From NCBI GenBank assembly GCA_963820525.1, contig CAWGAA010000001.1, forward strand, positions 2,688,001 to 2,752,000: a stretch of 64,000 bases of DNA. Direction: 5' to 3'. The first letter of the stretch is position 1. Every line of letters starts with the position of its first letter. This DNA is from an uncultured Spirochaetota bacterium (lineage in GTDB: Bacteria; Spirochaetota; Spirochaetia; SZUA-6; Fen-1364). This document shows, in pieces, positions 1 through 64,000 of the stretch. The position numbers and the translations under genes are program-made. The notes beneath the pieces are model-generated. The model saw only the letters and a program-made list of their open reading frames with translations. It had not been told where the DNA came from and did no database searches.

Positions 1-2
1 GA

Positions 3-80
3 ACCATCAATCTGGCGACAATGACGAAGGAGATCCAATTCACCGTTGCGCTAATAATTGATGGGATTACGAAAAGATAA
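3..80 (+). CDS. 3' end of a CDS running in from the window edge, possibly a TetR/AcrR-family regulator C-terminus
   Basis: Frame reads TINLATMTKEIQFTVALIIDGITKR*; '..LIIDGI' resembles TetR C-terminal helices. Only 25 codons are visible. Confidence 0.35.
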   Translation, partial: TINLATMTKEIQFTVALIIDGITKR

Positions 81-96
81 TTGCTGAGGAGGTTTT

Positions 97-354
97 ATGA
101 CAACTTTGAACGGATTGAAATCTCTGGATGACAGCCGGATTCAAACCTGGCTGCGGAAAATCGGTACCGGCGGGGTCGGAATTCTTGAAAAGGCATTACT
201 GCGTGCCGACAGCGAGGTCAAGGGCTGCATAGTGAGGAATATGCCGCCCTATGCTGGGAAAAAGCTTCAGGAGGATTTGAAAGCCCTCGCAAACCAAAAC
301 GTGAGCAAGCGGGAAATCCAGGAAAGCGCTGAGCAGCTGGAAAAGCTGCTTTAA
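97..354 (+). CDS. Stand-alone FliG C-terminal-domain-like protein (85 aa)
   Basis: GAGGAGG RBS. 'LDDSRIQTWLRKI..LEKALLRADSEVKGCIVRNMPPYAGKKLQEDL' aligns by eye with FliG-C 'LDDRAIQRVLREV..LAIALKGASEEVREKIFRNMSKRAAEMLKEE'. Confidence 0.7.
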   Translation: MTTLNGLKSLDDSRIQTWLRKIGTGGVGILEKALLRADSEVKGCIVRNMPPYAGKKLQEDLKALANQNVSKREIQESAEQLEKLL

Positions 355-409
355 AGCATCCCGCGTGCGTCGATATTCGCCTGGACCCTTTCAATGGGCG
401 AATCGTCTC

Positions 410-702
410 GGGCAGGGCTCTATCGTGGAGGCCGACATTATTCTCAACAACCAGATCGCGCGCTTCACGACGATATCGACCAATCTGCCCGATTCTTATT
501 ATCTCGAGGGCGTGCTGAGTCACGAGGGCATATGATCGGATTGGATCATATCGACTCCCCAACCTCGATCATGAAGGAGGATTCGCCGATGGAGGAGTCC
601 TGGCTCAAGGGTTCGATAGACGATGAGACCCTGGCAGCGATCGACCGACTCTACTCAAATAAGCCAACCAAAGTGCCGCCCCGCTTCGAGTACGGTATGT
701 GA
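410..702 (+). pseudogene. Matrixin (M10 metzincin) metalloprotease remnant, 5'-truncated and frameshifted in the Zn motif
   Basis: One frame gives GSIVEADIILNN..YYLEGVLSHE (to 526). The next frame continues GHMIGLDHIDSPTSIM..DETLAAIDRLY. Together these form HExxHxxGxxH, the Met-turn and the D..AI..LY helix. Confidence 0.75.
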
Positions 703-756
703 TGCGCTTGACAGAGCCCCCTCGCAGATCTACACATAGCTCCTCGGGATAGAGAG

Positions 757-2097
757 GTGGGAATTGGAGCCCTTTTTCTGTTGTTCGGAATTTCTCTCGT
801 AGGTTCGAGCCTGAACGAAACCTCGCTTTCGATCCCCTCACGCTTGACCGGAGGTCCCGCTCCAATGACAGGCCTGGCGTTGTGGAGCGACAACCCCCGC
901 ATTGCCCGATACTCCAAGGCGATTGCCCTGGAGTTCAAGAGCTTTCGCTACGACGAGATCGCTTCAGGCTCCCCCGATTCAGGGTTTCGCTACGATTGGA
1001 CAAAGGTCCGCAGGTTCTTGAATGAGGCATCAAAGCGCGGGCACCACGGAATCGTGCGCTTCCGGGACACGGATCCCGAGTTCTCGGACCCGAGAGTCTA
1101 CCCCGAGCCCTTCTTCAATCAGCCCGGCGTTCCGGCCAGCGTTCGCGGCTCCGTTCGAACTGCCCTGTACAAAGAGGGGATTCCCGGCACCGCTCCCGCG
1201 ACCGTGTGCTTTCCCGACTGGTCCAACCGGAAGCTGGTCGATTTCATCATCGTTTTTTATGATCATCTTGCTTCGGAGTTCGACGGGAAGGGCTCGCCTC
1301 TGGCGTGCGTCCAGGCAGGCTTTGGGTTGTGGGGAGAGTATCACCTCGATTTCGATAAACTGAGCGGATTCTCTGATACAGCTATCACTTCTATTGAAAC
1401 TGCTCTGGGCACGATCTTTCCCTCCAAGGCCGATCAGCTTCGGATCCTGACGGTCATAGATACGGTTTTACGTGAAACTCCCTGGGAACTTTCCATCGGC
1501 GCGGCCGACGGGGAGTATTCGCCGTTGGCGAGCCTCTCCGTCGACAGGAAGCTCTCCTTCGGCCTCTTTGACGATTCATTTTTGAGCGCCGACGCCGACG
1601 GCTACAATGCCAGAAATTGGTCCTTATTCGCGACGTATCCGAAGACCTTCAACGGAGGCGAGATCAGCTATTACGAGGTCAGGGATCAGAAAGAGGCGCT
1701 TTCTCCTGACGGGCCTCATGGAGTTTCACTCGCGAAGGCTGCGCGCTCGCGGTGTTTGAGCTACCTTGTGGCAAATGATCAGCCTCTCTATCGAAGCCCT
1801 GGCGAGCTTGCGCAGGCGGGGAAAGCGATGGGATATCACTTCATCGTTCGTGACGCGTATTCCAGAGGGAATGAGACCGTCGTTACCATAGAAAATGTCG
1901 GGAGCGCCGCGGCTTTTTTCGATATCTACCCCGCCATGGGCCCGGTTCGAGCGGCAGCATCTTTGCGAGGCGTGCTGCCCGGCGCCGCTAATGCCTGCAC
2001 CGTCACGATCCCCGCGACAGGACCGGGCAGCGACTTCTCCCTCCAATCCGACCGGCTGCTGCCTGGTCAGACGATCCCGTTTGACGGCAATGATTGA
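757..2097 (+). CDS. Secreted DUF4832-like (glycoside hydrolase-like TIM barrel) protein
   Basis: Hydrophobic N-terminus; PMTGLALW, YDW..V..FL..ASKRGHHGIVRF, QAGFGLWGEYH, GGEISYY and MGYHF motifs. Confidence 0.7.
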   Translation: MGIGALFLLFGISLVGSSLNETSLSIPSRLTGGPAPMTGLALWSDNPRIARYSKAIALEFKSFRYDEIASGSPDSGFRYDWTKVRRFLNEASKRGHHGIVRFRDTDPEFSDPRVYPEPFFNQPGVPASVRGSVRTALYKEGIPGTAPATVCFPDWSNRKLVDFIIVFYDHLASEFDGKGSPLACVQAGFGLWGEYHLDFDKLSGFSDTAITSIETALGTIFPSKADQLRILTVIDTVLRETPWELSIGAADGEYSPLASLSVDRKLSFGLFDDSFLSADADGYNARNWSLFATYPKTFNGGEISYYEVRDQKEALSPDGPHGVSLAKAARSRCLSYLVANDQPLYRSPGELAQAGKAMGYHFIVRDAYSRGNETVVTIENVGSAAAFFDIYPAMGPVRAAASLRGVLPGAANACTVTIPATGPGSDFSLQSDRLLPGQTIPFDGND

Positions 2098-2129
2098 CAT
2101 GGCAGAAGCCTGCTCGCTTCCTGCGGTCA

Positions 2130-2759
2130 TCACAGAGAATGACAGAAAGCGACCATCTCCTTGACAGCCTGCTCGAGGTTTTCCTCGTAGGTCCTACCAG
2201 AGCTTTTACGGGGCTTGAAAGAGTGATCTCCATCCTCGAGGTACACAATGCGTATGGCGGGAGAGAGGCGGTAGCCGGCGATCTCTGTCCGGCTGCCCAG
2301 GCTGTCGCGGGTGCCTTGAAGGATGAGCGTGGGAGTTTGGAGCTTCTCCAGATGCGCGACCCGAAGAGCGGAAGAGTTACCGGGCGGATGGAACGGGTAC
2401 CCCAAACAGACCAGCCCCTTCACTCCCAATCGATCCGCCACCATGCTCGCTATTCGCCCGCCCATTGATTTTCCGCCGATTACGAGCTTCGCGGGTGAGC
2501 CAAGCTGCCCGACAACCGAAGCCCATGTATCCATCAATACGTTGGGAGGATCGGGCCGAGTTCTCCTCCCCGTTCTCCTGAACTCCTGCATGTACGGAAA
2601 CTCGAAGCGGATCACGCGATAAGACTCCGCGGCAAGCGCGTGCGCCACGTGCTCCATGAATGCGGAATCCATTGCGGAGCCGGCACCATGAGCGAGCACG
2701 ATGCTGAGCGGTGCATGACGACCCTCGGGTTCGTCGATTTCAAGCGGTGTTTCGGACAT
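2130..2759 (-). CDS. Alpha/beta hydrolase (KANL3/Tex30-like)
   Basis: HGAG oxyanion motif, GKSMGG nucleophile elbow, GYPFHPP, QGTRD, GDHS. Confidence 0.9.
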   Translation of the reverse strand: MSETPLEIDEPEGRHAPLSIVLAHGAGSAMDSAFMEHVAHALAAESYRVIRFEFPYMQEFRRTGRRTRPDPPNVLMDTWASVVGQLGSPAKLVIGGKSMGGRIASMVADRLGVKGLVCLGYPFHPPGNSSALRVAHLEKLQTPTLILQGTRDSLGSRTEIAGYRLSPAIRIVYLEDGDHSFKPRKSSGRTYEENLEQAVKEMVAFCHSL

Positions 2760-2927
2760 TGTCCTTCCCTCATCAATATACACGCGACAGATTCATCAGG
2801 GACAAACGCCGCTTCAGATTTTATTCCCGCGTATAGACGACTCATGCCTTCCTGATAGATCTTTGTTCTTGAGCCTGACGGCTGAGGTTGGCCTTTGCCG
2901 AGGCATCGCCCCAGGCGGAGGAAATGT

Positions 2928-3983
2928 ATGAGCGATGAAAATGTCGTCATGCAGGCCGCGGTCCTGCACGCTCCGCGGGATCTGCGCTACCAGCAGGTGC
3001 CGGTTCCCACCCCGGGCCCGGACGAAGTCCTGGTTCAGGTCACCACGAACGGCCTCTGCGGCTCGGACATCCACTTTTACAGGGAAGGAAGGCTTGGCCC
3101 GTTCATCGTGAGCCGGCCGTATATTCCCGGGCACGAGGCATGCGGGATCGTAATTAAAGAGTCTTCGAGGCCGGGCGGCCCCCGGAAGGGAACGCGCGTG
3201 GCCATTGAACCGGGCATTCCCTGCCGCCGCTGCGCGCTGTGCAAGTCAGGTAGGTACAACCTCTGCCGCGATGTCATTTTCATGTCGGCCCCGCCCATCA
3301 ATGGAACGTTCGCCGAGTTCGCCGCGGTGGCCGCGGACTTCGCCCATCCGCTGCCAGATACGGTGGACGATGAGTCCGGCGCCTTCGTCGAGCCCCTGAG
3401 CGTGGGGGTGCAGGCATGCACGAGGGCCGGCTTGAAGGCGGCGGCAAGCGTCGCAGTAATAGGGGCGGGCCCCATCGGCCTCGTCACAATGCTCGTGGCA
3501 CGCGCATTCGGGGCGGCTTCTGTTTTTCTGGTGGATCGCCTGGCGGGCAGGCTCGCCTTGGGCGCCACACTCGGAGCAGAGGCCGCAATCGACGCGAGCG
3601 CAATGGATCCCGCCGCGCGCATTGCCGAGCTGACGGACGGGCGGGGAGTGGATTTCGTCTTCGATGCAAGCGGATCGTCCGCCGCATGCGCATCCGCCCC
3701 TGAGCTTGCAGCGCGCGGCGGATCTGTCACCATCATCGGCTGGCCGGAAAAAAGCACGTTCCCGTATCCGGTCGAGAGCATCATCGAGAAGGAGCTCGAT
3801 GTGCATGGCACGAACCGCTATTGCAATGCCTTCCCTCGGGCCATTGCTCTTCTGGCGAGCGGAAGGCTGGACGTGCATCCCCTCGTCTCTCACCGGTTCG
3901 AGCTCGAAAAGGTGACGGAAGCTTTTGCGTTTGCCGCGGATCACCCCGCGGAAACGATCAAGGTGATGGTGCGCACGCGATGA
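2928..3983 (+). CDS. Zn-dependent polyol (sorbitol/L-iditol-type) dehydrogenase, MDR family
   Basis: GLCGSDIH, GHE, CxxCxxC..C structural Zn site, GAGPIG; GGAGG RBS before ATG 2928. Confidence 0.9.
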   Translation: MSDENVVMQAAVLHAPRDLRYQQVPVPTPGPDEVLVQVTTNGLCGSDIHFYREGRLGPFIVSRPYIPGHEACGIVIKESSRPGGPRKGTRVAIEPGIPCRRCALCKSGRYNLCRDVIFMSAPPINGTFAEFAAVAADFAHPLPDTVDDESGAFVEPLSVGVQACTRAGLKAAASVAVIGAGPIGLVTMLVARAFGAASVFLVDRLAGRLALGATLGAEAAIDASAMDPAARIAELTDGRGVDFVFDASGSSAACASAPELAARGGSVTIIGWPEKSTFPYPVESIIEKELDVHGTNRYCNAFPRAIALLASGRLDVHPLVSHRFELEKVTEAFAFAADHPAETIKVMVRTR

Positions 3984-4715
3984 ACAGCGAGCAGCCTCTG
4001 GCGGGAAGGGTCATCATTATCACGGGGGCGAAGCTCGGGGATCGGAGCGGCCGCGGCCAGGGAGCTTGCCAAGCGGGGCTGTAAGGTAGCTCTCGCGGCT
4101 CGTTCCCGGGAAAAGCTCGGCTCGCTGGAAAAAGAGCTTGCTCCGGCCGCCATTGCTTTGCCTACGGACGTCACATCGGGCCCGGAAGTCTCTCGCATGG
4201 TAGCAGGCGCGTGGGAGCGCTTCGGCCGCATCGACGCGCTTCTCGCGAATGCCGGCGTCTATATTCCCGGCAAATTTACCGAAGGAGACCAGGATGCATT
4301 CGCGCGTATGGTGGATGTGAACGTCAACGGCGTTCTTCGCTGCGTGCACGCCGTGCTTCCGCACATGATTGCCCAAGGCTTCGGCGATATCATCGTCACG
4401 AGCTCGATCTCCGGCCACATCGACATTCCCTGGGAGCCCGTATACAGCGCGTCAAAGCATGCCGTGCAAAGCCTGGTGAACACGCTGCGCCGCCAGGTCG
4501 CGCCGTACGGAATTCGCGTCGGGGCCATCGCGCCGGGGATGGTGGCAAACGAGCTTTGGGGAATTGCCCAGCCTGAAGAAGTCGACAGGCTTGTTGCGGA
4601 GCGCACGGCGCTTCGATGCGAAGACGTCGTAGAGGCGGTCGTGTTCATGCTGACGCGGCCGCCCCACGTGACGATTCGCGATCTCGTTATAATCCCGCAG
4701 AAACAGGATCTCTGA
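3980..4715 (+). pseudogene. SDR oxidoreductase (ribitol dehydrogenase-like) with a +1 frameshift at ~4031 (pseudogene or sequencing error)
   Basis: ATG 3980 overlaps the upstream TGA. Removing one A in 'gcg a agc tcg' restores TGASSGIG, in frame with NAG and YSASK in ORF 4158..4715. Confidence 0.85.
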
Positions 4716-4761
4716 TCCGGCAGCTCTCTCGCTGCCGATCATTGGCCCACCCCGAGAGGAA

Positions 4762-5352
4762 TTACTTTGCCGGCGCTGGCGGTGCCCGCATTACGGGCGG
4801 CAGCCATTTGCCGAAAGCGGCCATATGGTCCCAGTAGGCCGCGTAGCCCACGATGGCCCAAACGACCGCCGCGCCCAAGAGCAGAAGCGCCGCGAGGATC
4901 CGCACCACCGGTGATTTCCGGAGCAGGTACACGGGAAGGGAGAGCACACCCGCAAGGCCGCTCAGAACGAACCCGAGCATCGCGACAAGCGGCTCATTTG
5001 TCAGCTTCAGGGAGAAGATCCGCACTCCGAGGAGGATCGACGACGCGCCGGCGAAAACCGCGTACACCGCCAGGGTGAGGAGATCCCAATCCCGCAGAAC
5101 GGCGATGCCGGCGACGAAGAAGAGGATCCCATAGAACAGCGACATTTCCCCGAAGGGGATGTTGTAGCTGCCGGGGAGCGGCCAGGTGAAGATAAGGTGG
5201 AGTCCGGTGACCGTGGAGATGAAACCGGTCACGAGAAACCCCGGCGCGACCTTTTTGCGGTCCTTTTCCAGGTACAAGAGAACGAAGATTCCCGTGATGA
5301 TGAGCCCAGCGACGATGTTGATGATCATGATCGTCAAATAATCGACGAACAT
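4762..5352 (-). CDS. DUF981-family membrane protein
   Basis: MFVDYLT..N start, TWPLPGSYNI.FGE motif, multiple TM helices, AGGAGG RBS. Confidence 0.85.
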   Translation of the reverse strand: MFVDYLTIMIINIVAGLIITGIFVLLYLEKDRKKVAPGFLVTGFISTVTGLHLIFTWPLPGSYNIPFGEMSLFYGILFFVAGIAVLRDWDLLTLAVYAVFAGASSILLGVRIFSLKLTNEPLVAMLGFVLSGLAGVLSLPVYLLRKSPVVRILAALLLLGAAVVWAIVGYAAYWDHMAAFGKWLPPVMRAPPAPAK

Positions 5353-5515
5353 CCAACACCTCCTATTCTGTAGGCGGCGAACGCGGCGCCCGGCTACGTA
5401 TTGATACTAGGTGTAAAGGTACTGATTCGCTCGTCCCATCGGCAACGAGGCGTGCGGCGAACGAGCGAGGACGGCAATTCGCGCGGAGATTGCCCGTGCG
5501 GCGTCCGCCGCCGGG

Positions 5516-6151
5516 TCAATCCGTCTGGTAGCGCTGGAGGAAGAGCTTGGCCGCCTTTCGCGTCTTTGGGCTCCCGCAGTCCAGCTGGTCTTTCACGAAG
5601 GCGATTACGGGCTCTTTTTCATCGGACTCGTCCAGGTACTGGTCGAAGGCCTCGATGATATAGGATTGGATAAGCTCTCCGTTCTTCCGCTCTCCGCTTT
5701 TCTTGCCAGCGTCCAGGAGGAGCTTCGTGACGGTTGGACGCAGCTCGGGCTTTGCTCGCGCGATCTTGCCGGCGTTGAGGGCGAGATGGGAGGCGATCAT
5801 CGTGCTTCCGTCCGCGATGAGCCCGAAGTATTTGTCCGAGATGTGCCTGAAGCGATTTTCGGTGTCCGCCGAGAGGAGATTGGCGATCAGGTAGATGGCC
5901 TGAAACTTGAAATAGTTGTTCTTGCTGTCCAGCATATCCACCAGTGAATCCCATTGGGGATACAGGGCTTTCGGCGCCGTCGAGCTCACCTGGAGGAGGA
6001 TCTGGTAGCAGTTGTATCTCAAGGTGTCGTTTTTCGAGCGTGTGTTCTGCACCACGAGGGACAAGAGCCCCCCCTCCGCCATGGCGCGCGAGGCGATCTC
6101 CTTCACGCCCAGTCCCTTCTTCCTGGCCAGCTTGGCAATCACGTCACTCAT
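5516..6151 (-). CDS. Hypothetical HEAT/ARM-repeat-like protein
   Basis: Helical repeats (LRYNCYQIL, LYPQWD.LV.ML, SPKTRKAAK.FL). Confidence 0.65.
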   Translation of the reverse strand: MSDVIAKLARKKGLGVKEIASRAMAEGGLLSLVVQNTRSKNDTLRYNCYQILLQVSSTAPKALYPQWDSLVDMLDSKNNYFKFQAIYLIANLLSADTENRFRHISDKYFGLIADGSTMIASHLALNAGKIARAKPELRPTVTKLLLDAGKKSGERKNGELIQSYIIEAFDQYLDESDEKEPVIAFVKDQLDCGSPKTRKAAKLFLQRYQTD

Positions 6152-6342
6152 CTCGGTTCCCTTTCACTCCCGGCGATCCATCGCGGTATGTTACCTCAAG
6201 TATATCTCAGAGCCTTCGCGGACTCCACGTGAGGCCAATCGCCGTCCCGGGCAGCAGGGTTGGCGGACGCTCCTTGTCCTTGACTTTTTCAGGTGCCGGA
6301 ATTATAGGTGAATCGAGCAGGAATAAGAGAAAGGGGTCACGC

Positions 6343-7455
6343 ATGTCGGTCTCCGTCGAGCCGGTCGCATCGAAGAAACACCTCAAGGAGTTCGTGAAGC
6401 TGCCCTACGCGCTGTACAGGAAGGATCCCAACTGGGTCCCCCAGCTGCTCATGGACGACTACAAGAAGCTCGACCGCGAGAAGCATCCCTTCTTCAAGCA
6501 TGCCACGGCCGAGTACTTCCTGGCCCGATCCGAAGGCAGGCCGGCGGGCAGGATCGGAGTCATCCAGGACGCGCTCTGGAAGGAGCGCCATGGGGAGAAC
6601 GCGGCTTACTGGGGCTGGTTCGAATCCGTGAACGACCCCGCCGTTGCCAAAGCGCTTTTCGACGCCGCCCACTCCTGGGCCAAGGAACGCGGATGCACGC
6701 GCATCTTCGGCCCCATGACCCCCAATGCGAACGACTACGTGGGGCTTCTTATCGAGGGCTTCGATGAGCCGCCCTGCATCATGATGACGTACAATCCTTC
6801 CTACTATGCCAAGCTGGTGGAAGGGGCAGGATACTGCAAGTGGAAGGATCTCTTCGCCTGGCTTCTTGACGACCCCAATATCCCCGAGCGCCTCAAGGAG
6901 GTCATCCCCGTCGTGGAGAAACGGGGCAAGTTCACGCTGCGCACGGTGAACATGAAGGACTTCGCCGGGGAATTGAAGAAGGCCCGCTCCATCTACAACG
7001 AGTTCGAACAGGTGAACTCGATCTACACACCTTTCACCGAAGAGGAGTTCGAGTACGTGGGAAAAGACTTGAAGATGGCCATCGACCCGGACATCGTCCT
7101 ATTCGCCGAGGTGGATGGAAAGCCGGCGGGCCTGTCACTGGCCATACCCGATATGAACGTGGCGCTGAAGCCGGCGCGGGGGCGGCTCTTCCCCCTGGGG
7201 ATCTTCAAGATCCTGCTGGCCTCCCGAAAGATCAAGCGCATCCGCGTGCTCAGCATGGGCGTTCTGAAGGAGTACAGGCATCGCGGCATCGACCTTTCTT
7301 TCTACTACCACACGTACGTGACCGGCCTCCGGAAAGGCATTACCAGCGCCGAGATGTCGTGGGTGGAGGAGGACAATGTGCCGATGAACAACGTGGCCCG
7401 GCGGATGAACGCCAAGAAATACAAGACCTACAGGGTCTACGAGCACACCCTCTGA
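6343..7455 (+). CDS. YghO-like tandem GNAT acyltransferase (bacterial ceramide synthase-like family)
   Basis: FVKLPY.LY..DPNWVP, GRI, GWFE, YNPSYY, MGVLKEYRHRGI, EMSWVEEDN, YKTYRVY. Confidence 0.8.
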   Translation: MSVSVEPVASKKHLKEFVKLPYALYRKDPNWVPQLLMDDYKKLDREKHPFFKHATAEYFLARSEGRPAGRIGVIQDALWKERHGENAAYWGWFESVNDPAVAKALFDAAHSWAKERGCTRIFGPMTPNANDYVGLLIEGFDEPPCIMMTYNPSYYAKLVEGAGYCKWKDLFAWLLDDPNIPERLKEVIPVVEKRGKFTLRTVNMKDFAGELKKARSIYNEFEQVNSIYTPFTEEEFEYVGKDLKMAIDPDIVLFAEVDGKPAGLSLAIPDMNVALKPARGRLFPLGIFKILLASRKIKRIRVLSMGVLKEYRHRGIDLSFYYHTYVTGLRKGITSAEMSWVEEDNVPMNNVARRMNAKKYKTYRVYEHTL

Positions 7456-7475
7456 GGAAGGGCCGCCGCCGCGCG

Positions 7476-10475
7476 TCAACTGCGATCCAGGATTTCCCGA
7501 ACCTTTTCCAGGAGCTTTCGCGAGCTGAAGGGCTTCTGGATGAAGTCGATCCCCTCATCCAGAATTCCATGGTGCACGATGGCGTTTTCTGCGTACCCTG
7601 ATATATAGAGGACCTTGAGCTGCCGGCAGAGCTCCTGCACCTTGCGCACGAGCTCCCTGCCGCTCATGCGGGGCATCACGACGTCCGTGATGAGCAGGCT
7701 CACCCCGCAGGCGCGGTCTGAGATTTCAGCAAGGGCTTCCGGTCCGCTCGCCGCTTCAACCACGGTATAGCCGTTTTTTCGGAGGACTGTCGTCGTAAAG
7801 CCGAGCACGGCGTCCTCGTCCTCCACCAGGAGGATCGTCTCGTTCCCCGCCACCTCGGAGTTTGCGTGCTCGGAAGCGAGCTCGGAGCCCGGCTCCACCG
7901 AGGTGCGGGGAAAATACAGGACGAAGATCGTGCCCTTGCCCGGCTCGCTGTAGCAGGATATATAGCCCTCGCTCTGCTTGATGATCCCGTATGCCATGGG
8001 CAGGCCGAGCCCGGTGCCCTTCCCCTTTTCCTTGGTGGTGAAAAACGGCTCGAAGATGCGCGACATCGTGTCGGCGTCCATTCCATGGCCGGTGTCGCTT
8101 ACCGTAAGCCGGACGTATTCCCCCGGCTTCACCTCGGGATGCTCCCGGGTGTAGGACTGGTCAAGGAGCCGGTTGGAGGTCTCGATGGTCAGCTTTCCGC
8201 CCCTGGGCATTGCGTCCCGCGAGTTGACGGCGAGATTCATGATCACCTGCTCGATCTGGCCGGGATCCGCCCGGAAGTTTCCCGCCTCGGGATCGAGGAA
8301 CGTGGCCAGCTCAATGTCTTCTCCGATGACGCGGCGCAGCATGTTGCCCATGTTGCTCACCATCTCGTTGACGCTGATGACGCGAGGCTGGAGCACCTGC
8401 TTGCGGCTGAAGGCGAGGAGCTGGGAGGTGAGGGAAGACGCCCGGGCCGAGGCCTTGATGATCTCCCGCATGTCCTCCCGCAGCGGGCTGTCCTCCGGTA
8501 GCCTGTCGAATACCAGGTCGCAGTAGCCGCTGATCACCGTGAGGATGTTGTTGAAATCGTGGGCGATGCCCCCGGCGAGACGTCCCACGGCCTCCATCTT
8601 CTGTGCCTGCTGGAGCTGCTCACGGCTCCTGGCGAGCGCTTCTTCCGCCTTTTTCGCCTCCGTGATGTCCCGCGAGACGCTGCCGATGCGCCAACCCGAG
8701 AGCGTGCGGATGGGGAAGAGGTACTGTTGGATATGCTTGATGGTGCCGTTGGGCATTTGGAGGACGGCCTCGAGCGTCTGGTTGAGGAAATCGGCCTTCC
8801 CCGCCTGGAGGGCGGATTGGTACCTCTCTTTCAAGGCTTGGATGTGGCTCTCCGTCCGCTTTTCTCCCGACAGATAGAGGCCCATAAGGTCCCAGATCCG
8901 CATCCCCAGGGCCTTGTCCCGCTCAAGGGCGGCCAGCCTCTCGGCGGCCGGGTTGAACTCGATGATTCCGCCCTCCTCGTCGATGAGAATGATCGCTTCG
9001 GCCGTCTGTTCGACGAAGCTCCTGAACTTCTCCTCGCTGTCGCGGAGCCTGTCTTCCATGATTCTGCGCCCGGTGATGTCGACGTGAGTGCCGACGATGC
9101 GCTCAGCCGCCCCGGCGGCGGTTCTCTTCACCACCTTTCCCCTGCTCAAGACCCACCGCCATCCCCCGTCGCGCGAGCGCATGCGAAACTCGAGCGAGTT
9201 GGCATCTTCGCGCCCTGAAAGGAGGCTCTCGATTCCCGCCAGAGTGCGCTCCAGATCTTCGGGATGGACCAGGCTCTTCCACGATTGGAAGCTCGACTCG
9301 ATCTCTCCGGGCTTGTAGCCCAGCATCGTGTAATACCGGGTGCTCCAGTACGTCCTGCCCGTTGATACCTCCCAGTCCCACAGGCCGTCGCTTGCGCTGT
9401 CGAATGCAAGCTGGAGCCTTTCACGGCTCAGCGCGACCTCGTCCTCGGCAAGCCGTCTTTCGGTGACATCGTGGAGAAGAAACAGGCTGCCCTGGGACCT
9501 GCCCAGATAATCCCTGATGGGGGAGACGGCCAGGTCATAGGTGCGCTCGCCGCCTGGGCCCGGCACATCGAGCCGGTCTCTGGCCGAAGAGGAGGCGATG
9601 AAGCGCGAAAGGGCGGACGCCCATGGGGCGGGGAGCCTGTCGACGCTCTGTCCGACAGTGGTCCTCGGGTCGAAACCGATCGCCTTCTGGGCCCGTGCAT
9701 TGAAGTCGATGAGCCTTCCTTTGCCATCGAGGACGAGCATGAGGTCTTCCAACGTCTGCATGACGTTGATTGCCGCAATGGGGATGACGTCATGGAGCCG
9801 GTATCGAAAGAGGGCAAACGCGGCGAGTATTCCGCTGGCCGTGAGAACCATCGGCGTGGGATTCACGGACCGCCACGAGATGATTCCGAGCTGGAAGAGG
9901 ACGTCCGATATCACCGGCAGGGCGATTGCGGCGATCGCCGCCGCAACCTGCCTCTTGAAGAGGGGCTGCCTGCCCCGCGCTGAGCCCGCGATCAGGAAGA
10001 TCGCGGCCACCGACAGCCCATAGAGGTAGAGCAGGTGGATGGGGTACAAGACGCCGTTGGAGTACAGGAGCGCCGGAGTTGCGTGCAGCAAATCGACGTG
10101 ATAGTTGTACCGGAACAGGGCGCCGGAGTTTGCAAAGGCGAGAACCACGGCCAGGAAGGGCTCGATCAGGAAAAGCGAGATCCGCTCCGGTTTGAGCCAG
10201 TCCGCTCGGCCCGAGTACTGAAAACCGAATACCAGCATCCCCACGGGGAGCAGGGCGTTGCAGAGCAGGCGGAGCTTCATCGACAGGATCTTGGTGGGGA
10301 GATCGATGCTCCCCAGCTCCAGAGCGTAGAAAAGCGCCCACAAGGAGCACAGGATCATCACGAAGCTGAAGGGGACCGACGCGGGAGTGCGCCGCAATAT
10401 GAGCTCGTGAATGGCCAGCGCAAGCAGGATTGCAGAGGAAAAGAACAAAGGCAACAGAAATAAACTATATTGCAT
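7476..10475 (-). CDS. Hybrid sensor histidine kinase (HisKA_7TM, 3 PAS, HisKA, HATPase, REC)
   Basis: 7TM N-terminus, PAS/PAC motifs, [12 protein letters not shown]-box, NSRDAM N-box, [12 protein letters not shown], receiver LLVEDE/TDVVMP/KP. Confidence 0.93.
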
Positions 10476-10582
10476 AATGTTAGTAATTATACACCCGCCG
10501 TGCACGATCGAGATAGTATTCGCCGGCTATGGTGCGCCGTGTTGCGGGCGAGCTCCTTCCAGTCTATAATCCCAGCCACATC

Positions 10583-12178
10583 ATGGAATCGGACCTGGTA
10601 TTGTTCAAAGCGCGGATCCATACCCTGGACAGGCGAAAGCCGCAGGCGAGCGCCGTGGCAATCAGAGGCTCGCGGATCGTTTTCGTGGGGAGGGATGGGG
10701 ATGCCCTGAGGAATCTCTGCCGGGAAGGCCAGGCAGTCGACCTCGGAGGGCGATGTGTGGTCCCCGGCCTTACTGACGCTCACTTCCACCTCCGCTGGTA
10801 CGCGGAGTCTTTCGGCGCCGTGGAAGCGGGTGCGCCGACGCTCGACGAAGCACTCAAGCGGGTGGAAGCGGCGGCCCGCCTCTCCCCTCCCGGCCAGTGG
10901 ATCACGGGAACCGGCTGGGATCACAACCTGTGGCAGGCCCTGCCAACGCGGGCGCAGCTCGACCGGGTTGCCCCCGCCAATCCCGTCGCGCTCAAGGCCA
11001 AGAGCGGCCACGCCCTGTGGGCGAGCAGTATCGCGTTGAAAGCCGCGGGGATCACGGCTTCCACGGCGGATCCCGCGGATGGAAGGATTCTCCGGCAAGA
11101 CTCCTCGGGAGAGCCCACGGGGATACTCCTGGAAAACGCTATGGACATGGTCCAGGCCGTCATCCCAAAGCCGAGCCCCCAGCGGCTCGCCGAGATGATG
11201 AGAACGGCTCAGGAGACCCTCCACCGTCTCGGTCTCACGGGGGTCCACGACTACGATTCATCCCTCCTCCTTTCTGCCCTGGAGCTTCTCGATTCAAGAG
11301 GAGGGCTCACCCTGCGCGTGGTCAAAGGGATCCCCAGCGAGCTCCTGGGACAGGCGGCGGAGCTGGGGCTTCGAAGCGGGTTCGGCTCTCGCCTTCTTTC
11401 CCTGGGCGCTTTGAAGATCTTTGCGGACGGCGCGCTTGGTCCGCAAACCGCCTGGATGCTGGAATCCTATGAAGGGTCGAGCTCCCGCGGCATTCCGACG
11501 GTCCGCCCGGAGGAGCTTGCCGCAATGGTGAGCCGCGCGAACGCTGCCGGCATTTCCTGCGCCGTCCACGCCATCGGGGACGCCGCCTGCCGCGCCGCCC
11601 TCGACGCATTCCAGGCTGCCGCTTCCGAGGCTTCCACCGCGGAAGGGATCTCCGGGCTTCGAAACAGGATCGAGCACGCCCAGCTTCTTCACCCCGCCGA
11701 TCTTGCCCGTTTCGCCCGTCTGGGAGTCGTGGCCTCGATGCAGCCAATCCATGCCACCTCAGACATGCTGATCGCGGAAAGATATTGGGGAGATCGATGC
11801 GTCGGCGCATACGCGTGGAGATCGCTTTTGGATTCCGGGGCGTCCATCGCGTTCGGCTCCGACTGTCCCGTGGAGACGCCCAATCCCCTGGCGGGCATCC
11901 ATGCTGCGGTGACCCGAAGACGTTCAGACGGGAGCCCCGGACCGCAGGGCTGGCGGCCCGCGGAGAGGATCAGCGTGGAAGAGGCGCTTCGCGGCTACAC
12001 GACGGGCGCCGCGTACGCGGCGGGGCGGGAGTGTGACCTGGGCTCGATCTCCCCGGGCAAGCTCGCGGACCTCACTCTCCTCGACGAGGATATCTTCGAG
12101 ACGGACCCTCACGCCATCAAGGACGTCAAGGCCGTGGGCACCATCGTCGACGGCCGGTTCGTCTTCAGGAGCTTCTGA
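10583..12178 (+). CDS. Amidohydrolase (Amidohydro_3/YtcJ-like)
   Basis: PGLTDAHFH, KIFADG, HAIGD, RIEHAQ, GSDCPV, GKLAD. Confidence 0.92.
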   Translation: MESDLVLFKARIHTLDRRKPQASAVAIRGSRIVFVGRDGDALRNLCREGQAVDLGGRCVVPGLTDAHFHLRWYAESFGAVEAGAPTLDEALKRVEAAARLSPPGQWITGTGWDHNLWQALPTRAQLDRVAPANPVALKAKSGHALWASSIALKAAGITASTADPADGRILRQDSSGEPTGILLENAMDMVQAVIPKPSPQRLAEMMRTAQETLHRLGLTGVHDYDSSLLLSALELLDSRGGLTLRVVKGIPSELLGQAAELGLRSGFGSRLLSLGALKIFADGALGPQTAWMLESYEGSSSRGIPTVRPEELAAMVSRANAAGISCAVHAIGDAACRAALDAFQAAASEASTAEGISGLRNRIEHAQLLHPADLARFARLGVVASMQPIHATSDMLIAERYWGDRCVGAYAWRSLLDSGASIAFGSDCPVETPNPLAGIHAAVTRRRSDGSPGPQGWRPAERISVEEALRGYTTGAAYAAGRECDLGSISPGKLADLTLLDEDIFETDPHAIKDVKAVGTIVDGRFVFRSF

Positions 12179-12801
12179 TGCCGTCCGTGCGGGAGATCGT
12201 GACGATCTTTGTCGCCATCTTTATCGTCGTGGACCCCTTGGGGATCGTGCCGGTCTATATCTCCCTCACCTCGGGAATGGCGGCCCAGCGGATCAGGTCC
12301 ACGATCATCACATCCACCACCGTGGCCTTCATCGTGCTGTGCATCTTCGTGTTCACCGGAAGCGCCATCCTTCGCCTGCTCGGCATACATCCGGGATCGT
12401 TCTTCATTGCGGGGGGAATTCTCCTCTTCATCGTGTCCATCGACCTCCTCTTTGGGCGGCCGGGCAGGACCAAGACCTCAGGGGAGGGAGCCGAGCCGGA
12501 AAGAGAGGACGTGGCGATCTTTCCCCTCGCCATCCCAATGCTCGCCGGGCCGGGGACCATTACGACCATTCTCCTCTACGTGAGCGAGGATCATAGCGGC
12601 GGCTTCCTCATTCCCGTCCTGATTCTTTCAGCGGCCCTGGCCCTGCTCTGCGCGGGAGTGGCGATGCGCTTGAGCTCCGCCTTCCTCAGGGTGCTGGGAA
12701 AGACTGGTGTGTCCGTCGTGGAGAGGATCATGGGAATCCTTCTCTCCGGCCTCTCGGTGCAGTTCGTCTACGACGGCCTCACCAAGCTCAAGATCCTGTG
12801 A
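12178..12801 (+). CDS. MarC-family membrane protein
   Basis: DPLG, AGGILLF, PLAIPMLAGPG, RIMGILL; TGATG coupling to the upstream gene. Confidence 0.93.
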   Translation: MPSVREIVTIFVAIFIVVDPLGIVPVYISLTSGMAAQRIRSTIITSTTVAFIVLCIFVFTGSAILRLLGIHPGSFFIAGGILLFIVSIDLLFGRPGRTKTSGEGAEPEREDVAIFPLAIPMLAGPGTITTILLYVSEDHSGGFLIPVLILSAALALLCAGVAMRLSSAFLRVLGKTGVSVVERIMGILLSGLSVQFVYDGLTKLKIL

Positions 12802-12821
12802 GGGGAAAGGCTGGGAACCTT

Positions 12822-13868
12822 ATGGACGACACGCGGATACGTATCGCGATGGTTGGCTGCGGCGCTCATTCGCACGTCCACGCCAAGGCGATGGGAAAAG
12901 TCGAAGGGGCCTCTTTTGCTGCCTGCTGCGACCGTGACGAGGAGAAGGCTCGCTCGTGGGCGGCGCTTTACGGCGGAATTCCCTCTTATGCCGGGCTGGA
13001 AACCATGCTCCGCAAGGAGGCTGTCGACGCCGTCATCCTGTGCACGTGGCCGTCCCAGCACCGCGAGCAGATCGAGACCTGCCTCTCTTCTGGCGTCACC
13101 AACATCCTCTGCGAGAAGTCCCTGACGCTGAGCGGAGCCGATGCCGCCGTAATCATGGCGATGGCCGCCAAGCGCAATGCCTTTCTCATGGAGGCGGTGA
13201 TGTACAGGCATCATCCCGCCATCCGGAAGCTTGAAGCCCTTCTTTCTCACCCCGAGGCCGGCCCGATTTGCAGCATCAGGGCCGTTTTCACAAACCGCGA
13301 GCCGGAGCCCGACGTCTCCTCCCAGGGGGAACGGGATTGGCGTCTGAAGCAGGAATGCGGCGGGGGGGTGCCTCACGATTGGATGAGCTACTGCGTCAAT
13401 GCGGCAAACCATTTCAGCGCGGGCGCGCCGCGGCGCGTTTTTTCAACCGGAGGTGTGAGCGCGCGCCATGGCGTGGTGGATCGGCTGTACGGCATGATCG
13501 AATACGATAATGGCGTCGTCGGGATCGTGGAGAGCAGCAGGAACGCGAGCTTCAGCGAGATGCTCCAGATCACCTGCGCGGGGAGCATCCTGGAGCTCCC
13601 CATCGCGTGGGGGATATTCGGAGAGGTGTCGATCCGTCAGCGGCACAGGAAGCAGGATTGGCCCTTCATCCTCACCGACACCCATCGGGTCGCTGAAGCT
13701 GATTCCTACGAGCTTCAGCTTCGAAACTTCTGCCGGGTTATTCGGGGAAGCGAGAAACCTCTCGTCAGCCTCGCGGAATCGGTTGTGAACGCATATACGA
13801 TCGAGGCGCTGGTGGAAAGCGCCATGGAAAAAAGGATCGTCGAGGTCATCCCCTCGCTCTCTCGGTAA
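12822..13868 (+). CDS. Gfo/Idh/MocA-family oxidoreductase
   Basis: VGCG Rossmann motif, LCEKS, EAVMYRHHP, GGG..HD. Confidence 0.88.
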   Translation: MDDTRIRIAMVGCGAHSHVHAKAMGKVEGASFAACCDRDEEKARSWAALYGGIPSYAGLETMLRKEAVDAVILCTWPSQHREQIETCLSSGVTNILCEKSLTLSGADAAVIMAMAAKRNAFLMEAVMYRHHPAIRKLEALLSHPEAGPICSIRAVFTNREPEPDVSSQGERDWRLKQECGGGVPHDWMSYCVNAANHFSAGAPRRVFSTGGVSARHGVVDRLYGMIEYDNGVVGIVESSRNASFSEMLQITCAGSILELPIAWGIFGEVSIRQRHRKQDWPFILTDTHRVAEADSYELQLRNFCRVIRGSEKPLVSLAESVVNAYTIEALVESAMEKRIVEVIPSLSR

Positions 13869-16800
13869 GGAAGTTGGAAAGGAAGCGCGCCGTGTGAGAG
13901 CCCGAGCGAACGCGCGCCACCTCCCACGGGGTCCCCTGTGCCGCAACATTCCCCCCGTCATCCCCGCCCTCCGGGCCAAGGTCGATGATCCAATCGGCTT
14001 CCGCGATCATGTCGAGGTTGTGCTCGATGAGGACAACCGAGTTGCCCGCGTCAACCAGCCTCTGCAGAACGCGGATCAGCTTCTCCACGTCCGCCATGTG
14101 GAGGCCGATGGTCGGCTCGTCAAGGAGGTACAGAGTCCCCGGCCTGCGGGCAGCCCCGCGGCTCCGCCGCGACCCTCCCCCGGCACCGTCAACTGGGAGG
14201 TGCCCCGCCTCCGCGCCTGCGCGCGCCTTGGCGAGCTCCGTCACCAGCTTTATCCTCTGGGCTTCCCCGCCGCTCAAGGACGGGCTCTGCTGGCCGAGGG
14301 ACAGATATCCCAGGCCGACGTCTTGGAGCAGCCTCAAGCTGTGCTGGATGGTAGGATGAAAGCCGAAGAACCCGGCGGCTTCATCCACGCTCATCGAGAG
14401 GACCTCCGCGATGCTCTTGCCGCGGAAGCGCGCCGAGAGGGTCTCCTCGGTGAAGCGCGCTCCGTCACAGACGTCGCAGGAAACGGAGACGTCGGGAAGG
14501 AAGCTCATCTCGATCTTCTTCATGCCCTGTCCCTGGCACTCCTCGCACCTTCCTCCCTTCACGTTGAAGCTGAACCTGCTCGCCGTGTAGCCCCGGATCT
14601 TCGCCTCCGTCGTGGCGGCGAAAAGCCGGCGGATGTCGTCCCAGATCCCCACATAGGTGGCGGGACAGGAGCGGGGGGTTTTTCCGATCGGCGTCTGGTC
14701 CACCTCCAGCACGCGGCCGATGCTTTGCCAGCCTTCGATTGCCGTGCATCCATGGAGGAGCAGGGCTCGGCCCCTGGTTCTGGCCGAACGCTCGCCCGCC
14801 ACCAGGCGCTTGAGGTTCTCGTGCAGAATGTCCCGCACCAGGGTGCTCTTGCCGCTGCCGCTCACCCCCGTGACGCACACGAGCCGGGAAAGGGGGATGC
14901 CGACGTCGAGATCCTTGAGGTTGTGGAGGCGCGCGCCGGTGATCTGTAGCATTTCCTTGGGAGGGCCTTCGCGGGGGCGTTTTTCCGATGCCGGCCCGCC
15001 GTTTCCGGCGAGCGGGTGGAGCAGAGGGTGTCTGAGGAACTTCGCCGTAAGGGAGTCGCTGCTCTTGAGGATCGCGGCGAGCGGCCCTTCGGCAACGAGC
15101 CTGCCGCCGTTCACGCCCCCGCCCGGCCCGAGGTCCACGATGTGCTCGGCCCGACGGATCGTCTCTTCGTCGTGCTCGACCACGACCACGGTGTTGCCCT
15201 TGGATTTGAGCATTTCCAGGGTATCCAGGAGCATGAGGTTGTCGCGGGCGTGAAGCCCGATGGTGGGCTCGTCGAGGATGTAGCAGACGCCCCGGAGGTT
15301 GGAGCCCAGCTGGGATGCCAGGCGGATGCGCTGCGCCTCGCCCCCGCTCAAGCTGGGCGCAGAGCGGTCGAGGGAGAGGTACGACAGCCCCACGCGTTTG
15401 AGAAATGCGAGCCTGCTGGCGATCTCCGAGACGATGTCCCGCGCGATCTCAGCCTCGCGGCCGACAAGCCGGAGGGCGAGCATTTCCCTTTCCATCTCCG
15501 CCACGGACAACCGCGCATACTCGGTGATGTTCCTGTCCCTGAACTTGACGGCAAGCGCTTCGGGCCGAAGCCGCCGTCCCTGGCAGGACGGGCAGGCCTG
15601 CTCGGACCCGCCCCACCACTCGTTCCACCAGATCTCCTCGCCGCTCTGCTCTTCGTCGAAGCCGGAGAGCTTCAGCCCCGTGCCGAAGCAGGCGGGACAC
15701 CATCCATGCTTGGAGTTGTAGGAAAAGAGGCGGGGGTCCAGGTCCTGAAAGCTCCTGCCGCAGCGCGAGCAGGCCCGTTTTGTGGAGAATACGGCCGCGG
15801 CCGCCCGCGAGCCTCCACCGCCGGAGGCGGTTCGAACGGCCGCCCGCCCGCCTCCGCCCGCCGAGGAGTCTCGAGCCTCGGGCACGACGTGCACGACACC
15901 CTTGCCGAAATCCAGCCCCCGCTGGAGAAGCGCCCGGAGCTTTCGCTCCGTGGCGGATCCCGCCATCTCATCGCCAACGGGAAGCTCTATCGTATGCTCC
16001 TTGAAACGGTCGAGGCGGGGCCAGCGATCGGTCGGCAGAAGCTCGCCGTCCACCCGCAGGTGCGAGAACCCCTTGCCGGCTGCCCAGGAGGCGAGGTCCG
16101 TGTAGTAGCCTTTCCTGGCGATAACCAGGGGGGCCAGGACGGAGACCCGTTTGCCCCGATAGATGCGCTGGATCCGGGCGAGGATGGCCTCGGGCCCCTG
16201 CGGCTCGATGGGGATCCGACAATCGGGGCAGTACTGGACGCCCAGCTTCACGAACAGGAGCCTGAGGAACGGGTAGATCTCGGTGAGGGTGGCGACGGTG
16301 CTCTTCCTTCCGCCCCTGCTCGTGCGCTGCTCGATGGCAACGGTAGGGGGAATGCCGTACACCCCGTCAACGTCCGGCCTGTGGGCGGGCTGGACGAACT
16401 GCCGTGCATAGGCGTTCAGCGACTCCAGGTACCTGCGCTGCCCCTCGGCGAAGAGGATGTCGAAGGCGACCGTGCTCTTGCCGCTGCCGCTCACGCCCGT
16501 TATAACGCTGAACGAGTCGCGGGGGATGGAGAGATCGATGTCCTTGAGATTGTGCTCGCGTGCTTTTCGGATGACGATCTCCTTGGCTGCGGCCGCCGCA
16601 GCCGGCTTCACTCCGCGAGATGCCGCCGCGGCAGGTTTTGCCGCACGGAGGGCCGACGGAGCGGAGGCGCGCTTCCCGGCCGCGAGGGCGCGGAAGGCGG
16701 CCAGCCCCGAGGTGCGCAAGGCCTTCCCCGTATGGCTCTCGGGGCAGGAGGCGATCGCTTGCGGTGTCCCTTCCGAGACGATCCTCCCCCCGCCGTCGCC

Positions 16801-19764
16801 GCCCTCCGGCCCCAGGTCGATGATCCAGTCGGATGCGCGGATCACGTCGAGGTTGTGCTCGATCACGACGATCGAGTGGCCGGCGTCGATGAGCTTTCGA
16901 AATGCCCCCAGGAGCTTGGCGATGTCGTCGAAGTGAAGGCCCGTGGTTGGTTCATCGAAGAGGAAAAGAGTGCCGCCGTCGGTAGGCAGAGGCGGTCTTT
17001 CGAACGTCCCTGTCCTCGACCGCCCTCGCTCGTCCATAAGCACGGGCGGTCTTCCGGACATCCCTGTCCTCGACCGCCTTTGCCCGTCCATGGGCAGAGC
17101 GAGGTGGCCGGCGAGCTTAAGACGCTGCGCCTCGCCGCCGCTCAAGGTAGGAACCGGTTGGCCGAGGCTGACGTAATCGAGGCCCACCTCCGCGAGCGGG
17201 GCAAGCGCCCTGATGACGCCGGTGACCCCGGAGAAGAAATCGCACGCCTCGGCCACCGTCATTTCCAGGACGTCCGCGATGGACTTCTCCGCTCCTGCAA
17301 CCGCCTTCCGTTCCGGGGGGAAGAGCTTCACCTCCAGGATCTCGGGCCGGTACCTCCTGCCGTCGCAATCGGGGCAGCGCAGGTACACGTCGCTCAGGAA
17401 CTGCATTTCGATATGCTCGAAGCCGCTTCCGCTGCAGGTAGGGCAGCGGCCGTTTCCGGAGTTGAAGCTGAAGGCGCCGGCCGTGTACCCCCGCTCCCGC
17501 GCCAGGGGCTCGGCGGCGAACAGCTTTCTGATCTCGTCGAAAGCCCCGATGTAGCTCACCGGGTTTGAGCGCGTCGTCTTTCCGATGGGAGATTGATCAA
17601 TCAGGATCACGTCCTCCACGAAGTCATGTCCTGTGATCCTCTTGTGTTTCCCTGGGGTCTCCGCCGGCTTGCCCTTGAGCTTCCGCAGGGCATTGTACAG
17701 CACGTCTTGAACCAGGGTGGATTTCCCCGAGCCGCTCACTCCGGTGACGCATACGAGCCGGTTCAGGGGAATGGAGACGTCGATATCCTTGAGGTTGTGC
17801 TGGCCTGCCCCCAGAATGCGGATAGCGCGCGACGTCTTTTTCACGGCCGCCTCCGCTCGCCGACCGGGCTTTTGCGTCTGCCGTCGCCCCGTTGCCGCTA
17901 CGGTTTTGGCGCCTGTGAGGTAGCTTGCCGTGAGTGACTTCCTGCATCGTAAGAGCCCGGCAAGCTCTCCGAAGTAGACGACATTGCCCCCGTTCTTCCC
18001 TGCTCCCGGGCCCATGTCCAGAACGAGATCGGCGGCGTGGATCAGGTCGGGGTCGTGTTCGACAACCAGGATCGTGTTGCCCGCGTCGCGAAGGCGGCGC
18101 AGAACCTCGATGAGCCTTCCGATGTCTCTGGGGTGGAGGCCGATGCTCGGCTCGTCCAGGACGAAGAGGGCATTGACCAGGGACGTTCCGAGGGCGGTGG
18201 TCAGGTTTATCCGCTGGACCTCCCCGCCGCTCAAGGTCCGCGACTGACGATCGAGGGTGAGGTAGCCGAGGCCCACGTCGACAAGGTAGGAAAGCCGCAT
18301 GCGGATCTCCGAGACGAGCAGTTCGGTCGCCTCGTCCAACGGCTGTGGCAGCTGGAGGCTTTCGAAGAAAGCGCGGCAGCGGTCGATGGGCAGGAGCATC
18401 ACGTCGTGCACGGAGAGCTTCTCTTCTCCCAGCCGCCACAGGAGGGCTTCGGGTTTCAGGCGCGCTCCGCCGCACGCCGGACAGACGCGGTATGCCCTGT
18501 ACCTGGACAGGAGCACCCTGATGTGCATCCGGTAGCTCTTGCTCTCGAGCCAATCGAAGAATCGTCCGGCCCCGTACCACAAGCCCTCCCGCCAGTCTCC
18601 CTCGCCTTCCAGGACCCAGCGCCTGTGCTCGGCGGAGAGCTCACGCCATGGCACGTCAACCGGTATGCCCCGCCGGCGGGCGAATCCGAGAAGGTCGTCC
18701 TGAACCTCTTTGAAGCTCGCGGTCTGCCAGGGCTTCACCGCCCCGCCGGCGAGGCTCTTGGTGTCGTCGGGCACCACCAGGTCGTAGTCGATTCCGATGG
18801 TGCGACCGAATCCCCGGCAGGTCTCGCAGGCGCCGATGGGCGAGTTGAACGAGAACAGGTTTGCCACGGGGTCACGGTAGTGAATGTCGCAATCGGGACA
18901 GTGGAGGTCCGCCGAGAAGCGCAGAGCGGCTCCGGGCTCATCGCCCGCCAAAGGATATACGCTGAGACGCCCCTGGCCGAACCTCAATGCCGCCTCGAGG
19001 TCCTCCACGATTCGCGCCCGATTGTCCGGCGATGCGGTCACGCGATCCTGGATCACCTCCCAGCGCCCCTTCTCCTTCTTATGGATGCGGGTATACCCCT
19101 GCTTGGAAAGGAGATCCGTCACTTCCTCCGGCGTGAAGTTCGCCGGGACTGTAATGGGAAACGTGATGAGCGCCCGCTCGCCGGCCCGAAGGAGCGGAGG
19201 CCGCGCCCGAGATGCGGCTGTCTGAGCGCCCACCATGGCCTCGGTCGCCGCACCGCCGACCGCCCGGCCGTTTGTCGCCGGGCCGATTCGTGCGCGGCCT
19301 TTCTTCGCGCTGCCCAAGAGCTCCTCGGCGATGCTCTCAGGGGTGTCCCGCTTCACCTCGCGGCCGCAATTCCCGCAGAACAGCCGAGAAGCCCTGGCGA
19401 AGAGGAGCTTGATGTGATCGTTGAGCTCGGTCATGGTGCCCACGGTGGAGCGTGACGTGCGCACGGGGTTCGTCTGGTCTATCGCAATGGCCGGCGGTAT
19501 TCCCTCGATCCTGTCCACCTTCGGCTTGTCCATCCTGTCGAGGAACTGGCGGGTGTAGGCGGAGAAGGTCTCGACGTAGCGGCGCTGTCCCTCGGAGTAG
19601 ATCGTGTCGAAGGCGAGGGAGCTCTTTCCCGAGCCGCTCACCCCCGTTACCACGATGAGCTTTTGAAGCGGAAGGCGGATGGTGAAGCCCGCGAGGTTGT
19701 TCTGGCGCGCTCCCTCGATGAGGATCTCCTCGGATGGCGCGAGCCGCTTGGTTCTGCTTTTCAT
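13846..19764 (-). CDS. uvrA: Excinuclease ABC subunit A, tandem-fused 'double' UvrA (~1972 aa)
   Basis: Four Walker A motifs (GVSGSGKS), four LSGGE signatures, four DEP(S/T) Walker B motifs and multiple CxxC zinc modules. Confidence 0.95.
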   Translation of the reverse strand: MKSRTKRLAPSEEILIEGARQNNLAGFTIRLPLQKLIVVTGVSGSGKSSLAFDTIYSEGQRRYVETFSAYTRQFLDRMDKPKVDRIEGIPPAIAIDQTNPVRTSRSTVGTMTELNDHIKLLFARASRLFCGNCGREVKRDTPESIAEELLGSAKKGRARIGPATNGRAVGGAATEAMVGAQTAASRARPPLLRAGERALITFPITVPANFTPEEVTDLLSKQGYTRIHKKEKGRWEVIQDRVTASPDNRARIVEDLEAALRFGQGRLSVYPLAGDEPGAALRFSADLHCPDCDIHYRDPVANLFSFNSPIGACETCRGFGRTIGIDYDLVVPDDTKSLAGGAVKPWQTASFKEVQDDLLGFARRRGIPVDVPWRELSAEHRRWVLEGEGDWREGLWYGAGRFFDWLESKSYRMHIRVLLSRYRAYRVCPACGGARLKPEALLWRLGEEKLSVHDVMLLPIDRCRAFFESLQLPQPLDEATELLVSEIRMRLSYLVDVGLGYLTLDRQSRTLSGGEVQRINLTTALGTSLVNALFVLDEPSIGLHPRDIGRLIEVLRRLRDAGNTILVVEHDPDLIHAADLVLDMGPGAGKNGGNVVYFGELAGLLRCRKSLTASYLTGAKTVAATGRRQTQKPGRRAEAAVKKTSRAIRILGAGQHNLKDIDVSIPLNRLVCVTGVSGSGKSTLVQDVLYNALRKLKGKPAETPGKHKRITGHDFVEDVILIDQSPIGKTTRSNPVSYIGAFDEIRKLFAAEPLARERGYTAGAFSFNSGNGRCPTCSGSGFEHIEMQFLSDVYLRCPDCDGRRYRPEILEVKLFPPERKAVAGAEKSIADVLEMTVAEACDFFSGVTGVIRALAPLAEVGLDYVSLGQPVPTLSGGEAQRLKLAGHLALPMDGQRRSRTGMSGRPPVLMDERGRSRTGTFERPPLPTDGGTLFLFDEPTTGLHFDDIAKLLGAFRKLIDAGHSIVVIEHNLDVIRASDWIIDLGPEGGDGGGRIVSEGTPQAIASCPESHTGKALRTSGLAAFRALAAGKRASAPSALRAAKPAAAASRGVKPAAAAAAKEIVIRKAREHNLKDIDLSIPRDSFSVITGVSGSGKSTVAFDILFAEGQRRYLESLNAYARQFVQPAHRPDVDGVYGIPPTVAIEQRTSRGGRKSTVATLTEIYPFLRLLFVKLGVQYCPDCRIPIEPQGPEAILARIQRIYRGKRVSVLAPLVIARKGYYTDLASWAAGKGFSHLRVDGELLPTDRWPRLDRFKEHTIELPVGDEMAGSATERKLRALLQRGLDFGKGVVHVVPEARDSSAGGGGRAAVRTASGGGGSRAAAAVFSTKRACSRCGRSFQDLDPRLFSYNSKHGWCPACFGTGLKLSGFDEEQSGEEIWWNEWWGGSEQACPSCQGRRLRPEALAVKFRDRNITEYARLSVAEMEREMLALRLVGREAEIARDIVSEIASRLAFLKRVGLSYLSLDRSAPSLSGGEAQRIRLASQLGSNLRGVCYILDEPTIGLHARDNLMLLDTLEMLKSKGNTVVVVEHDEETIRRAEHIVDLGPGGGVNGGRLVAEGPLAAILKSSDSLTAKFLRHPLLHPLAGNGGPASEKRPREGPPKEMLQITGARLHNLKDLDVGIPLSRLVCVTGVSGSGKSTLVRDILHENLKRLVAGERSARTRGRALLLHGCTAIEGWQSIGRVLEVDQTPIGKTPRSCPATYVGIWDDIRRLFAATTEAKIRGYTASRFSFNVKGGRCEECQGQGMKKIEMSFLPDVSVSCDVCDGARFTEETLSARFRGKSIAEVLSMSVDEAAGFFGFHPTIQHSLRLLQDVGLGYLSLGQQSPSLSGGEAQRIKLVTELAKARAGAEAGHLPVDGAGGGSRRSRGAARRPGTLYLLDEPTIGLHMADVEKLIRVLQRLVDAGNSVVLIEHNLDMIAEADWIIDLGPEGGDDGGNVAAQGTPWEVARVRSGSHTARFLSNFLTERARG
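16985..17098 (-). repeat. In-frame 54-bp tandem palindromic repeat (~2 copies) inside uvrA
   Basis: Units 16991-17037 and 17045-17091. Each folds GGCGGTC..GGACAGGGA(T/C)G..GACCGCC and encodes MDGQRRSRTGMSGRPP / MDERGRSRTGTFERPP. Confidence 0.85.
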
Positions 19765-19896
19765 GAAAATCCGGCGGTGAAGCGTCCCCTCGGAACGCAG
19801 CCTATAATATCGGGCCGGAGGGGGTTTTGGGCAAGTAGCCTCCGGCCTCGGCTTGTCTGCCCGGCCGGGCATCGACTATGATTGATGGGAGCGAAC

Positions 19897-20661
19897 ATGG
19901 ACCAGGCGAAGAACTACCTCATCGACATGGACGGCGTGCTGGTGCGGGGGCGTACCCCGATTCCCGGAGCCGACCGCTTCATCTCCCGAATGAACGAGCG
20001 GGGAATCAAATACCTCGTTCTTACCAACAACCCGATGTACACTCAAGATGACCTCGCCTCCAGGCTGAAGAGCATCGGCCTGCCGGTGGATCCGAAGCGG
20101 ATCTTCACCTCCTCGATGGCCACGGCGGCATTCCTCAAGACTCAGAAGCACAACGGGAAGCTCTTCGTCATCGGGGAGAGCGGCCTGACGACCGTCCTTC
20201 AGGAGGCCGGATTCATCATCACGGAGAGCGATCCGCACTATGTCGTTCTGGGCGAGACCAGGTCGTACAACTTCGAGTCCATCACCCAGGCTATCCGCCT
20301 CATCGTGGCCGGGGCCCGCTTTATCGCGACAAATCCGGATCCCTCGGGCCCGTCGGAAGGGGGCATCGCCCCCGCCTGCGGGGCGATGGCGGCCCTGATC
20401 GAGAAGGCCTGCGGTGTAAGCCCCTTTTTCATCGGCAAGCCTAACCCGCTCATGGTCAGGACGGCGCTCAACTATCTCGGCGTTCACTCCGAGAACACCG
20501 TGATGATAGGGGACAGGATGGACACCGACATCGTGGCAGGGGTGGAAAGCGGCATGGGAACAATCCTTGTATTGAGCGGGGTCACCGGCATGGAAGATAT
20601 TCCCCGCTTCCCCTATCAGCCCAACATCATCGCTGAAAGCATCGAGGCGATCGAGCCCTAG
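19897..20661 (+). CDS. HAD-IIA hydrolase (NagD-like)
   Basis: [28 protein letters not shown]. Confidence 0.93.
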
Positions 20662-20775
20662 TCCATGGATGGACGGAGGCCTGCGAAGCCATGGACGGCG
20701 AGAGCAGGCCCTAGCCCAACGGCGGCTTTTCGAGCGCAGCGAGAAAAACGCCGCTAGGATGGCGGGATCCGGCCC
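20661..20775. repeat. REP-like nested palindromic element between convergent genes
   Basis: Hairpins GTCC-ATGGAT-GGAC, GGCCTGC..GCC-ATGGAC-GGC..GCAGGCC and CGGCG..TTTTC..GAGAAAAA-CGCCG. Confidence 0.7.
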
Positions 20776-21884
20776 TAGGCGATATACCTCTCGCGCGAGA
20801 GCTTCGCGTGGGCGATCTTCAGCTTTCTGTCGATGTCGATGAAGTAGGGGCAGTGCGGGTTCAAGCTCCTGTAGTCCCGCTTCGGATCCACCTTGAGCGC
20901 GAGCCTCTCATACTCCTTTGCGGCGATTTCTTTCTGCGCGTACCAGAACTTCAGCCGCTCGCGAAGCGCGTAACGGCCGGAGTCCGACACGTGCATGTCG
21001 TCCATCTGGCGGTCGTAGAGGCCCTCGAGCAGGAAGACGGATTGCGGATCGAAGGATGCGTCCGCGCATTTACCGCAGAGCCTGCACACGTAGTTTCCGA
21101 GCTCCGGAGCGGCGGCATAGAGCTTCTCTGCTTCCGCGGCGCCGAGGGGCGTGAAGGATTCACATTCGGCCAGGTCGCTTTCAAGCATTTCCCGTGAATT
21201 GATTCCCATGACCACCGTGGTGATGGGCAGGCTCAAGGCATACCGGATGGCCGGCCTGAGCGAGCGGTACAGGTACCCATCGGCAACGGCTTTCATGGCA
21301 AGAACGCCGATTCCCTTCGAGCGGCACAGGGGAAGAAGCTCCCCCTCAACCGTCGGGAAGCTGAAGCGGTCGAAGTAGTTGAACTGCGTCATGAGAACCG
21401 CAAAGGGGAAGCGGGAGACGGCCGAGAGAAGCCCGTCCGGCCTGCCGTGGCCGGTGATGCCGATGAAGCGGACCTTGCCCGCCTTCTGCGCCTCGAGGGC
21501 CGCCTGAAGGGCGCCGTCCTCGGCAAGGATCAGATCGGCCTCGTTCACCGTGGCAACGCAGTGCATGAAAAGAACGTCGACGTGATCCGTGCGAAGGTTC
21601 CTCAGGCTTCGGTCCAGCTCCGATGCGCAGCCCGCCCGGTCGCGCTTGATGGTCTTGGTGGCAAGAAAATAATCCCCCCGCCGGCCGGCCACCGCCCTGC
21701 CGATCTTCTCCTCCGAAAGCCCATCCCCGTAGCCGGCAGCGGTCTCGATGTAGTTTCCTCCCTTATCGAGGTACGAATTGAGAAGGCGGGATGCCTCTTC
21801 CGCGGTGATCTCGATGAGATGAAAACCGCCGAACCCCAGCACGGAAGGCTCGAGGCCGGTGTTTCCGAGGCTTCTTTTTTCCAT
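20775..21884 (-). CDS. Aldo/keto reductase with C-terminal CxxCxxC (Fe-S-like) extension
   Basis: LGFGG, ETAAGYG..SE, LATK, SLRNLRTDHVD, GITGH, AMK, CRLCGKC. Confidence 0.88.
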   Translation of the reverse strand: MEKRSLGNTGLEPSVLGFGGFHLIEITAEEASRLLNSYLDKGGNYIETAAGYGDGLSEEKIGRAVAGRRGDYFLATKTIKRDRAGCASELDRSLRNLRTDHVDVLFMHCVATVNEADLILAEDGALQAALEAQKAGKVRFIGITGHGRPDGLLSAVSRFPFAVLMTQFNYFDRFSFPTVEGELLPLCRSKGIGVLAMKAVADGYLYRSLRPAIRYALSLPITTVVMGINSREMLESDLAECESFTPLGAAEAEKLYAAAPELGNYVCRLCGKCADASFDPQSVFLLEGLYDRQMDDMHVSDSGRYALRERLKFWYAQKEIAAKEYERLALKVDPKRDYRSLNPHCPYFIDIDRKLKIAHAKLSRERYIA

Positions 21885-21971
21885 ACTTACACCTCTTTGC
21901 TTGAAACGATACTGCCGAAACCTGTGGGCGGACAATATTGCGGAGAAACGCCCGGCAGCGGCTTCAGGCGG

Positions 21972-23738
21972 TCACGCCGGCACCTGCGCCGGTTCCAGCC
22001 GCTCGCTTCCCTGGTGCTTCCACAGGGAATAGTAAAGGCCCTTTCGCCGCAAGAGCTCCAGGTGCGGTCCCTGCTCCACAAGCCTTCCCCGGGAGAGCAC
22101 GACGATGCGGTCCGCGTGGGCGATCGTGGAGAGCCGGTGCGCAATCAGGATCGTGATGAAGCTCGGTCTGCCCGCGATCACCTGCTCGATCGTCTTGGTG
22201 ATTTCCTTTTCGGTCTCGGAATCCAGAGAGCTTGTCGCCTCGTCGAAGATGAGGATGTCGGGGTTTCGGAGCAGTGCGCGGGCGATGGCCAGGCGCTGCT
22301 TCTCCCCGCCGGAAAGCTTCAAGCCTCCCTCTCCGATCCGCGTATCCAGGCCGTTCCTGCTTTTCTCCAGCAGGCCCGCGAGCTGGGCCGCCTCCAGGGC
22401 CCGCACGCATTCCCCGTCAGTGGCTTGCGGCCGCACGAACAGGAGGTTGTCCCTGATGGTTCCGGCGAAAAGCTCGATGGATTGGGGAACGAATCCGACG
22501 CGATGGCGCAGGGCATCGTAGTTGACGCTTCCCGCGTCGATTCCGTTGAGGAGAATCTTGCCGCTGTCGGGCTGATACAGGCCGAGGAGGAGTTTTATCA
22601 GCGTGCTCTTTCCGGCGCCGGAGGGGCCCACGAACGCCACGCTCTCTCCGGCACGTGCCGTGAAGGTCACTTCCTGAAGCGCCGGATCGCGGGCGCTGGG
22701 ATGGCGGAAGCTCACGTGCGAGAACTCGATCGATTCGATTCCATTGGGCACCACTCCCGATGGGTTGGTCTGAGCGGGCTCCTGGGCGAGGATCCGACGG
22801 AAGTTATCCAGGCTGGCCCGGGTTTCCTGGTACTTGGAGATGACGCTTCCCAGCTCTCCCAGGGGCGAGAATATGAAGAAGGAGTACATCATCAGGCTGA
22901 AGAACTCCCCCAGGGTGATGAAATGGAAGTAGGTGAGGGCGAGCAGTTGGAGGATCAGGAGGGCGCGGAAGAAGTTTATCGCGGTCCCCTGCCCGAACAT
23001 GAGCACGCGTATTGTCCGTACCTTCTGGAGCTCCAGCCCGAGGATCTTCGTGTTGGTCGTGTTCAGCCGATCGATTTCCTGCGTTTCAAGGCCGAGGGAT
23101 TTGATGAGTTCGATGTTTCGCAGGCTCTCCGTCGTGGAGCCGGCCAGGCTGGTTGTCTCGCGGAAAATACTGGACTGGACCTGCTTGATGCGGCGGCTCA
23201 GCGTGGAGGTGAGGAGACCGACAAGGGGGGCCATCACGAGAAGCGACAGGCCGATGGACCAGTGGAGGGCAAAAGCGTAGCCGAGCACAAGGATGAGGAC
23301 GACGGAGGATACGAAAAGGGTATTAACGAACTGGGAGATGATGTCCCGGCTGTCGTTGCGGGCCTTCTCCAGCTGCTGGAGCACGGCGCCGCTCTGCTGA
23401 TCCTCGAATACCTGGTAGGGGAGGCGCAGGGAGTGACGGATCCCGTCGGCGTAGATCCGGGCGCTCACGGACTGGGAAACGACGTTCACAAAGTAGTCCT
23501 GGAAGTTCTTCGCGATCCTGCTCACCATGGCCACGGCCACGAAGGCGGCGATGAGAAGCCCCACCCCGCGAAGAAAAGCCCCCGTCGGGATACTGCCGAT
23601 CTTGGTCACGTAGTTGTCCACCAGGAGTCGGAAAACCTGCGGGTCCAGCAGGGAGAAGCCCTGGTTGATAAAGGCGAGGAAGATGGCCAGGAGAATCATG
23701 CCCCGGTGGGGCTTGAGATACGCGAGAAGAAGTTTCAT
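21972..23738 (-). CDS. ABC exporter, fused TMD-NBD (MsbA/MdlB-like)
   Basis: N-terminal TM domain, GPSGAGKST, LSGGEKQR, DEATSSLD, AHRLST. Confidence 0.93.
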   Translation of the reverse strand: MKLLLAYLKPHRGMILLAIFLAFINQGFSLLDPQVFRLLVDNYVTKIGSIPTGAFLRGVGLLIAAFVAVAMVSRIAKNFQDYFVNVVSQSVSARIYADGIRHSLRLPYQVFEDQQSGAVLQQLEKARNDSRDIISQFVNTLFVSSVVLILVLGYAFALHWSIGLSLLVMAPLVGLLTSTLSRRIKQVQSSIFRETTSLAGSTTESLRNIELIKSLGLETQEIDRLNTTNTKILGLELQKVRTIRVLMFGQGTAINFFRALLILQLLALTYFHFITLGEFFSLMMYSFFIFSPLGELGSVISKYQETRASLDNFRRILAQEPAQTNPSGVVPNGIESIEFSHVSFRHPSARDPALQEVTFTARAGESVAFVGPSGAGKSTLIKLLLGLYQPDSGKILLNGIDAGSVNYDALRHRVGFVPQSIELFAGTIRDNLLFVRPQATDGECVRALEAAQLAGLLEKSRNGLDTRIGEGGLKLSGGEKQRLAIARALLRNPDILIFDEATSSLDSETEKEITKTIEQVIAGRPSFITILIAHRLSTIAHADRIVVLSRGRLVEQGPHLELLRRKGLYYSLWKHQGSERLEPAQVPA

Positions 23739-23838
23739 GCGCAAAAGGTACGGGAAAAGAAAAAAGGAATCAATGCGGGGGCGATGCGTACTTACGGAAA
23801 ACCGCCGCTTCGGTGTATCTTTTTCCATAGGAGCGTGC

Positions 23839-24228
23839 ATGGCATCCATACTCGTGGTAGACGATGAGCTGAACGTGCGGCAGCTCGTGCGCAGGATCCT
23901 GGAACGCGCGGGACACAAGGTCAGCGAGGCGAGCAATGGTCTTGAGGCGATTGCCAAGCTGCGCGAAAAGACTTTCAATCTTGCAATCCTCGACGTCGTG
24001 ATGCCGGGAAAGGGCGGCATCGAGACCCTCGTGGAAATCAGGAACGACTTTCGCGCGCTGAAGATCATCATCATCTCGGGGAAGATCGACATTACCTCGA
24101 CGGCCTTCCAGAACATCACCTCGCATTTCGGGGTACAGCGGATACTGAAAAAGCCATTTGCGCCTGAAGATCTTCTGCGGGAGGTGGATGCGCTGCTCGA
24201 CGCGGGAGGGGGTGGGACGCGCTCCTGA
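23839..24228 (+). CDS. Single-domain response regulator (CheY-like)
   Basis: ILVVDDE, LDVVMPGKGG, ISG, KKPF; AGGAG RBS. Confidence 0.9.
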   Translation: MASILVVDDELNVRQLVRRILERAGHKVSEASNGLEAIAKLREKTFNLAILDVVMPGKGGIETLVEIRNDFRALKIIIISGKIDITSTAFQNITSHFGVQRILKKPFAPEDLLREVDALLDAGGGGTRS

Positions 24229-24235
24229 GGGGCCT

Positions 24236-24481
24236 CTATCTCATCCGCCTGAGTCCCTGGGAAAACAGAAGGATGAAGCCGACAAGGGCCACCGCCGCGC
24301 CGGCGATCATCTCCGCGATGGCCTGATTCTCACCCGCCGACTGCCCCGTGAAGAGCTTGCCGAGGGCGTTTCCGAGGGAAGAGGTGACATCGTTGTACGC
24401 GATGATCCCATAGACCAGCGAAGCGGCGCCGATGACGATGAGCACGAGACTGATCACGAAAAACACGTCGGTTCTCTTCAC
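24236..24481 (-). CDS. Small two-TM membrane protein (DUF3185-like)
   Basis: Two hydrophobic segments flanking 'SSLGNALGKLFTG'; AAGGAG RBS before GTG. Confidence 0.6.
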   Translation of the reverse strand: MKRTDVFFVISLVLIVIGAASLVYGIIAYNDVTSSLGNALGKLFTGQSAGENQAIAEMIAGAAVALVGFILLFSQGLRRMR

Positions 24482-24517
24482 GTTCACTCTCCTTTCAGCA
24501 CTCCCCAAAACCATGAA

Positions 24518-25471
24518 TCAGCCCCTGGCGCGCATGCCGAGCTCCGCCGGGTAGGGATCGAGAAAGCGCTGCCGCGACAAGTAGGGGTCTCGGAAGCGCT
24601 CTCCGTAGTGTCGTAAAAGGACGATGGGCACCAGAAGCGGCACGTGCCCCTCGCGGTATTCATTCACAACGGCGCTCACGTGCGCCGCTTCCCCCGAGGA
24701 CAATCTCCCCTTCAAGAGGGTGAAGACGGTAGTCAGCACCCGCGCGTTTTTTGCCACGGTTGTCTGCCGGGCCAGCGCTGCGGCGAGATCCGCTTCATAG
24801 CGTTCCATCAGCCTGCGTCTGCTCCTCGCGTTGGGGCGGGCCAAGAGGCGCCTCATCTCTGCGGCAGCTTCGGGGCTGTGCGCTTTGATCAGAAGCTCGT
24901 GGTCCGAGTGGAACTCGACAAGGCCTTCCAGCGTGGCGCCGGCGGCGAGGAAAAGCCGCCATCGTTTCACGACGAACGCAGCCTCGATGAACCTCTCCCG
25001 GGTTGAGGGATCTCCCATTCCCGCCTCATCGCTCACCGGCAGAAGGGGGAACCGCCGGGTGAATGCCGAGGCGAAGATCCCGCTGCCTCCCCGCGGGGCG
25101 CCTCCCGCGAAGGGATGGACCTTCACGCCCTGAAGGCCGCAGCTCGGCGAGCCCGCCTTGAAGATGAACCCGCACAACCCCTCTTCCTCCAGATCCCGGA
25201 GCCTGCGTTCCGCCCAGCGGCGCATCCGCTCGGTCTGGTCCTTGCCCGTCAACACGGTCATCAGGCGGGGCGAGGCGGGAACCCCTTTCAGCCGCATCGG
25301 CTCCCGGGGGATGGGAAATCCGCATTCGGACTCGGGACAGAGGCTTACCCATTCGACGTGGCGGCCGAGGATTCCGCGCAGATAGGGATCCAGGCAGTGC
25401 GCCCCGTCATAGCGCATCCTCTGCCCCAGGAGGCATGCGCTGATTCCGACTCTTGGTTTTCCGTCCACCAT
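24518..25471 (-). CDS. DUF523 (2-thiouracil desulfurase-like) + DUF1722 (YbgA) protein
   Basis: GISACLLG..RYDG, CPE, SPSCG, GIF, FH..H, YLSRQRFLDPYP. Confidence 0.9.
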   Translation of the reverse strand: MVDGKPRVGISACLLGQRMRYDGAHCLDPYLRGILGRHVEWVSLCPESECGFPIPREPMRLKGVPASPRLMTVLTGKDQTERMRRWAERRLRDLEEEGLCGFIFKAGSPSCGLQGVKVHPFAGGAPRGGSGIFASAFTRRFPLLPVSDEAGMGDPSTRERFIEAAFVVKRWRLFLAAGATLEGLVEFHSDHELLIKAHSPEAAAEMRRLLARPNARSRRRLMERYEADLAAALARQTTVAKNARVLTTVFTLLKGRLSSGEAAHVSAVVNEYREGHVPLLVPIVLLRHYGERFRDPYLSRQRFLDPYPAELGMRARG

Positions 25472-26070
25472 CACCGCAGCGCCTTTGTCGCGACGAACTC
25501 GCCGTATTGATCGCCGCGTTCGATCGCCCGCGTCTGGCTGCACTGAAACGACAAAAAGCCGTCGGGGTAGGCTTTTCCGTACGCGAGGTCCATGGCGGCG
25601 CGGCAGAATCCCGCCAGCATGAACGCGGCAGGCCGGCAGGTCGGGAATGTATCGTGAATCTCCGCTTCAAGGTACCCGCGGGCATGGACCACCATTTTTT
25701 CTCCGGGATCGAGGTAGGCGATCTCGGCATCGGCCCATCCCCAGGCGGCGAGAAGCGCAAAAAGACCGTGGAGGGTGTCTTCCGGCTCTTTTTCGATCAA
25801 TGGTCCCAGCGCGCTCCTGAACTCCGCCGAGCTTATGATCGCATGGCCGTCGTGGTACCCATATTCGGCGAAAGCATCCTCGAGTTTCCGCTCCTGGCCT
25901 TCGATCTCCGCCTCAGGGGTCGTTTTCAGTATCTTTTCCAGGAAGGAGATCCAGAAAGATCCCGGAAGAAGGAGAACCCGCGTGCCGAATACCGGGATCG
26001 CCCCCTCGTCGCTCGCTTCAAGGGCGATCATGCCGAGTATTTCCGACGCTTTTCGTCTGTCGAAAGCCAT
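25471..26070 (-). CDS. V4R (4-vinyl reductase) domain-like protein B
   Basis: AAWGWA, AFMLAG, 'QTRAIERGDQYGEFVA' matching the V4R E..C...GD..C.F end without those Cys. Confidence 0.65.
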   Translation of the reverse strand: MAFDRRKASEILGMIALEASDEGAIPVFGTRVLLLPGSFWISFLEKILKTTPEAEIEGQERKLEDAFAEYGYHDGHAIISSAEFRSALGPLIEKEPEDTLHGLFALLAAWGWADAEIAYLDPGEKMVVHARGYLEAEIHDTFPTCRPAAFMLAGFCRAAMDLAYGKAYPDGFLSFQCSQTRAIERGDQYGEFVATKALR

Positions 26071-26074
26071 TGAA

Positions 26075-26602
26075 TCAGCTCCGCGGCCGCACCACGAACT
26101 CGGATACGGGGTCTCCCATCACGATGCTCTTTGTCTCCTTTGCGGCGAAAGATCGCAAGCCCTGGCCGGTCAGCGCGGCAAAGGCGCCGGCCAGGTACCC
26201 GGCGGCGAGCACGTTGACGGGCTTCTGCGATTTTCCCCACCGTGAAATCCATGACTCGTCGAGCGTGGAACGGCTTAGTATTGCGCCGCCTCCCTCCAGG
26301 CCGATCGAAGAGATCGAAAGGAGGCCGAGCCCGGAGAGCCTGAAATGATCCTCCGTGATGGTTCTCCGCCGTTCCGCGGTTGTCTCTCCCGCGGCGAGAA
26401 AGATCCATTTGAGGGCCAGATAGACCGCTTCCTCCATGGCGTCAACCAGAAAAAGGGGCATGTCGCCTGCCCGCGTCTCCAGGGCCAGCTTCATCACGGT
26501 AAGCGCCGCAAGCGCTCCATGGATCGGCGTGGGGTCGGCATTGATATATCGCTTCGCCCGCGAGACGTCGACGGCGGACTGAAAAACCGGCTCCCCGATC
26601 AC
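26075..26602 (-). CDS. V4R domain-like protein A
   Basis: GTG 26602 overlaps the MCP stop (GTGA) with a GGAGG RBS; SGLGLL, AGYLAGAF, 'ETKSIVMGDPVSEFVV'. Confidence 0.65.
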   Translation of the reverse strand: MIGEPVFQSAVDVSRAKRYINADPTPIHGALAALTVMKLALETRAGDMPLFLVDAMEEAVYLALKWIFLAAGETTAERRRTITEDHFRLSGLGLLSISSIGLEGGGAILSRSTLDESWISRWGKSQKPVNVLAAGYLAGAFAALTGQGLRSFAAKETKSIVMGDPVSEFVVRPRS

Positions 26603-27837
26603 GAGGCGCCCTCCGTCGTCATTGAGCGGCCTATTTTCCACGCGATGTCCCAGGCGTGCGTCGATACCCTTCCCAGCCTGCTCACGGCATCGAGCATGGG
26701 GAAGCGGTCGGTCTCGATTCTGCGGGAGATCTCCGCGGCGCGCGCCGCGATGCCCTTGAGATCCGTAACGACCCGGCCCGCTTCGCGGTTGGCCGACCTC
26801 TGTTCTCCCACGGCTTCCCGCACCTGCTCGCTGATCGCCACCAGGGAGGTTGCGGCCTTGAGGATCTCGTCCGCCCCCCGCGTCTGTTCCGTTGTGGCAC
26901 CGGAGATCTCGGACACGACGCTCCGGGTCTGCCTCACGTCCTCGCTGATCTCCGTGAATCGCGATACGGCCTGGGAGCCCGTGTCCGATGCCTCGTTGAT
27001 CGTTCGAACGACGCTCTTCACCAGGCGGGAGATCTGCTTGGCGCTTTCCCCCGCGTTCTCGGCAAGCTTGCGGATCTCCGATGCCACGACGGAGAATCCC
27101 TTGCCGGACTCTCCCGCGTGGGCCGCCTCGATGGCGGCGTTCATGGAGAGGAGGTGCGTCTGATTGGCGATGTCCGTTATCACCGTGACGATCTCACCGA
27201 TCTGCTCCGAAAATCCGCGGACCGTCCGGATCGACTCGATGGCTTCGGCCACCGCGGTGCCTCCGCTTTCCGCTCTCCGCGATAGGGTCTCTGCAATCTC
27301 TCCTGCCCGAAAGCCGACTGCGGCCACGCTCCTGATCGAGGCCGTCATCTGCTCTATTGTTCCGGACAGCTCGGCAACCGCGGCGGACTGCTCCTCGATG
27401 CTCGTGGAGATCGTTTCGATGGAGCTCACGGTGGACTCGATGGCCGCGGACGCCGTTTCCACGGCCCTCTTCTGCTCCTCGACGCTCTCCACGACGGAGC
27501 GGATTGCGGAGATGAGGCCCGCGATGAGCCGGACAAAGACATCGTAGGTCCTTTCTAGGGCGCCTCCCGTCATCGTGAGCTCGTGGGAAAGGGCGCCCAT
27601 GGAAACCGGGACGGCTCCCGGCGCGACCACGATGATCCGCTCCGCTGCCCCCGCAAACCGGGAGGAGACCCTTCTTCCTTCAAGGGAAAAAGCTGTGAGG
27701 ATGAGGGCCGCCGCGGCAGTACCGCCAGCACCCAGCAGGAAGGGGTTCTTGACGAAGACAGCCTCGACGGCGAACAGAAGGGCTCCGGCCAGGAAGATCA
27801 CGCCGAACCCGAAGAACAGGCGCGCATGCAGTTTCAC
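26599..27837 (-). CDS. Methyl-accepting chemotaxis protein with two adjacent TM helices and no periplasmic sensor domain
   Basis: GGAGG + GTG 27837; IANQTHLLSMNAAIEAAHAGESGKGFSVVASEIRKLAE hairpin tip; EEQ methylation-type motifs. Confidence 0.9.
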   Translation of the reverse strand: MKLHARLFFGFGVIFLAGALLFAVEAVFVKNPFLLGAGGTAAAALILTAFSLEGRRVSSRFAGAAERIIVVAPGAVPVSMGALSHELTMTGGALERTYDVFVRLIAGLISAIRSVVESVEEQKRAVETASAAIESTVSSIETISTSIEEQSAAVAELSGTIEQMTASIRSVAAVGFRAGEIAETLSRRAESGGTAVAEAIESIRTVRGFSEQIGEIVTVITDIANQTHLLSMNAAIEAAHAGESGKGFSVVASEIRKLAENAGESAKQISRLVKSVVRTINEASDTGSQAVSRFTEISEDVRQTRSVVSEISGATTEQTRGADEILKAATSLVAISEQVREAVGEQRSANREAGRVVTDLKGIAARAAEISRRIETDRFPMLDAVSRLGRVSTHAWDIAWKIGRSMTTEGAS

Positions 27838-27987
27838 CGTAAGACCTCCGCGTACCGGGAGATGTCCGGGCGAAAGACGCGTGATGTGTCCGGTCCGCTG
27901 GATTGTAGCGGTTCGTGCATCTTTATTCAATGCAGGGTGATTTTCAGCTATAGTAGCCGGGAAACGTACGCCGGGAGGAGATGTACC

Positions 27988-29142
27988 ATGGAAGAATCGA
28001 GGCGCTTCATCGAAAACCTGAAAAAGGCGTGGCGCGACGAGAAGCTCGCCGCGATGAGCTACCGTGCCGCGGCAGGAGTCGAGAAGGATCCGCGCCGCAA
28101 GGAGATATTCCTGAAGATGGCCGCCGAGGAGGAGAAGCACGCCCGCCGTTGGGAGGAGCGCCTTCGCGAGCTCGGGGTTTCTCCAGGGGATTTCAAGCCG
28201 GGCCTGTCGGATCGGATCCGCCTGCAGTCCCTGCTGCAGCGGGGGACGGAGGCGCTGGCGGATGCAATGGAATCCTCGGAAAAGGACGCCGGAGGCTTCT
28301 ACGATACCCTCATCTCTCTCGCGCCAACCGAAGAAGACCGGACGGTGATCCGGGAGGTCCAGGGCGAGGAAAGCGGGCATGACAAGACCCTGGAGGAAAT
28401 GGGCACAAAGGCGGCGCGGCCGCTGGGGAGGCTCGAGGGGATGCTCGGCAGGGAACGATGGCACGTTCGGGGAGGCGGATGGATCGGCCAGGCCATCTAC
28501 GGGATCAATGACGGGCTGGGAGCGGCCTTCGGGATCGTGAGCGGCGTGGCCGGCGCCACCCACGTCAACGGCTCTTTCGTTCTCTTGAGCGGGTTCGCCT
28601 CCATGATAGCCTCCGCCCTTTCCATGGGGAGCGGCGCCTACCTCGCCACCAAGAGCGAGCGTGAGGTGTACCAGGCTGAAATGGACAAGGAGCGCACGGA
28701 GATCGAGCAGAACCCGGAAGAGGAGCGCGAGGAGCTCTCGCTCTTCTACCAGCTCAAGGGCTTTTCAGAGGGGGAAGCGGCCGCGATGGCCGCCCGGATC
28801 GCGGAAAAGCCCGAGGAGCTCCTCAAGACCCTGGCCCATGAGGAGCTGGGGTTGTCCGAGCGCGCCTTCCCCAACGAATGGAAATCTGCCGTGAGCGCGA
28901 CGATAAGCACGGCCATCGGAGCGGCCGTTCCCGTGCTTCCCTACCTCTTCACGACAGGGTTCACGGCTCTCGTTATCTCGTTTGCCATCAGCACGGCCGC
29001 CCATTTCGCCGTCGGCGCCGCCAAGGTCGTCGTCACGGGGCGCTCATGGCTCAAAAGCGGCCTGGAAATGATGCTGATCGGCCTGGGAGAGGCGGCGATA
29101 ACCTATGGGATCGGCCTCCTGGTGGCTCCGATGATGGGATAG
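27988..29142 (+). CDS. Rubrerythrin/ferritin-like + VIT1/CCC1 iron exporter (MbfA-like)
   Basis: N-terminal E..Y..EEKH..E..EESGH diiron pattern; YGINDGL, SMGSGAYL, HEELG VIT1 motifs. Confidence 0.88.
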   Translation: MEESRRFIENLKKAWRDEKLAAMSYRAAAGVEKDPRRKEIFLKMAAEEEKHARRWEERLRELGVSPGDFKPGLSDRIRLQSLLQRGTEALADAMESSEKDAGGFYDTLISLAPTEEDRTVIREVQGEESGHDKTLEEMGTKAARPLGRLEGMLGRERWHVRGGGWIGQAIYGINDGLGAAFGIVSGVAGATHVNGSFVLLSGFASMIASALSMGSGAYLATKSEREVYQAEMDKERTEIEQNPEEEREELSLFYQLKGFSEGEAAAMAARIAEKPEELLKTLAHEELGLSERAFPNEWKSAVSATISTAIGAAVPVLPYLFTTGFTALVISFAISTAAHFAVGAAKVVVTGRSWLKSGLEMMLIGLGEAAITYGIGLLVAPMMG

Positions 29143-29318
29143 GGCGGGCGACCGTCAAGCCGGGCGGGCGCTTCCGGCGCCTTGACTTGCTGTTGGGCCC
29201 CGGGGCGCTTGTGACGCGCTTAAGCGGGTGCCCACATATCTGCATAATGTTGATTTCCCGGTAATAACATGCATCATTGGCTTCATTCCAGATCACGCAA
29301 GAAAGGACGAGGTGTCAC

Positions 29319-29894
29319 ATGGCGGAAAAAAACTCGATCGGTGAAAAGCTGAAAGCGGTTCGCGACTCGCGCGGCCTCACCCGGGAGCAGCTCTGCGAGC
29401 GGGCCGGCCTCCCGATGGAGCTTGTCGAGCAGATCGAATCCGGCGCCCTCATACCTTCCTTGAGCCCCCTCATCAAGATCGCGCGGGCTCTCGGGGTGCG
29501 GCTGGGAACCTTCCTCGACGACCAGGAGAGCGTGGGACCCGTCGTGGTGCGCGCGGGAGAGCAGCGAAAGGTGATGCGCTTCTCGGACAAGGACCGCCCG
29601 GGGCCGAGCGACCTCGACTTCTTTTCCCTGGCCGCAAACAAGGCGTCCCGGCACATGGAGCCCTTCCTCATCGAGATCCATCCCTCCTCCGCCCAGGAGG
29701 CGAAGCCTTCGGCCCATGAGGGGGAGGAGTTCATCTACGTGTTCTCGGGGGACGTCGAGGTCGTCTACGGAAGCGAGATTTTCCGCTTGGCGGCGGGAGA
29801 CAGCATCTATTATGACTCCATCGTGGCGCACAACGTCCATTCCACGGGAAACCGCCCCGCCCAGATCCTTGCGGTGGTCTATGCGCCGTCCTGA
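29319..29894 (+). CDS. XRE-family HTH + cupin transcriptional regulator
   Basis: HTH '[15 protein letters not shown]', [24 protein letters not shown]. Confidence 0.92.
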
Positions 29895-29910
29895 GCGGAT
29901 GGAGGATTGT

Positions 29911-31563
29911 ATGGAGTACATCACCGACACGCTCGGCTCCGTTCTCGAGCGGCAGGCCGCCCTTCATCCACAGAAGGACTTCATCGCTTTTCCCGACAGG
30001 AACCTGCGCTTCAGCTACTCCCAGTTCGACGAGCGCGTGAACAACCTGGCCAAGGGGCTGCTCGCCATCGGCCTCGCCAAGGGGGACCATCTGGGGATCT
30101 GGGCCACGAATGTCCCGGACTGGCTCACCTTCCTCTTCGCCACGGCGAAGATCGGGGTCATCACCGTCACGGTGAACACATCCTACCGGGTGCACGAGCT
30201 TGAGTACATCGTGAAGCAGTCCGACATCAAGGCCATCTGCCTGATAGACCGTTTCAAGGACAGCGACTACGTGGCCATGGCGAACGAGCTGGTTCCCGAG
30301 CTCAAGACCTGCAAGCGCGGGCACCTCCAGAGCGCGCGCTTCCCCCGGCTCAAGAGCGTGATCTTCATCGGCCCGGAAAAGCATCGGGGAATGTACAATA
30401 CCCAGGAGCTGCTCCTGCTGGGCGTCCACGCCTCGGACGGCGAGCTTCGAAGGATCGAGGCGAGCCTCGAGTGTCACGAGGTCATCAACATGCAGTACAC
30501 CTCGGGCACGACGGGTTTTCCCAAGGGCGTGATGCTCACCCACCACAACATCCTCAACAACGGATTCCACATCGGGGAGCGTCAGAAGTTCACGGACGAG
30601 GAGCGCGTCTGCCTGCCGGTGCCCCTGTTCCACTGCTTCGGGCTGGTGCTGGGCATCATGGCCATCATCACCCACGGGGCAACCGCCGTGGTGATCGAGG
30701 CCTTCGACCCGCTGCTCGTCCTGGCATCCGTGCAGAAGGAGAAGTGCACGGCCCTCTACGGCGTTCCAACGATGTTCATCGCGGAGCTCAACCATCCCAT
30801 GTTCTCGATGTTCGACCTTGCGAGCCTGCGCACCGGGATCATGGCGGGATCTCCCTGCCCCATCGAGATCATGAAGCGGGTCATCTCCGACATGCACGCC
30901 AAGGAGGTCACGATCGCGTACGGCCTCACCGAAGGGAGTCTCGTCATGACTCAGACGTCGACGGATGACCCCATCGAGCTCCGCGTCTCGACGGTGGGCC
31001 AGCACCTGCCGGGAATAGAAGTCCGGATCGTGAATCCCGAGACAAACCGGGAAGTGCCGCCGGAGACTCAGGGGGAAGTGGTCTGCAGGGGCTGCAACGT
31101 GATGAAGGGCTACTACAAGATGCCCGAGGCCACGGAGGCCGCCGTTGACAAGGATGGCTGGCTGCACTCGGGAGACCTGGGAACCATGGACGAAAACGGC
31201 TACTTCAAGATCACGGGAAGGATCAAGGACATGATTATCCGCGGGGGAGAGAACGTGTACCCCCGGGAGATCGAGGAGTTCCTCCTTGCCATGCCGGGGA
31301 TCAAGGATGTGCAGGTGGCCGGGATCGCGAGCCCCAAGTACGGCGAGGAGGTGGGAGCGTTCGTGGTCCGAAAGGACGGGGAAAAGGTGTGCGAGGAGGA
31401 CGTGAGGGATTTCTGCCGAGGAAAGATCTCCCGCTTCAAGGTCCCCAAGTATGTATTCTTCATCGACTCCTATCCCATGACGGCCAGCGGCAAGATCCAG
31501 AAGTTCAAGCTGCGGGAGATGGGCGTGGCGCTCCTGAAGGAGCGCGGGATTGAAATCGTGTGA
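29911..31563 (+). CDS. AMP-binding acyl-CoA synthetase
   Basis: [43 protein letters not shown]. Confidence 0.95.
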
Positions 31564-31618
31564 GAGCCGGATTCCGCGCGACGGGCGGAGCCGCGCGCGC
31601 CCGGGCGGTGTCCAGACG

Positions 31619-34444
31619 CTAGTACGCTATCGCCTGGTTGAACAAGCTCGGCAGGATCGAGAGGTCCAGAGAAACCTTCGGGATGTAGCTTCCCGCGGCC
31701 CCCGGCGCCTCCGAAATGGCGTTCAGATCGAAGGCGGCCCGGATGGCGAACCCGATCGAGGCATCTCCGAGGGTGCGCAGCATCGGCAGGAGCTCGATTC
31801 CCGCCGACTGCTGGAGGCGTCCCGTGAAGGCGGCCGGGTCATTGAACGCCGTGCCCACCTCGTAGACGAGCGCGAGATTCAGGCTCTGGAGCACGAAGGT
31901 GTTCGCCACCTGGAGCTCGACGCTGTTGATAAGCGGGACGCCGAGGAAAGCGAGGGCCGATGCGTCATAGAAGTACGGCCCGCTTCCCGTGGAGTCGATG
32001 CCGAGGGCGGAGTTGGTTCCTCCAAAGTACGTGAGCAAGCCCGAGCTCGCCGATCCCTTGAGTTCGAATCCGAGGAGACATCTTCGAAAGAGCGGGATGC
32101 CCTGGGCAATGTCGATCGATACCCGATTCTCTACTGCGGCTGAGCGGTAGAGCCAGTTGATGTCGTCTGAAAGCACTGCCAGGGTGCCGCTCTTCTGTGC
32201 AAGATCCAGGGTGAGCGATGCGTACCCCGACAGGAAATCCGAGGCGGGATCGGTGAGATCGAGCCCGACAAGCGAGCCGCCCAGCGAAAGGGAAAGCACG
32301 GGATAGTAGGTTCGAAAGCTCGAGCCGAGGTCCACGTCCATCATGAAATCCTGCGTGAAGCCGAGGCCGATACCGGCAATCTCCGAGGGGTAGAGGTAGG
32401 TGGCACGAAGCGCGGCGCTCAGGCTGCCCGTGAGCTTGAATCCCGCGGCCAGGCCGAGACCGACACCGTAGGCGGAGAGAGCGCCGGGGTCTGACGGCAC
32501 CGAAACAACGGGTGCCAGGCTCACGGAGTAGCGAAGATCGTCGGCAAGCACCATTCCCAGGCCGAGGTCCAGCCTGCCCGAGCCCGGCTCGCCGCCGATG
32601 AATGGGTACGGCGCGTACAGCTTGTCCGCGGCTCCGTCGACGAGCCAGTAGTCGGGGCCCGCGGCGTAGACAATACCCCTGGGCAGGAAATTGTTCTTGC
32701 GGTTGTAATCCAGGTTCTCCGCGTCCTTGTCCACGCCGGCGTACTTCACCCTCCTGTCGCTCTGATAGGAATACTCCCCCGGCGCATCCACGGGGATTTC
32801 ATGGATCGTGCCGTCCTCGGTGAACACCGTGATGGTTGTGGGGATGAAGATGCCGCTGTCGCCGTTGTCCCGGACCCTGAAGTCCGCGCGGTACCCGGCG
32901 GAAGACGGCTGATTGACAGTCCCGGAAAGCTCGTAGTCGACGCTCTTCGTGCCTGATACGAAGGCGCTGAAGAACGGCCCTAAATCCCTGCCGGTAGCGC
33001 GCTCGAGAAAAGACTCCAACTCCCGGGTCGAAGAATGCCGGTAGCGGTATGCCGCCGCGTACTGGGAAAGGGCTTTGTCGAGGCTGTCGCCGCCGCAGTA
33101 GCGCGCCAGCATCCCCAGCACGAAATAGGGCTTGTCGTAGTCGATGATGGATTGAGCGTTTGCGATCTTGCCGGTTATCGGCGCGTCAAGAGGAACATCC
33201 CAGCCCATGAACGCGTTCCTGCTGACGCCGTAGAACTTCTTGCTTGCCCAGGAATGCCCCCACAGCGGAGAGATATACAAGTCTCCCAGCACGGCAGCGA
33301 TATCGGGCTGCGGCGCGAAGAGATTATTCCACCTCCCATAGAGGCCTTCGAAGTAGACAAGCGTCGAGTAATCATTGAGCCCCTCGGAGAGCCAGTTCTC
33401 CGAGAGGAAATCCGCGGGCGTGCCGATTCCCCAGTAGAGGTGGCCCAGCTCGTGGGCCATCATGTATTGGAGGATCCGCGCCTCCAGGCCGGGAAGCACG
33501 CGGTCCACCCCCCCGAAGACGCCGTCTCCCGCCAGCACCAGGGAATCCGCCGCCATGCCGTACGCTCCGGGGTTGCCCTGCACGATGCTCACGAACGATG
33601 CCTCATAGGGGAAGTAGCGCCGGGAGTAATACTCGAGGGTTTCTCTGGCGTACCCGCTCACCAGGTGCGCCGCGCTCTCGGCGGTCGGCCTGTAATACAC
33701 GTCGAGGCTTTTCGTGTCGGAAAGCCAGCCGACGCTCAGGACCTTGTAGCCCTTCAGGCACACGAGCGGCAGAGAGACGACGGGGGAGGATGAGGCCACC
33801 TCTATTTCGTTGCCCGTCCTCTTCCATGCAGTGCCGATGCGGGCCATGTCCCAGCCCGCGGCCAGGGCGAGATGCGCCGTGTAGGTGAAGGGGGTGAGCT
33901 CGTAAGCGTCGAGCTTGCCTCCTCCGACGATGGAGGGAAACCAGGAGAAGCGGCTGAACATCTTGTCATCGAAGAAAAAATCGTCCGAGCCTCTCTTGTG
34001 GGGGAGCCGCGCGGAATAGTGAAACGCCACCTCGATCGCATCCGCTTCGCGGGCGCCGGAGAGGTCGATCTCGGCGTACATCCTTTCAAGATTGTACGTG
34101 GTGAAATACAGGGGCGCGGCGGCGTAGCTCGCCGCGGAGGGGCTGCCGTTCACCGTGAGATCCGAGATCCGTGCCGAGCCGGCTGAGAAACCGTCCGGGC
34201 CCCCGCTTTCCAGCAGAGGGAAGATCTTGGGGTTCGGGGCTTCCCCATTGTTGAGGTCCAGCCGCAGGAAAAGCTTGCCCGCCGCCGAGAGATCCTTGGG
34301 AACTGAAATTTTCACGGTTCCCTCGATGAGGCCCTTCTCGGGGCTGATGGAGAGGTCCAGCCGGTACGCGGGCGTCTGGGCCGACAGGGTTTGCCGGCAG
34401 AAGCCGAACGCGAGAATGAAGAGGGCGAACACCGCAGTTTTCAT
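31619..34444 (-). CDS. Secreted M1-like (gluzincin) metallopeptidase with a long beta-rich C-terminal domain
   Basis: Signal peptide, HELGHLYWG...WLSEGL (HExxH-x18-E), YDKP (cf. YxKG), C-terminal amphipathic strands. Confidence 0.8.
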   Translation of the reverse strand: MKTAVFALFILAFGFCRQTLSAQTPAYRLDLSISPEKGLIEGTVKISVPKDLSAAGKLFLRLDLNNGEAPNPKIFPLLESGGPDGFSAGSARISDLTVNGSPSAASYAAAPLYFTTYNLERMYAEIDLSGAREADAIEVAFHYSARLPHKRGSDDFFFDDKMFSRFSWFPSIVGGGKLDAYELTPFTYTAHLALAAGWDMARIGTAWKRTGNEIEVASSSPVVSLPLVCLKGYKVLSVGWLSDTKSLDVYYRPTAESAAHLVSGYARETLEYYSRRYFPYEASFVSIVQGNPGAYGMAADSLVLAGDGVFGGVDRVLPGLEARILQYMMAHELGHLYWGIGTPADFLSENWLSEGLNDYSTLVYFEGLYGRWNNLFAPQPDIAAVLGDLYISPLWGHSWASKKFYGVSRNAFMGWDVPLDAPITGKIANAQSIIDYDKPYFVLGMLARYCGGDSLDKALSQYAAAYRYRHSSTRELESFLERATGRDLGPFFSAFVSGTKSVDYELSGTVNQPSSAGYRADFRVRDNGDSGIFIPTTITVFTEDGTIHEIPVDAPGEYSYQSDRRVKYAGVDKDAENLDYNRKNNFLPRGIVYAAGPDYWLVDGAADKLYAPYPFIGGEPGSGRLDLGLGMVLADDLRYSVSLAPVVSVPSDPGALSAYGVGLGLAAGFKLTGSLSAALRATYLYPSEIAGIGLGFTQDFMMDVDLGSSFRTYYPVLSLSLGGSLVGLDLTDPASDFLSGYASLTLDLAQKSGTLAVLSDDINWLYRSAAVENRVSIDIAQGIPLFRRCLLGFELKGSASSGLLTYFGGTNSALGIDSTGSGPYFYDASALAFLGVPLINSVELQVANTFVLQSLNLALVYEVGTAFNDPAAFTGRLQQSAGIELLPMLRTLGDASIGFAIRAAFDLNAISEAPGAAGSYIPKVSLDLSILPSLFNQAIAY

Positions 34445-34550
34445 CAGCTTCCTCCGCTTTTCGATACTATAACATCAGTTGGGATGGGCTTGGATATCGG
34501 GCCTCCCTCATCTTGAAGCTCGCGGGGGCTTTCAACTACACTCGCCGGGC

Positions 34551-35213
34551 ATGGGCGTGCGTTTCGACTGCGTTATCTTCGACTTCGGCGGCGTTCTCTC
34601 TTTGCCCCAGGACGCCGAGCGTGTCACGGCCATGGCGGCGCAGTGCAATCTTTCCCTCGACGTATTCCGCCGCGAGTATTCTGCGCGGAGGCCCGCGCTT
34701 GACAGGGGCGACATCGATCGGGACGGATATTGGACGCCGATTCTTACCGCGGGGAGCGTGCCTCCTTCCCAGCAGATCCTCGACCGGCTGGCAGAAGAGG
34801 ACATGCTGGGATGGACCAGGATCAATGGGCGCACCCTGGCGTGGTCCTATGAGCTTCGTCGGACGGGAATGGGGACCGCCATTCTTTCCAACATGCCCCG
34901 ATACATCCTGGACATGATGCGCTCCCAGAAGCGGTTCGACTGGATCTCCGATTTCCCGCTCTCCATTTTCTCCTGCGACGTGCGTCTCGCGAAGCCCGAG
35001 CCCGCCCTCTATGCGCTCTGCCTGGAAAAGCTGGGGCTGCCCGCCAAGCGGTGCCTCTTCATCGACGACAATCCCGAAAACGCGGCTGGCGCCGCGGCGG
35101 CCGGAATCGATTCGTTCACCTTCCGCTCCGATCGGGAAACGGCGCGGGAGGTTGAACGCCGTGGCGCGGGGGGCATACCCGTGGAAAGCCTCCTCCGCGA
35201 TGCTATAGTGTGA
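34551..35213 (+). CDS. HAD-superfamily phosphatase (YihX-like)
   Basis: FDFGGVL, LSN, KPEP, FIDD. Confidence 0.9.
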   Translation: MGVRFDCVIFDFGGVLSLPQDAERVTAMAAQCNLSLDVFRREYSARRPALDRGDIDRDGYWTPILTAGSVPPSQQILDRLAEEDMLGWTRINGRTLAWSYELRRTGMGTAILSNMPRYILDMMRSQKRFDWISDFPLSIFSCDVRLAKPEPALYALCLEKLGLPAKRCLFIDDNPENAAGAAAAGIDSFTFRSDRETAREVERRGAGGIPVESLLRDAIV

Positions 35214-35252
35214 GGGCCCAAAAGCGACGGGCGGTCCAGCAAGGAGGGTTTC

Positions 35253-37031
35253 ATGCGGCCGGAAAGCGTCAAGTTCACAATCTCGTTCAGCTTGAGGCTG
35301 AAGATCACCCTCACGTTCCTCGTGATCGGCGCCCTTGTGAGCGCCTTTCTTTCCATATCCATGTTCCAGATCCTCAATACCCGCCTGTTCAGCGAGCTTC
35401 AAAGCCGGCTGGGAAGCCTGGCTCGGGTGGGCGGCAGGCTCGTCGACGCGGACGCCCTGGCGAGGCTTGTCGCCCGGCTGGGGCCGGAGCTCGGGGCGGG
35501 GGAGATCGCCAAAGCGGAGAAGAGCGAAGACTTCCGGCGCATCTCCGCCACCCTCAATTCGATCAGGGACATCGAGCCGAACCTCGTCCGCTACGTCTAT
35601 ATCTTCTCCCCGACAGCGGAGCCGGACAAAGCAATGTTCGTCGTCGACGCGGACGTCCTCGCGGACACGGCCAAGGGGGAGGCAGCGGAGAACATCTCTC
35701 ATTTCTCCTCACCCTTCGATATCACCGAGTATCCGGTTGCAGGGCAGGTGATCTCGGAAAGGCTGCCCATGGTGGAGAAGAGCTACTCCTGGGATCCCGA
35801 TTTTAAGGTCAACTCCCTCACGGGGTACGCCCCCATTCTGGCGCGTGACGGAAAGACGCTCCTCGGCGTGCTGGGCATCGACATGGTGGACACCGATGTG
35901 CGAAACACCATGCGGAGCGCTCGGACGGTTGCCGCCGCGGTGATCGCGGTCGCGCTTCTTCTGACCATTCTTTCCTCGATCCTCCTGGGGACGCTCTTCA
36001 CCCGGGGGATCATCTCCCTGGATAATGTGGTGCGGCGATTCGACAAGAGCAACCTCGACGTGCGCGCCGAGATCCGAAGCCGCGACGAGGTCGGCAGGCT
36101 TGGGCATTCCTTCAACATCATGGCCGAGACGGTGCAGGGCTACAGCCTGCAGCTGGAAGCCCTCTTGAACGCGTACGGCCGCTTCGTGCCGCGCGAGTTC
36201 CTCACCCTGCTCAACAAGGGCAGCATCCTCGACGTGAAGCTGGGCGACCAGACCCAGCGGGACATGACGGTGCTGTTCTCCGATATCCGCAACTTCACCT
36301 CCCTGTCGGAGTCGATGACGCCCTTCGAGAACTTCAACTTCCTCAACTCCTTCCTCAAGCGGATGGGTCCCGAGATCAGGGCGAACGGCGGCTTCATCGA
36401 CAAGTACATCGGAGACGCGATCATGGGGCTGTTCCCGGGCACCCCCGAGGAGGGGCTGCGCGCCGCCGTGGCCATGCAGGAGAAGATGACGGAGTACAAT
36501 TCTCACCGCGCCAACAGCGGGTATCAGGCCATCAGCATCGGGATCGGGGTCCACACGGGAATGCTGATGCTGGGCACCCTGGGAGAGCACGAGCGGATGG
36601 ACGGATCCGTGATCTCGGACGCGGTGAACCTCTGCTCGCGGCTGGAAGGGCTCACGCGGGTGTATGGGGCGTCGATCCTCACCACGGGAGAGACCGTGAA
36701 CAAGCTTTCCCGCCGCGAGGAGTTTCACTTCCGATTCATCGACAGGGTCAGGGTCAAGGGGAGGAAAGAGACGGTCCTGATCTTCGAGGTCCTCGACGGC
36801 GACTCGCCCGGAAAGCGGGAGAAGAAGCTTGGCTACCGCTCCGAGTTCGCCCGCGCGCTCCAACACTACTACGGCCGGAGGTTTTCCGAAGCCCTGGCGA
36901 TCGTCTCTTCGCTGCGGCAGGCGAACCCCGAGGATGTGGTGCTGGGGATCTACCAGAAGAGGTGCAGGCTCCTCTCGGAATTGGGGGCTCCCGAAGGCTG
37001 GCGTGGCGTGGAGGTGCTGGAGAGCAAGTGA
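35253..37031 (+). CDS. Membrane class III adenylate/guanylate cyclase (extracytoplasmic sensor, HAMP, cyclase)
   Basis: Two TMs, DEVGRLG HAMP, FSDIRNFT, DKYIGDAIM, DAVNLCSRLEG, VKGR. Confidence 0.93.
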   Translation: MRPESVKFTISFSLRLKITLTFLVIGALVSAFLSISMFQILNTRLFSELQSRLGSLARVGGRLVDADALARLVARLGPELGAGEIAKAEKSEDFRRISATLNSIRDIEPNLVRYVYIFSPTAEPDKAMFVVDADVLADTAKGEAAENISHFSSPFDITEYPVAGQVISERLPMVEKSYSWDPDFKVNSLTGYAPILARDGKTLLGVLGIDMVDTDVRNTMRSARTVAAAVIAVALLLTILSSILLGTLFTRGIISLDNVVRRFDKSNLDVRAEIRSRDEVGRLGHSFNIMAETVQGYSLQLEALLNAYGRFVPREFLTLLNKGSILDVKLGDQTQRDMTVLFSDIRNFTSLSESMTPFENFNFLNSFLKRMGPEIRANGGFIDKYIGDAIMGLFPGTPEEGLRAAVAMQEKMTEYNSHRANSGYQAISIGIGVHTGMLMLGTLGEHERMDGSVISDAVNLCSRLEGLTRVYGASILTTGETVNKLSRREEFHFRFIDRVRVKGRKETVLIFEVLDGDSPGKREKKLGYRSEFARALQHYYGRRFSEALAIVSSLRQANPEDVVLGIYQKRCRLLSELGAPEGWRGVEVLESK

Positions 37032-37111
37032 AGCCCGGCACGGACGGCTAGTGAGGGGACTCCCCGGCAGGACCGCGAGTCGGAAAGCGTTCACCATACA
37101 TATCGCTGGCG

Positions 37112-37446
37112 CAGGCGGGGGACAGGCCGTGGTTGAAATACGCACTCGAAGTGCTCTCTGAGATACTCTTCAAGCTGCCTCCAGCAGCCTGTGTCGTTGC
37201 GGGGGCGGAGTCCGCCGGCGGATGGGAGGTATCGGTGGCAGATTCGGGAATCGGCTTGAGCGAGAGCGAGCAGGCCAATATCTTCCAGGAGGGGTGAAGA
37301 GCCAGAAAACGTCGGGGATTGCGGGGACCGGGTTGGGGCTTGCCACCGTCAAGCGCGTCGTAGCAGAGTATCGGGGGAAGATTTCCGTGACATCCCGGCC
37401 CGATGAAGGCTCGACCTTCGTCGTGAGCCTCCCGAAGGGCGCGTGA
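37112..37446 (+). pseudogene. Orphan HATPase_c (histidine kinase ATPase) remnant with a frameshift at ~37293
   Basis: One frame reads GDRPWLKYALEVL..EVSVADSGIGLSESEQANIFQEG*. Adding one G joins it to VKSQKTSGIAGTGLGLATVKRVV..GSTFVVSLP. No HisKA domain upstream (in-frame TGA at 37052). Confidence 0.75.
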
Positions 37447-37458
37447 GGAAGCGCTGCC

Positions 37459-37800
37459 TCATTTCTTCCATAGCGAATCGAGCTTCACGAAGATGCTCTC
37501 CTGAGAATCCCCCGGGGCCCCGTTCTGCAGGGAAATGTCGTACACGATCCGAAGGATGAAGTCCTGGACCTCGGGGTTTGAGATCCCCCGTGCCATCTCG
37601 AAGAAGGCGTCCTCGTCCTTCACGCTTTTTTCGAACTCCTCCAGATCCTCTTCGTAGTCGTTGAAATCGAGGTTTCTGTAGATCACATCCAGATCGTCCA
37701 GCTCCGATTCTGCGATGACGCCGTCCGCAAGCATCGTCGTTTTGATGCAGCCGGCCAGGAAGACCCGCTCCGTGTGCGAAAGCTTTTCCAGCGCTGACAT
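37459..37800 (-). CDS. TerB-like (tellurite resistance family) small acidic protein
   Basis: ADGVIAESE motif near the N-terminus, a degenerate second copy (QNGAPGDSQE); AAGGAGG RBS. Confidence 0.65.
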   Translation of the reverse strand: MSALEKLSHTERVFLAGCIKTTMLADGVIAESELDDLDVIYRNLDFNDYEEDLEEFEKSVKDEDAFFEMARGISNPEVQDFILRIVYDISLQNGAPGDSQESIFVKLDSLWKK

Positions 37801-37916
37801 GGCGCCTCCTTTCGTACTCGTTCACGTGAAAATGTACGAAGGGCGATCCGGCAATACAAGCTTTGCCCCGTGCCTTGAAGGGGCACCCGTTTTTCTGTAC
37901 TTTGTCCCCAGGATCA

Positions 37917-38375
37917 ATGGTTATCTCCACCAGTATCCTCGAGTGGGTTGGGCTCATGCTGGGAGCGGCCGTCGCCGGTGCTCTCCTCGGCCTCGTGTTC
38001 GTTCGCTGGAGGCTTGTGCGGCGCGTCCAGGCAGAGCTGGGCAAGGAGAAGGTCCTCCTCGTCACCACTTCCCGGCTCGGGCTCCTGGGGGAAGGGCAGC
38101 CGGGATGGCTGCTTGACGCGGGGATCCTGATGCTCCTGAAAAGCGGCCTGTACTACCACTCGTGGTTCAGCAGGAGGGAAATCTTCATTCCGGGAGCCGC
38201 GATAACGTACATCGGCGTGGCCGAGTCAAGGAACGGCAAGAGCTTCGAGAAGGGCGCCGTTACCCTGCGTTTTCTCAATACCATGGGCAAGGAGGATGGC
38301 GTGTTCATCCGTTTGCTTTCCCCGGATCAGTGGGTTACGGCCATAAAGGCCCATCTCATCGCGAGGCCGGTATAG
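37917..38375 (+). CDS. Hypothetical membrane-anchored protein (possible PH-like fold)
   Basis: N-terminal TM then beta-rich 'GILMLLKSGLYY..EIFIP..W..AI'. Confidence 0.55.
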   Translation: MVISTSILEWVGLMLGAAVAGALLGLVFVRWRLVRRVQAELGKEKVLLVTTSRLGLLGEGQPGWLLDAGILMLLKSGLYYHSWFSRREIFIPGAAITYIGVAESRNGKSFEKGAVTLRFLNTMGKEDGVFIRLLSPDQWVTAIKAHLIARPV

Positions 38376-38377
38376 CC

Positions 38378-39511
38378 ATGGCGGGAAGCACCTTCGGCCG
38401 GCTGTTCACCGTATCGACCTTCGGAGAGAGCCACGGCCCGGCGGTGGGGGTCGTGGTTGACGGGATGCCTCCCGGCATTCCGGTCTCAGAAGAGGAAATC
38501 CAGATCGAGCTGAACAAGAGGAGGCCGGGTCAGAGCTCCCTCACCACTCCCCGGGATGAAAAGGACAGGGCCGAGATCCTTTCCGGCGTCTTCAATGGAA
38601 TGAGCACGGGAACCCCCATCGCCATCCTCATCAGGAACGAGACCCACAGGAGCTCCGACTACGAGAAGATCAAGGAGATGCTCCGCCCCGGGTACTCGGA
38701 TTTTTCCTACTCGGCGAAGTACGGCATTCGCGACTGGCGCGGCGGTGGGCGTTCGTCGGGCAGGGAGACGGCGGCCCGGGTCGCGGCCGGCGCCCTGGCC
38801 AGGAAGCTTCTGGCCAGGAGCGGGATATCCCTGGTCGGCTACAGCCTCGAGATCGGCGGGATACGGGCGGCAAAGATAGATGCGGCCGAGATCGAGCGGA
38901 ACCCGGCGCGCTGTCCCGATCCCGACGCTGCGCCTCTCATGATCGAGAGGATCGAGCAGGCAAAGGCGGCCGGGGATTCGGTGGGCGGGATCGCCGAGGT
39001 GGTTGTCTCGGGATGCCCCGCCGGCCTCGGGGACCCCGTATTCGACAAGCTGGAGGCCCTGCTTTCGCACGCGATCATGTCGATCGGAGGCGTGAGGGGC
39101 GTCGAGGTCGGAGTGGGGTTCGAAGCGGCTCGCATGCGCGGCTCAGAGTACAACGACGAGCTTTTCTTCGAGGAGCGCCGGGTGCGCTCCCGCACCAACC
39201 ACGCCGGCGGAATCTCGGGCGGCATCTCAACGGGCGAGGACGTGGTAGTGCGCGCCGCGCTTCGGCCGCCGGCGTCCATCTCGCTTCCGCAGAAAACGGT
39301 GGACGTTCGGGGGACGCCTGCCACGATCGAGATCTCGGGAAGGCACGACCCCTGCATCGTTCCCCGCGTGGTCCCCGTCCTGGAGGCCATGGTCGCGCTG
39401 GTCCTGGCCGACTGCCTGCTGGTGCAGGAGGCCGAGAGGTCCCTGGGAGGCGGGGCCGACGGCCCGGAGCAGAAGAGCTCTTCAGCCTCGGGCGGCCGCG
39501 GGAAGAGTTGA
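38378..39511 (+). CDS. aroC: Chorismate synthase
   Basis: TFGESHG, RRPGQS, GGGRSSGRET, GDSVGG, GRHDPC. Confidence 0.97.
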   Translation: MAGSTFGRLFTVSTFGESHGPAVGVVVDGMPPGIPVSEEEIQIELNKRRPGQSSLTTPRDEKDRAEILSGVFNGMSTGTPIAILIRNETHRSSDYEKIKEMLRPGYSDFSYSAKYGIRDWRGGGRSSGRETAARVAAGALARKLLARSGISLVGYSLEIGGIRAAKIDAAEIERNPARCPDPDAAPLMIERIEQAKAAGDSVGGIAEVVVSGCPAGLGDPVFDKLEALLSHAIMSIGGVRGVEVGVGFEAARMRGSEYNDELFFEERRVRSRTNHAGGISGGISTGEDVVVRAALRPPASISLPQKTVDVRGTPATIEISGRHDPCIVPRVVPVLEAMVALVLADCLLVQEAERSLGGGADGPEQKSSSASGGRGKS

Positions 39512-39555
39512 CACGGGGCCCCGATTCGGTATTCACTAGGTCGATTTCAGCTGCT

Positions 39556-40023
39556 ATGGCCATGAAACTCAGGCAGTACGTAAAACCGGAGTGTTTCATA
39601 CACGACCTTACCGAGAAGAGCCGCGAGGATGCCCTGCGGAGGATCGTTCATGCGGTGGCCGAAAAGGGCTTCGTCCGCGATGAACAGGAGATCTTCACCA
39701 AGCTCATGGAGAGGGAGCTCATCCAGAGCACCGCGGTGGGGGAGGGCATCGCCATTCCTCACTGTTTCAGCGAGGAGATCGCGGACCTCCTCATCGTCGT
39801 GGCGCGCTCCATCTCGGGTGTCGAGTTCGACTCGTTCGACGGGAAGCTCACCCAGGTGATCTTCCTCCTCCTGGGCAACAAGAACGAGCACGGCCTGCAC
39901 CTCAAGGCCCTCGCGCGGATCGCGCGGCTGATCAAGAACACCCAGTTCATCGAGAAGGTCATCGGCTCCGCCACCGTGCAGGACATGCTCGCCGCATTCG
40001 ATGAGGAGGAGGCCAAGATATAA
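39556..40023 (+). CDS. PTS EIIA (Ntr/Fru-type) domain protein
   Basis: RE..STAVGEGIAIPH phospho-His motif, HLKALARIARL. Confidence 0.92.
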   Translation: MAMKLRQYVKPECFIHDLTEKSREDALRRIVHAVAEKGFVRDEQEIFTKLMERELIQSTAVGEGIAIPHCFSEEIADLLIVVARSISGVEFDSFDGKLTQVIFLLLGNKNEHGLHLKALARIARLIKNTQFIEKVIGSATVQDMLAAFDEEEAKI

Positions 40024-40355
40024 TGAAGCTCCTTTTCATCGTTCTCAACTCGAGCGACAAGCTGGAAGAAGTGCTGGAAGGGCTTATCGAGGTGGGGGTG
40101 ACGGGTGCCACGGTCGTGGACAGCGTCGGGATGGGGCACATCATCGAGGGGGTTCCGCTGTTCGCCGGGATGCGCTCCCTTTTCAGGTCCGCCAAGCCCC
40201 GCAACAACACCATCTTCTCCGCCATTCGCGATACCCAGGTAGACGAGACCATGGAGATGCTGGGCAAGATCCTCGGCTGCTCCGGCGAGGCCAAGGGAAA
40301 GGCGTCCGGCCTCGCCTTCGTGCTTCCCATTGAAAGGGTCATCGGCATCTGCTGA
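40023..40355 (+). CDS. P-II-like signal transduction protein
   Basis: MKLLFIVLN, GVTGATVVDSVGMG, GLAFVLPIERVIG; TAATG coupling to the upstream gene. Confidence 0.8.
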   Translation: MKLLFIVLNSSDKLEEVLEGLIEVGVTGATVVDSVGMGHIIEGVPLFAGMRSLFRSAKPRNNTIFSAIRDTQVDETMEMLGKILGCSGEAKGKASGLAFVLPIERVIGIC

Positions 40356-40374
40356 TTCTGCCGGGCCAACGAGC

Positions 40375-41907
40375 ATGTATGACGTTGCCGTGATCGGCGC
40401 CGGGGTCTCTGGGGCGGCCGTCGCGCGGCGGCTCTCCGCCTACAGGATCTCGGTTGTCATGCTGGAGGGGTGCTCCGATGTCTCCTTCGGGGTATCCAAG
40501 GCCAACTCCGGGATCATCCACGCCGGTTTTCACCACAAGCCATCAACCCTGAAGGCGCGCCTCGAGCTGCGCGGCAACTTCATGTTCGACCAGCTGGAGG
40601 CCGAGCTCGCCTTCCCCTTCCGCAGGGTGGGGATCATCGTGGCCGCATTCTCCTACGAGGAGATGAAGACCGTGGAAGGGCTCTACGCCCAGGGAATCTC
40701 GAACGGAGTGCCGCAGCTTGAAATCGTGGGTCGGGAGAGGCTGCTTGCCCTGGAGCCCGTGTTGAGCCGTGATGCGGTGGGGGGATTGTGGGCGCCCACC
40801 GGCGGCATCATCGAGCCGTACCGCTTCGTCTTCGCACTCGTCGAAAACGCCCAGGCAAACGGGGTGGCTCTCTTGACGGACTGGAAGGTGAGCGGCGCGA
40901 AGCGCCTTTCCGACGGGTGGGAGCTGCGCTCGGAGCGCGGAGAGAATCTCCGGGCCCGCTGGGTTGTGAACGCCGCCGGCCTTCACGCCGATGAGGTCTC
41001 CGCGCTGTTCGGGGCGGAGGTCTACGAGATCCGTCCCAGAAAAGGAGAAGAGTTCATCCTGGAGCGAAATGCCTCCGGGCTTCCCTCCCGCGTGATCTTT
41101 CCGGTGCCCGCGGCGAACTCCAAGGGGGTGCTCGTCATCCCCACGGTGGAAGGAACGATGATGGTGGGCCCCACCGCCGAGGACGTGATGGACAAGCGGG
41201 AGACGGCCACGACTCCGGAGAACCTCGATCGGGTCTTTGCCCTGGCTTCCCGCATGGTGCCCGCCATCTCCAAGAGGGACATCATCACCTCCTTCGCGGG
41301 GCTTCGTCCCACGCTGCCGGGAGACGATTTTTACATCGCGCTCTCCGAAAAGGCCCCCCGCCTGGTCCAGGTGGCGGGGATCCAGTCTCCCGGCCTCACG
41401 GCATCACCGGCCATCGCCGAATACGTGAAAGACCTGTTGAAGAAGGACGGCATCGAGCTTACCGAGAAGCCGGATTTCGAGCCTTCGCTCGGCAAGTCCA
41501 TCAGGGCCAGGGAGCAGACCCCGGAAAGCCTCGACGTGCTCGCGAAAAAGGATCCCGCGTATGCTCACATCGTCTGCCGCTGCGAAGGGGTGTCGGAGGC
41601 GGAGGTCGTGGAGGCGATCGGCAAGGGCCACGTTACCCTTGACGGGATCAAGTTCTATACCAGGGCGGGGATGGGCCGCTGTCAGGGAGGGTTCTGCACC
41701 TACAGGATTCTTTCAATCGTGGCGCGGGAGACAGCGCTACCCGTTGAAAGAATAACCAAGAGAGGGGAGGGGAGCAACCTGCTGATCGGCCGGATCGGCG
41801 AGGACGGCACCGGTGAAGGCAATGGCGTGGAGAGGCGCCGCCCGCAGCGAGAAGGAAACGACGGCATGGAGAGGCGCCGCCCGCGCCGGCAGAAGGGCCC
41901 CCGATGA
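40375..41907 (+). CDS. FAD-dependent oxidoreductase with BFD-like [2Fe-2S] domain (glycerol-3-phosphate dehydrogenase GlpA/LhgO-like)
   Basis: GAGVSG, SKANSGIIH, FAGLRP, QSPGLT, CRCE..GMGRCQGGFC. Confidence 0.9.
   Translation: MYDVAVIGAGVSGAAVARRLSAYRISVVMLEGCSDVSFGVSKANSGIIHAGFHHKPSTLKARLELRGNFMFDQLEAELAFPFRRVGIIVAAFSYEEMKTVEGLYAQGISNGVPQLEIVGRERLLALEPVLSRDAVGGLWAPTGGIIEPYRFVFALVENAQANGVALLTDWKVSGAKRLSDGWELRSERGENLRARWVVNAAGLHADEVSALFGAEVYEIRPRKGEEFILERNASGLPSRVIFPVPAANSKGVLVIPTVEGTMMVGPTAEDVMDKRETATTPENLDRVFALASRMVPAISKRDIITSFAGLRPTLPGDDFYIALSEKAPRLVQVAGIQSPGLTASPAIAEYVKDLLKKDGIELTEKPDFEPSLGKSIRAREQTPESLDVLAKKDPAYAHIVCRCEGVSEAEVVEAIGKGHVTLDGIKFYTRAGMGRCQGGFCTYRILSIVARETALPVERITKRGEGSNLLIGRIGEDGTGEGNGVERRRPQREGNDGMERRRPRRQKGPR
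41815..41885 (+). repeat. 39-bp tandem duplication in the C-terminal tail of the FAD oxidoreductase
   Basis: GGCGTGGAGAGGCGCCGCCCGC (41824) and GGCATGGAGAGGCGCCGCCCGC (41863); peptide EGNGVERRRPQR / EGNDGMERRRPRR. Confidence 0.75.
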
Positions 41908-43158
41908 TAGAAAAAGCATATGACACGGTGGTGATAGGCGGGGGGAGCGCCGGCATGGCCGCCGCATTGAGCGTCCGGGAGCAGGGCCGCTCCGTGGCCA
42001 TCGTGGAGAGGGAAGAGCTTCTCGGCGGCATTCTCATGCAGTGCATCCACAACGGGTTCGGCCTTCATGAGTTCGGCGAGGAACTCACGGGCCCCGAGTT
42101 CGCCGAGCGGTTCATCTCCCGGGTGATTCCATCCGGGATCGACGTCTATCTCGATACCACCGTGATGGGCATCGGCTTCGATGGGCCCCTCCGCGTCATC
42201 ACGGCGGGCTCGAAGCGCTGCGGAATGATGCGTCTCTCGAGCCGCACCGTTGTCCTGGCCATGGGCTGCCGGGAGAGGAACAGGGGCAACGTGGCCATCG
42301 CCGGGCACCCGGCCCGCGGGGGTCTTCACGGCGGGACTCGTCCAGCGCCTTGTCAACGTTGAAGGCTACATTCCGGGCCGCCGCGTGGTGATCATCGGCT
42401 CGGGGGACATCGGTCTCATCATGGCGCGCCGTCTGACGCTTGTCGGTTCCAAGGTGCTCGCCGTGGTGGAGATCCAGCCCTATCCCTCGGGAATCGTTCG
42501 AAACATCGTGCAGTGCCTGAACGATTTTTCCATCCCCTTGTACCTGAGCCACGTGGTCTCGCGCATCACCGGCGGCGATAGGGTGGAGGGCGTGGAGGTG
42601 ACGCCGCTTGTCGACGGCAAGCCGGATTACGGCCGAAGCTTCCGCCTGGAGTGCGACACGGTGCTCCTCTCCGTCGGGCTGATCCCGGAGAACGAGCTCT
42701 CCCGCAAGGCGGGAATCGTTTTGAACGACGACACGGGAGGGCCCTACGTGGACGCCGACCTCATGACGAACTCGCCGGGGATTTTCGCATGCGGCAATGT
42801 CCTGCACGTCCACGATCTTGTAGACTACGTGGCGGAAGAGGCGCGGCGCTGCGGCCAGGCGATCGGCCGCTACCTGGCAGGGCAGCCTCCGCGCCAGTTC
42901 CGCCTGGTGCCGGGGGCCAACGTGCGTTCCGCGGTCCCGAACTTCTATACCCCGGATCGGGAGAACGTGATCTACCTGCGGTCCCTCGTGGTGAAGAACG
43001 ACGCACAGCTTGAGCTCAGCGTCGGCGGGGTGGAGATCAGAAAGAGAAAGCTGGCCCACGTGCAGCCTTCCGAGATGATCCGGCTGAAGCTTTCGCCCCA
43101 GGATTTTCCGTCCTTGAGCGATTCCCAGGCCAACGTCATGGAGGTATCGCTTCGGTGA
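41904..43158 (+). pseudogene. NAD(P)/FAD-dependent oxidoreductase (G3PDH partner subunit) with a +1 frameshift at ~42300 (pseudogene or sequencing error)
   Basis: GGGSAG..QCIHNGFG..AMGCRER in ORF 41904. Removing one G (atc g ccg) gives IPGTRPAGV, continuous with GSGDIG and ACGNVLHVHD in ORF 42250. Confidence 0.85.
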
Positions 43159-43218
43159 GCGATGTGCGCATCATATCAGGGCCCATGCGGGATGCCCGGA
43201 CTCGCGGAGCAAAGCGCG

Positions 43219-43596
43219 ATGGCTGAGATCGTGTGCATCGCATGCCCCATCGGCTGCAGGCTGACCGTGGAGGGCCGGGAAGGGGAAGAGATCCGGGTGA
43301 GCGGGAACCGCTGTCCCAAGGGGGAGACGTACGGAAGGGAAGAGGTCCTGTCCCCCCGGAGGGTCCTGACCGCCGTGGTCCGCACGGACTCGGCCCCCTT
43401 TCCCTATGCGAGCGTTCGGACCGACAAGCCTCTCCCTCGTCCCCTCATGACGGATCTCCTCTCCGCGCTTCTGGCCAGGGAGGCGAGGCTGCCCGTTGTC
43501 CGCGGCGCGCCGCTTATGAAGGACTTCAAGGGCTCCGGGGTGAACGTGGTTTTCACCCGAACGCTACCACCGGATGAGGTTCCCCCCGTAGGTTAG
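43219..43596 (+). CDS. DUF1667 domain protein (CxxC..C), third gene of the G3PDH-like module
   Basis: CIACPIGC, GNRCPKG..Y, PRRVLT. Confidence 0.88.
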   Translation: MAEIVCIACPIGCRLTVEGREGEEIRVSGNRCPKGETYGREEVLSPRRVLTAVVRTDSAPFPYASVRTDKPLPRPLMTDLLSALLAREARLPVVRGAPLMKDFKGSGVNVVFTRTLPPDEVPPVG

Positions 43597-44550
43597 CCCG
43601 GCGCCGAAACCGTAGGTGAGGATGAGGTCGCCCTCCTTCACCAGGCCTTTCTGCTGCATCTCGCCAAGGGCGATGGGGATGGAGGCTGCCGAGGTGTTGG
43701 CGTACTCTGCGATGTTGACGAAGAACTTTTCAAGCGGGATCTTCGAGCGCTTGGCCGCGGCTTCTATGATCCTGACGTTCGCCTGGTGGGGAACGATGTA
43801 GGCAACATCGTCCACGGTGATGCCCTGCGAGTCGAGCATCTCCACGATCCCTTCCGAAATGACCTTGACGGCGAAGTTGTAGACCTGGCGGCCGTCCATG
43901 CGGAGGAAAAAGCCCGGGCTGTTCAGGTTTTCGGGGGTCAGCGGATTGCGGCTTCCTCCCACGGACCTCTCCAGCCACTGCCCGCCGGAGCCGTCGGAGC
44001 GGAGAATCGAGTAGAGCACTCCCCGATTTCCCGCCGCGGGGTCGGCGCAGACGAGGGCGGCCCCCGCTCCATCGCCGAAGAGCACGCACGTGTTCCTGTC
44101 CTTCCAGTCGGCGATGCGGCTCAGGGTTTCTGCCCCGACAACAAGGACGTTCTTCGCTCCGCCGCCTGCGATGAAGTTGCGCGCCGTCTCCAGGGCGTAG
44201 ATGAACCCCGTACATCCGGCCTGCACGTCCATGGCGGCCGCCTTGCGCGCGCCCAGCTTGTCCTGGATGATGCAGGATGTTGATGGAAAGCCGAAGAAAT
44301 CCCCCGTGACCGTGGCGACGAGGATCAGGTCCAGGTCTTCAGGGGAGAGGCGCGCCTTCTTGAGGACCTTCTGGCACGCATCCAGGGCGAGGTCCGAGGT
44401 GGCCTGACCTTCCTCCACGAGGTGGCGGAACTTGATCCCGGTATGCGAGAATATCCATTCATCCGATGTATCCAGGACGGAAGCGAGATCATCGTTGGAC
44501 ACTCTTTTCTTGGGAACCGCAAAATCGACTGCTCTGATGATGGCTTGCAT
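43564..44550 (-). CDS. fabH: Beta-ketoacyl-ACP synthase III
   Basis: DTSDEWI, AGCTGF, LFGDGAGA, PHQAN, ANTSAAS, GFGAG. Confidence 0.96.
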   Translation of the reverse strand: MQAIIRAVDFAVPKKRVSNDDLASVLDTSDEWIFSHTGIKFRHLVEEGQATSDLALDACQKVLKKARLSPEDLDLILVATVTGDFFGFPSTSCIIQDKLGARKAAAMDVQAGCTGFIYALETARNFIAGGGAKNVLVVGAETLSRIADWKDRNTCVLFGDGAGAALVCADPAAGNRGVLYSILRSDGSGGQWLERSVGGSRNPLTPENLNSPGFFLRMDGRQVYNFAVKVISEGIVEMLDSQGITVDDVAYIVPHQANVRIIEAAAKRSKIPLEKFFVNIAEYANTSAASIPIALGEMQQKGLVKEGDLILTYGFGAGLTYGGNLIRW

Positions 44551-44556
44551 GCGCAG

Positions 44557-44696
44557 ATACTAATGTGATCGGATATCAGGGTCAACTACCGTTGATTTCC
44601 TCTCTTTCTGGTATCTTATAATAACATAATGATATAATCAATATCAATTATAGGGCTCTCTCCTTGCTTGACCATCATGCCCCTCCATGCTATTTT
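44557..44696. promoter_or_regulatory. Divergent sigma70-type promoters for fabH and fabD with an AT-rich inverted repeat between them
   Basis: Minus strand TTGACC-17-TAGTAT (44585-44557); plus strand TTGACC-17-TATTTT with extended TG (44668-44696); TATAAT-N8-ATTATA at 44633-44652. Confidence 0.65.
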
Positions 44697-44705
44697 CCCT
44701 CCACC

Positions 44706-45650
44706 ATGAAAACCTGTTTCCTTTTCCCCGGTCAGGGAGCCCAGTATCCAGGCATGGGCAAGGATCTCTGGGACTCCAGCCCGGCCGTGAAAGAGCTCTT
44801 CGGCAAGGCTTCCAAGGCCGCTGGGATGGATATGGAGCGGCTCTTGTTCCAGGCGGGTGCGGACGAGCTTCAGGCAACGGACAAGACACAGGTGGCCATC
44901 ACCCTGATGAACCTCTCCGCGGCGGTGGTCCTGCGGGAAAAGGGCGTCACGATGGACGGGTGCGCCGGGTTCAGCCTGGGGGAGTATGCCGCGCTGTACG
45001 AGGCCGGGGTCGTCAGCCTTCCCGACCTTTTCTCCATCGTGAAGCTCCGCGGCGAGCTGATGGAGAAGGCGTCGCGGAACCTCGATTCGCCCGCGGGCAA
45101 GCCCGGGATGGCCGCCGTTCTGGGGCTTTCTTCGGCCCTCGCGGCAGCGGCGCTGGAGTCCCTGGCCAAAGAAAACGTGTACATGGCGAACCACAACAGC
45201 CCGAGCCAGATCGTTCTCTCCGGAACCCCGGGCGGGCTTGCCAAAGCGGAGGCGGCGCTAAAAAGCGCGGGGGCCAAGAGGGTTATCAGGCTCAAGGTGT
45301 CGGGCCCCTTCCATTCCCCTCTCCTTGTTGAAGCCGCCGAGGCGTTCGAGAAAGCCCTCGAAAGCTACAGCTTCTCCGATCCGCGGGTGCCCGTCTATTC
45401 CAATGTCACGGGTGGGCGTATCTCATCGGGGATAGAAGCGAGACTGTTGTGCGGGAAGCAGATCGTATCCACGGTCCGATGGGTCGGGGTGGAAGAGAGC
45501 CTTCTTGCTGAGGGATTCACCCGCTTCGTCGAGGCGGGACCGGGTACCGTTCTCACGGGGCTTTTCAAGGCCTTGAAGGCGGACGTGAATGCGGCACCCG
45601 CCGGAAAAAAGGAAGAAATCGAAAAAATCACGGCCACGGCGGCCGCATGA
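44706..45650 (+). CDS. fabD: Malonyl-CoA:ACP transacylase
   Basis: FPGQGAQ, GFSLGEY, VSGPFHS, GPG.VL. Confidence 0.96.
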   Translation: MKTCFLFPGQGAQYPGMGKDLWDSSPAVKELFGKASKAAGMDMERLLFQAGADELQATDKTQVAITLMNLSAAVVLREKGVTMDGCAGFSLGEYAALYEAGVVSLPDLFSIVKLRGELMEKASRNLDSPAGKPGMAAVLGLSSALAAAALESLAKENVYMANHNSPSQIVLSGTPGGLAKAEAALKSAGAKRVIRLKVSGPFHSPLLVEAAEAFEKALESYSFSDPRVPVYSNVTGGRISSGIEARLLCGKQIVSTVRWVGVEESLLAEGFTRFVEAGPGTVLTGLFKALKADVNAAPAGKKEEIEKITATAAA

Positions 45651-45660
45651 CGGGAGGAAG

Positions 45661-46407
45661 ATGATGCTCTTGAAGGGAAAGAATGCCATCGTGACGGGGG
45701 GGGCCCGGGGAATCGGAAGAGAGATCGTCATGGATTTCCTGCGGGAAGGCGCCTCGGTTGCCTTCATAGATCTGAACCCCAGCGAGTCCATGGCCGAGAT
45801 GGAGCAGGCAGCCGCGGCGGCCGGTGGGAAAGTGGCGTTCAAGAAGGGCGATGTGTCGAACGCGGAGGGCATCTCCAAGGTAATCGATGAGATCATCAAG
45901 GAGATGGGCTCCGTGGAAATCCTGGTGAACAATGCGGGAATCACCCGGGATGGGCTGGTCTTCCGCATGCCGCTGGAGAACTGGGAAAAGGTCCTGAGCA
46001 TCAACCTGACTTCTGCGTTCCTGGTGAGCCAGATCGTGGCCCGTCAGATGATCAAGCAGAGGACGGGCTCAATCATCAACATGGCCTCCATTGTCGGGCT
46101 GGGGGGAAACGCAGGCCAGGCCAACTATGCCGCCTCCAAGGCCGGCCTTATCGGGCTAACACGCAGCCTGGCAAAGGAGTGCGGCGGCCGGGGAGTGCGC
46201 GTGAACGCCGTCGCCCCCGGCTACATCGACACCGACATGACCCGCGGGCTTCCCGAGCAGGCCAAGGAGGCGTTCCTCACCGTCGTGGCGATGAAGAGGC
46301 CGGGCAAGCCGGAGGAGGTGGCCAAGGTGGTGACCTTCCTCGCTTCCGACATGGCCGGGTACGTCTCGGGGGACGTGATCCGGGTAGACGGCTGCATGGC
46401 AATCTAG
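45661..46407 (+). CDS. fabG: 3-oxoacyl-ACP reductase
   Basis: TGGARGIG, NNAGITRD, YAASKAG, located between fabD and fabF. Confidence 0.95.
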   Translation: MMLLKGKNAIVTGGARGIGREIVMDFLREGASVAFIDLNPSESMAEMEQAAAAAGGKVAFKKGDVSNAEGISKVIDEIIKEMGSVEILVNNAGITRDGLVFRMPLENWEKVLSINLTSAFLVSQIVARQMIKQRTGSIINMASIVGLGGNAGQANYAASKAGLIGLTRSLAKECGGRGVRVNAVAPGYIDTDMTRGLPEQAKEAFLTVVAMKRPGKPEEVAKVVTFLASDMAGYVSGDVIRVDGCMAI

Positions 46408-46422
46408 ATCAGAGGAGAAGGC

Positions 46423-47667
46423 ATGGCGCGAAGAGTCGTTGTGACGGGCCTGGGCACCGTGAACCCGCTGGGCAACAGCGTGAAGGACTACTGGCAGGGA
46501 ATCAAAAGCGGCGCGAGCGGGATCGGCAGGCTCACGCGCCTGGATTCATCAGATTTTTCGACGAAGATTGCCGGAGAGGTGAGGGACTTCTCTCCCGAAA
46601 AGTACCTGGAAACCAAGGAAGCGAGGAGGATGGACCGCTTCACCCAATACGCGATGGTTGCGGCCCTTCAAGCGATGGAGGACGCCGGCCTCAAGGAAGG
46701 GAGCGTGGATCCCGAGCGCCTGGGGGTCACCCTGGGAAACGGTATCGGCGGGATCGAGACGCTGGAGAACAACCACATCAAGTTTCTCGAAAAAGGCACG
46801 CGGGCGGTCCACCCGCTTTTGGTGCCCATGATGATAATCAACGAGGCGGCGGGCAACATCGCCATCCGAATCCAGGCCTTCGGCCCCGCGTTCTGCGTCG
46901 TGACGGCCTGCGCCTCCTCCAATGACGCCATGGCCGACGCATTCCGCCTCATCCGCGAGGGGGTCACCGACGTCATGGTAAGCGGAGGAACCGAAGCCCC
47001 TCTGACGACGATGGGACTGTCCGGGTTCTGCCAGCTTCAGGCCGTGAGCATCAAGCGCAACGACACTCCCGAGCGCGCAAGCCGTCCATTTGACAAGGAC
47101 AGGGATGGGTTTGTCATCGCGGAAGGCTCCGGGATCCTCATCCTGGAGGAGCTGGAGCACGCGCGGGCGCGCGGAGCCCGCATCTACGCCGAGATGATCG
47201 GCTACGGGGCAAGCTGCGACGCGAATCACCTCACCGCCCCGCACCCCGAGGGCCGGGGAGCCATCCAGGCCCTGCGCGCCGCGCTGGCCTCATCGGGAAT
47301 GAAGCCCGAGGATTTCGACTACATCAATGCACACGGCACGTCGACGCAGATCAACGACCCCATCGAAACCAAGGCCATCAAGGCCGTGTTCGGGGAACAT
47401 GCGCGAAAGCTCAAGGTCTCTTCCACGAAGTCGATGACGGGTCACCTGCTCGGGGCGGCGGGGGGAGTGGAGGCGGTAGCGACCGTGCTCGCGATCAAGG
47501 AGCAGTTCTTCCCGCCAACCATCAACCTCGAGGAGCCGGACCCCGAATGCGACCTTGACTACGTGCCGGGCAAGGGCTATCCCGGCCGCATACGGGCCGC
47601 CCTCTCCAATGCCTTGGGCTTCGGGGGCCACAACACGGTGGTAGCGTTCAGGGAGTTCACGGGCTGA
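46423..47667 (+). CDS. fabF: Beta-ketoacyl-ACP synthase II
   Basis: TACASS, SRPFDKDRDGF, NAHGTST, GHLLGAAG, GFGGHN. Confidence 0.97.
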   Translation: MARRVVVTGLGTVNPLGNSVKDYWQGIKSGASGIGRLTRLDSSDFSTKIAGEVRDFSPEKYLETKEARRMDRFTQYAMVAALQAMEDAGLKEGSVDPERLGVTLGNGIGGIETLENNHIKFLEKGTRAVHPLLVPMMIINEAAGNIAIRIQAFGPAFCVVTACASSNDAMADAFRLIREGVTDVMVSGGTEAPLTTMGLSGFCQLQAVSIKRNDTPERASRPFDKDRDGFVIAEGSGILILEELEHARARGARIYAEMIGYGASCDANHLTAPHPEGRGAIQALRAALASSGMKPEDFDYINAHGTSTQINDPIETKAIKAVFGEHARKLKVSSTKSMTGHLLGAAGGVEAVATVLAIKEQFFPPTINLEEPDPECDLDYVPGKGYPGRIRAALSNALGFGGHNTVVAFREFTG

Positions 47668-47674
47668 TTGCCAG

Positions 47675-47707
47675 GGGCGCCGCTGAGAACTCGCTTTTCC
47701 GGCGCCC
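47675..47707. terminator. Hairpin between convergent fabF and the HMT/MTHFR gene
   Basis: GGGCGCCG...CGGCGCCC inverted repeat; large loop and weak U-tract. Confidence 0.4.
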
Positions 47708-47711
47708 TTAC

Positions 47712-49553
47712 CTAGTCGATCACCTTCAGGGCGTTTTGAACCTTGCCCAGGGGCGCCGAGAGCTGAACCCCGGAGATGCATCCCTTCACGGCCTCCAGGA
47801 GCTCCCGGGCGATCGCGATCCCTTCCTCTACCGCGGACTCCTTTGTGTCGCATTTCGACATCCGCTCGATGATGGAGTCGGGAACAAAGACCCCGGGGAC
47901 CTCGTTTTTCATGAACTCGGCATTGCGCAGGCTCACCAGGGGCCAGATCCCCGCGACTATGGGAATGCGGGCGAGCCCTTTCATGCTGTCGAGGAAACGA
48001 ATGAGCGGCTCCGCGTCGAAAACGGGCTGCGTGATGGCGAACTCGGCTCCCGCCTCGATCTTCCACCGCATCCGCTCCAGCTCCCGCTTGAGGTTTACAG
48101 CGCTGGGATTCATGCCGACGCCATAGCAGAACTCGGTTTGCCGTCCCACGGGATTGTTTCCCAGGTCGAAGCCGCGGTTGAGCATGCCGACCAGGTTGCA
48201 CAGTCCGATCGAGTCGATGTTGAAAACGGCCGTGGCATCGGGGTAGGTGCCCATGGCGGGCGGATCTCCCGTGACGAGAAGCACATTGCGGATACCCAGG
48301 GCGTGCGACCCGAGCAGGTCTCCCTGAAGGGCCAGGAGATTCTTGTCCTTGCAGGTGAAGTGAGGGATCGCCTCGATGCCGGACTCCCGCTGGATGACCG
48401 CGGCCGCCGCCAGAGCGCTCATCTTTACCTGCGCCCGGGGGCTGTCGGGCACGTTGACGGCATCGATTCCGTTCTCCTTGAGCAGCTGGGCGTTCTCGAT
48501 GAGCTTCTGGACGTCGATTCCCTTCGGAGGCACGAGCTCGACGCAGGTGACGAACTCCCCGCGGGCGAGCCTGGCGGCCCAGCGGCTTTTTTTCTCCAGA
48601 GCCAGGGGGGCCGGAGCGCTCTTTGGGACGACAAGGCGGACATGCTCCCGGGTAACGCTTGGGGCCAGGGCCCGGATCTCTCTCCTGATCTCCCGGATGT
48701 GGGCCGGGGTGGTGCCGCAGCAGCCGCCGACGATGCGCACGCCGCTTTGGATCATGCGCGCCGCGTATTTCGCCATGTACACGGGCGTGGTGGGGTAGAT
48801 GTTCCTTCCATCGACCGCAATGGGCATCCCGGCATTGGGCTGGACGCAGATGGGGCGCTGGGTAACCCTGACCATCTTTTCCGCGGTTTCAAGCATCATC
48901 TTGGGGCCCTCCGAGCAGTTGAGCCCTATGGCGTCGGGGGCAAGCTCGTCCAGAGCCGACGTGAAGACTTCGGGCTCGGTTCCGTAGATCGATGTGCCAT
49001 CTGCGTTGATTGTAAGCGATGCGACGAGGGAAAGCGTGCACGCGGCGCGCACGCCGCGGATGGCGGCGGCAAGCTCCCGAAGGTCCACGAACGTCTCCAG
49101 GATTATGATGTCGGCCCCCGCCTCGGCGAGGATGGAGGCCTGCTGCCTGAAAAGCTCCTCCGCCTCCGCGACAGCAAGAGCGCCTAAGGGCTCCACCTTG
49201 AGCCCCAGGGGGCCAATGGAGCCCGCGATCCAGACCGTTTCCGTCCTGCCCGCTTCGTCTCTGGCGCTTTTTGCCAGGGTCACGGCCTTCTGATTTATCT
49301 GGGCGAATTTCTCCACGAAACCCGCGGCTCGGAGCTTCGGAATGCCCGCGCCCCAGCTGTTCGTGGTGAGCACCTCCGCGCCGGCGTCCAGGTATTCCCG
49401 GTGAATCTCCAGGACAAGGGCGGGATCCGAAAGGCATACCTCCTCGAAGCATCGGTTGAAGAACACGCCCTTCTCGTAGAGCATGGTTCCCATCGCGCCG
49501 TCGAAGAGAATCGGTGAGCCCTGCTCGAGCCTCGAGCGAAAATCGCTTTTCGT
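47712..49553 (-). CDS. yitJ: Bifunctional homocysteine S-methyltransferase / 5,10-methylene-THF reductase (YitJ-like); apparent ACG start
   Basis: LFDGAMGT, GLNC, GGCCGTTP, then an MTHFR domain (VELVPP, TGDPP, TQPVF). The frame is open upstream of ATG 49493 to ACG 49553, which lies 6 nt after AGGAGG. Confidence 0.9.
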   Translation of the reverse strand, partial: TKSDFRSRLEQGSPILFDGAMGTMLYEKGVFFNRCFEEVCLSDPALVLEIHREYLDAGAEVLTTNSWGAGIPKLRAAGFVEKFAQINQKAVTLAKSARDEAGRTETVWIAGSIGPLGLKVEPLGALAVAEAEELFRQQASILAEAGADIIILETFVDLRELAAAIRGVRAACTLSLVASLTINADGTSIYGTEPEVFTSALDELAPDAIGLNCSEGPKMMLETAEKMVRVTQRPICVQPNAGMPIAVDGRNIYPTTPVYMAKYAARMIQSGVRIVGGCCGTTPAHIREIRREIRALAPSVTREHVRLVVPKSAPAPLALEKKSRWAARLARGEFVTCVELVPPKGIDVQKLIENAQLLKENGIDAVNVPDSPRAQVKMSALAAAAVIQRESGIEAIPHFTCKDKNLLALQGDLLGSHALGIRNVLLVTGDPPAMGTYPDATAVFNIDSIGLCNLVGMLNRGFDLGNNPVGRQTEFCYGVGMNPSAVNLKRELERMRWKIEAGAEFAITQPVFDAEPLIRFLDSMKGLARIPIVAGIWPLVSLRNAEFMKNEVPGVFVPDSIIERMSKCDTKESAVEEGIAIARELLEAVKGCISGVQLSAPLGKVQNALKVID

Positions 49554-49614
49554 ACATTTCCTCCTGGATCTCTGGGGGACCTTGGGATGTCGTCGCGCCG
49601 GCGTACCGGGTGTG

Positions 49615-51936
49615 CTAGCCCGCGCGGACCGCCGCGTTCCCCACCGACGGGTGGCGCAGGCGCACGGCGCGCGCAGCGTCCACCATGGCCTCGAGGGCCG
49701 GCTTTACTTCCTCCCACCGCCGGGTCTTCAGGCCGCAATCGGGGTTGACCCAAAGCTGCTCGGGCTTGAGCACTTCGAGAGCCTTCTCGAGCAAGCCCTG
49801 GATCTCCTCCGTCGAGGGAACGCGAGGGGAGTGGATGTCGTATACCCCGGGGCCGATCTCGTTAGGGTAGCGAAAATCGCGGAAGACGCCAAGGAGCTCC
49901 ATACGCGAGCGGGCCGATTCGATGGAGATCACGTCGGCGTCCATCGCCGCGATGGAGGGCATGATGGCGTTGAACTCGGAGTAGCACATATGGGTGTGGA
50001 TCTGCGTCGTGTCCTTCACGCCCGAGGAAGCGGCGCGGAATGCCTCCACGGCCCAGGAAAGGTACGCGTTCCACTGCGACTTTCGGAGGGGCAGCCCTTC
50101 GCGGAGGGCCGGCTCGTCGATCTGGATCACCCGGATGCCGGCGCTTTCCAGGTCCCGCACCTCGTCGCGGATGGCGAGCGCGATCTGCCGGCAGGTGAGC
50201 TCTCGCGGCTGGTCGTCGCGCACGAAAGACCACTGGAGGATGGTGACCGGGCCCGTGAGCATGCCCTTCAGCGGCTTTTTCGTCAGGGACTGGGCGAATC
50301 GGGCCCAGCGAACCGTCATGGGCTTCTTTCGTTCCACGTCTCCGTAGATGACGGGAGGCTTCACGCAGCGGGATCCGTAGCTCTGGACCCAGCCGTCCGC
50401 CGTGAATGCGAACCCGGCCAACATCTGGGCGAAGTGCTCCACCATGTCGGTGCGCTCGAACTCCCCGTGCACCAGAACATCGAGGCCGAGCTCCTCCTGG
50501 AACCTGATGGTCCGCTCGATCTCTTCCTTGATGAACGCTTCATACCCTTGCTCGTCGATCTCTCCCGACTTGAGGGCGGCCCGCCGGGAGCGGACCTTTT
50601 GAGTCTGGGGGAAGGAGCCGATCGTGGTTGTCGGAAGGAGAGGGAGATCGAGCACCTTTGCCTGCGCCGCCCGCCGCGCCGGGTATGGGCTGGATCGGCG
50701 GGTCATTTCGGGGGTGAGGGCGGAGACGCGCTCCCGCACGGCCTTCCGTACGGCTCGCTCGGAGCTGCCGCGCGCCCGCCGTACCCTGCGGCTTTCTTCC
50801 AATTCAGCCGCGACGCTTTTGCGGCCCGAGTTGACCGCGCGCGTTATCACGACCACTTCCGAAAGCTTCTGCCTGGCGAAAGCGAGCCATCCCGCAAGCT
50901 CCTCGTCGAGTCCGGTCTCGTGTGAGAGATCCTCGGGACAGTGGAGGAGCGAGCATGAGGTGGCGATAATCGTGTTCTCGCTGCCGAGGGCATTCACGCA
51001 TTTTTCGGCAAGCCCTATGGCGCGCTCCAGGTCGGTCTTCCAGACGTTTCTCCCGTCCACGAGGCCGAGGGAAACAGCGAGGTTCTTCGGCCTCCGTGCG
51101 ATGATCTCCTCGAGCTGCTGCGGCCCCCGCACCAGGTCGACGTGGAGCCCGGCAAAGGGAAGCCGCAGGACGAGATCGAGATTTTCGCGAAGCTCTCCAA
51201 AGTAGGTGGTGAGCAAGAGCTTCGCCTTCGTGGAAGGCAGGAGCCGGGAGTATGCCTCCTGGAAAGCCTTCCGTTTGTTTTCGCCGAGCTCGGTGACGAG
51301 AACCGGCTCGTCGATCTGGACCCACTGCGCCCCCAAGGCGGTGAGGCCTCTCAGCACCTCCTCGTAAACGGGGAGCAGGCGTTCCAGGAATGAAAGGGGG
51401 TTCGTTGATCCATCCGCGCTCTTGGCAAGGGAGAGGAACGTGATCGGCCCCAGGAGGACGGGGCGCGTCTCTATTCCCAGCCTTCCGGCTTCCGAGAAAT
51501 GATCCATGGGCTGGGTGAAGGAAAGCCGGAAAGGCTCGCCGGGGTCCAGCTCCGGCACGATGTAGTGGTAGTTGGTGTCGAACCACTTCGTCATCTCGAG
51601 GGCGGGCACGTCCATGCCGGCGGCCTGGCCTCCCCGGGCCATTGCAAAATACCCGGAAAGAGTGACCCCGCGCGGGAAGGAACCGTAGCGGGCAGGAACG
51701 GCTCCGAGCATTGCGGCCGTGTCCAGCACGTGATCGTAGAGCGAGAAATCCCCGGATGGGATGAAGTCGATGCCGGCGTCGGCTTGAGCTTTCCAGTGGA
51801 GGGCGCGGATGCGCCGAGCCTCCTCGAGCAGGAGCCGCTCATCGGCCTTTGACTGCCAGTAGCCCTCCAAGGCCTTCTTCAGCTCCCGGGCAGGACCGAT
51901 TCGGGGATAACCAAGGACAGAGTTTCGTACAATCAT
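49615..51936 (-). CDS. metE: Cobalamin-independent methionine synthase
   Basis: GYPRIG..RELK, KWFDTNYHY, TTTIGSFPQT, HTHMCY, WVNPDCGLKTR. Confidence 0.98.
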   Translation of the reverse strand: MIVRNSVLGYPRIGPARELKKALEGYWQSKADERLLLEEARRIRALHWKAQADAGIDFIPSGDFSLYDHVLDTAAMLGAVPARYGSFPRGVTLSGYFAMARGGQAAGMDVPALEMTKWFDTNYHYIVPELDPGEPFRLSFTQPMDHFSEAGRLGIETRPVLLGPITFLSLAKSADGSTNPLSFLERLLPVYEEVLRGLTALGAQWVQIDEPVLVTELGENKRKAFQEAYSRLLPSTKAKLLLTTYFGELRENLDLVLRLPFAGLHVDLVRGPQQLEEIIARRPKNLAVSLGLVDGRNVWKTDLERAIGLAEKCVNALGSENTIIATSCSLLHCPEDLSHETGLDEELAGWLAFARQKLSEVVVITRAVNSGRKSVAAELEESRRVRRARGSSERAVRKAVRERVSALTPEMTRRSSPYPARRAAQAKVLDLPLLPTTTIGSFPQTQKVRSRRAALKSGEIDEQGYEAFIKEEIERTIRFQEELGLDVLVHGEFERTDMVEHFAQMLAGFAFTADGWVQSYGSRCVKPPVIYGDVERKKPMTVRWARFAQSLTKKPLKGMLTGPVTILQWSFVRDDQPRELTCRQIALAIRDEVRDLESAGIRVIQIDEPALREGLPLRKSQWNAYLSWAVEAFRAASSGVKDTTQIHTHMCYSEFNAIMPSIAAMDADVISIESARSRMELLGVFRDFRYPNEIGPGVYDIHSPRVPSTEEIQGLLEKALEVLKPEQLWVNPDCGLKTRRWEEVKPALEAMVDAARAVRLRHPSVGNAAVRAG

Positions 51937-51958
51937 GACATTTCGCCCCTTCGCGCGT

Positions 51959-52004
51959 ACAAGATGTTTTGAAGATAGGAATCGGGTGAGTGGGCGGTCA
52001 AGGG
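51959..52004 (-). promoter_or_regulatory. Putative sigma70-type promoter for metE
   Basis: Minus strand TTGACC-18-TATCTT, about 40 nt upstream of the ATG; too little space for a riboswitch. Confidence 0.4.
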
Positions 52005-52017
52005 CCGGGGGAAAGCT

Positions 52018-52922
52018 TCAGCGCGCGAGGGAGCCGAGGGCTATGGAGTAAAGCTTGTTCTCGGCAGAGTCGGCGCGTGATGTCACGACGATGGGCACCC
52101 GAGCGCCCACCACCAGCCCCGCTTCGACTGCATCGGCGAAGAACACCAGAGACTTGTACAGGATATTGGCTGCCTCGATGTCGGGAGCCAGGAGGATGTC
52201 TGCGCGGCCGGCCAGTTCGCTTGAAATCCCCTTTCGCCGCGCGGCTTCTTCGCTCACCGCGTTGTCCAGGGCGAGGGTCCTTCCACCCTTCCTCCCGTGA
52301 TCTGCCCGCGCTCCGCCATCTTGGAAAGGCATGCCGCATCCAGCGTGGCGGGCATGGAGGGGTTCACGGTCTCAAGGGCGCAGAGCACCGCGACCACGGG
52401 GGATGCGATGCCCAACCTGTGCGCCAGATCGATCGCGTTCTGCGCGATCTCGGCCTTCTGTTGAAGGGTGGGGGCGATCACGAGCGCTGCGTCCGTGATC
52501 ATGAGAAACCTCTCCGCGAACCGCCGTGAGACGGGAACGAGGAACACCCCGACGTGGGACAGTGTCCGTCCGCATCCTATCCCCGCGTTCTTGTCCAGCG
52601 CTGCGTGGAGAAGCTCGGCGGTCTGGAGCATTCCCTTCACCAGCACATCCCCCTCGCCCCGGGCGATGAGGCGGACCGCTTCAGCGGCCGCTTCGCCTTT
52701 CGAGGGAGGCTCCACGATCCGATAGGAGGAGAGCTGGATGCCGAGGCCTGCCGCCGCCGCTTCGATCTCGGGGCGGGAACCGACAAGAACGGGATTCGCG
52801 ATCCCCTTGATGCGCGCCTCTTCCATGGCCTTGAGGATGGACTCATCCGCGGCCTGAGCGACTACCGGGCGGCAGGCGCCCTTCAGCCGCGCGGCTTCCA
52901 GGATCTCGGAGAAGTTTTTCAT
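52018..52922 (-). pseudogene. ptb: Phosphate butyryl/acetyltransferase (Ptb-like) with a -1 frameshift at ~52276 (pseudogene or sequencing error)
   Basis: KG.L.TA, TDAAL.I.P, ETVNP.MP.T.DAA. Adding one C in GGA CCC TCG restores EGPLALDNA, continuous with [13 protein letters not shown] and TSRADS. Confidence 0.85.
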
Positions 52923-52956
52923 GGAAGAGACTATAGCACGGCTCAGGTTGGCGGGC

Positions 52957-52986
52957 AAAATAAAAGCCGGTCTATGCCGGCTTTTA
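52957..52986 (-). terminator. Intrinsic terminator
   Basis: TAAAAGCCGG-N6-CCGGCTTTTA stem with U-tracts on both strands. Confidence 0.8.
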
Positions 52987-53064
52987 CGAAACCCGACCAC
53001 GTCTGCCGCCTTTGGCGACGACGGGCTCGGATTCATTGTTTGAAGAGGGCAATCCCTCATCCAT
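52957..53064 (-). ncRNA. Candidate structured small RNA (or leaderless 26-aa sORF) with its own promoter and terminator
   Basis: TTGACA-17-TACATT promoter (53098-53070), two hairpins that fold better on the minus strand (G-U pairs), then AAAAGCCGG-N6-CCGGCTTTTATTTT. Confidence 0.55.
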
Positions 53065-53129
53065 CAATCAATGTATCCCCGCGGACGGCTGCTGTCAAGG
53101 GAAAGCAGCATCTCGATGACCGCCCTCGA

Positions 53130-53146
53130 TGCCGGCGGTCGGACTT
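53130..53146 (-). repeat. 17-bp exact copy of the tRNA-Leu 3' end (att-like site)
   Basis: TGCCGGCGGTCGGACTT is identical to 57121-57137. Confidence 0.85.
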
Positions 53147-53213
53147 CCGTAGACGCCACGCTGCCACGATTCCCGGAAGCATCCACCGGCGAGTCTGTGC
53201 TATTCTCGGGATC

Positions 53214-54152
53214 ATGAAAATAGACCGTCTGCTCTCCATCGTTGTCATGATGCTCACTAGAGACCGGATCCCGGCCGCGGAGTTGGCCAGGAGGTTCGAG
53301 GTGTCGGTGCGCACGATCTATCGCGACGTCGACGCCATCAACCTGGCGGGAATTCCCATTGTCTCCTTCCAGGGAAACAGCGGCGGGCTGGGAATCCACG
53401 AGAGCTACAAGCTTGATCGCCAGGTGCTCACGCTTTCGGATATGGTGTCCATCCTTTCGGCATTGCGCAGCATCTCGGCGGCTTTCGAGTCGACGGAGCT
53501 GGAATCGGCCCTGGATAAGGTGCAGAGCCTCGTGCCAAAGGAAAAACGAACGGAAGTGGACGAGCTGCAGGACCAGATCGTTGTGGACATCCTCCCATGG
53601 GGGTATCGCGCGCGGGAGAAAGAGCTCATGAAGGACCTTCATCGGGCGCTCCGCGGCAAGCGATTGACCGGCATTACGTACCGGTCATACGGCGGGCAGG
53701 CAACCGCCCGCGTCGTGGAGCCCATGACACTGGTGTACAAAGGCTCGGGATGGTATCTCTACGGGTTCTGCCGGATGCGCGCGGATTACCGGTTATTCCG
53801 GGTTTCGCGAATTCAGGAGCTCGAGATCAAGGGAGAGACATTCACGCGCAAGTCCAGATCGTACGTCCGGTTTTCCAACCCGTCCATCCCGATGAAGACC
53901 ATGGCCCTCACCCTCAGGTGCTCGCCGCGGGTCGCCGCCTCTTTTGAAGACTACCTGGAGCCCGAGAGGATCGTTCCTGACGGCGAGAAGGTGCGCGTAA
54001 CGGCGGAATGGCCGGACGACGCATGGACGTATTCGATGCTGCTGGGCATGGGCGCGGATGCCGAAGTACTCGAGCCGCAAGAGGTGAGGCGGGAGCTCTC
54101 GCGCAGGGTTCGCCTGATGGCGGAAAAATACCATGACGATTTTCAAACCTGA
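53214..54152 (+). CDS. YafY-family HTH-WYL-WCX transcriptional regulator
   Basis: MKIDRLLSI, FEVSVRTIYRD, R.VEP..L, WYLYGFC..R..FRVSRI, VLEP..VR. Confidence 0.95.
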   Translation: MKIDRLLSIVVMMLTRDRIPAAELARRFEVSVRTIYRDVDAINLAGIPIVSFQGNSGGLGIHESYKLDRQVLTLSDMVSILSALRSISAAFESTELESALDKVQSLVPKEKRTEVDELQDQIVVDILPWGYRAREKELMKDLHRALRGKRLTGITYRSYGGQATARVVEPMTLVYKGSGWYLYGFCRMRADYRLFRVSRIQELEIKGETFTRKSRSYVRFSNPSIPMKTMALTLRCSPRVAASFEDYLEPERIVPDGEKVRVTAEWPDDAWTYSMLLGMGADAEVLEPQEVRRELSRRVRLMAEKYHDDFQT

Positions 54153-54182
54153 CATACCCCCGTCACAAGGGCGCGTTATGAT
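54150..54182 (+). promoter_or_regulatory. Putative WYL-regulator operator/promoter
   Basis: TGAC-N8-GTCA palindrome (54150-54165); CGTCAC-N10-TATGAT spacing. Confidence 0.6.
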
Positions 54183-54232
54183 TGGCCTCATATCAGGGGC
54201 GATCGAGCGGTCCGCCCCGGGAGGTTGTTGAA

Positions 54233-54889
54233 ATGAAAGCGTTGCTGATTGTCGGTATCGTGGTCGTGGCGCTCGTCCTGGCAGGCGGCGTCGTTTTTCT
54301 CCTGTTCATGAGAGGGCCCGATTTATCAAGGTATGAATCGCTTCGCGACCCACGGATATCCGCGCGAAAGAACGTGAGAATGATCGAAGTTGCGTTCCGG
54401 GGAAAACCGGATAAAGTTCTCATGAGCGCGTTCGGCCTTCTTTTCAAGACATATTTCGCGCTGCCGGGCGTGCCCAAGGGGCCGGGCCAGCCCGCGCCCA
54501 TCGCCCGCTTCAAGGGGTTCGAGGGTCTGCCGAAGGATCCCGCGGAACGCGCCAAGGCGCTCGAGGCCTTTTCCGACCGGGATTGGCAGGGAGCGGTCGG
54601 GCTGCCGGTTCCCGAAACCGTCACGTCTCTGCCGCGCGTGGAGAACACGACCCAGTTCGAGGTGAAGTTGACCACCTGGGAATACGGCGAGGTGGCGGAG
54701 ATACTCCACGTCGGCAGGTACGAGACCGAGGTTCCGACAATCGCGAGGCTTGACGAGTACATCCAAAGCCAAGGCTACGCCATCGCGGGCGAACATGAAG
54801 AAGAGTACCTGCGTGGGCCCGGCGTGCCGATGGCCAAGCCGGAGAGCTACTACACGATCATCCGGTATCCCGTGAAGAGAACGCGCTAG
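54233..54889 (+). CDS. Membrane-anchored GyrI-like small-molecule-binding protein
   Basis: N-terminal TM; AEILHVGRYETE..TI..L..YI...GY...GEHEEEYL..P..TIIRYPV. Confidence 0.88.
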   Translation: MKALLIVGIVVVALVLAGGVVFLLFMRGPDLSRYESLRDPRISARKNVRMIEVAFRGKPDKVLMSAFGLLFKTYFALPGVPKGPGQPAPIARFKGFEGLPKDPAERAKALEAFSDRDWQGAVGLPVPETVTSLPRVENTTQFEVKLTTWEYGEVAEILHVGRYETEVPTIARLDEYIQSQGYAIAGEHEEEYLRGPGVPMAKPESYYTIIRYPVKRTR

Positions 54890-54904
54890 ATGCATAAGAG
54901 GTGA

Positions 54905-54928
54905 GGGCCGCCCGCACAGGCGCGGCCC
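54905..54928 (+). terminator. Hairpin after the GyrI-like gene
   Basis: GGGCCGC-N10-GCGGCCC; weak U-tract. Confidence 0.4.
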
Positions 54929-55031
54929 CTTCGCTTGCGCGTCCCGGGGCGGTCTCGACGCAGGGCCTAGTTACCCCCACGAAGACGGTTTCCTACGTTA
55001 CATTTGGGAGTGATGGAGAGGAGGGTCTCAT

Positions 55032-55583
55032 ATGGCCGACACAACAAAGACCCAGAAGAAGCGCGAAGGGACACAAGCGCGCGAGAATAGCACGGCAGGA
55101 GGCAGCATGCACACGCAAAAGGTCACCACGTTCTTGACGTTCAAGGACCGAGGAGAAGAGGCAGTGAAATTCTACGTCTCCCTTTTCAAGAATTCGAAGA
55201 TCGTAAGGATTGTTCGCAGTGAACAGGAAGGGCCGGTAGCGAAGGGCGCGCTGCTGCATGCGGCATTCCAGCTCGAAGGGCAACAATTCATGGCGATGGA
55301 CGGCGGCCCGTATTTCGCTTTTGCACAGGGAGTTTCGCTCTTCGTGAACTGCGGGACTCAGGAAGAAGTAGACTGGCTGTGGGAGAAGCTCTCCGAAGGC
55401 GGAGAAAAACAACGGTGCGGCTGGCTCAAGGACAAATACGGTGTGTCGTGGCAGATTATCCCCTCTGCTTTGGGCGAGTTGATGGGTGACGGGAAATCTG
55501 CGCGATCAAGAAAGGTCATGGAAGCAATGCTCACGATGGACAAGATTGACATCAAAGACCTGCAACAGGCATATGAGCAGTGA
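55032..55583 (+). CDS. VOC-family protein (PhnB / 3-demethylubiquinone-9 methyltransferase-like); alternative start 55107
   Basis: QKVTTFL.F, EEA..FY..LF, MDGGP, CGWLKDKYGVSWQI. Confidence 0.92.
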   Translation: MADTTKTQKKREGTQARENSTAGGSMHTQKVTTFLTFKDRGEEAVKFYVSLFKNSKIVRIVRSEQEGPVAKGALLHAAFQLEGQQFMAMDGGPYFAFAQGVSLFVNCGTQEEVDWLWEKLSEGGEKQRCGWLKDKYGVSWQIIPSALGELMGDGKSARSRKVMEAMLTMDKIDIKDLQQAYEQ

Positions 55584-55594
55584 CAGGGCTTGGT

Positions 55595-55643
55595 TCGGAC
55601 TTGAACCGACACGGAGGTTGCCCCCCCACCAGATTGAGTCTGG
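55595..55643 (-). repeat. Degenerate partial copy of tRNA-Leu (anticodon arm to T-arm; att-like)
   Basis: Matches 57130-57179 except for one extra C and a 2-nt deletion in the anticodon loop. Confidence 0.9.
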
Positions 55644-55713
55644 TTCACGAGTCTTTCTCCCTTTTTCGGCGCCAACAGCACGGCGGCTGGGCATGATGTC
55701 AGACGGATGTAGA

Positions 55714-56904
55714 TTAGTATAGCTTTAGCTCAAGCAATAGTACGTTTCCATCTTTTATCGGCAGGCGATAGAGAGTGGCATGATAGTTGTTGCTATATCC
55801 AACGTCAATTTCCGCATTACTGATAAGCAACGGGATATTCTTGAGGGCGATTTTTACGCTATAACCGAATACGCCTTGCGGAAAAATATCTTTCGAATAT
55901 GACAGTCCGCCATTCAAAGCGATGCCAAAATGCCTCGTTTTATTCTCATTCGACAACTCGTTTTTGTATTGTTGTCCTTTATCTCCAAACAGATAGAGGG
56001 AAATATCGGCGACAATGTAATCCAGGTTTTGCTTGTCGAGGTTGAAATAGAGCTCGTAGCTGAATTTGATGAAATCAAGTGGAGAAATAGCATAATGCCT
56101 ATATCCCAGTTGTTTGATATTCATGAAATCGAAGTAATTAAATCCGGGGACAAGCAATCCCAAAAAATCTCGCACATTGATATCCAATCCCGGAATGAAT
56201 AGTCTGAGCAAGTCGGCAACACTGAATTCATACCTGAACTCAAAAGCCTTGAATACGCTATCTTCCGTATCATAGACTATTTTGGAAGTGAAGCCGAATA
56301 AGAATAAATTCGCGAAGGCCTCCGTCTGCTCCTCTTCCGAGGTAACGAACCTGTTTATCTCATTATCAAAGGTATAAGAAAAGTATTCATTGTTATTGAC
56401 GTCTGAGGTTATTATTGGCAACCACCTCTTTATAAAGCCGCAATCAAGAGCAAAATTGTATTCACTCTCTTTGATTATTAGACAATAGATGCCATAATCA
56501 TAGCTGAAAACATCGTTATGACTGTCTGTCCAAATATTGTTGGCCAGCGCAATTCCGTTTCCCGCGGCAAAAATAGCGAGGCTGAAGGAGCTCGTTAGAT
56601 CAATACTCCAATAGAGACATCCGGTATATTGGCCCAATTCAAAATTTTTATTTCCTTGGGTCGTTGGCACTATAAATCGAGTATTAAGGATAGTCACCAG
56701 ATCGATATCAAAAAAGAACTTGTAACCATTGGCAGTTATTTCAGTATTATAATCATCAAAAGTCTGAATGATGTCGAGTGAAGTTTCCGATATCAATTTA
56801 AAACTTTCCGGTATTATCGCCAAATCTCCCATGAGATAGTGCGGATTTAGAAAAGCGAATAGGATGGATGATATAATACACATTTTATGCCGCATAATAT
56901 GCAC
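55714..56904 (-). CDS. AT-rich hypothetical exported protein, possible outer-membrane beta-barrel; start uncertain
   Basis: Signal-like N-terminus, aromatic alternating strands, C-terminal LLLELKLY; composition atypical of the window. Confidence 0.6.
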   Translation of the reverse strand: MHIMRHKMCIISSILFAFLNPHYLMGDLAIIPESFKLISETSLDIIQTFDDYNTEITANGYKFFFDIDLVTILNTRFIVPTTQGNKNFELGQYTGCLYWSIDLTSSFSLAIFAAGNGIALANNIWTDSHNDVFSYDYGIYCLIIKESEYNFALDCGFIKRWLPIITSDVNNNEYFSYTFDNEINRFVTSEEEQTEAFANLFLFGFTSKIVYDTEDSVFKAFEFRYEFSVADLLRLFIPGLDINVRDFLGLLVPGFNYFDFMNIKQLGYRHYAISPLDFIKFSYELYFNLDKQNLDYIVADISLYLFGDKGQQYKNELSNENKTRHFGIALNGGLSYSKDIFPQGVFGYSVKIALKNIPLLISNAEIDVGYSNNYHATLYRLPIKDGNVLLLELKLY

Positions 56905-57120
56905 TCGCTGAACAGCTCACAATCTTATTGCACAACCGAACTTCATGCGCAATTAGCGATGATTATAGATCCCAAATGACTGTTGTCAATTCTTCATTCG
57001 GGGCGAACCATGATTGAAGTAATATTCCCAAGTATCAGACACATGATTTCGTCTCAGACTGCAGTTCAAGGCCGGTCTATTGATAGTTGCTAGTAAGTAT
57101 TTAATCTGTAGGTAATTATG

Positions 57121-57205
57121 TGCCGGCGGTCGGACTTGAACCGACACGGAGGTTGCCCCCCACCAGATTTTGAGTCTGGCATGTCTGCCATTTCATCACG
57201 CCGGC
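57121..57205 (-). tRNA. tRNA-Leu(CAA)
   Basis: GCCGGCG/CGCCGGC acceptor stem, CCAGA-CTCAAAA-TCTGG anticodon arm, long variable arm, GGTTCAAGTCC T-arm; CCA not encoded. Confidence 0.95.
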
Positions 57206-57415
57206 GCGCGGAAAAGGATATCCTTCCCGCGGCAAGGATGTCAACGAAGGCATGCGGCATAATGGCACCGGGAGCGCCGCACGTTGACGGAGCTGCGGAC
57301 GCCAACTGTTCCATTGGCCCCCCGTGCGGACGGTGCCGCGGCCGCTGACTGTTCGCGCGACGCTGAGCATCCCGCTCTTGATCATTGCGATGGTTTTCGC
57401 TACGTTTCCAAAACG

Positions 57416-57489
57416 GGGCCCATAGCTCAGTTGGTTAGAGCGACGGACTCATAATCCGTTGGTCCAAGGTTCAAGTCCTTGTGGGCCCA
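57416..57489 (+). tRNA. tRNA with CAT anticodon, most likely tRNA-Ile2 (lysidine-modified)
   Basis: GGGCCCA/TGGGCCC stem, TAGCTCAGTTGGTTAGAGC, GACTCATAATC loop as in Ile2; lacks the fMet C1:A72 mismatch and 3GC anticodon stem. Confidence 0.9.
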
Positions 57490-57616
57490 GAGGATTTCCC
57501 CGCGGGGCACGGCGTCCCGCCTGTTATATAACGGTCATTTATTCCTCTTTTATCCTCCATTTATTGATTGCTGAAATCGTCCGGCGTACCATCTTTCCAA
57601 GAATGGAGGATCGACC

Positions 57617-58102
57617 ATGAAGAGAATCTTTCCTGTAGTCGCCCTATCCCTGCTCTTTATTCCCCTGATGGCATTTGCCCAGAATCAGCAGAGCCCCAAT
57701 GCGGCCGCGCTGAAGAAGCTCGGCTTGAGCGACGCGCAGGTGACCCAGGTGATGGATGTGCAGAAAAAAACGCAAGACCTGGTCCGGCAGGACAGCGTGA
57801 GCCTCCGCCTGATAAGAGACAAGATCGATCAGGCGCTGCTGCCCGCCAATCCCGACGTGAAGGCGGTGAACGGCCTCGTGGATCAGGCCGCGCAGACCAG
57901 GGCTGAGATGCAGAAGGCCCTGCTCGGAGCGAGGATCCAGCTGCGGCAGATCATGGGGGACGACAATTATCGCCAGTACATCCGTTCGTTTGGAAGATTC
58001 CATCGAAGGATGAACGGACCTGGCCCGCAAGGATTCAGGCGGGGAATGGGCGGAATGGACGGAAGGCAGGGGCCCGACCGTATGGGCGACGGGCAATTGT
58101 AA
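57617..58102 (+). CDS. Periplasmic Spy/CpxP-like (heavy-metal/chaperone) protein
   Basis: Signal peptide, LGLSDAQ (LTxxQ-like), PD...V..LV, Gly/Met-rich tail. Confidence 0.75.
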   Translation: MKRIFPVVALSLLFIPLMAFAQNQQSPNAAALKKLGLSDAQVTQVMDVQKKTQDLVRQDSVSLRLIRDKIDQALLPANPDVKAVNGLVDQAAQTRAEMQKALLGARIQLRQIMGDDNYRQYIRSFGRFHRRMNGPGPQGFRRGMGGMDGRQGPDRMGDGQL

Positions 58103-58109
58103 ATGATGA

Positions 58110-58150
58110 GAGAAGTTCCGCGGGAGACCTGGCCGTCTCCCGCGCTTCTC
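58110..58150. terminator. Hairpin between convergent genes
   Basis: GAGAAG..GCGGGAGAC-N6-GTCTCCCGC..CTTCTC. Confidence 0.6.
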
Positions 58151-58161
58151 CATGTGGTGCT

Positions 58162-58980
58162 CTAGACAAAAAGGAGAAAGAGCAGCCCCGCTGCCGCCGC
58201 CGCTGCAGCGGTGCTCGCCAGGTTTACGGCGTCGTTGGTAATGAAAGCAAATCCACGGACAAGCCTGTTGGCCACGCCTGCGCTCTTGCTCTTCTCCGTG
58301 AGCGCGCCCCCCTCGGCTGAGAGATACTGGGCCTGGATCGTGGCGCCGAGGAGGCTGTCTATGAGGCACCCGAAGAAGCCTGAAGCGGCAATCGGCAGGA
58401 AAAGCGCTGCAAATCGGGCGGGCACGAGGTCAGCGGCAAGATTTCCTGCCGCGAAGACAAAGGCAATGAAGAGGGCCCCGAAAAAAGCTGATGAGAATCC
58501 CAGGAGGCTTACCCCTCCCGAGATGCCGCGCGCCACCCTTTTCATTGTAATGATCGAAACCGGAGGCTTTTCCGCCAGAACCCCCAACTCTCCCGCCCAG
58601 GTGTCCGCGTTGGCGGCGGCAAGTGAAGCGACAAAGCAGACCGCCCATACGGGCCGGCCGGTTATTCTGAACAGAATGGCGCAGGTAGTGCCCACCCCTC
58701 CGTTGGCCAACACCTGAAGATAGTCGCGGCGCGAGCCTTTTTCCTGGATCTGCTCAAGCGCCTCTTTCTCGATTTTTCTATACAGGCTCATGCCCGTGGA
58801 GGAGAGAAAGAACGCGATCAGCACTGCCCAAAAGAGAAACCCGCCGGAGGCGAAGATGAGCGCGCCCACGAGCGTTCCAGCCGCTGCCCCGCCGGCGTCC
58901 ACCGCGCCGCGGCGCATTGCCAAGATTGCCGCGGCGGCATTGAGGAGAAGCCCGATGGCGAAAAGCAGCGGCACGCTCAT
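58162..58980 (-). CDS. DUF92/TMEM19-family membrane protein (VTE6 phytyl-phosphate kinase-like)
   Basis: RDYLQVLANG, ADTWAGELG, GISGGVS..G, DSLLGATIQ, NDAVN. Confidence 0.92.
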   Translation of the reverse strand: MSVPLLFAIGLLLNAAAAILAMRRGAVDAGGAAAGTLVGALIFASGGFLFWAVLIAFFLSSTGMSLYRKIEKEALEQIQEKGSRRDYLQVLANGGVGTTCAILFRITGRPVWAVCFVASLAAANADTWAGELGVLAEKPPVSIITMKRVARGISGGVSLLGFSSAFFGALFIAFVFAAGNLAADLVPARFAALFLPIAASGFFGCLIDSLLGATIQAQYLSAEGGALTEKSKSAGVANRLVRGFAFITNDAVNLASTAAAAAAAGLLFLLFV

Positions 58981-59663
58981 GGGAAGAGCGCCCATGAGAA
59001 AAACGCCGTGGCGAGAGGGACCGTGAGATTATCGAGCCTGAAGGGCGTGAAAAGCTCTACGATCGATGCGACGGAGGCGATCAAGGCCGCGTGCCCCGCC
59101 GCCGCGGCCGGGCTCGGGGAGCAAGGGTTTGCCAGAAAGTCGAAGGCGAATGCGACGGCAAAGGAAGCCGCGAACATGGCGCCGGAACCGGCCAGGGTCT
59201 TTCGCGTCCCGGGGATTCTCGGGCTGCGCACCGCGAGGCTTTCGCCCACAAGAGCCGCGAGACCGTCGCCCCAGCCCATGATGAGCACGGCCAGCCCGCC
59301 TATCCAGAACGGCATGATCCTGCTCCAGCAGAGGATCACCAGGAGGAGCAGGGATATGGGGAACCAGATGGTGCCCCAGTCGCGGCGTCCGGCTGAGGGC
59401 GCCATGGCGGGGAGGAGATTGAAGCGCAAGGCAAGGGAGTTTATCAGGATAAAGCTCGCGGGGCCTATCGCGGCGAACAGAGGGCTGTCGAACATCGCCA
59501 TTGCGAGGAGCCACCAGTTGCTCACCCCGATGTGGATGATCTTCCGCGAGGAGGACGCGCTGATGAGGCCTCCCCGAAGAAGGAGCGTGCACAGCGCAAT
59601 GACGAGAGAGACAAACAGATACGACGCGGCGAGCCCGATCCAGTTCAGCGCGTGTTTCGACAT
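58977..59663 (-). CDS. Phytol/dolichol (polyprenol) kinase-like, CTP-dependent (VTE5-like)
   Basis: SRKIIHI, GWGDGLAALVG, KTLAGS, DNLTVPL. Confidence 0.88.
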   Translation of the reverse strand: MSKHALNWIGLAASYLFVSLVIALCTLLLRGGLISASSSRKIIHIGVSNWWLLAMAMFDSPLFAAIGPASFILINSLALRFNLLPAMAPSAGRRDWGTIWFPISLLLLVILCWSRIMPFWIGGLAVLIMGWGDGLAALVGESLAVRSPRIPGTRKTLAGSGAMFAASFAVAFAFDFLANPCSPSPAAAAGHAALIASVASIVELFTPFRLDNLTVPLATAFFSWALFP

Positions 59664-59796
59664 CGAGCCAATACTAACGATATTCGAAGGGTTGGTTCAA
59701 TCCGAGGGAGGGATTGCGCGGGCAAAGCACCACGGCGGCCGGGCGCGGGCCGCTACACGCCCCGCCCTCCCTGTGCTATAGTTCGCTCCTAGGAGT

Positions 59797-60927
59797 ATGG
59801 CCAGAGAACGTGATCCCGTGAAAAATGCCCGCCGCATCGTCATCAAGGTCGGAACGCGAGTTGCGACCCGCGGGGACAATGCGTTTTCCTCCGACGTCGT
59901 CGGCCCCCTGGTGCGCCAGATCGCGGCCCTGGGAGGGGAGAAGCGGTCATTCATCATCGTGAGCTCGGGAGCCATCGCCCTGGGCCTGAACCGCATGGGC
60001 CTCGATTCGCGGCCCACCGACATCAGCCTCCTCCAGGCGGCCGCCGCAATGGGCCAGAGCAGGCTGATGCACGCCTACGAGAAGGAGTTCGAAGCGATCC
60101 AGCGGGAGACGGCCCAGATCCTTCTCACCTATGAAGACATCAGGAACAGGGGCAAGTACCTCAACATCCGGAACACGATCTTCACCCTCTGGTCCTACGG
60201 CGTGGTGCCCATCGTCAACGAGAACGACACGGTCTCCTTCGCGGAGATCCGCTTCGGAGACAATGACGTCATTTCGGCGCACCTGGCGAGCATGCTCGAC
60301 GCGGATCTTCTGGTGGTGCTTACCGATACCGACGGCGTCTATGACCGGAACCCCAAGATCCATGCCGACGCCCGGCCCGTGAGGACCGTGGAACGGGTGA
60401 CGGAGAAGATCCTCGCCGCGGCCGACGGGAAGGGCTCGGTCTTCTCCACGGGCGGCATGGAGTCCAAAATCCGCGCCGCCGATATCGCCACGCGAAGCGG
60501 AGTGGCGGTGATCATCGCCAGGGGGGAAGACCTGGATCTGGGTCTGCTCCTCGGCGGCGGGGAGGTCGGCACCTATTTTGTTCCCGCCCAGCGCAGGATG
60601 AAGGGCAAGAAGAAATGGATGGCCTTCAATCCTCAGACCGAGGGGGCCATCATTGTGGACGGGGGAGCCGAAAAAGCCATTCTCCAGCACGGCCGCTCCC
60701 TCCTGCCCGCGGGGGTGAAGGACGCCAGGGGAAGCTTCCACATGGGCAGCATGGTCTCCATCCAGAGCGAAAGCGGGAGGGAGATAGCGCGGGGGCTCGT
60801 CAATTTCTCCAGCGAGGAGATGCTGAAGATCCGGGGGCTCAATTCGCGGAAGATCCCCGAGGTGCTCGGCGTGGAGGCCTCCTTCCAGGAGGTGGTCCAC
60901 CGCGATAACCTCGTGATCGTCGTCTAA
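59797..60927 (+). CDS. proB: Glutamate 5-kinase (with PUA domain)
   Basis: VIKVGT, VSSGAI, NENDTV, FGDND, TGGMESKI, PUA domain. Confidence 0.97.
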   Translation: MARERDPVKNARRIVIKVGTRVATRGDNAFSSDVVGPLVRQIAALGGEKRSFIIVSSGAIALGLNRMGLDSRPTDISLLQAAAAMGQSRLMHAYEKEFEAIQRETAQILLTYEDIRNRGKYLNIRNTIFTLWSYGVVPIVNENDTVSFAEIRFGDNDVISAHLASMLDADLLVVLTDTDGVYDRNPKIHADARPVRTVERVTEKILAAADGKGSVFSTGGMESKIRAADIATRSGVAVIIARGEDLDLGLLLGGGEVGTYFVPAQRRMKGKKKWMAFNPQTEGAIIVDGGAEKAILQHGRSLLPAGVKDARGSFHMGSMVSIQSESGREIARGLVNFSSEEMLKIRGLNSRKIPEVLGVEASFQEVVHRDNLVIVV

Positions 60928-60941
60928 CAGGAGCTTGAGAA

Positions 60942-62189
60942 ATGGAGATCCGGCAGTACATAGAATCCATGGCGCGTTCTGCGAAGAAGGCATCGATCTC
61001 GCTTCGCGCACTGAAGGCAGAGGCGAAGAACGCGGCGCTCCTTCGCATTGCGGAGCTCATCGGCAAGGGTCGATCCACGATCACGGCTTCCAACGCCATG
61101 GACCTGGAGCGCGGAAAGCAGGGGGGGCTGTCTGCGGCTCTCCTGGACAGGCTCGCCCTTACCGACAAGCGCATCGACGACCTACAGAAATCTCTGGCCG
61201 AGATCGCTCAGTTCGAGGATCCGGTGGGAGAGATCGTCGGCGTGAGGCGTCCCCAGGGCTTCGTGCTGGAAAAGGTTCGCACTCCGCTCGGGGTTGTTGC
61301 CATGATCTACGAGTCGCGTCCCAACGTGACGGTGGACGCGGCGGCCCTGTGCTTGAAGGCGGGAAACGCGGCGATCCTTCGCGGTGGAAGCGAAGCGCTG
61401 GAGAGCAACAAGGCCCTGGCCGCCATTATTCGGGAAGGCCTTGTCAAATCGGGACTCGATCCCGCGGCCGTGCAGCTCATCGAGCGCAAGGAGTACGAGG
61501 CGATCGATGTGCTGGTGAAGCAGTCCGGCCTGGTGGACCTCGTGATCCCTCGCGGCGGGGAGGCGCTGATCCGCAGGGTCACGGAGCAGGCCACGGTGCC
61601 GGTGATCAAGCACTCCAAGGGGGTCTGTCACCTCTATGTGGACGAGACGGCGGATCTCGAGATGGCGGTGAAGCTCGTCGTCAACGCCAAGATCCAGCGG
61701 CCATCCACCTGCAATGCACTGGAGAAGGTCCTCGTCCACGAGTCTGTTGCCGCACGATTCCTGCCGCAGCTCGCCCAGGGCATGCCCCAGGTTGAGCTTC
61801 GCGGAGACGACAAGGCCTGCGCCATCCTTCCCGGCATCGCGCGCGCAACGGAGCAGGACTGGTACGCCGAATACCTGGACCTCATTCTTGCCGTACGGAT
61901 CGTCTCAGGAGTGGATGAAGCCGCCGCCCACATCGAAACCTACGGATCCAGCCACACCGACGGGATCATCTCGCGCAGCCACCAGAACATCGAGCGCTTC
62001 GTGAGCGTGGTGGATTCCTCCGTTGTCACGGTGAATGCCTCGACACGCCTGGCGGACGGCGGGATCTTCGGCCTGGGAGCGGAGATCGGGATCAGCACGG
62101 ACAAGCTGCATGCCCGCGGTCCCATGGGCGTCAAGGAGCTCACGACGTTCAAATGGATAATTCGCGGAAACGGCGACCTTCGCGCATAG
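60942..62189 (+). CDS. proA: Gamma-glutamyl phosphate reductase
   Basis: YESRPNVT, IPRGG, CNALE, EIGIST.KLHARGPMG. Confidence 0.97.
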   Translation: MEIRQYIESMARSAKKASISLRALKAEAKNAALLRIAELIGKGRSTITASNAMDLERGKQGGLSAALLDRLALTDKRIDDLQKSLAEIAQFEDPVGEIVGVRRPQGFVLEKVRTPLGVVAMIYESRPNVTVDAAALCLKAGNAAILRGGSEALESNKALAAIIREGLVKSGLDPAAVQLIERKEYEAIDVLVKQSGLVDLVIPRGGEALIRRVTEQATVPVIKHSKGVCHLYVDETADLEMAVKLVVNAKIQRPSTCNALEKVLVHESVAARFLPQLAQGMPQVELRGDDKACAILPGIARATEQDWYAEYLDLILAVRIVSGVDEAAAHIETYGSSHTDGIISRSHQNIERFVSVVDSSVVTVNASTRLADGGIFGLGAEIGISTDKLHARGPMGVKELTTFKWIIRGNGDLRA

Positions 62190-62242
62190 CCCGCCACTTC
62201 GCTTAAGGCGAGCATTCATGCCCACCAAGGAAAGGAACGTTT

Positions 62243-63778
62243 ATGGAAAAAGCGCGGATCATGATAGTCGAGGACGAGGGCCTCGTCGCCCTTCAAATCA
62301 AGGAAACACTCGAAAACCTGGGCTACCAGGTTCCAGCGATTGCCCTCTCCGGCGAAGAGGCCGTGGCGAAGATCTCGGGCTCAGAGCCGGATCTCGTGCT
62401 CATGGACATCCAGCTCAAGGGGGAGATCAACGGCATCCAGGCGGCCAAGAGGATCCATGGCGCCCTCGAGGTCCCGGTTGTCTTCCTCACCGCCTATTCT
62501 GACGCGGAGACCCTCCAGATGGCGGAGCTTACGGATCCCTACGGCTACATCCTGAAGCCATTCGACGAGCGCTCTCTCCATGCCGTGATCCAGATGGCCC
62601 TCCTCAAGAGCCGCAGGGTGCGGGTTTCTCAGGAGCGCGGGATGTGGGTGTCCGCCATCCCCTCCAGCCTGAGCGAAGCCGTGGTCATTTCGGATACCAA
62701 GGGCCAGGTGAAGTTCGTCAACAGCGCGGCCGAGTCCCTGCTGGGCATCCAGAAGGAGCAGGTCTTCGACAAGAGGCTCTACGACGTGCTCACGCTCGTT
62801 GATGCCGCCAGCCGCCAGACCGTCCGGATCCCCGTTTCGGAGCCGCTCATGGAAGGGCGCAGCGTAATCAAGAGCCTGCACCTTCTGGCTGCGGACGGGA
62901 CGGAGATTCCCGTCGAGTTCAGCGCCTCTCCCCTTCGCGGAATGGAGGGAACGCTCTTCGGCATCCTCTACGTCTTCCGCCAGACCACGGAGCGGGAAAG
63001 GATCCAGAGCCTCGTCCTCCACGAGCTGGAGGAGCTGTCCAAGATGCAGAAAAGCATCCTTCCTCCGCGCGACAGCGTGATCGACGGCATTCGTTTCGAC
63101 TATGCGTACCACCCCACGGCGTTCGGCGGCGGCGACACGCTGGGCTTCTTCCCCATTGGAGAATCTCAGGTTGCATTCTATGCGCTCGACGTGATCGAGC
63201 AGGGGGTTCTCTCCGCCCTCTTTTCCCTGGTTTTACGCAATTTCCTCTCCCCCGATGCCGAGCGTGGGGGGATGTTGATCAACATACGGGCCCAGAACCC
63301 CGATCGCCTCGTCCTTTCTCCCCAAGAGGTGGCGCGGGAGCTCTCCAAGCGCTTCTATCTCGGGGGCGATACCAATCCCTACTTCACCCTTGCCTACGGA
63401 ATCCTCGATCCGCGAAGCGGCGTGGGAAAGATCGTCCGGGCAGGATACCCTCCTCCTCTTCTCTTGAAGAAGGGTCGGGTAAAGACGATAAAGCCCGAAG
63501 GCTATGCTATCGGCCTTTTCCCCGAGATGGACATGCCCGTGGAGGAGTTCCGCCTGGAGAAGGGGGAACGGCTGATCCTGACCTCGGACGGCCTCATCGA
63601 TTGCACGAATCCGAGCGGCGCACGATTCACGGCCAAGAGGGCTATCGAAGCGATGCAGGAGAACAAGGGAAAGACCCTGCGGGAGGCCGTCGATGCCGTG
63701 GACACGGCCGTGCTGTCATGGCGGACCTCGGACAGATTCGACGACGACGTATCTCTTTTGGCCCTGGAAAAAGAGTAG
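62243..63778 (+). CDS. Response regulator-PAS-PP2C (SpoIIE/RsbU-like) phosphatase
   Basis: REC (IVEDE, LMDI, KP), PAS, GGD, YFT, AGYPP, SDG, DDVS. Confidence 0.9.
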   Translation: MEKARIMIVEDEGLVALQIKETLENLGYQVPAIALSGEEAVAKISGSEPDLVLMDIQLKGEINGIQAAKRIHGALEVPVVFLTAYSDAETLQMAELTDPYGYILKPFDERSLHAVIQMALLKSRRVRVSQERGMWVSAIPSSLSEAVVISDTKGQVKFVNSAAESLLGIQKEQVFDKRLYDVLTLVDAASRQTVRIPVSEPLMEGRSVIKSLHLLAADGTEIPVEFSASPLRGMEGTLFGILYVFRQTTERERIQSLVLHELEELSKMQKSILPPRDSVIDGIRFDYAYHPTAFGGGDTLGFFPIGESQVAFYALDVIEQGVLSALFSLVLRNFLSPDAERGGMLINIRAQNPDRLVLSPQEVARELSKRFYLGGDTNPYFTLAYGILDPRSGVGKIVRAGYPPPLLLKKGRVKTIKPEGYAIGLFPEMDMPVEEFRLEKGERLILTSDGLIDCTNPSGARFTAKRAIEAMQENKGKTLREAVDAVDTAVLSWRTSDRFDDDVSLLALEKE

Positions 63779-63931
63779 GTCCCTGCGACGCGCGCGGGCA
63801 AGCCGCGCAGGGCGGGCGCCGGCCTTATGCCCTCCCTGGCTTTGGCCGGCTGCCGGCGTCCGTGCCTCCGCCTGCGCGGCGTTTGCCTCGCTTCGTTCGG
63901 CAAGCCGCCGCTGACCTACGCCCTCCCTGGC
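63775..63931. repeat. GTAG-bounded palindromic REP/MITE-like element
   Basis: GTAGGTC (63775-63781) / GACCTAC (63913-63919) inverted ends; internal hairpins; GCCCTCCCTGGC twice. Confidence 0.65.
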
Positions 63932-63999
63932 TTGGAGAAGGTGAGCGTGAAGCGCGTGCCGCCCGTGCGGTCCAGCTCCAGCTTTCCCCGGAGCTGGCT
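63916..63999 (-). CDS. 3' end of a sensor histidine kinase (HATPase, HisKA_2/HWE-like) running off the window
   Basis: SQLRGKLELDRTGGTRFTLTFSKPGRA*. Confidence 0.7.
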   Translation of the reverse strand, partial: SQLRGKLELDRTGGTRFTLTFSKPGRA

Positions 64000-64000
64000 T

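Follow-up and report, generated by a model that had tools for sequence, protein, structure and literature searches.

A probable free-standing small RNA gene in a spirochaete and its putative longer relatives with a Pro-Pro mini-ORF

The window, by which we mean the whole 64,000-nt stretch analyzed (contig CAWGAA010000001.1 of an uncultured Spirochaetota bacterium, positions 2,688,001 to 2,752,000), probably carries on its minus strand, between positions 52957 and 53064, a free-standing gene whose product is a non-coding small RNA (sRNA) of ~108 nt. Judged from sequence, conservation and predicted folding, this gene has a strong sigma-70-type promoter and an intrinsic terminator of its own and belongs to an RNA family absent from Rfam 15; its product would act in trans. 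The main evidence that the unit is more than a chance arrangement is its conservation, with covariation, in relatives, one of the two points, with transcription, on which a preliminary description of this DNA had let its proposal stand or fall. The features of the region are the following.

52018..52922, minus strand: PTA_PTB gene (phosphate acetyl/butyryl transferase, ptb), a neighbour outside the RNA; its reading frame shifts near 52275.
52930..52958, minus strand: ptb promoter-like site TTGCCC-17-TATAGT with a TG before the -10 box, from the promoter scan; overlaps the U tail of the sRNA.
52957..53064, minus strand: predicted sRNA transcript of 108 nt, the 5' end inferred from the promoter.
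52957..52987, minus strand: intrinsic terminator, from the fold; an 11-bp stem (hairpin 52960-52987) with the core AAGCCGG...CCGGCUU, then the U tail.
52984..53064, minus strand: 26-codon frame MDEGLPSSNNESEPVVAKGGRRGRVS*, judged not to be a gene, since start, frame and stop are unconserved in 36 family copies.
52989..53034, minus strand: hairpin 2, long and irregular; its base (UGAAUCCG / CGGRUUUC) is conserved in sequence and its upper part covaries.
53035..53040, minus strand: unpaired linker between hairpins 1 and 2; AAACAA in the window copy, CACCA-like in most family copies.
53041..53063, minus strand: hairpin 1, from the fold; G-rich 5' arm, C/U-rich 3' arm, loop AUUG.
53070..53075, minus strand: -10 box TACATT, 17-nt spacer from TTGACA; motif and promoter scan.
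53093..53098, minus strand: -35 box TTGACA; motif and promoter scan.
53130..53146, no strand assigned: 17-nt direct repeat, identical to 57121-57137; copy of the tRNA-Leu 3' end and att-like end of inserted DNA.

The promoter, the two hairpins and the terminator had all been reported in the preliminary description, and each is present where it was placed. The promoter scores 10 of 12 in the promoter scan, which reports two promoter-like sites between 52000 and 54000, against 0.3±0.5 in shuffled sequences (n=50). The 110-nt minus strand folds at -53.7 kcal/mol (z = -5.8), a stability reached by none of 200 shuffles, and the plus strand folds more weakly (-43.8 kcal/mol, z = -4.4). This difference, together with G-U pairs at conserved positions such as pair 38-86 (GU in 30 copies, GC in 8), favours the minus strand. 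A simple terminator scan does not list the sRNA terminator, though it is plain in the fold. Three covariance models match the locus over its full length (contig positions 2740957-2741064), with 85.3 bits for R1, 72.5 for R2 and 68.3 for R3. From these elements we infer that the sRNA is transcribed as drawn. The stretch itself was found in 18 listed sequencing runs, all of them DNA metagenomes from wetland, sediment and soil.

BLAST matched 9 of 61 relatives, the window's own genome included, over the 3' 45 nt alone. Model R1 reports a single, full-length copy in 16 of the 25 genomes of the window's family (f1) and in all seven of its high-quality genomes (completeness ≥90%, contamination ≤5%), the relatives being kin rather than independent samples, here and in every conservation and covariation count below. 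A single-copy RNA kept in every high-quality genome of the family offers a well-defined knock-out target in culturable members. A sequence pattern picked out 31 metagenome contigs, and each of them matches the model over its full length as well. The pattern fixes parts of hairpin 2 and of the terminator, so the invariance of these two elements is partly built in among the metagenome copies. An 18-nt motif scan of genome contigs returned at least 120 loci; the model was run on 80 of them, 7 being full-length true copies, and the other 40, of ~600 nt each, lay outside the search. The promoter is conserved along with the RNA: among the 35 family loci with enough upstream sequence, 34 carry TTGAC-17/18-TAnnnT ending 4-7 nt before the model match, with a spacer of 17 nt in 33 loci and of 18 nt in one, 13 sequence variants of the -10 box, and a TG before it in 18 loci. 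Short forms with promoters exist also in families f6 and f3. In family f7 of the same order none of 24 genomes matched, a weak null result since only 150 of ~3000 first-look candidates per genome were scored.

The helices covary. In a MAFFT alignment of nine copies that was fitted to no model, 10 of the 36 pairs are kept through two-sided changes. The alignments A3, A4 and A7 were fitted to a model, which inflates their pairing counts. Among 38 distinct copies, 93.2% of the cells pair, as compared with 32-50% when the partners are slid, and A3, built from these 38, contains double changes in 14 of 36 pairs against 6.9±1.5 after shuffling (0 of 500 shuffles reach the observed value). A7, which joins short forms with the longer relatives described below (34 copies from 14 families), contains double changes in 28 of 36 pairs against 19.0±1.8, with 88.6% of the cells pairing. 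Hairpin 1 displays two-sided changes in 5 of its 8 pairs in A3 and in 8 of 8 in A7, where pair 10-25 is GC in 24 copies, AU in 2 and UA in 2, and pair 11-24 is GC in 24 with three others. The polarity of its arms, purines on the 5' side and pyrimidines on the 3' side, is kept across families.

This variation also bears on the 26-codon frame, which the preliminary description had offered as a possible leaderless peptide. The frame exists: in the window an AUG occupies the predicted first base and the frame stops just before the terminator, the same frame reads M-E/D-R-G-x-V-P-P-P-P in some relatives, and the longer relatives of other orders contain a Pro-Pro mini-ORF. A leaderless mRNA encoding the peptide MDEGLPSSNNESEPVVAKGGRRGRVS is nonetheless highly improbable in our estimate, because neither start, nor frame, nor stop is conserved. 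A start codon stands at nt 1 in 20 of 36 family copies (AUG in 7, GUG or UUG in 13), a frame of 26-27 codons stopping before the terminator is found in four (the window's and three relatives), and in the other copies the frame runs through the terminator or stops early, one copy having no ORF. Moreover, the 'proline' codons coincide with the C-rich arm of a hairpin that covaries, the unit has no Shine-Dalgarno site, and the window's peptide lacks Pro-Pro. In the comparison of covariation with codon conservation that the preliminary description had proposed, the helices covary and the reading frame is not kept. The window's frame should not be annotated as a gene.

As described earlier, the unit lies upstream of ptb-metE-yitJ: the PTA_PTB gene, metE and a gene for a homocysteine S-methyltransferase/MTHFR fusion are found downstream. 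A second reading makes the RNA a cis-acting leader, an attenuator or riboswitch that controls terminator read-through into ptb, metE and yitJ. Its terminator is directly upstream of ptb. Of 36 distinct family loci, 16, from three genera and with differing upstream genes, have ptb next on the same strand, at 22-167 nt from the terminator. However, of these 36 loci, two of which have too little downstream sequence to judge, at least 18 are followed by another gene (Sir2 in three; radical SAM, URO-D, SDR, histidine kinase, GntR), and the neighbour in other orders is frequently an unrelated gene or a convergent one, such as holA in 4 of the 21 loci tested. In addition, a promoter-like site of ptb itself lies between the sRNA terminator and the ptb start codon, and relatives carry TATACT at the position of the window's ptb -10 box. 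A conserved alternative (antiterminator) pairing was not seen, no riboswitch family matches 51900-52300, and none was found in Rfam at the sRNA at E up to 10. At 16 loci, the duplexes predicted between the sRNA and the ptb start region are no more stable than those with shuffled targets (z between -1.9 and +2.3); as accessibility does not enter this calculation, the result counts neither for nor against pairing. Since the downstream genes vary and ptb follows in only 16 of 36 loci, we do not regard the sRNA as the attenuator of ptb-metE-yitJ and consider a cis-acting leader quite unlikely. Of the readings put forward in the preliminary description, it is the novel sRNA that holds, as a single-copy gene with its own conserved promoter and terminator, covarying helices and no Rfam family.

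On its upstream side the unit lies just outside a 17-nt att-like repeat, as had been noticed before. The repeat duplicates the 3' end of the tRNA-Leu(CAA) gene at 57120-57205, and inserted DNA with this att-like repeat at its end now parts the RNA gene from the tRNA. That the two were once adjacent, as proposed earlier, is supported by genome G004, in which the RNA begins 9 nt past a tRNA 3' end. The 396-codon ORF beside the tRNA (55714-56904) has no Pfam match and is therefore not called an integrase. In the window's lineage the RNA has moved away from the uvrC locus: in the window's genome, what resembles the end of a convergent gene directly adjoins uvrC, and no RNA is present there.

A related RNA was found in 51 of 151 sampled genomes of the class, about a third, and the RNA family, with roughly 70 distinct copies, spans many families of this one class, whose named records carry the label Spirochaetia or Spirochaetota. 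Several complete genomes of the class have the RNA, G120, G190 and G230 among them. In the majority of orders, ~110 nt with a Shine-Dalgarno site and a mini-ORF of 9-22 codons that begins M-x(0-5)-Pro-Pro precede the 3' domain seen in the window, and this long form would measure ~200-230 nt. The prolines are the only conserved residues of this mini-ORF (26 of 30 loci), and 10 nt separate the second Pro codon from the start of a GC hairpin. Short and long forms share hairpin 1, a (G)UGAGAUC-type hairpin 2 base and the AAGCCGG...CCGGCUU terminator, and the long-form loci are found over their full length by R1, which contains rows of family f1 only, and by R2, with two rows from f6 and f3. The two forms are probably homologous, short of proof, with model matches at E ~1e-6 to 1e-4 per genome, a range to be read in the light of false model matches that do occur at ~1e-5. 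Outside the class, the four matches in a phylum sample (E ~1e-5) turned out to be coding-region ends or a tRNA with a terminator behind. Likewise, 5 of the 21 loci of the first class search are unrelated terminators (L194, L196, L197, L200 and L204), and for this reason the '9 of 9' count takes in one unrelated-terminator locus (G164).

In the window's order (families f1, f6 and f3) the promoter stands directly before hairpin 1 and the mini-ORF module is absent; the window copy is accordingly assigned to the short form, its promoter leaving no room for the module. A whole-genome regular-expression search for the 5' module gave six matches in four places, none credible, the most module-like of them lying inside a long ORF. 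The window RNA thus looks like a shortened form of the longer Pro-Pro-frame RNA, which raises the question of whether it is a decaying, functionless remnant in this lineage. The lack of the 5' module of other orders and the move from the uvrC locus would fit such decay. Against it stand the single copy kept in seven of seven high-quality genomes, the conserved promoter, the compensatory changes and the promoter-bearing short forms of f6 and f3, so that we hold a remnant to be very improbable. As a family of structured RNAs, short and long forms together are a candidate addition to RNA family libraries.

Our best guess is that the window RNA acts in trans. If it is an sRNA, the mechanism we tentatively prefer, at somewhat less than even odds, is base pairing of two of its segments, the linker and the C/U-rich 3' arm of hairpin 1, with mRNAs at purine-rich ribosome-binding regions. 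Most copies read CCUC...CACCA in these segments, and the window copy reads CCCUCUUCAAACAA. Protection of the two RNA ends would come from the hairpin at the 5' terminus and from the terminator. No named mRNA target was found for the window sRNA. On the side of pairing, we note the polarity of hairpin 1 and that no Hfq gene was found; on the other side, conservation of the linker is no more than moderate inside the family and is lost between families, the linker being A-rich elsewhere.

Invariant sequence is found within helices, at the base of hairpin 2 and in the terminator stem, which would suit recognition by a protein, or an alternative pairing, no less than a linear seed. The same free-standing sRNA might thus act through protein binding or through its shape rather than through mRNA pairing, a partner reading the invariant hairpin 2 base (UGAAUCCG / CGGAUUUC) and the terminator stem. 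All 34 aligned copies, drawn from 14 families, share one and the same terminator core, whereas every other helix covaries, and the exact terminator sequence occurs once in the 5.05-Mb genome and is therefore not generic for the organism. The unconserved linker points the same way, as do the csrA gene present in the genome and the weak best Rfam match, to rsmX. On the other hand, the copies do not preserve the GGA motif to which CsrA binds, the G and A residues in question being structural since they covary with their partners, and the rsmX score comes mostly from the terminator. The invariance is also partly a matter of ascertainment, because precisely those letters are favoured both by the models and by the search pattern, and no candidate protein was identified. 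We regard recognition by a protein as a possible but less likely mechanism than the pairing preferred above.

A broader and rather doubtful proposal unites both forms. The whole family could be a spirochaete-wide, hitherto undescribed, translation-coupled sRNA device whose Pro-Pro sensor was lost in the window's order. In the long form, taken as ancestral, a ribosome would pause on Pro-Pro with its leading edge against the GC hairpin 10 nt downstream, for a time set by EF-P or by the supply of prolyl-tRNA; the pause would act on the folding, the termination or the 5'-end protection of the sRNA domain and thereby set the sRNA level. The mini-ORF hairpin and the terminator stem carry the same GCCGG/CCGGC letters, and the invariant terminator stem could swap partners with that hairpin. 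A hairpin sequestering the Shine-Dalgarno site via the Pro codons was considered and rejected, as its three pairs are too short, and Shine-Dalgarno pairing would require U as the middle base of the first Pro codon pair, where it never occurs. In the window's order, which lacks the sensor, a strong promoter would drive the bare sRNA domain, the extended 5'-terminal hairpin taking over end protection. The long form, with its Pro-Pro frame and a hairpin at a fixed 10 nt, resembles a natural reporter of proline pausing, with an sRNA in the place of a downstream gene.

Among known RNAs, the preliminary description had found by eye no resemblance to SAM-I, SAH, cobalamin, fluoride, glycine or SRP RNAs, and the Rfam scan that it suggested concurs: Rfam 15 reports no match at gathering score for the window sRNA and none for 19 related loci. 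At E up to 10, the best sub-threshold hits are rsmX (18.9 bits, cut-off 56) and RmaA (19.7 bits, cut-off 57). The SRP RNA (RF00169) of this genome is elsewhere (C1:2603938-2604036, 65.6 bits). 6S RNA is ~180 nt long and forms a long hairpin with a central bubble, as compared with the 108 nt and three separate hairpins of the window RNA; its model (RF00013) has no match in the genome, with a reach limited to 5 of 14 reference genomes in a control search. The CsrA-sequestering RNAs rsmX and RsmY/RsmZ (RF02144) are alike in their similar length, several hairpins and terminator, and the host genome has csrA. They differ in the score (E = 0.37) and in the repeated loop GGA, which the window RNA lacks, its GGA-like triplets lying in covarying stems; a CsrA-sequestering RNA was therefore rejected as an identification.

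The RsaE/RoxS RNAs of Firmicutes are trans-acting sRNAs with C-rich motifs, their own promoter and a Rho-independent terminator. The window RNA resembles them as a free-standing, lineage-conserved RNA of ~100 nt with several hairpins, a C-rich stretch that could pair with Shine-Dalgarno sites and an intrinsic terminator, but it has no sequence or model similarity to them, its C-rich stretch is mostly in a stem rather than in loops, and no Hfq gene was found. To our knowledge, very few regulatory RNAs are described in spirochaetes outside Borrelia and Leptospira. A search in the main text of a limited set of papers returned no account of the window RNA or of a spirochaete Pro-Pro mini-ORF RNA, and no regulatory RNA shared across the spirochaete class. 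The TD-1 and TD-2 motifs are likewise candidate structured RNAs of Spirochaetes, listed with 29 and 36 representatives (PMC1950547), in contrast to the single-copy window RNA, and the Rfam scans, which would report them if they are in Rfam 15, gave no such match.

Other parallels concern the long form. MgtL and SecM, described as proline-based stalling leaders (PMC12856214), share with it a very short frame, conserved prolines and an RNA structure at a fixed distance; they control mgtA and secA, whereas the long form has no consistent downstream gene, and the comparison does not extend to the window's short form. The rnTrpL/peTrpL system of Sinorhizobium is reported to comprise an attenuator RNA that is released at its terminator to become a trans-acting sRNA, and a functional leader peptide (10.1101/606483). 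The long form differs in that its key codons would be Pro-Pro instead of Trp and no biosynthetic operon follows it, and the window copy lacks a leader frame, with no sequence similarity seen. The two nevertheless resemble each other in combining a promoter, a short leader frame, hairpins and an intrinsic terminator as a unit of their own, and rnTrpL thus provides a precedent for a leader-type RNA acting in trans.

The sRNA, a predicted 108-nt transcript on the minus strand (window positions 52957-53064), had been read in the preliminary description as a novel sRNA, a leaderless 26-aa peptide, or an attenuator of the methionine genes. What that description had seen in the sequence, namely the promoter, the hairpins, the terminator, the 26-codon frame, which is indeed present, the att-like repeat and the downstream genes, is correct in every particular. 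The unit comprises the following elements.

Elements of the sRNA unit (window positions)
53098-53093 (-), -35 box TTGACA (sequence)
53075-53070 (-), -10 box TACATT, 17 nt past TTGACA (sequence)
53041-53063 (-), hairpin 1 (fold)
52989-53034 (-), hairpin 2 (fold)
52960-52987 (-), terminator hairpin of 11 bp, then U's (fold)

The consensus promoter scan scores the TTGACA/TACATT pair at 10/12 and reports two promoter-like sites between 52000 and 54000 (shuffles: 0.3±0.5). Folding yields three hairpins on the minus strand, beginning five bases past the -10 box, with an energy of -53.7 kcal/mol (z = -5.8; equalled by 0/200 shuffles), the opposite strand folding more weakly (-43.8 kcal/mol). A simple terminator scan of the stretch did not report the sRNA terminator; despite this miss, the hairpin and its U tail are unmistakable in the predicted fold.

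The preliminary description had proposed a comparison with Rfam, and Rfam 15 returned nothing at gathering score for the sRNA. The best sub-threshold matches, rsmX (18.9 bits, cut-off 56) and RmaA (19.7 bits, cut-off 57), both rest heavily on the terminator. Two known identities were rejected: the SRP RNA of the window's genome is located elsewhere in that genome, and a 6S model search of the same genome gave no match, the size and shape of the sRNA both being unlike 6S.

BLAST against 61 relatives reports matches limited to about the last 45 nt, in nine genomes including the window's own, and reading of the flanks reveals the same layout of promoter, hairpin 1, linker, hairpin 2 and terminator in all nine. 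RNAalifold of the nine-copy MAFFT alignment gives 36 pairs, 10 of which still pair after changes on both sides. With the covariance model made from this alignment (R1), 16 of the 25 genomes in the window's family (f1) each yield a single full-length copy, among them all seven that are at least 90% complete and no more than 5% contaminated. Searching metagenome contigs with a sequence pattern added 31 loci, all of which are full-length model matches, the selection pattern itself fixing parts of hairpin 2 and the terminator. In the resulting pool of 38 distinct sequences, which are kin and were aligned by fitting to the model, 93.2% of cells pair, versus 32-50% with partners slid by 1-3 columns, and double changes occur in 14/36 pairs versus 6.9±1.5 in shuffles (0/500 reach the observed value). 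The G-U pairs at conserved positions agree with the minus strand. Upstream, TTGAC + 17 nt + TAnnnT lies 4-7 nt before the model match in 34 of the 35 loci with enough upstream sequence (the spacer is 18 nt in one of the 34), the 35th having CTGACG where the others have TTGAC. The -10 box exists in 13 variants; a fixed promoter position combined with a drifting sequence is good evidence for a separate unit of transcription. The analysis as a whole shows the sRNA gene to be single-copy, structured and non-coding, with a promoter and a terminator of its own, and the 'novel sRNA' reading is supported by the conserved promoter and terminator, the covariation and the lack of an Rfam 15 match at gathering score.

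The peptide reading, in contrast, is not supported, as start, frame and stop are not conserved among the 36 family copies. A start codon (AUG, GUG or UUG) stands at nt 1 in 20/36 copies, AUG in only seven, and a frame of 26-27 codons closes before the terminator in only four; in the others it stops early or reads through the terminator, and one copy has no ORF. In some copies the frame has 'PPPP' codons, but these form the C-rich side of a stem that covaries.

The genes around the sRNA bear on its proposed role as an attenuator or leader. On the same strand, PTA_PTB (ptb), metE and a homocysteine-methyltransferase/MTHFR fusion (yitJ) follow it.

Features flanking the sRNA (window positions)
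52930-52958 (-), promoter-like site of ptb, TTGCCC-17-TATAGT, TG before the -10 box (consensus scan)
52018-52922 (-), PTA_PTB gene, reading frame changing near 52275 (alignment to relative)
53130-53146, 17-nt att-like repeat, copy of the tRNA-Leu(CAA) 3' end (sequence repeat)
53214-54152, HTH-WYL-WCX regulator, divergent, upstream of the sRNA, inside the inner inserted stretch
54182-54889, protein with a weak sub-threshold GyrI-like match, inner inserted stretch
55595-55643, second, longer att-like tRNA-Leu fragment, about 50 nt (sequence repeat)
55714-56904, 396-codon ORF beside the tRNA, no Pfam match
57120-57205, tRNA-Leu(CAA)

The attenuator reading finds no support, since ptb is directly downstream in only 16 of the 36 distinct loci, other genes occur elsewhere, and ptb has a promoter-like site of its own between the sRNA terminator and its start codon. 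Downstream genes at other loci are Sir2 (3 loci), radical-SAM, URO-D-like, SDR, histidine-kinase and GntR genes, two loci lacking downstream sequence; upstream lie UxaE (11 loci), glycogen phosphorylase (6) or, in one genome (G004), a tRNA. In the window's genome the ptb site ends 8 nt short of the start codon, so that the ptb mRNA is predicted to be almost without leader; relatives instead have TATACT at this place, as well as a GGAG ribosome-binding site. Residues 1-212 of a relative's PTA_PTB align in one frame and 213-297 in another, the gene being a pseudogene or else misassembled. Before the insertion, the window's tRNA was likewise the upstream neighbour of the sRNA. The second tRNA fragment suggests two tandem insertions at tRNA-Leu (53130-57205), in which no integrase was confirmed.

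Beyond the family, the model search gives weaker matches in 5/21 genomes of f6 and in one of f3, both of the same order, with a TTGAYA-17-TAnnnT promoter immediately 5' of hairpin 1; f7, also of this order, gave none in 24 genomes, with 150 of ~3000 first-look candidates scored per genome. In the class sample, matches rose from 23/151 genomes to 51/151 with R3, a model retrained on 34 diverse copies. The initial search of the class gave 21 loci, of which 16 were judged true and five unrelated terminators; the four phylum-sample matches outside the class were all spurious, so an E-value near 1e-5 alone is no proof of membership. Among the matches listed, named records with true copies are Spirochaetia, Spirochaetota or Spirochaetaceae MAGs. 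A 1587-nt contig in a Micrarchaeota-labelled bin carries a full-length copy (94.7 bits); the contig is probably misbinned. When short and long forms are aligned together (34 copies from 14 families), 88.6% of cells pair and 28/36 pairs have double changes, versus 19.0±1.8. The 34 copies all share one terminator core, AAGCCGG...CCGGCUU, an invariance that must come partly from ascertainment; this sequence occurs once in the window's genome.

Loci in other orders of the class (L187-L224) carry a long form, in which this 3' domain is preceded by a promoter with a ~55-nt leader and then by a strong Shine-Dalgarno site with a frame of 9-22 codons that begins M-x(0-5)-Pro-Pro, about 45-110 nt 5' of the model match. 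Inspection of 30 loci found the module in 26, from 11 families (the other four have one Leu-Pro, one different small frame and two none), and since it is invisible to the covariance model, it validates the class-level loci. The first Pro codon is CCA in 14 loci and CCG in 12, the second CCU in 19, CCA in 4 and CCG in 3; letters 1-2 do not vary but letter 3 does, the pattern expected of translated codons, and the peptide is not conserved outside Pro-Pro. In 21 of the 26 loci a GC-rich hairpin begins 10 nt past the second Pro codon, in three at 9 nt and in one at 11 nt; in the last locus, missed by the script because of a large loop, it starts at 10 nt by eye. Its inner pair has changed on both sides in 9/15 sequences. 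The long form usually lies just 3' of uvrC, and the next gene is variable and often convergent (holA in 4/21 tested; also URO-D, adenylate cyclase, Era, amylase, DEAD helicase and others); the long form, too, is thus a separate unit and not an operon leader. In families f33 and f9 (e.g. L187, L205), a conserved GAGGUAA(A/U) stands between promoter and mini-ORF, followed in f33 by AUG and a frame of 2-6 codons; it may represent another very short frame, or else an element of RNA structure.

The uvrC region of the window's genome lies outside the window.

G000:C1:2655691-2657100, uvrC region of the window's genome (G000)

There, uvrC runs directly into what looks like the tail of a convergent gene with no RNA between them, in contrast to uvrC loci in other orders; a whole-genome search found no copy of the 5' module elsewhere. 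We conclude that the window RNA is a short form consisting of the 3' domain by itself behind a new promoter, a state common to f1, f6 and f3.

A 10-nt spacing would bring the front of a ribosome paused on Pro-Pro up to the base of the hairpin. The observed spacing fits such a pause and suggests a pausing sensor attached to the sRNA domain; speculatively, the long form would join a sensor of proline-dependent pausing to this domain, the sensor having been lost in the window's lineage. The sRNA itself would act in trans, and our preferred, though tentative, reading is that it works by base pairing: across families the 5' arm of hairpin 1 stays purine and the 3' arm pyrimidine, and this C/U-rich 3' arm and the linker could pair with Shine-Dalgarno regions, pairing with the start of the neighbouring ptb having found no support. 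Nearly as likely, a protein would recognise the invariant stems. The window's genome encodes csrA (EF-P and SRP RNA are also present) and returned no match for Hfq (PF17209), but GGA motifs are not conserved in the sRNA.

In kind, the sRNA is an ordinary free-standing sRNA gene; the weight of the finding lies in the breadth of the RNA family, which neither Rfam 15 nor the literature searched in full text contains, and in the Pro-Pro mini-ORF of the long form. The closest analogies are released attenuator RNAs acting in trans, such as rnTrpL (10.1101/606483), and the proline-stalling leaders MgtL and SecM (PMC12856214), neither of which has any sequence relationship to this family.
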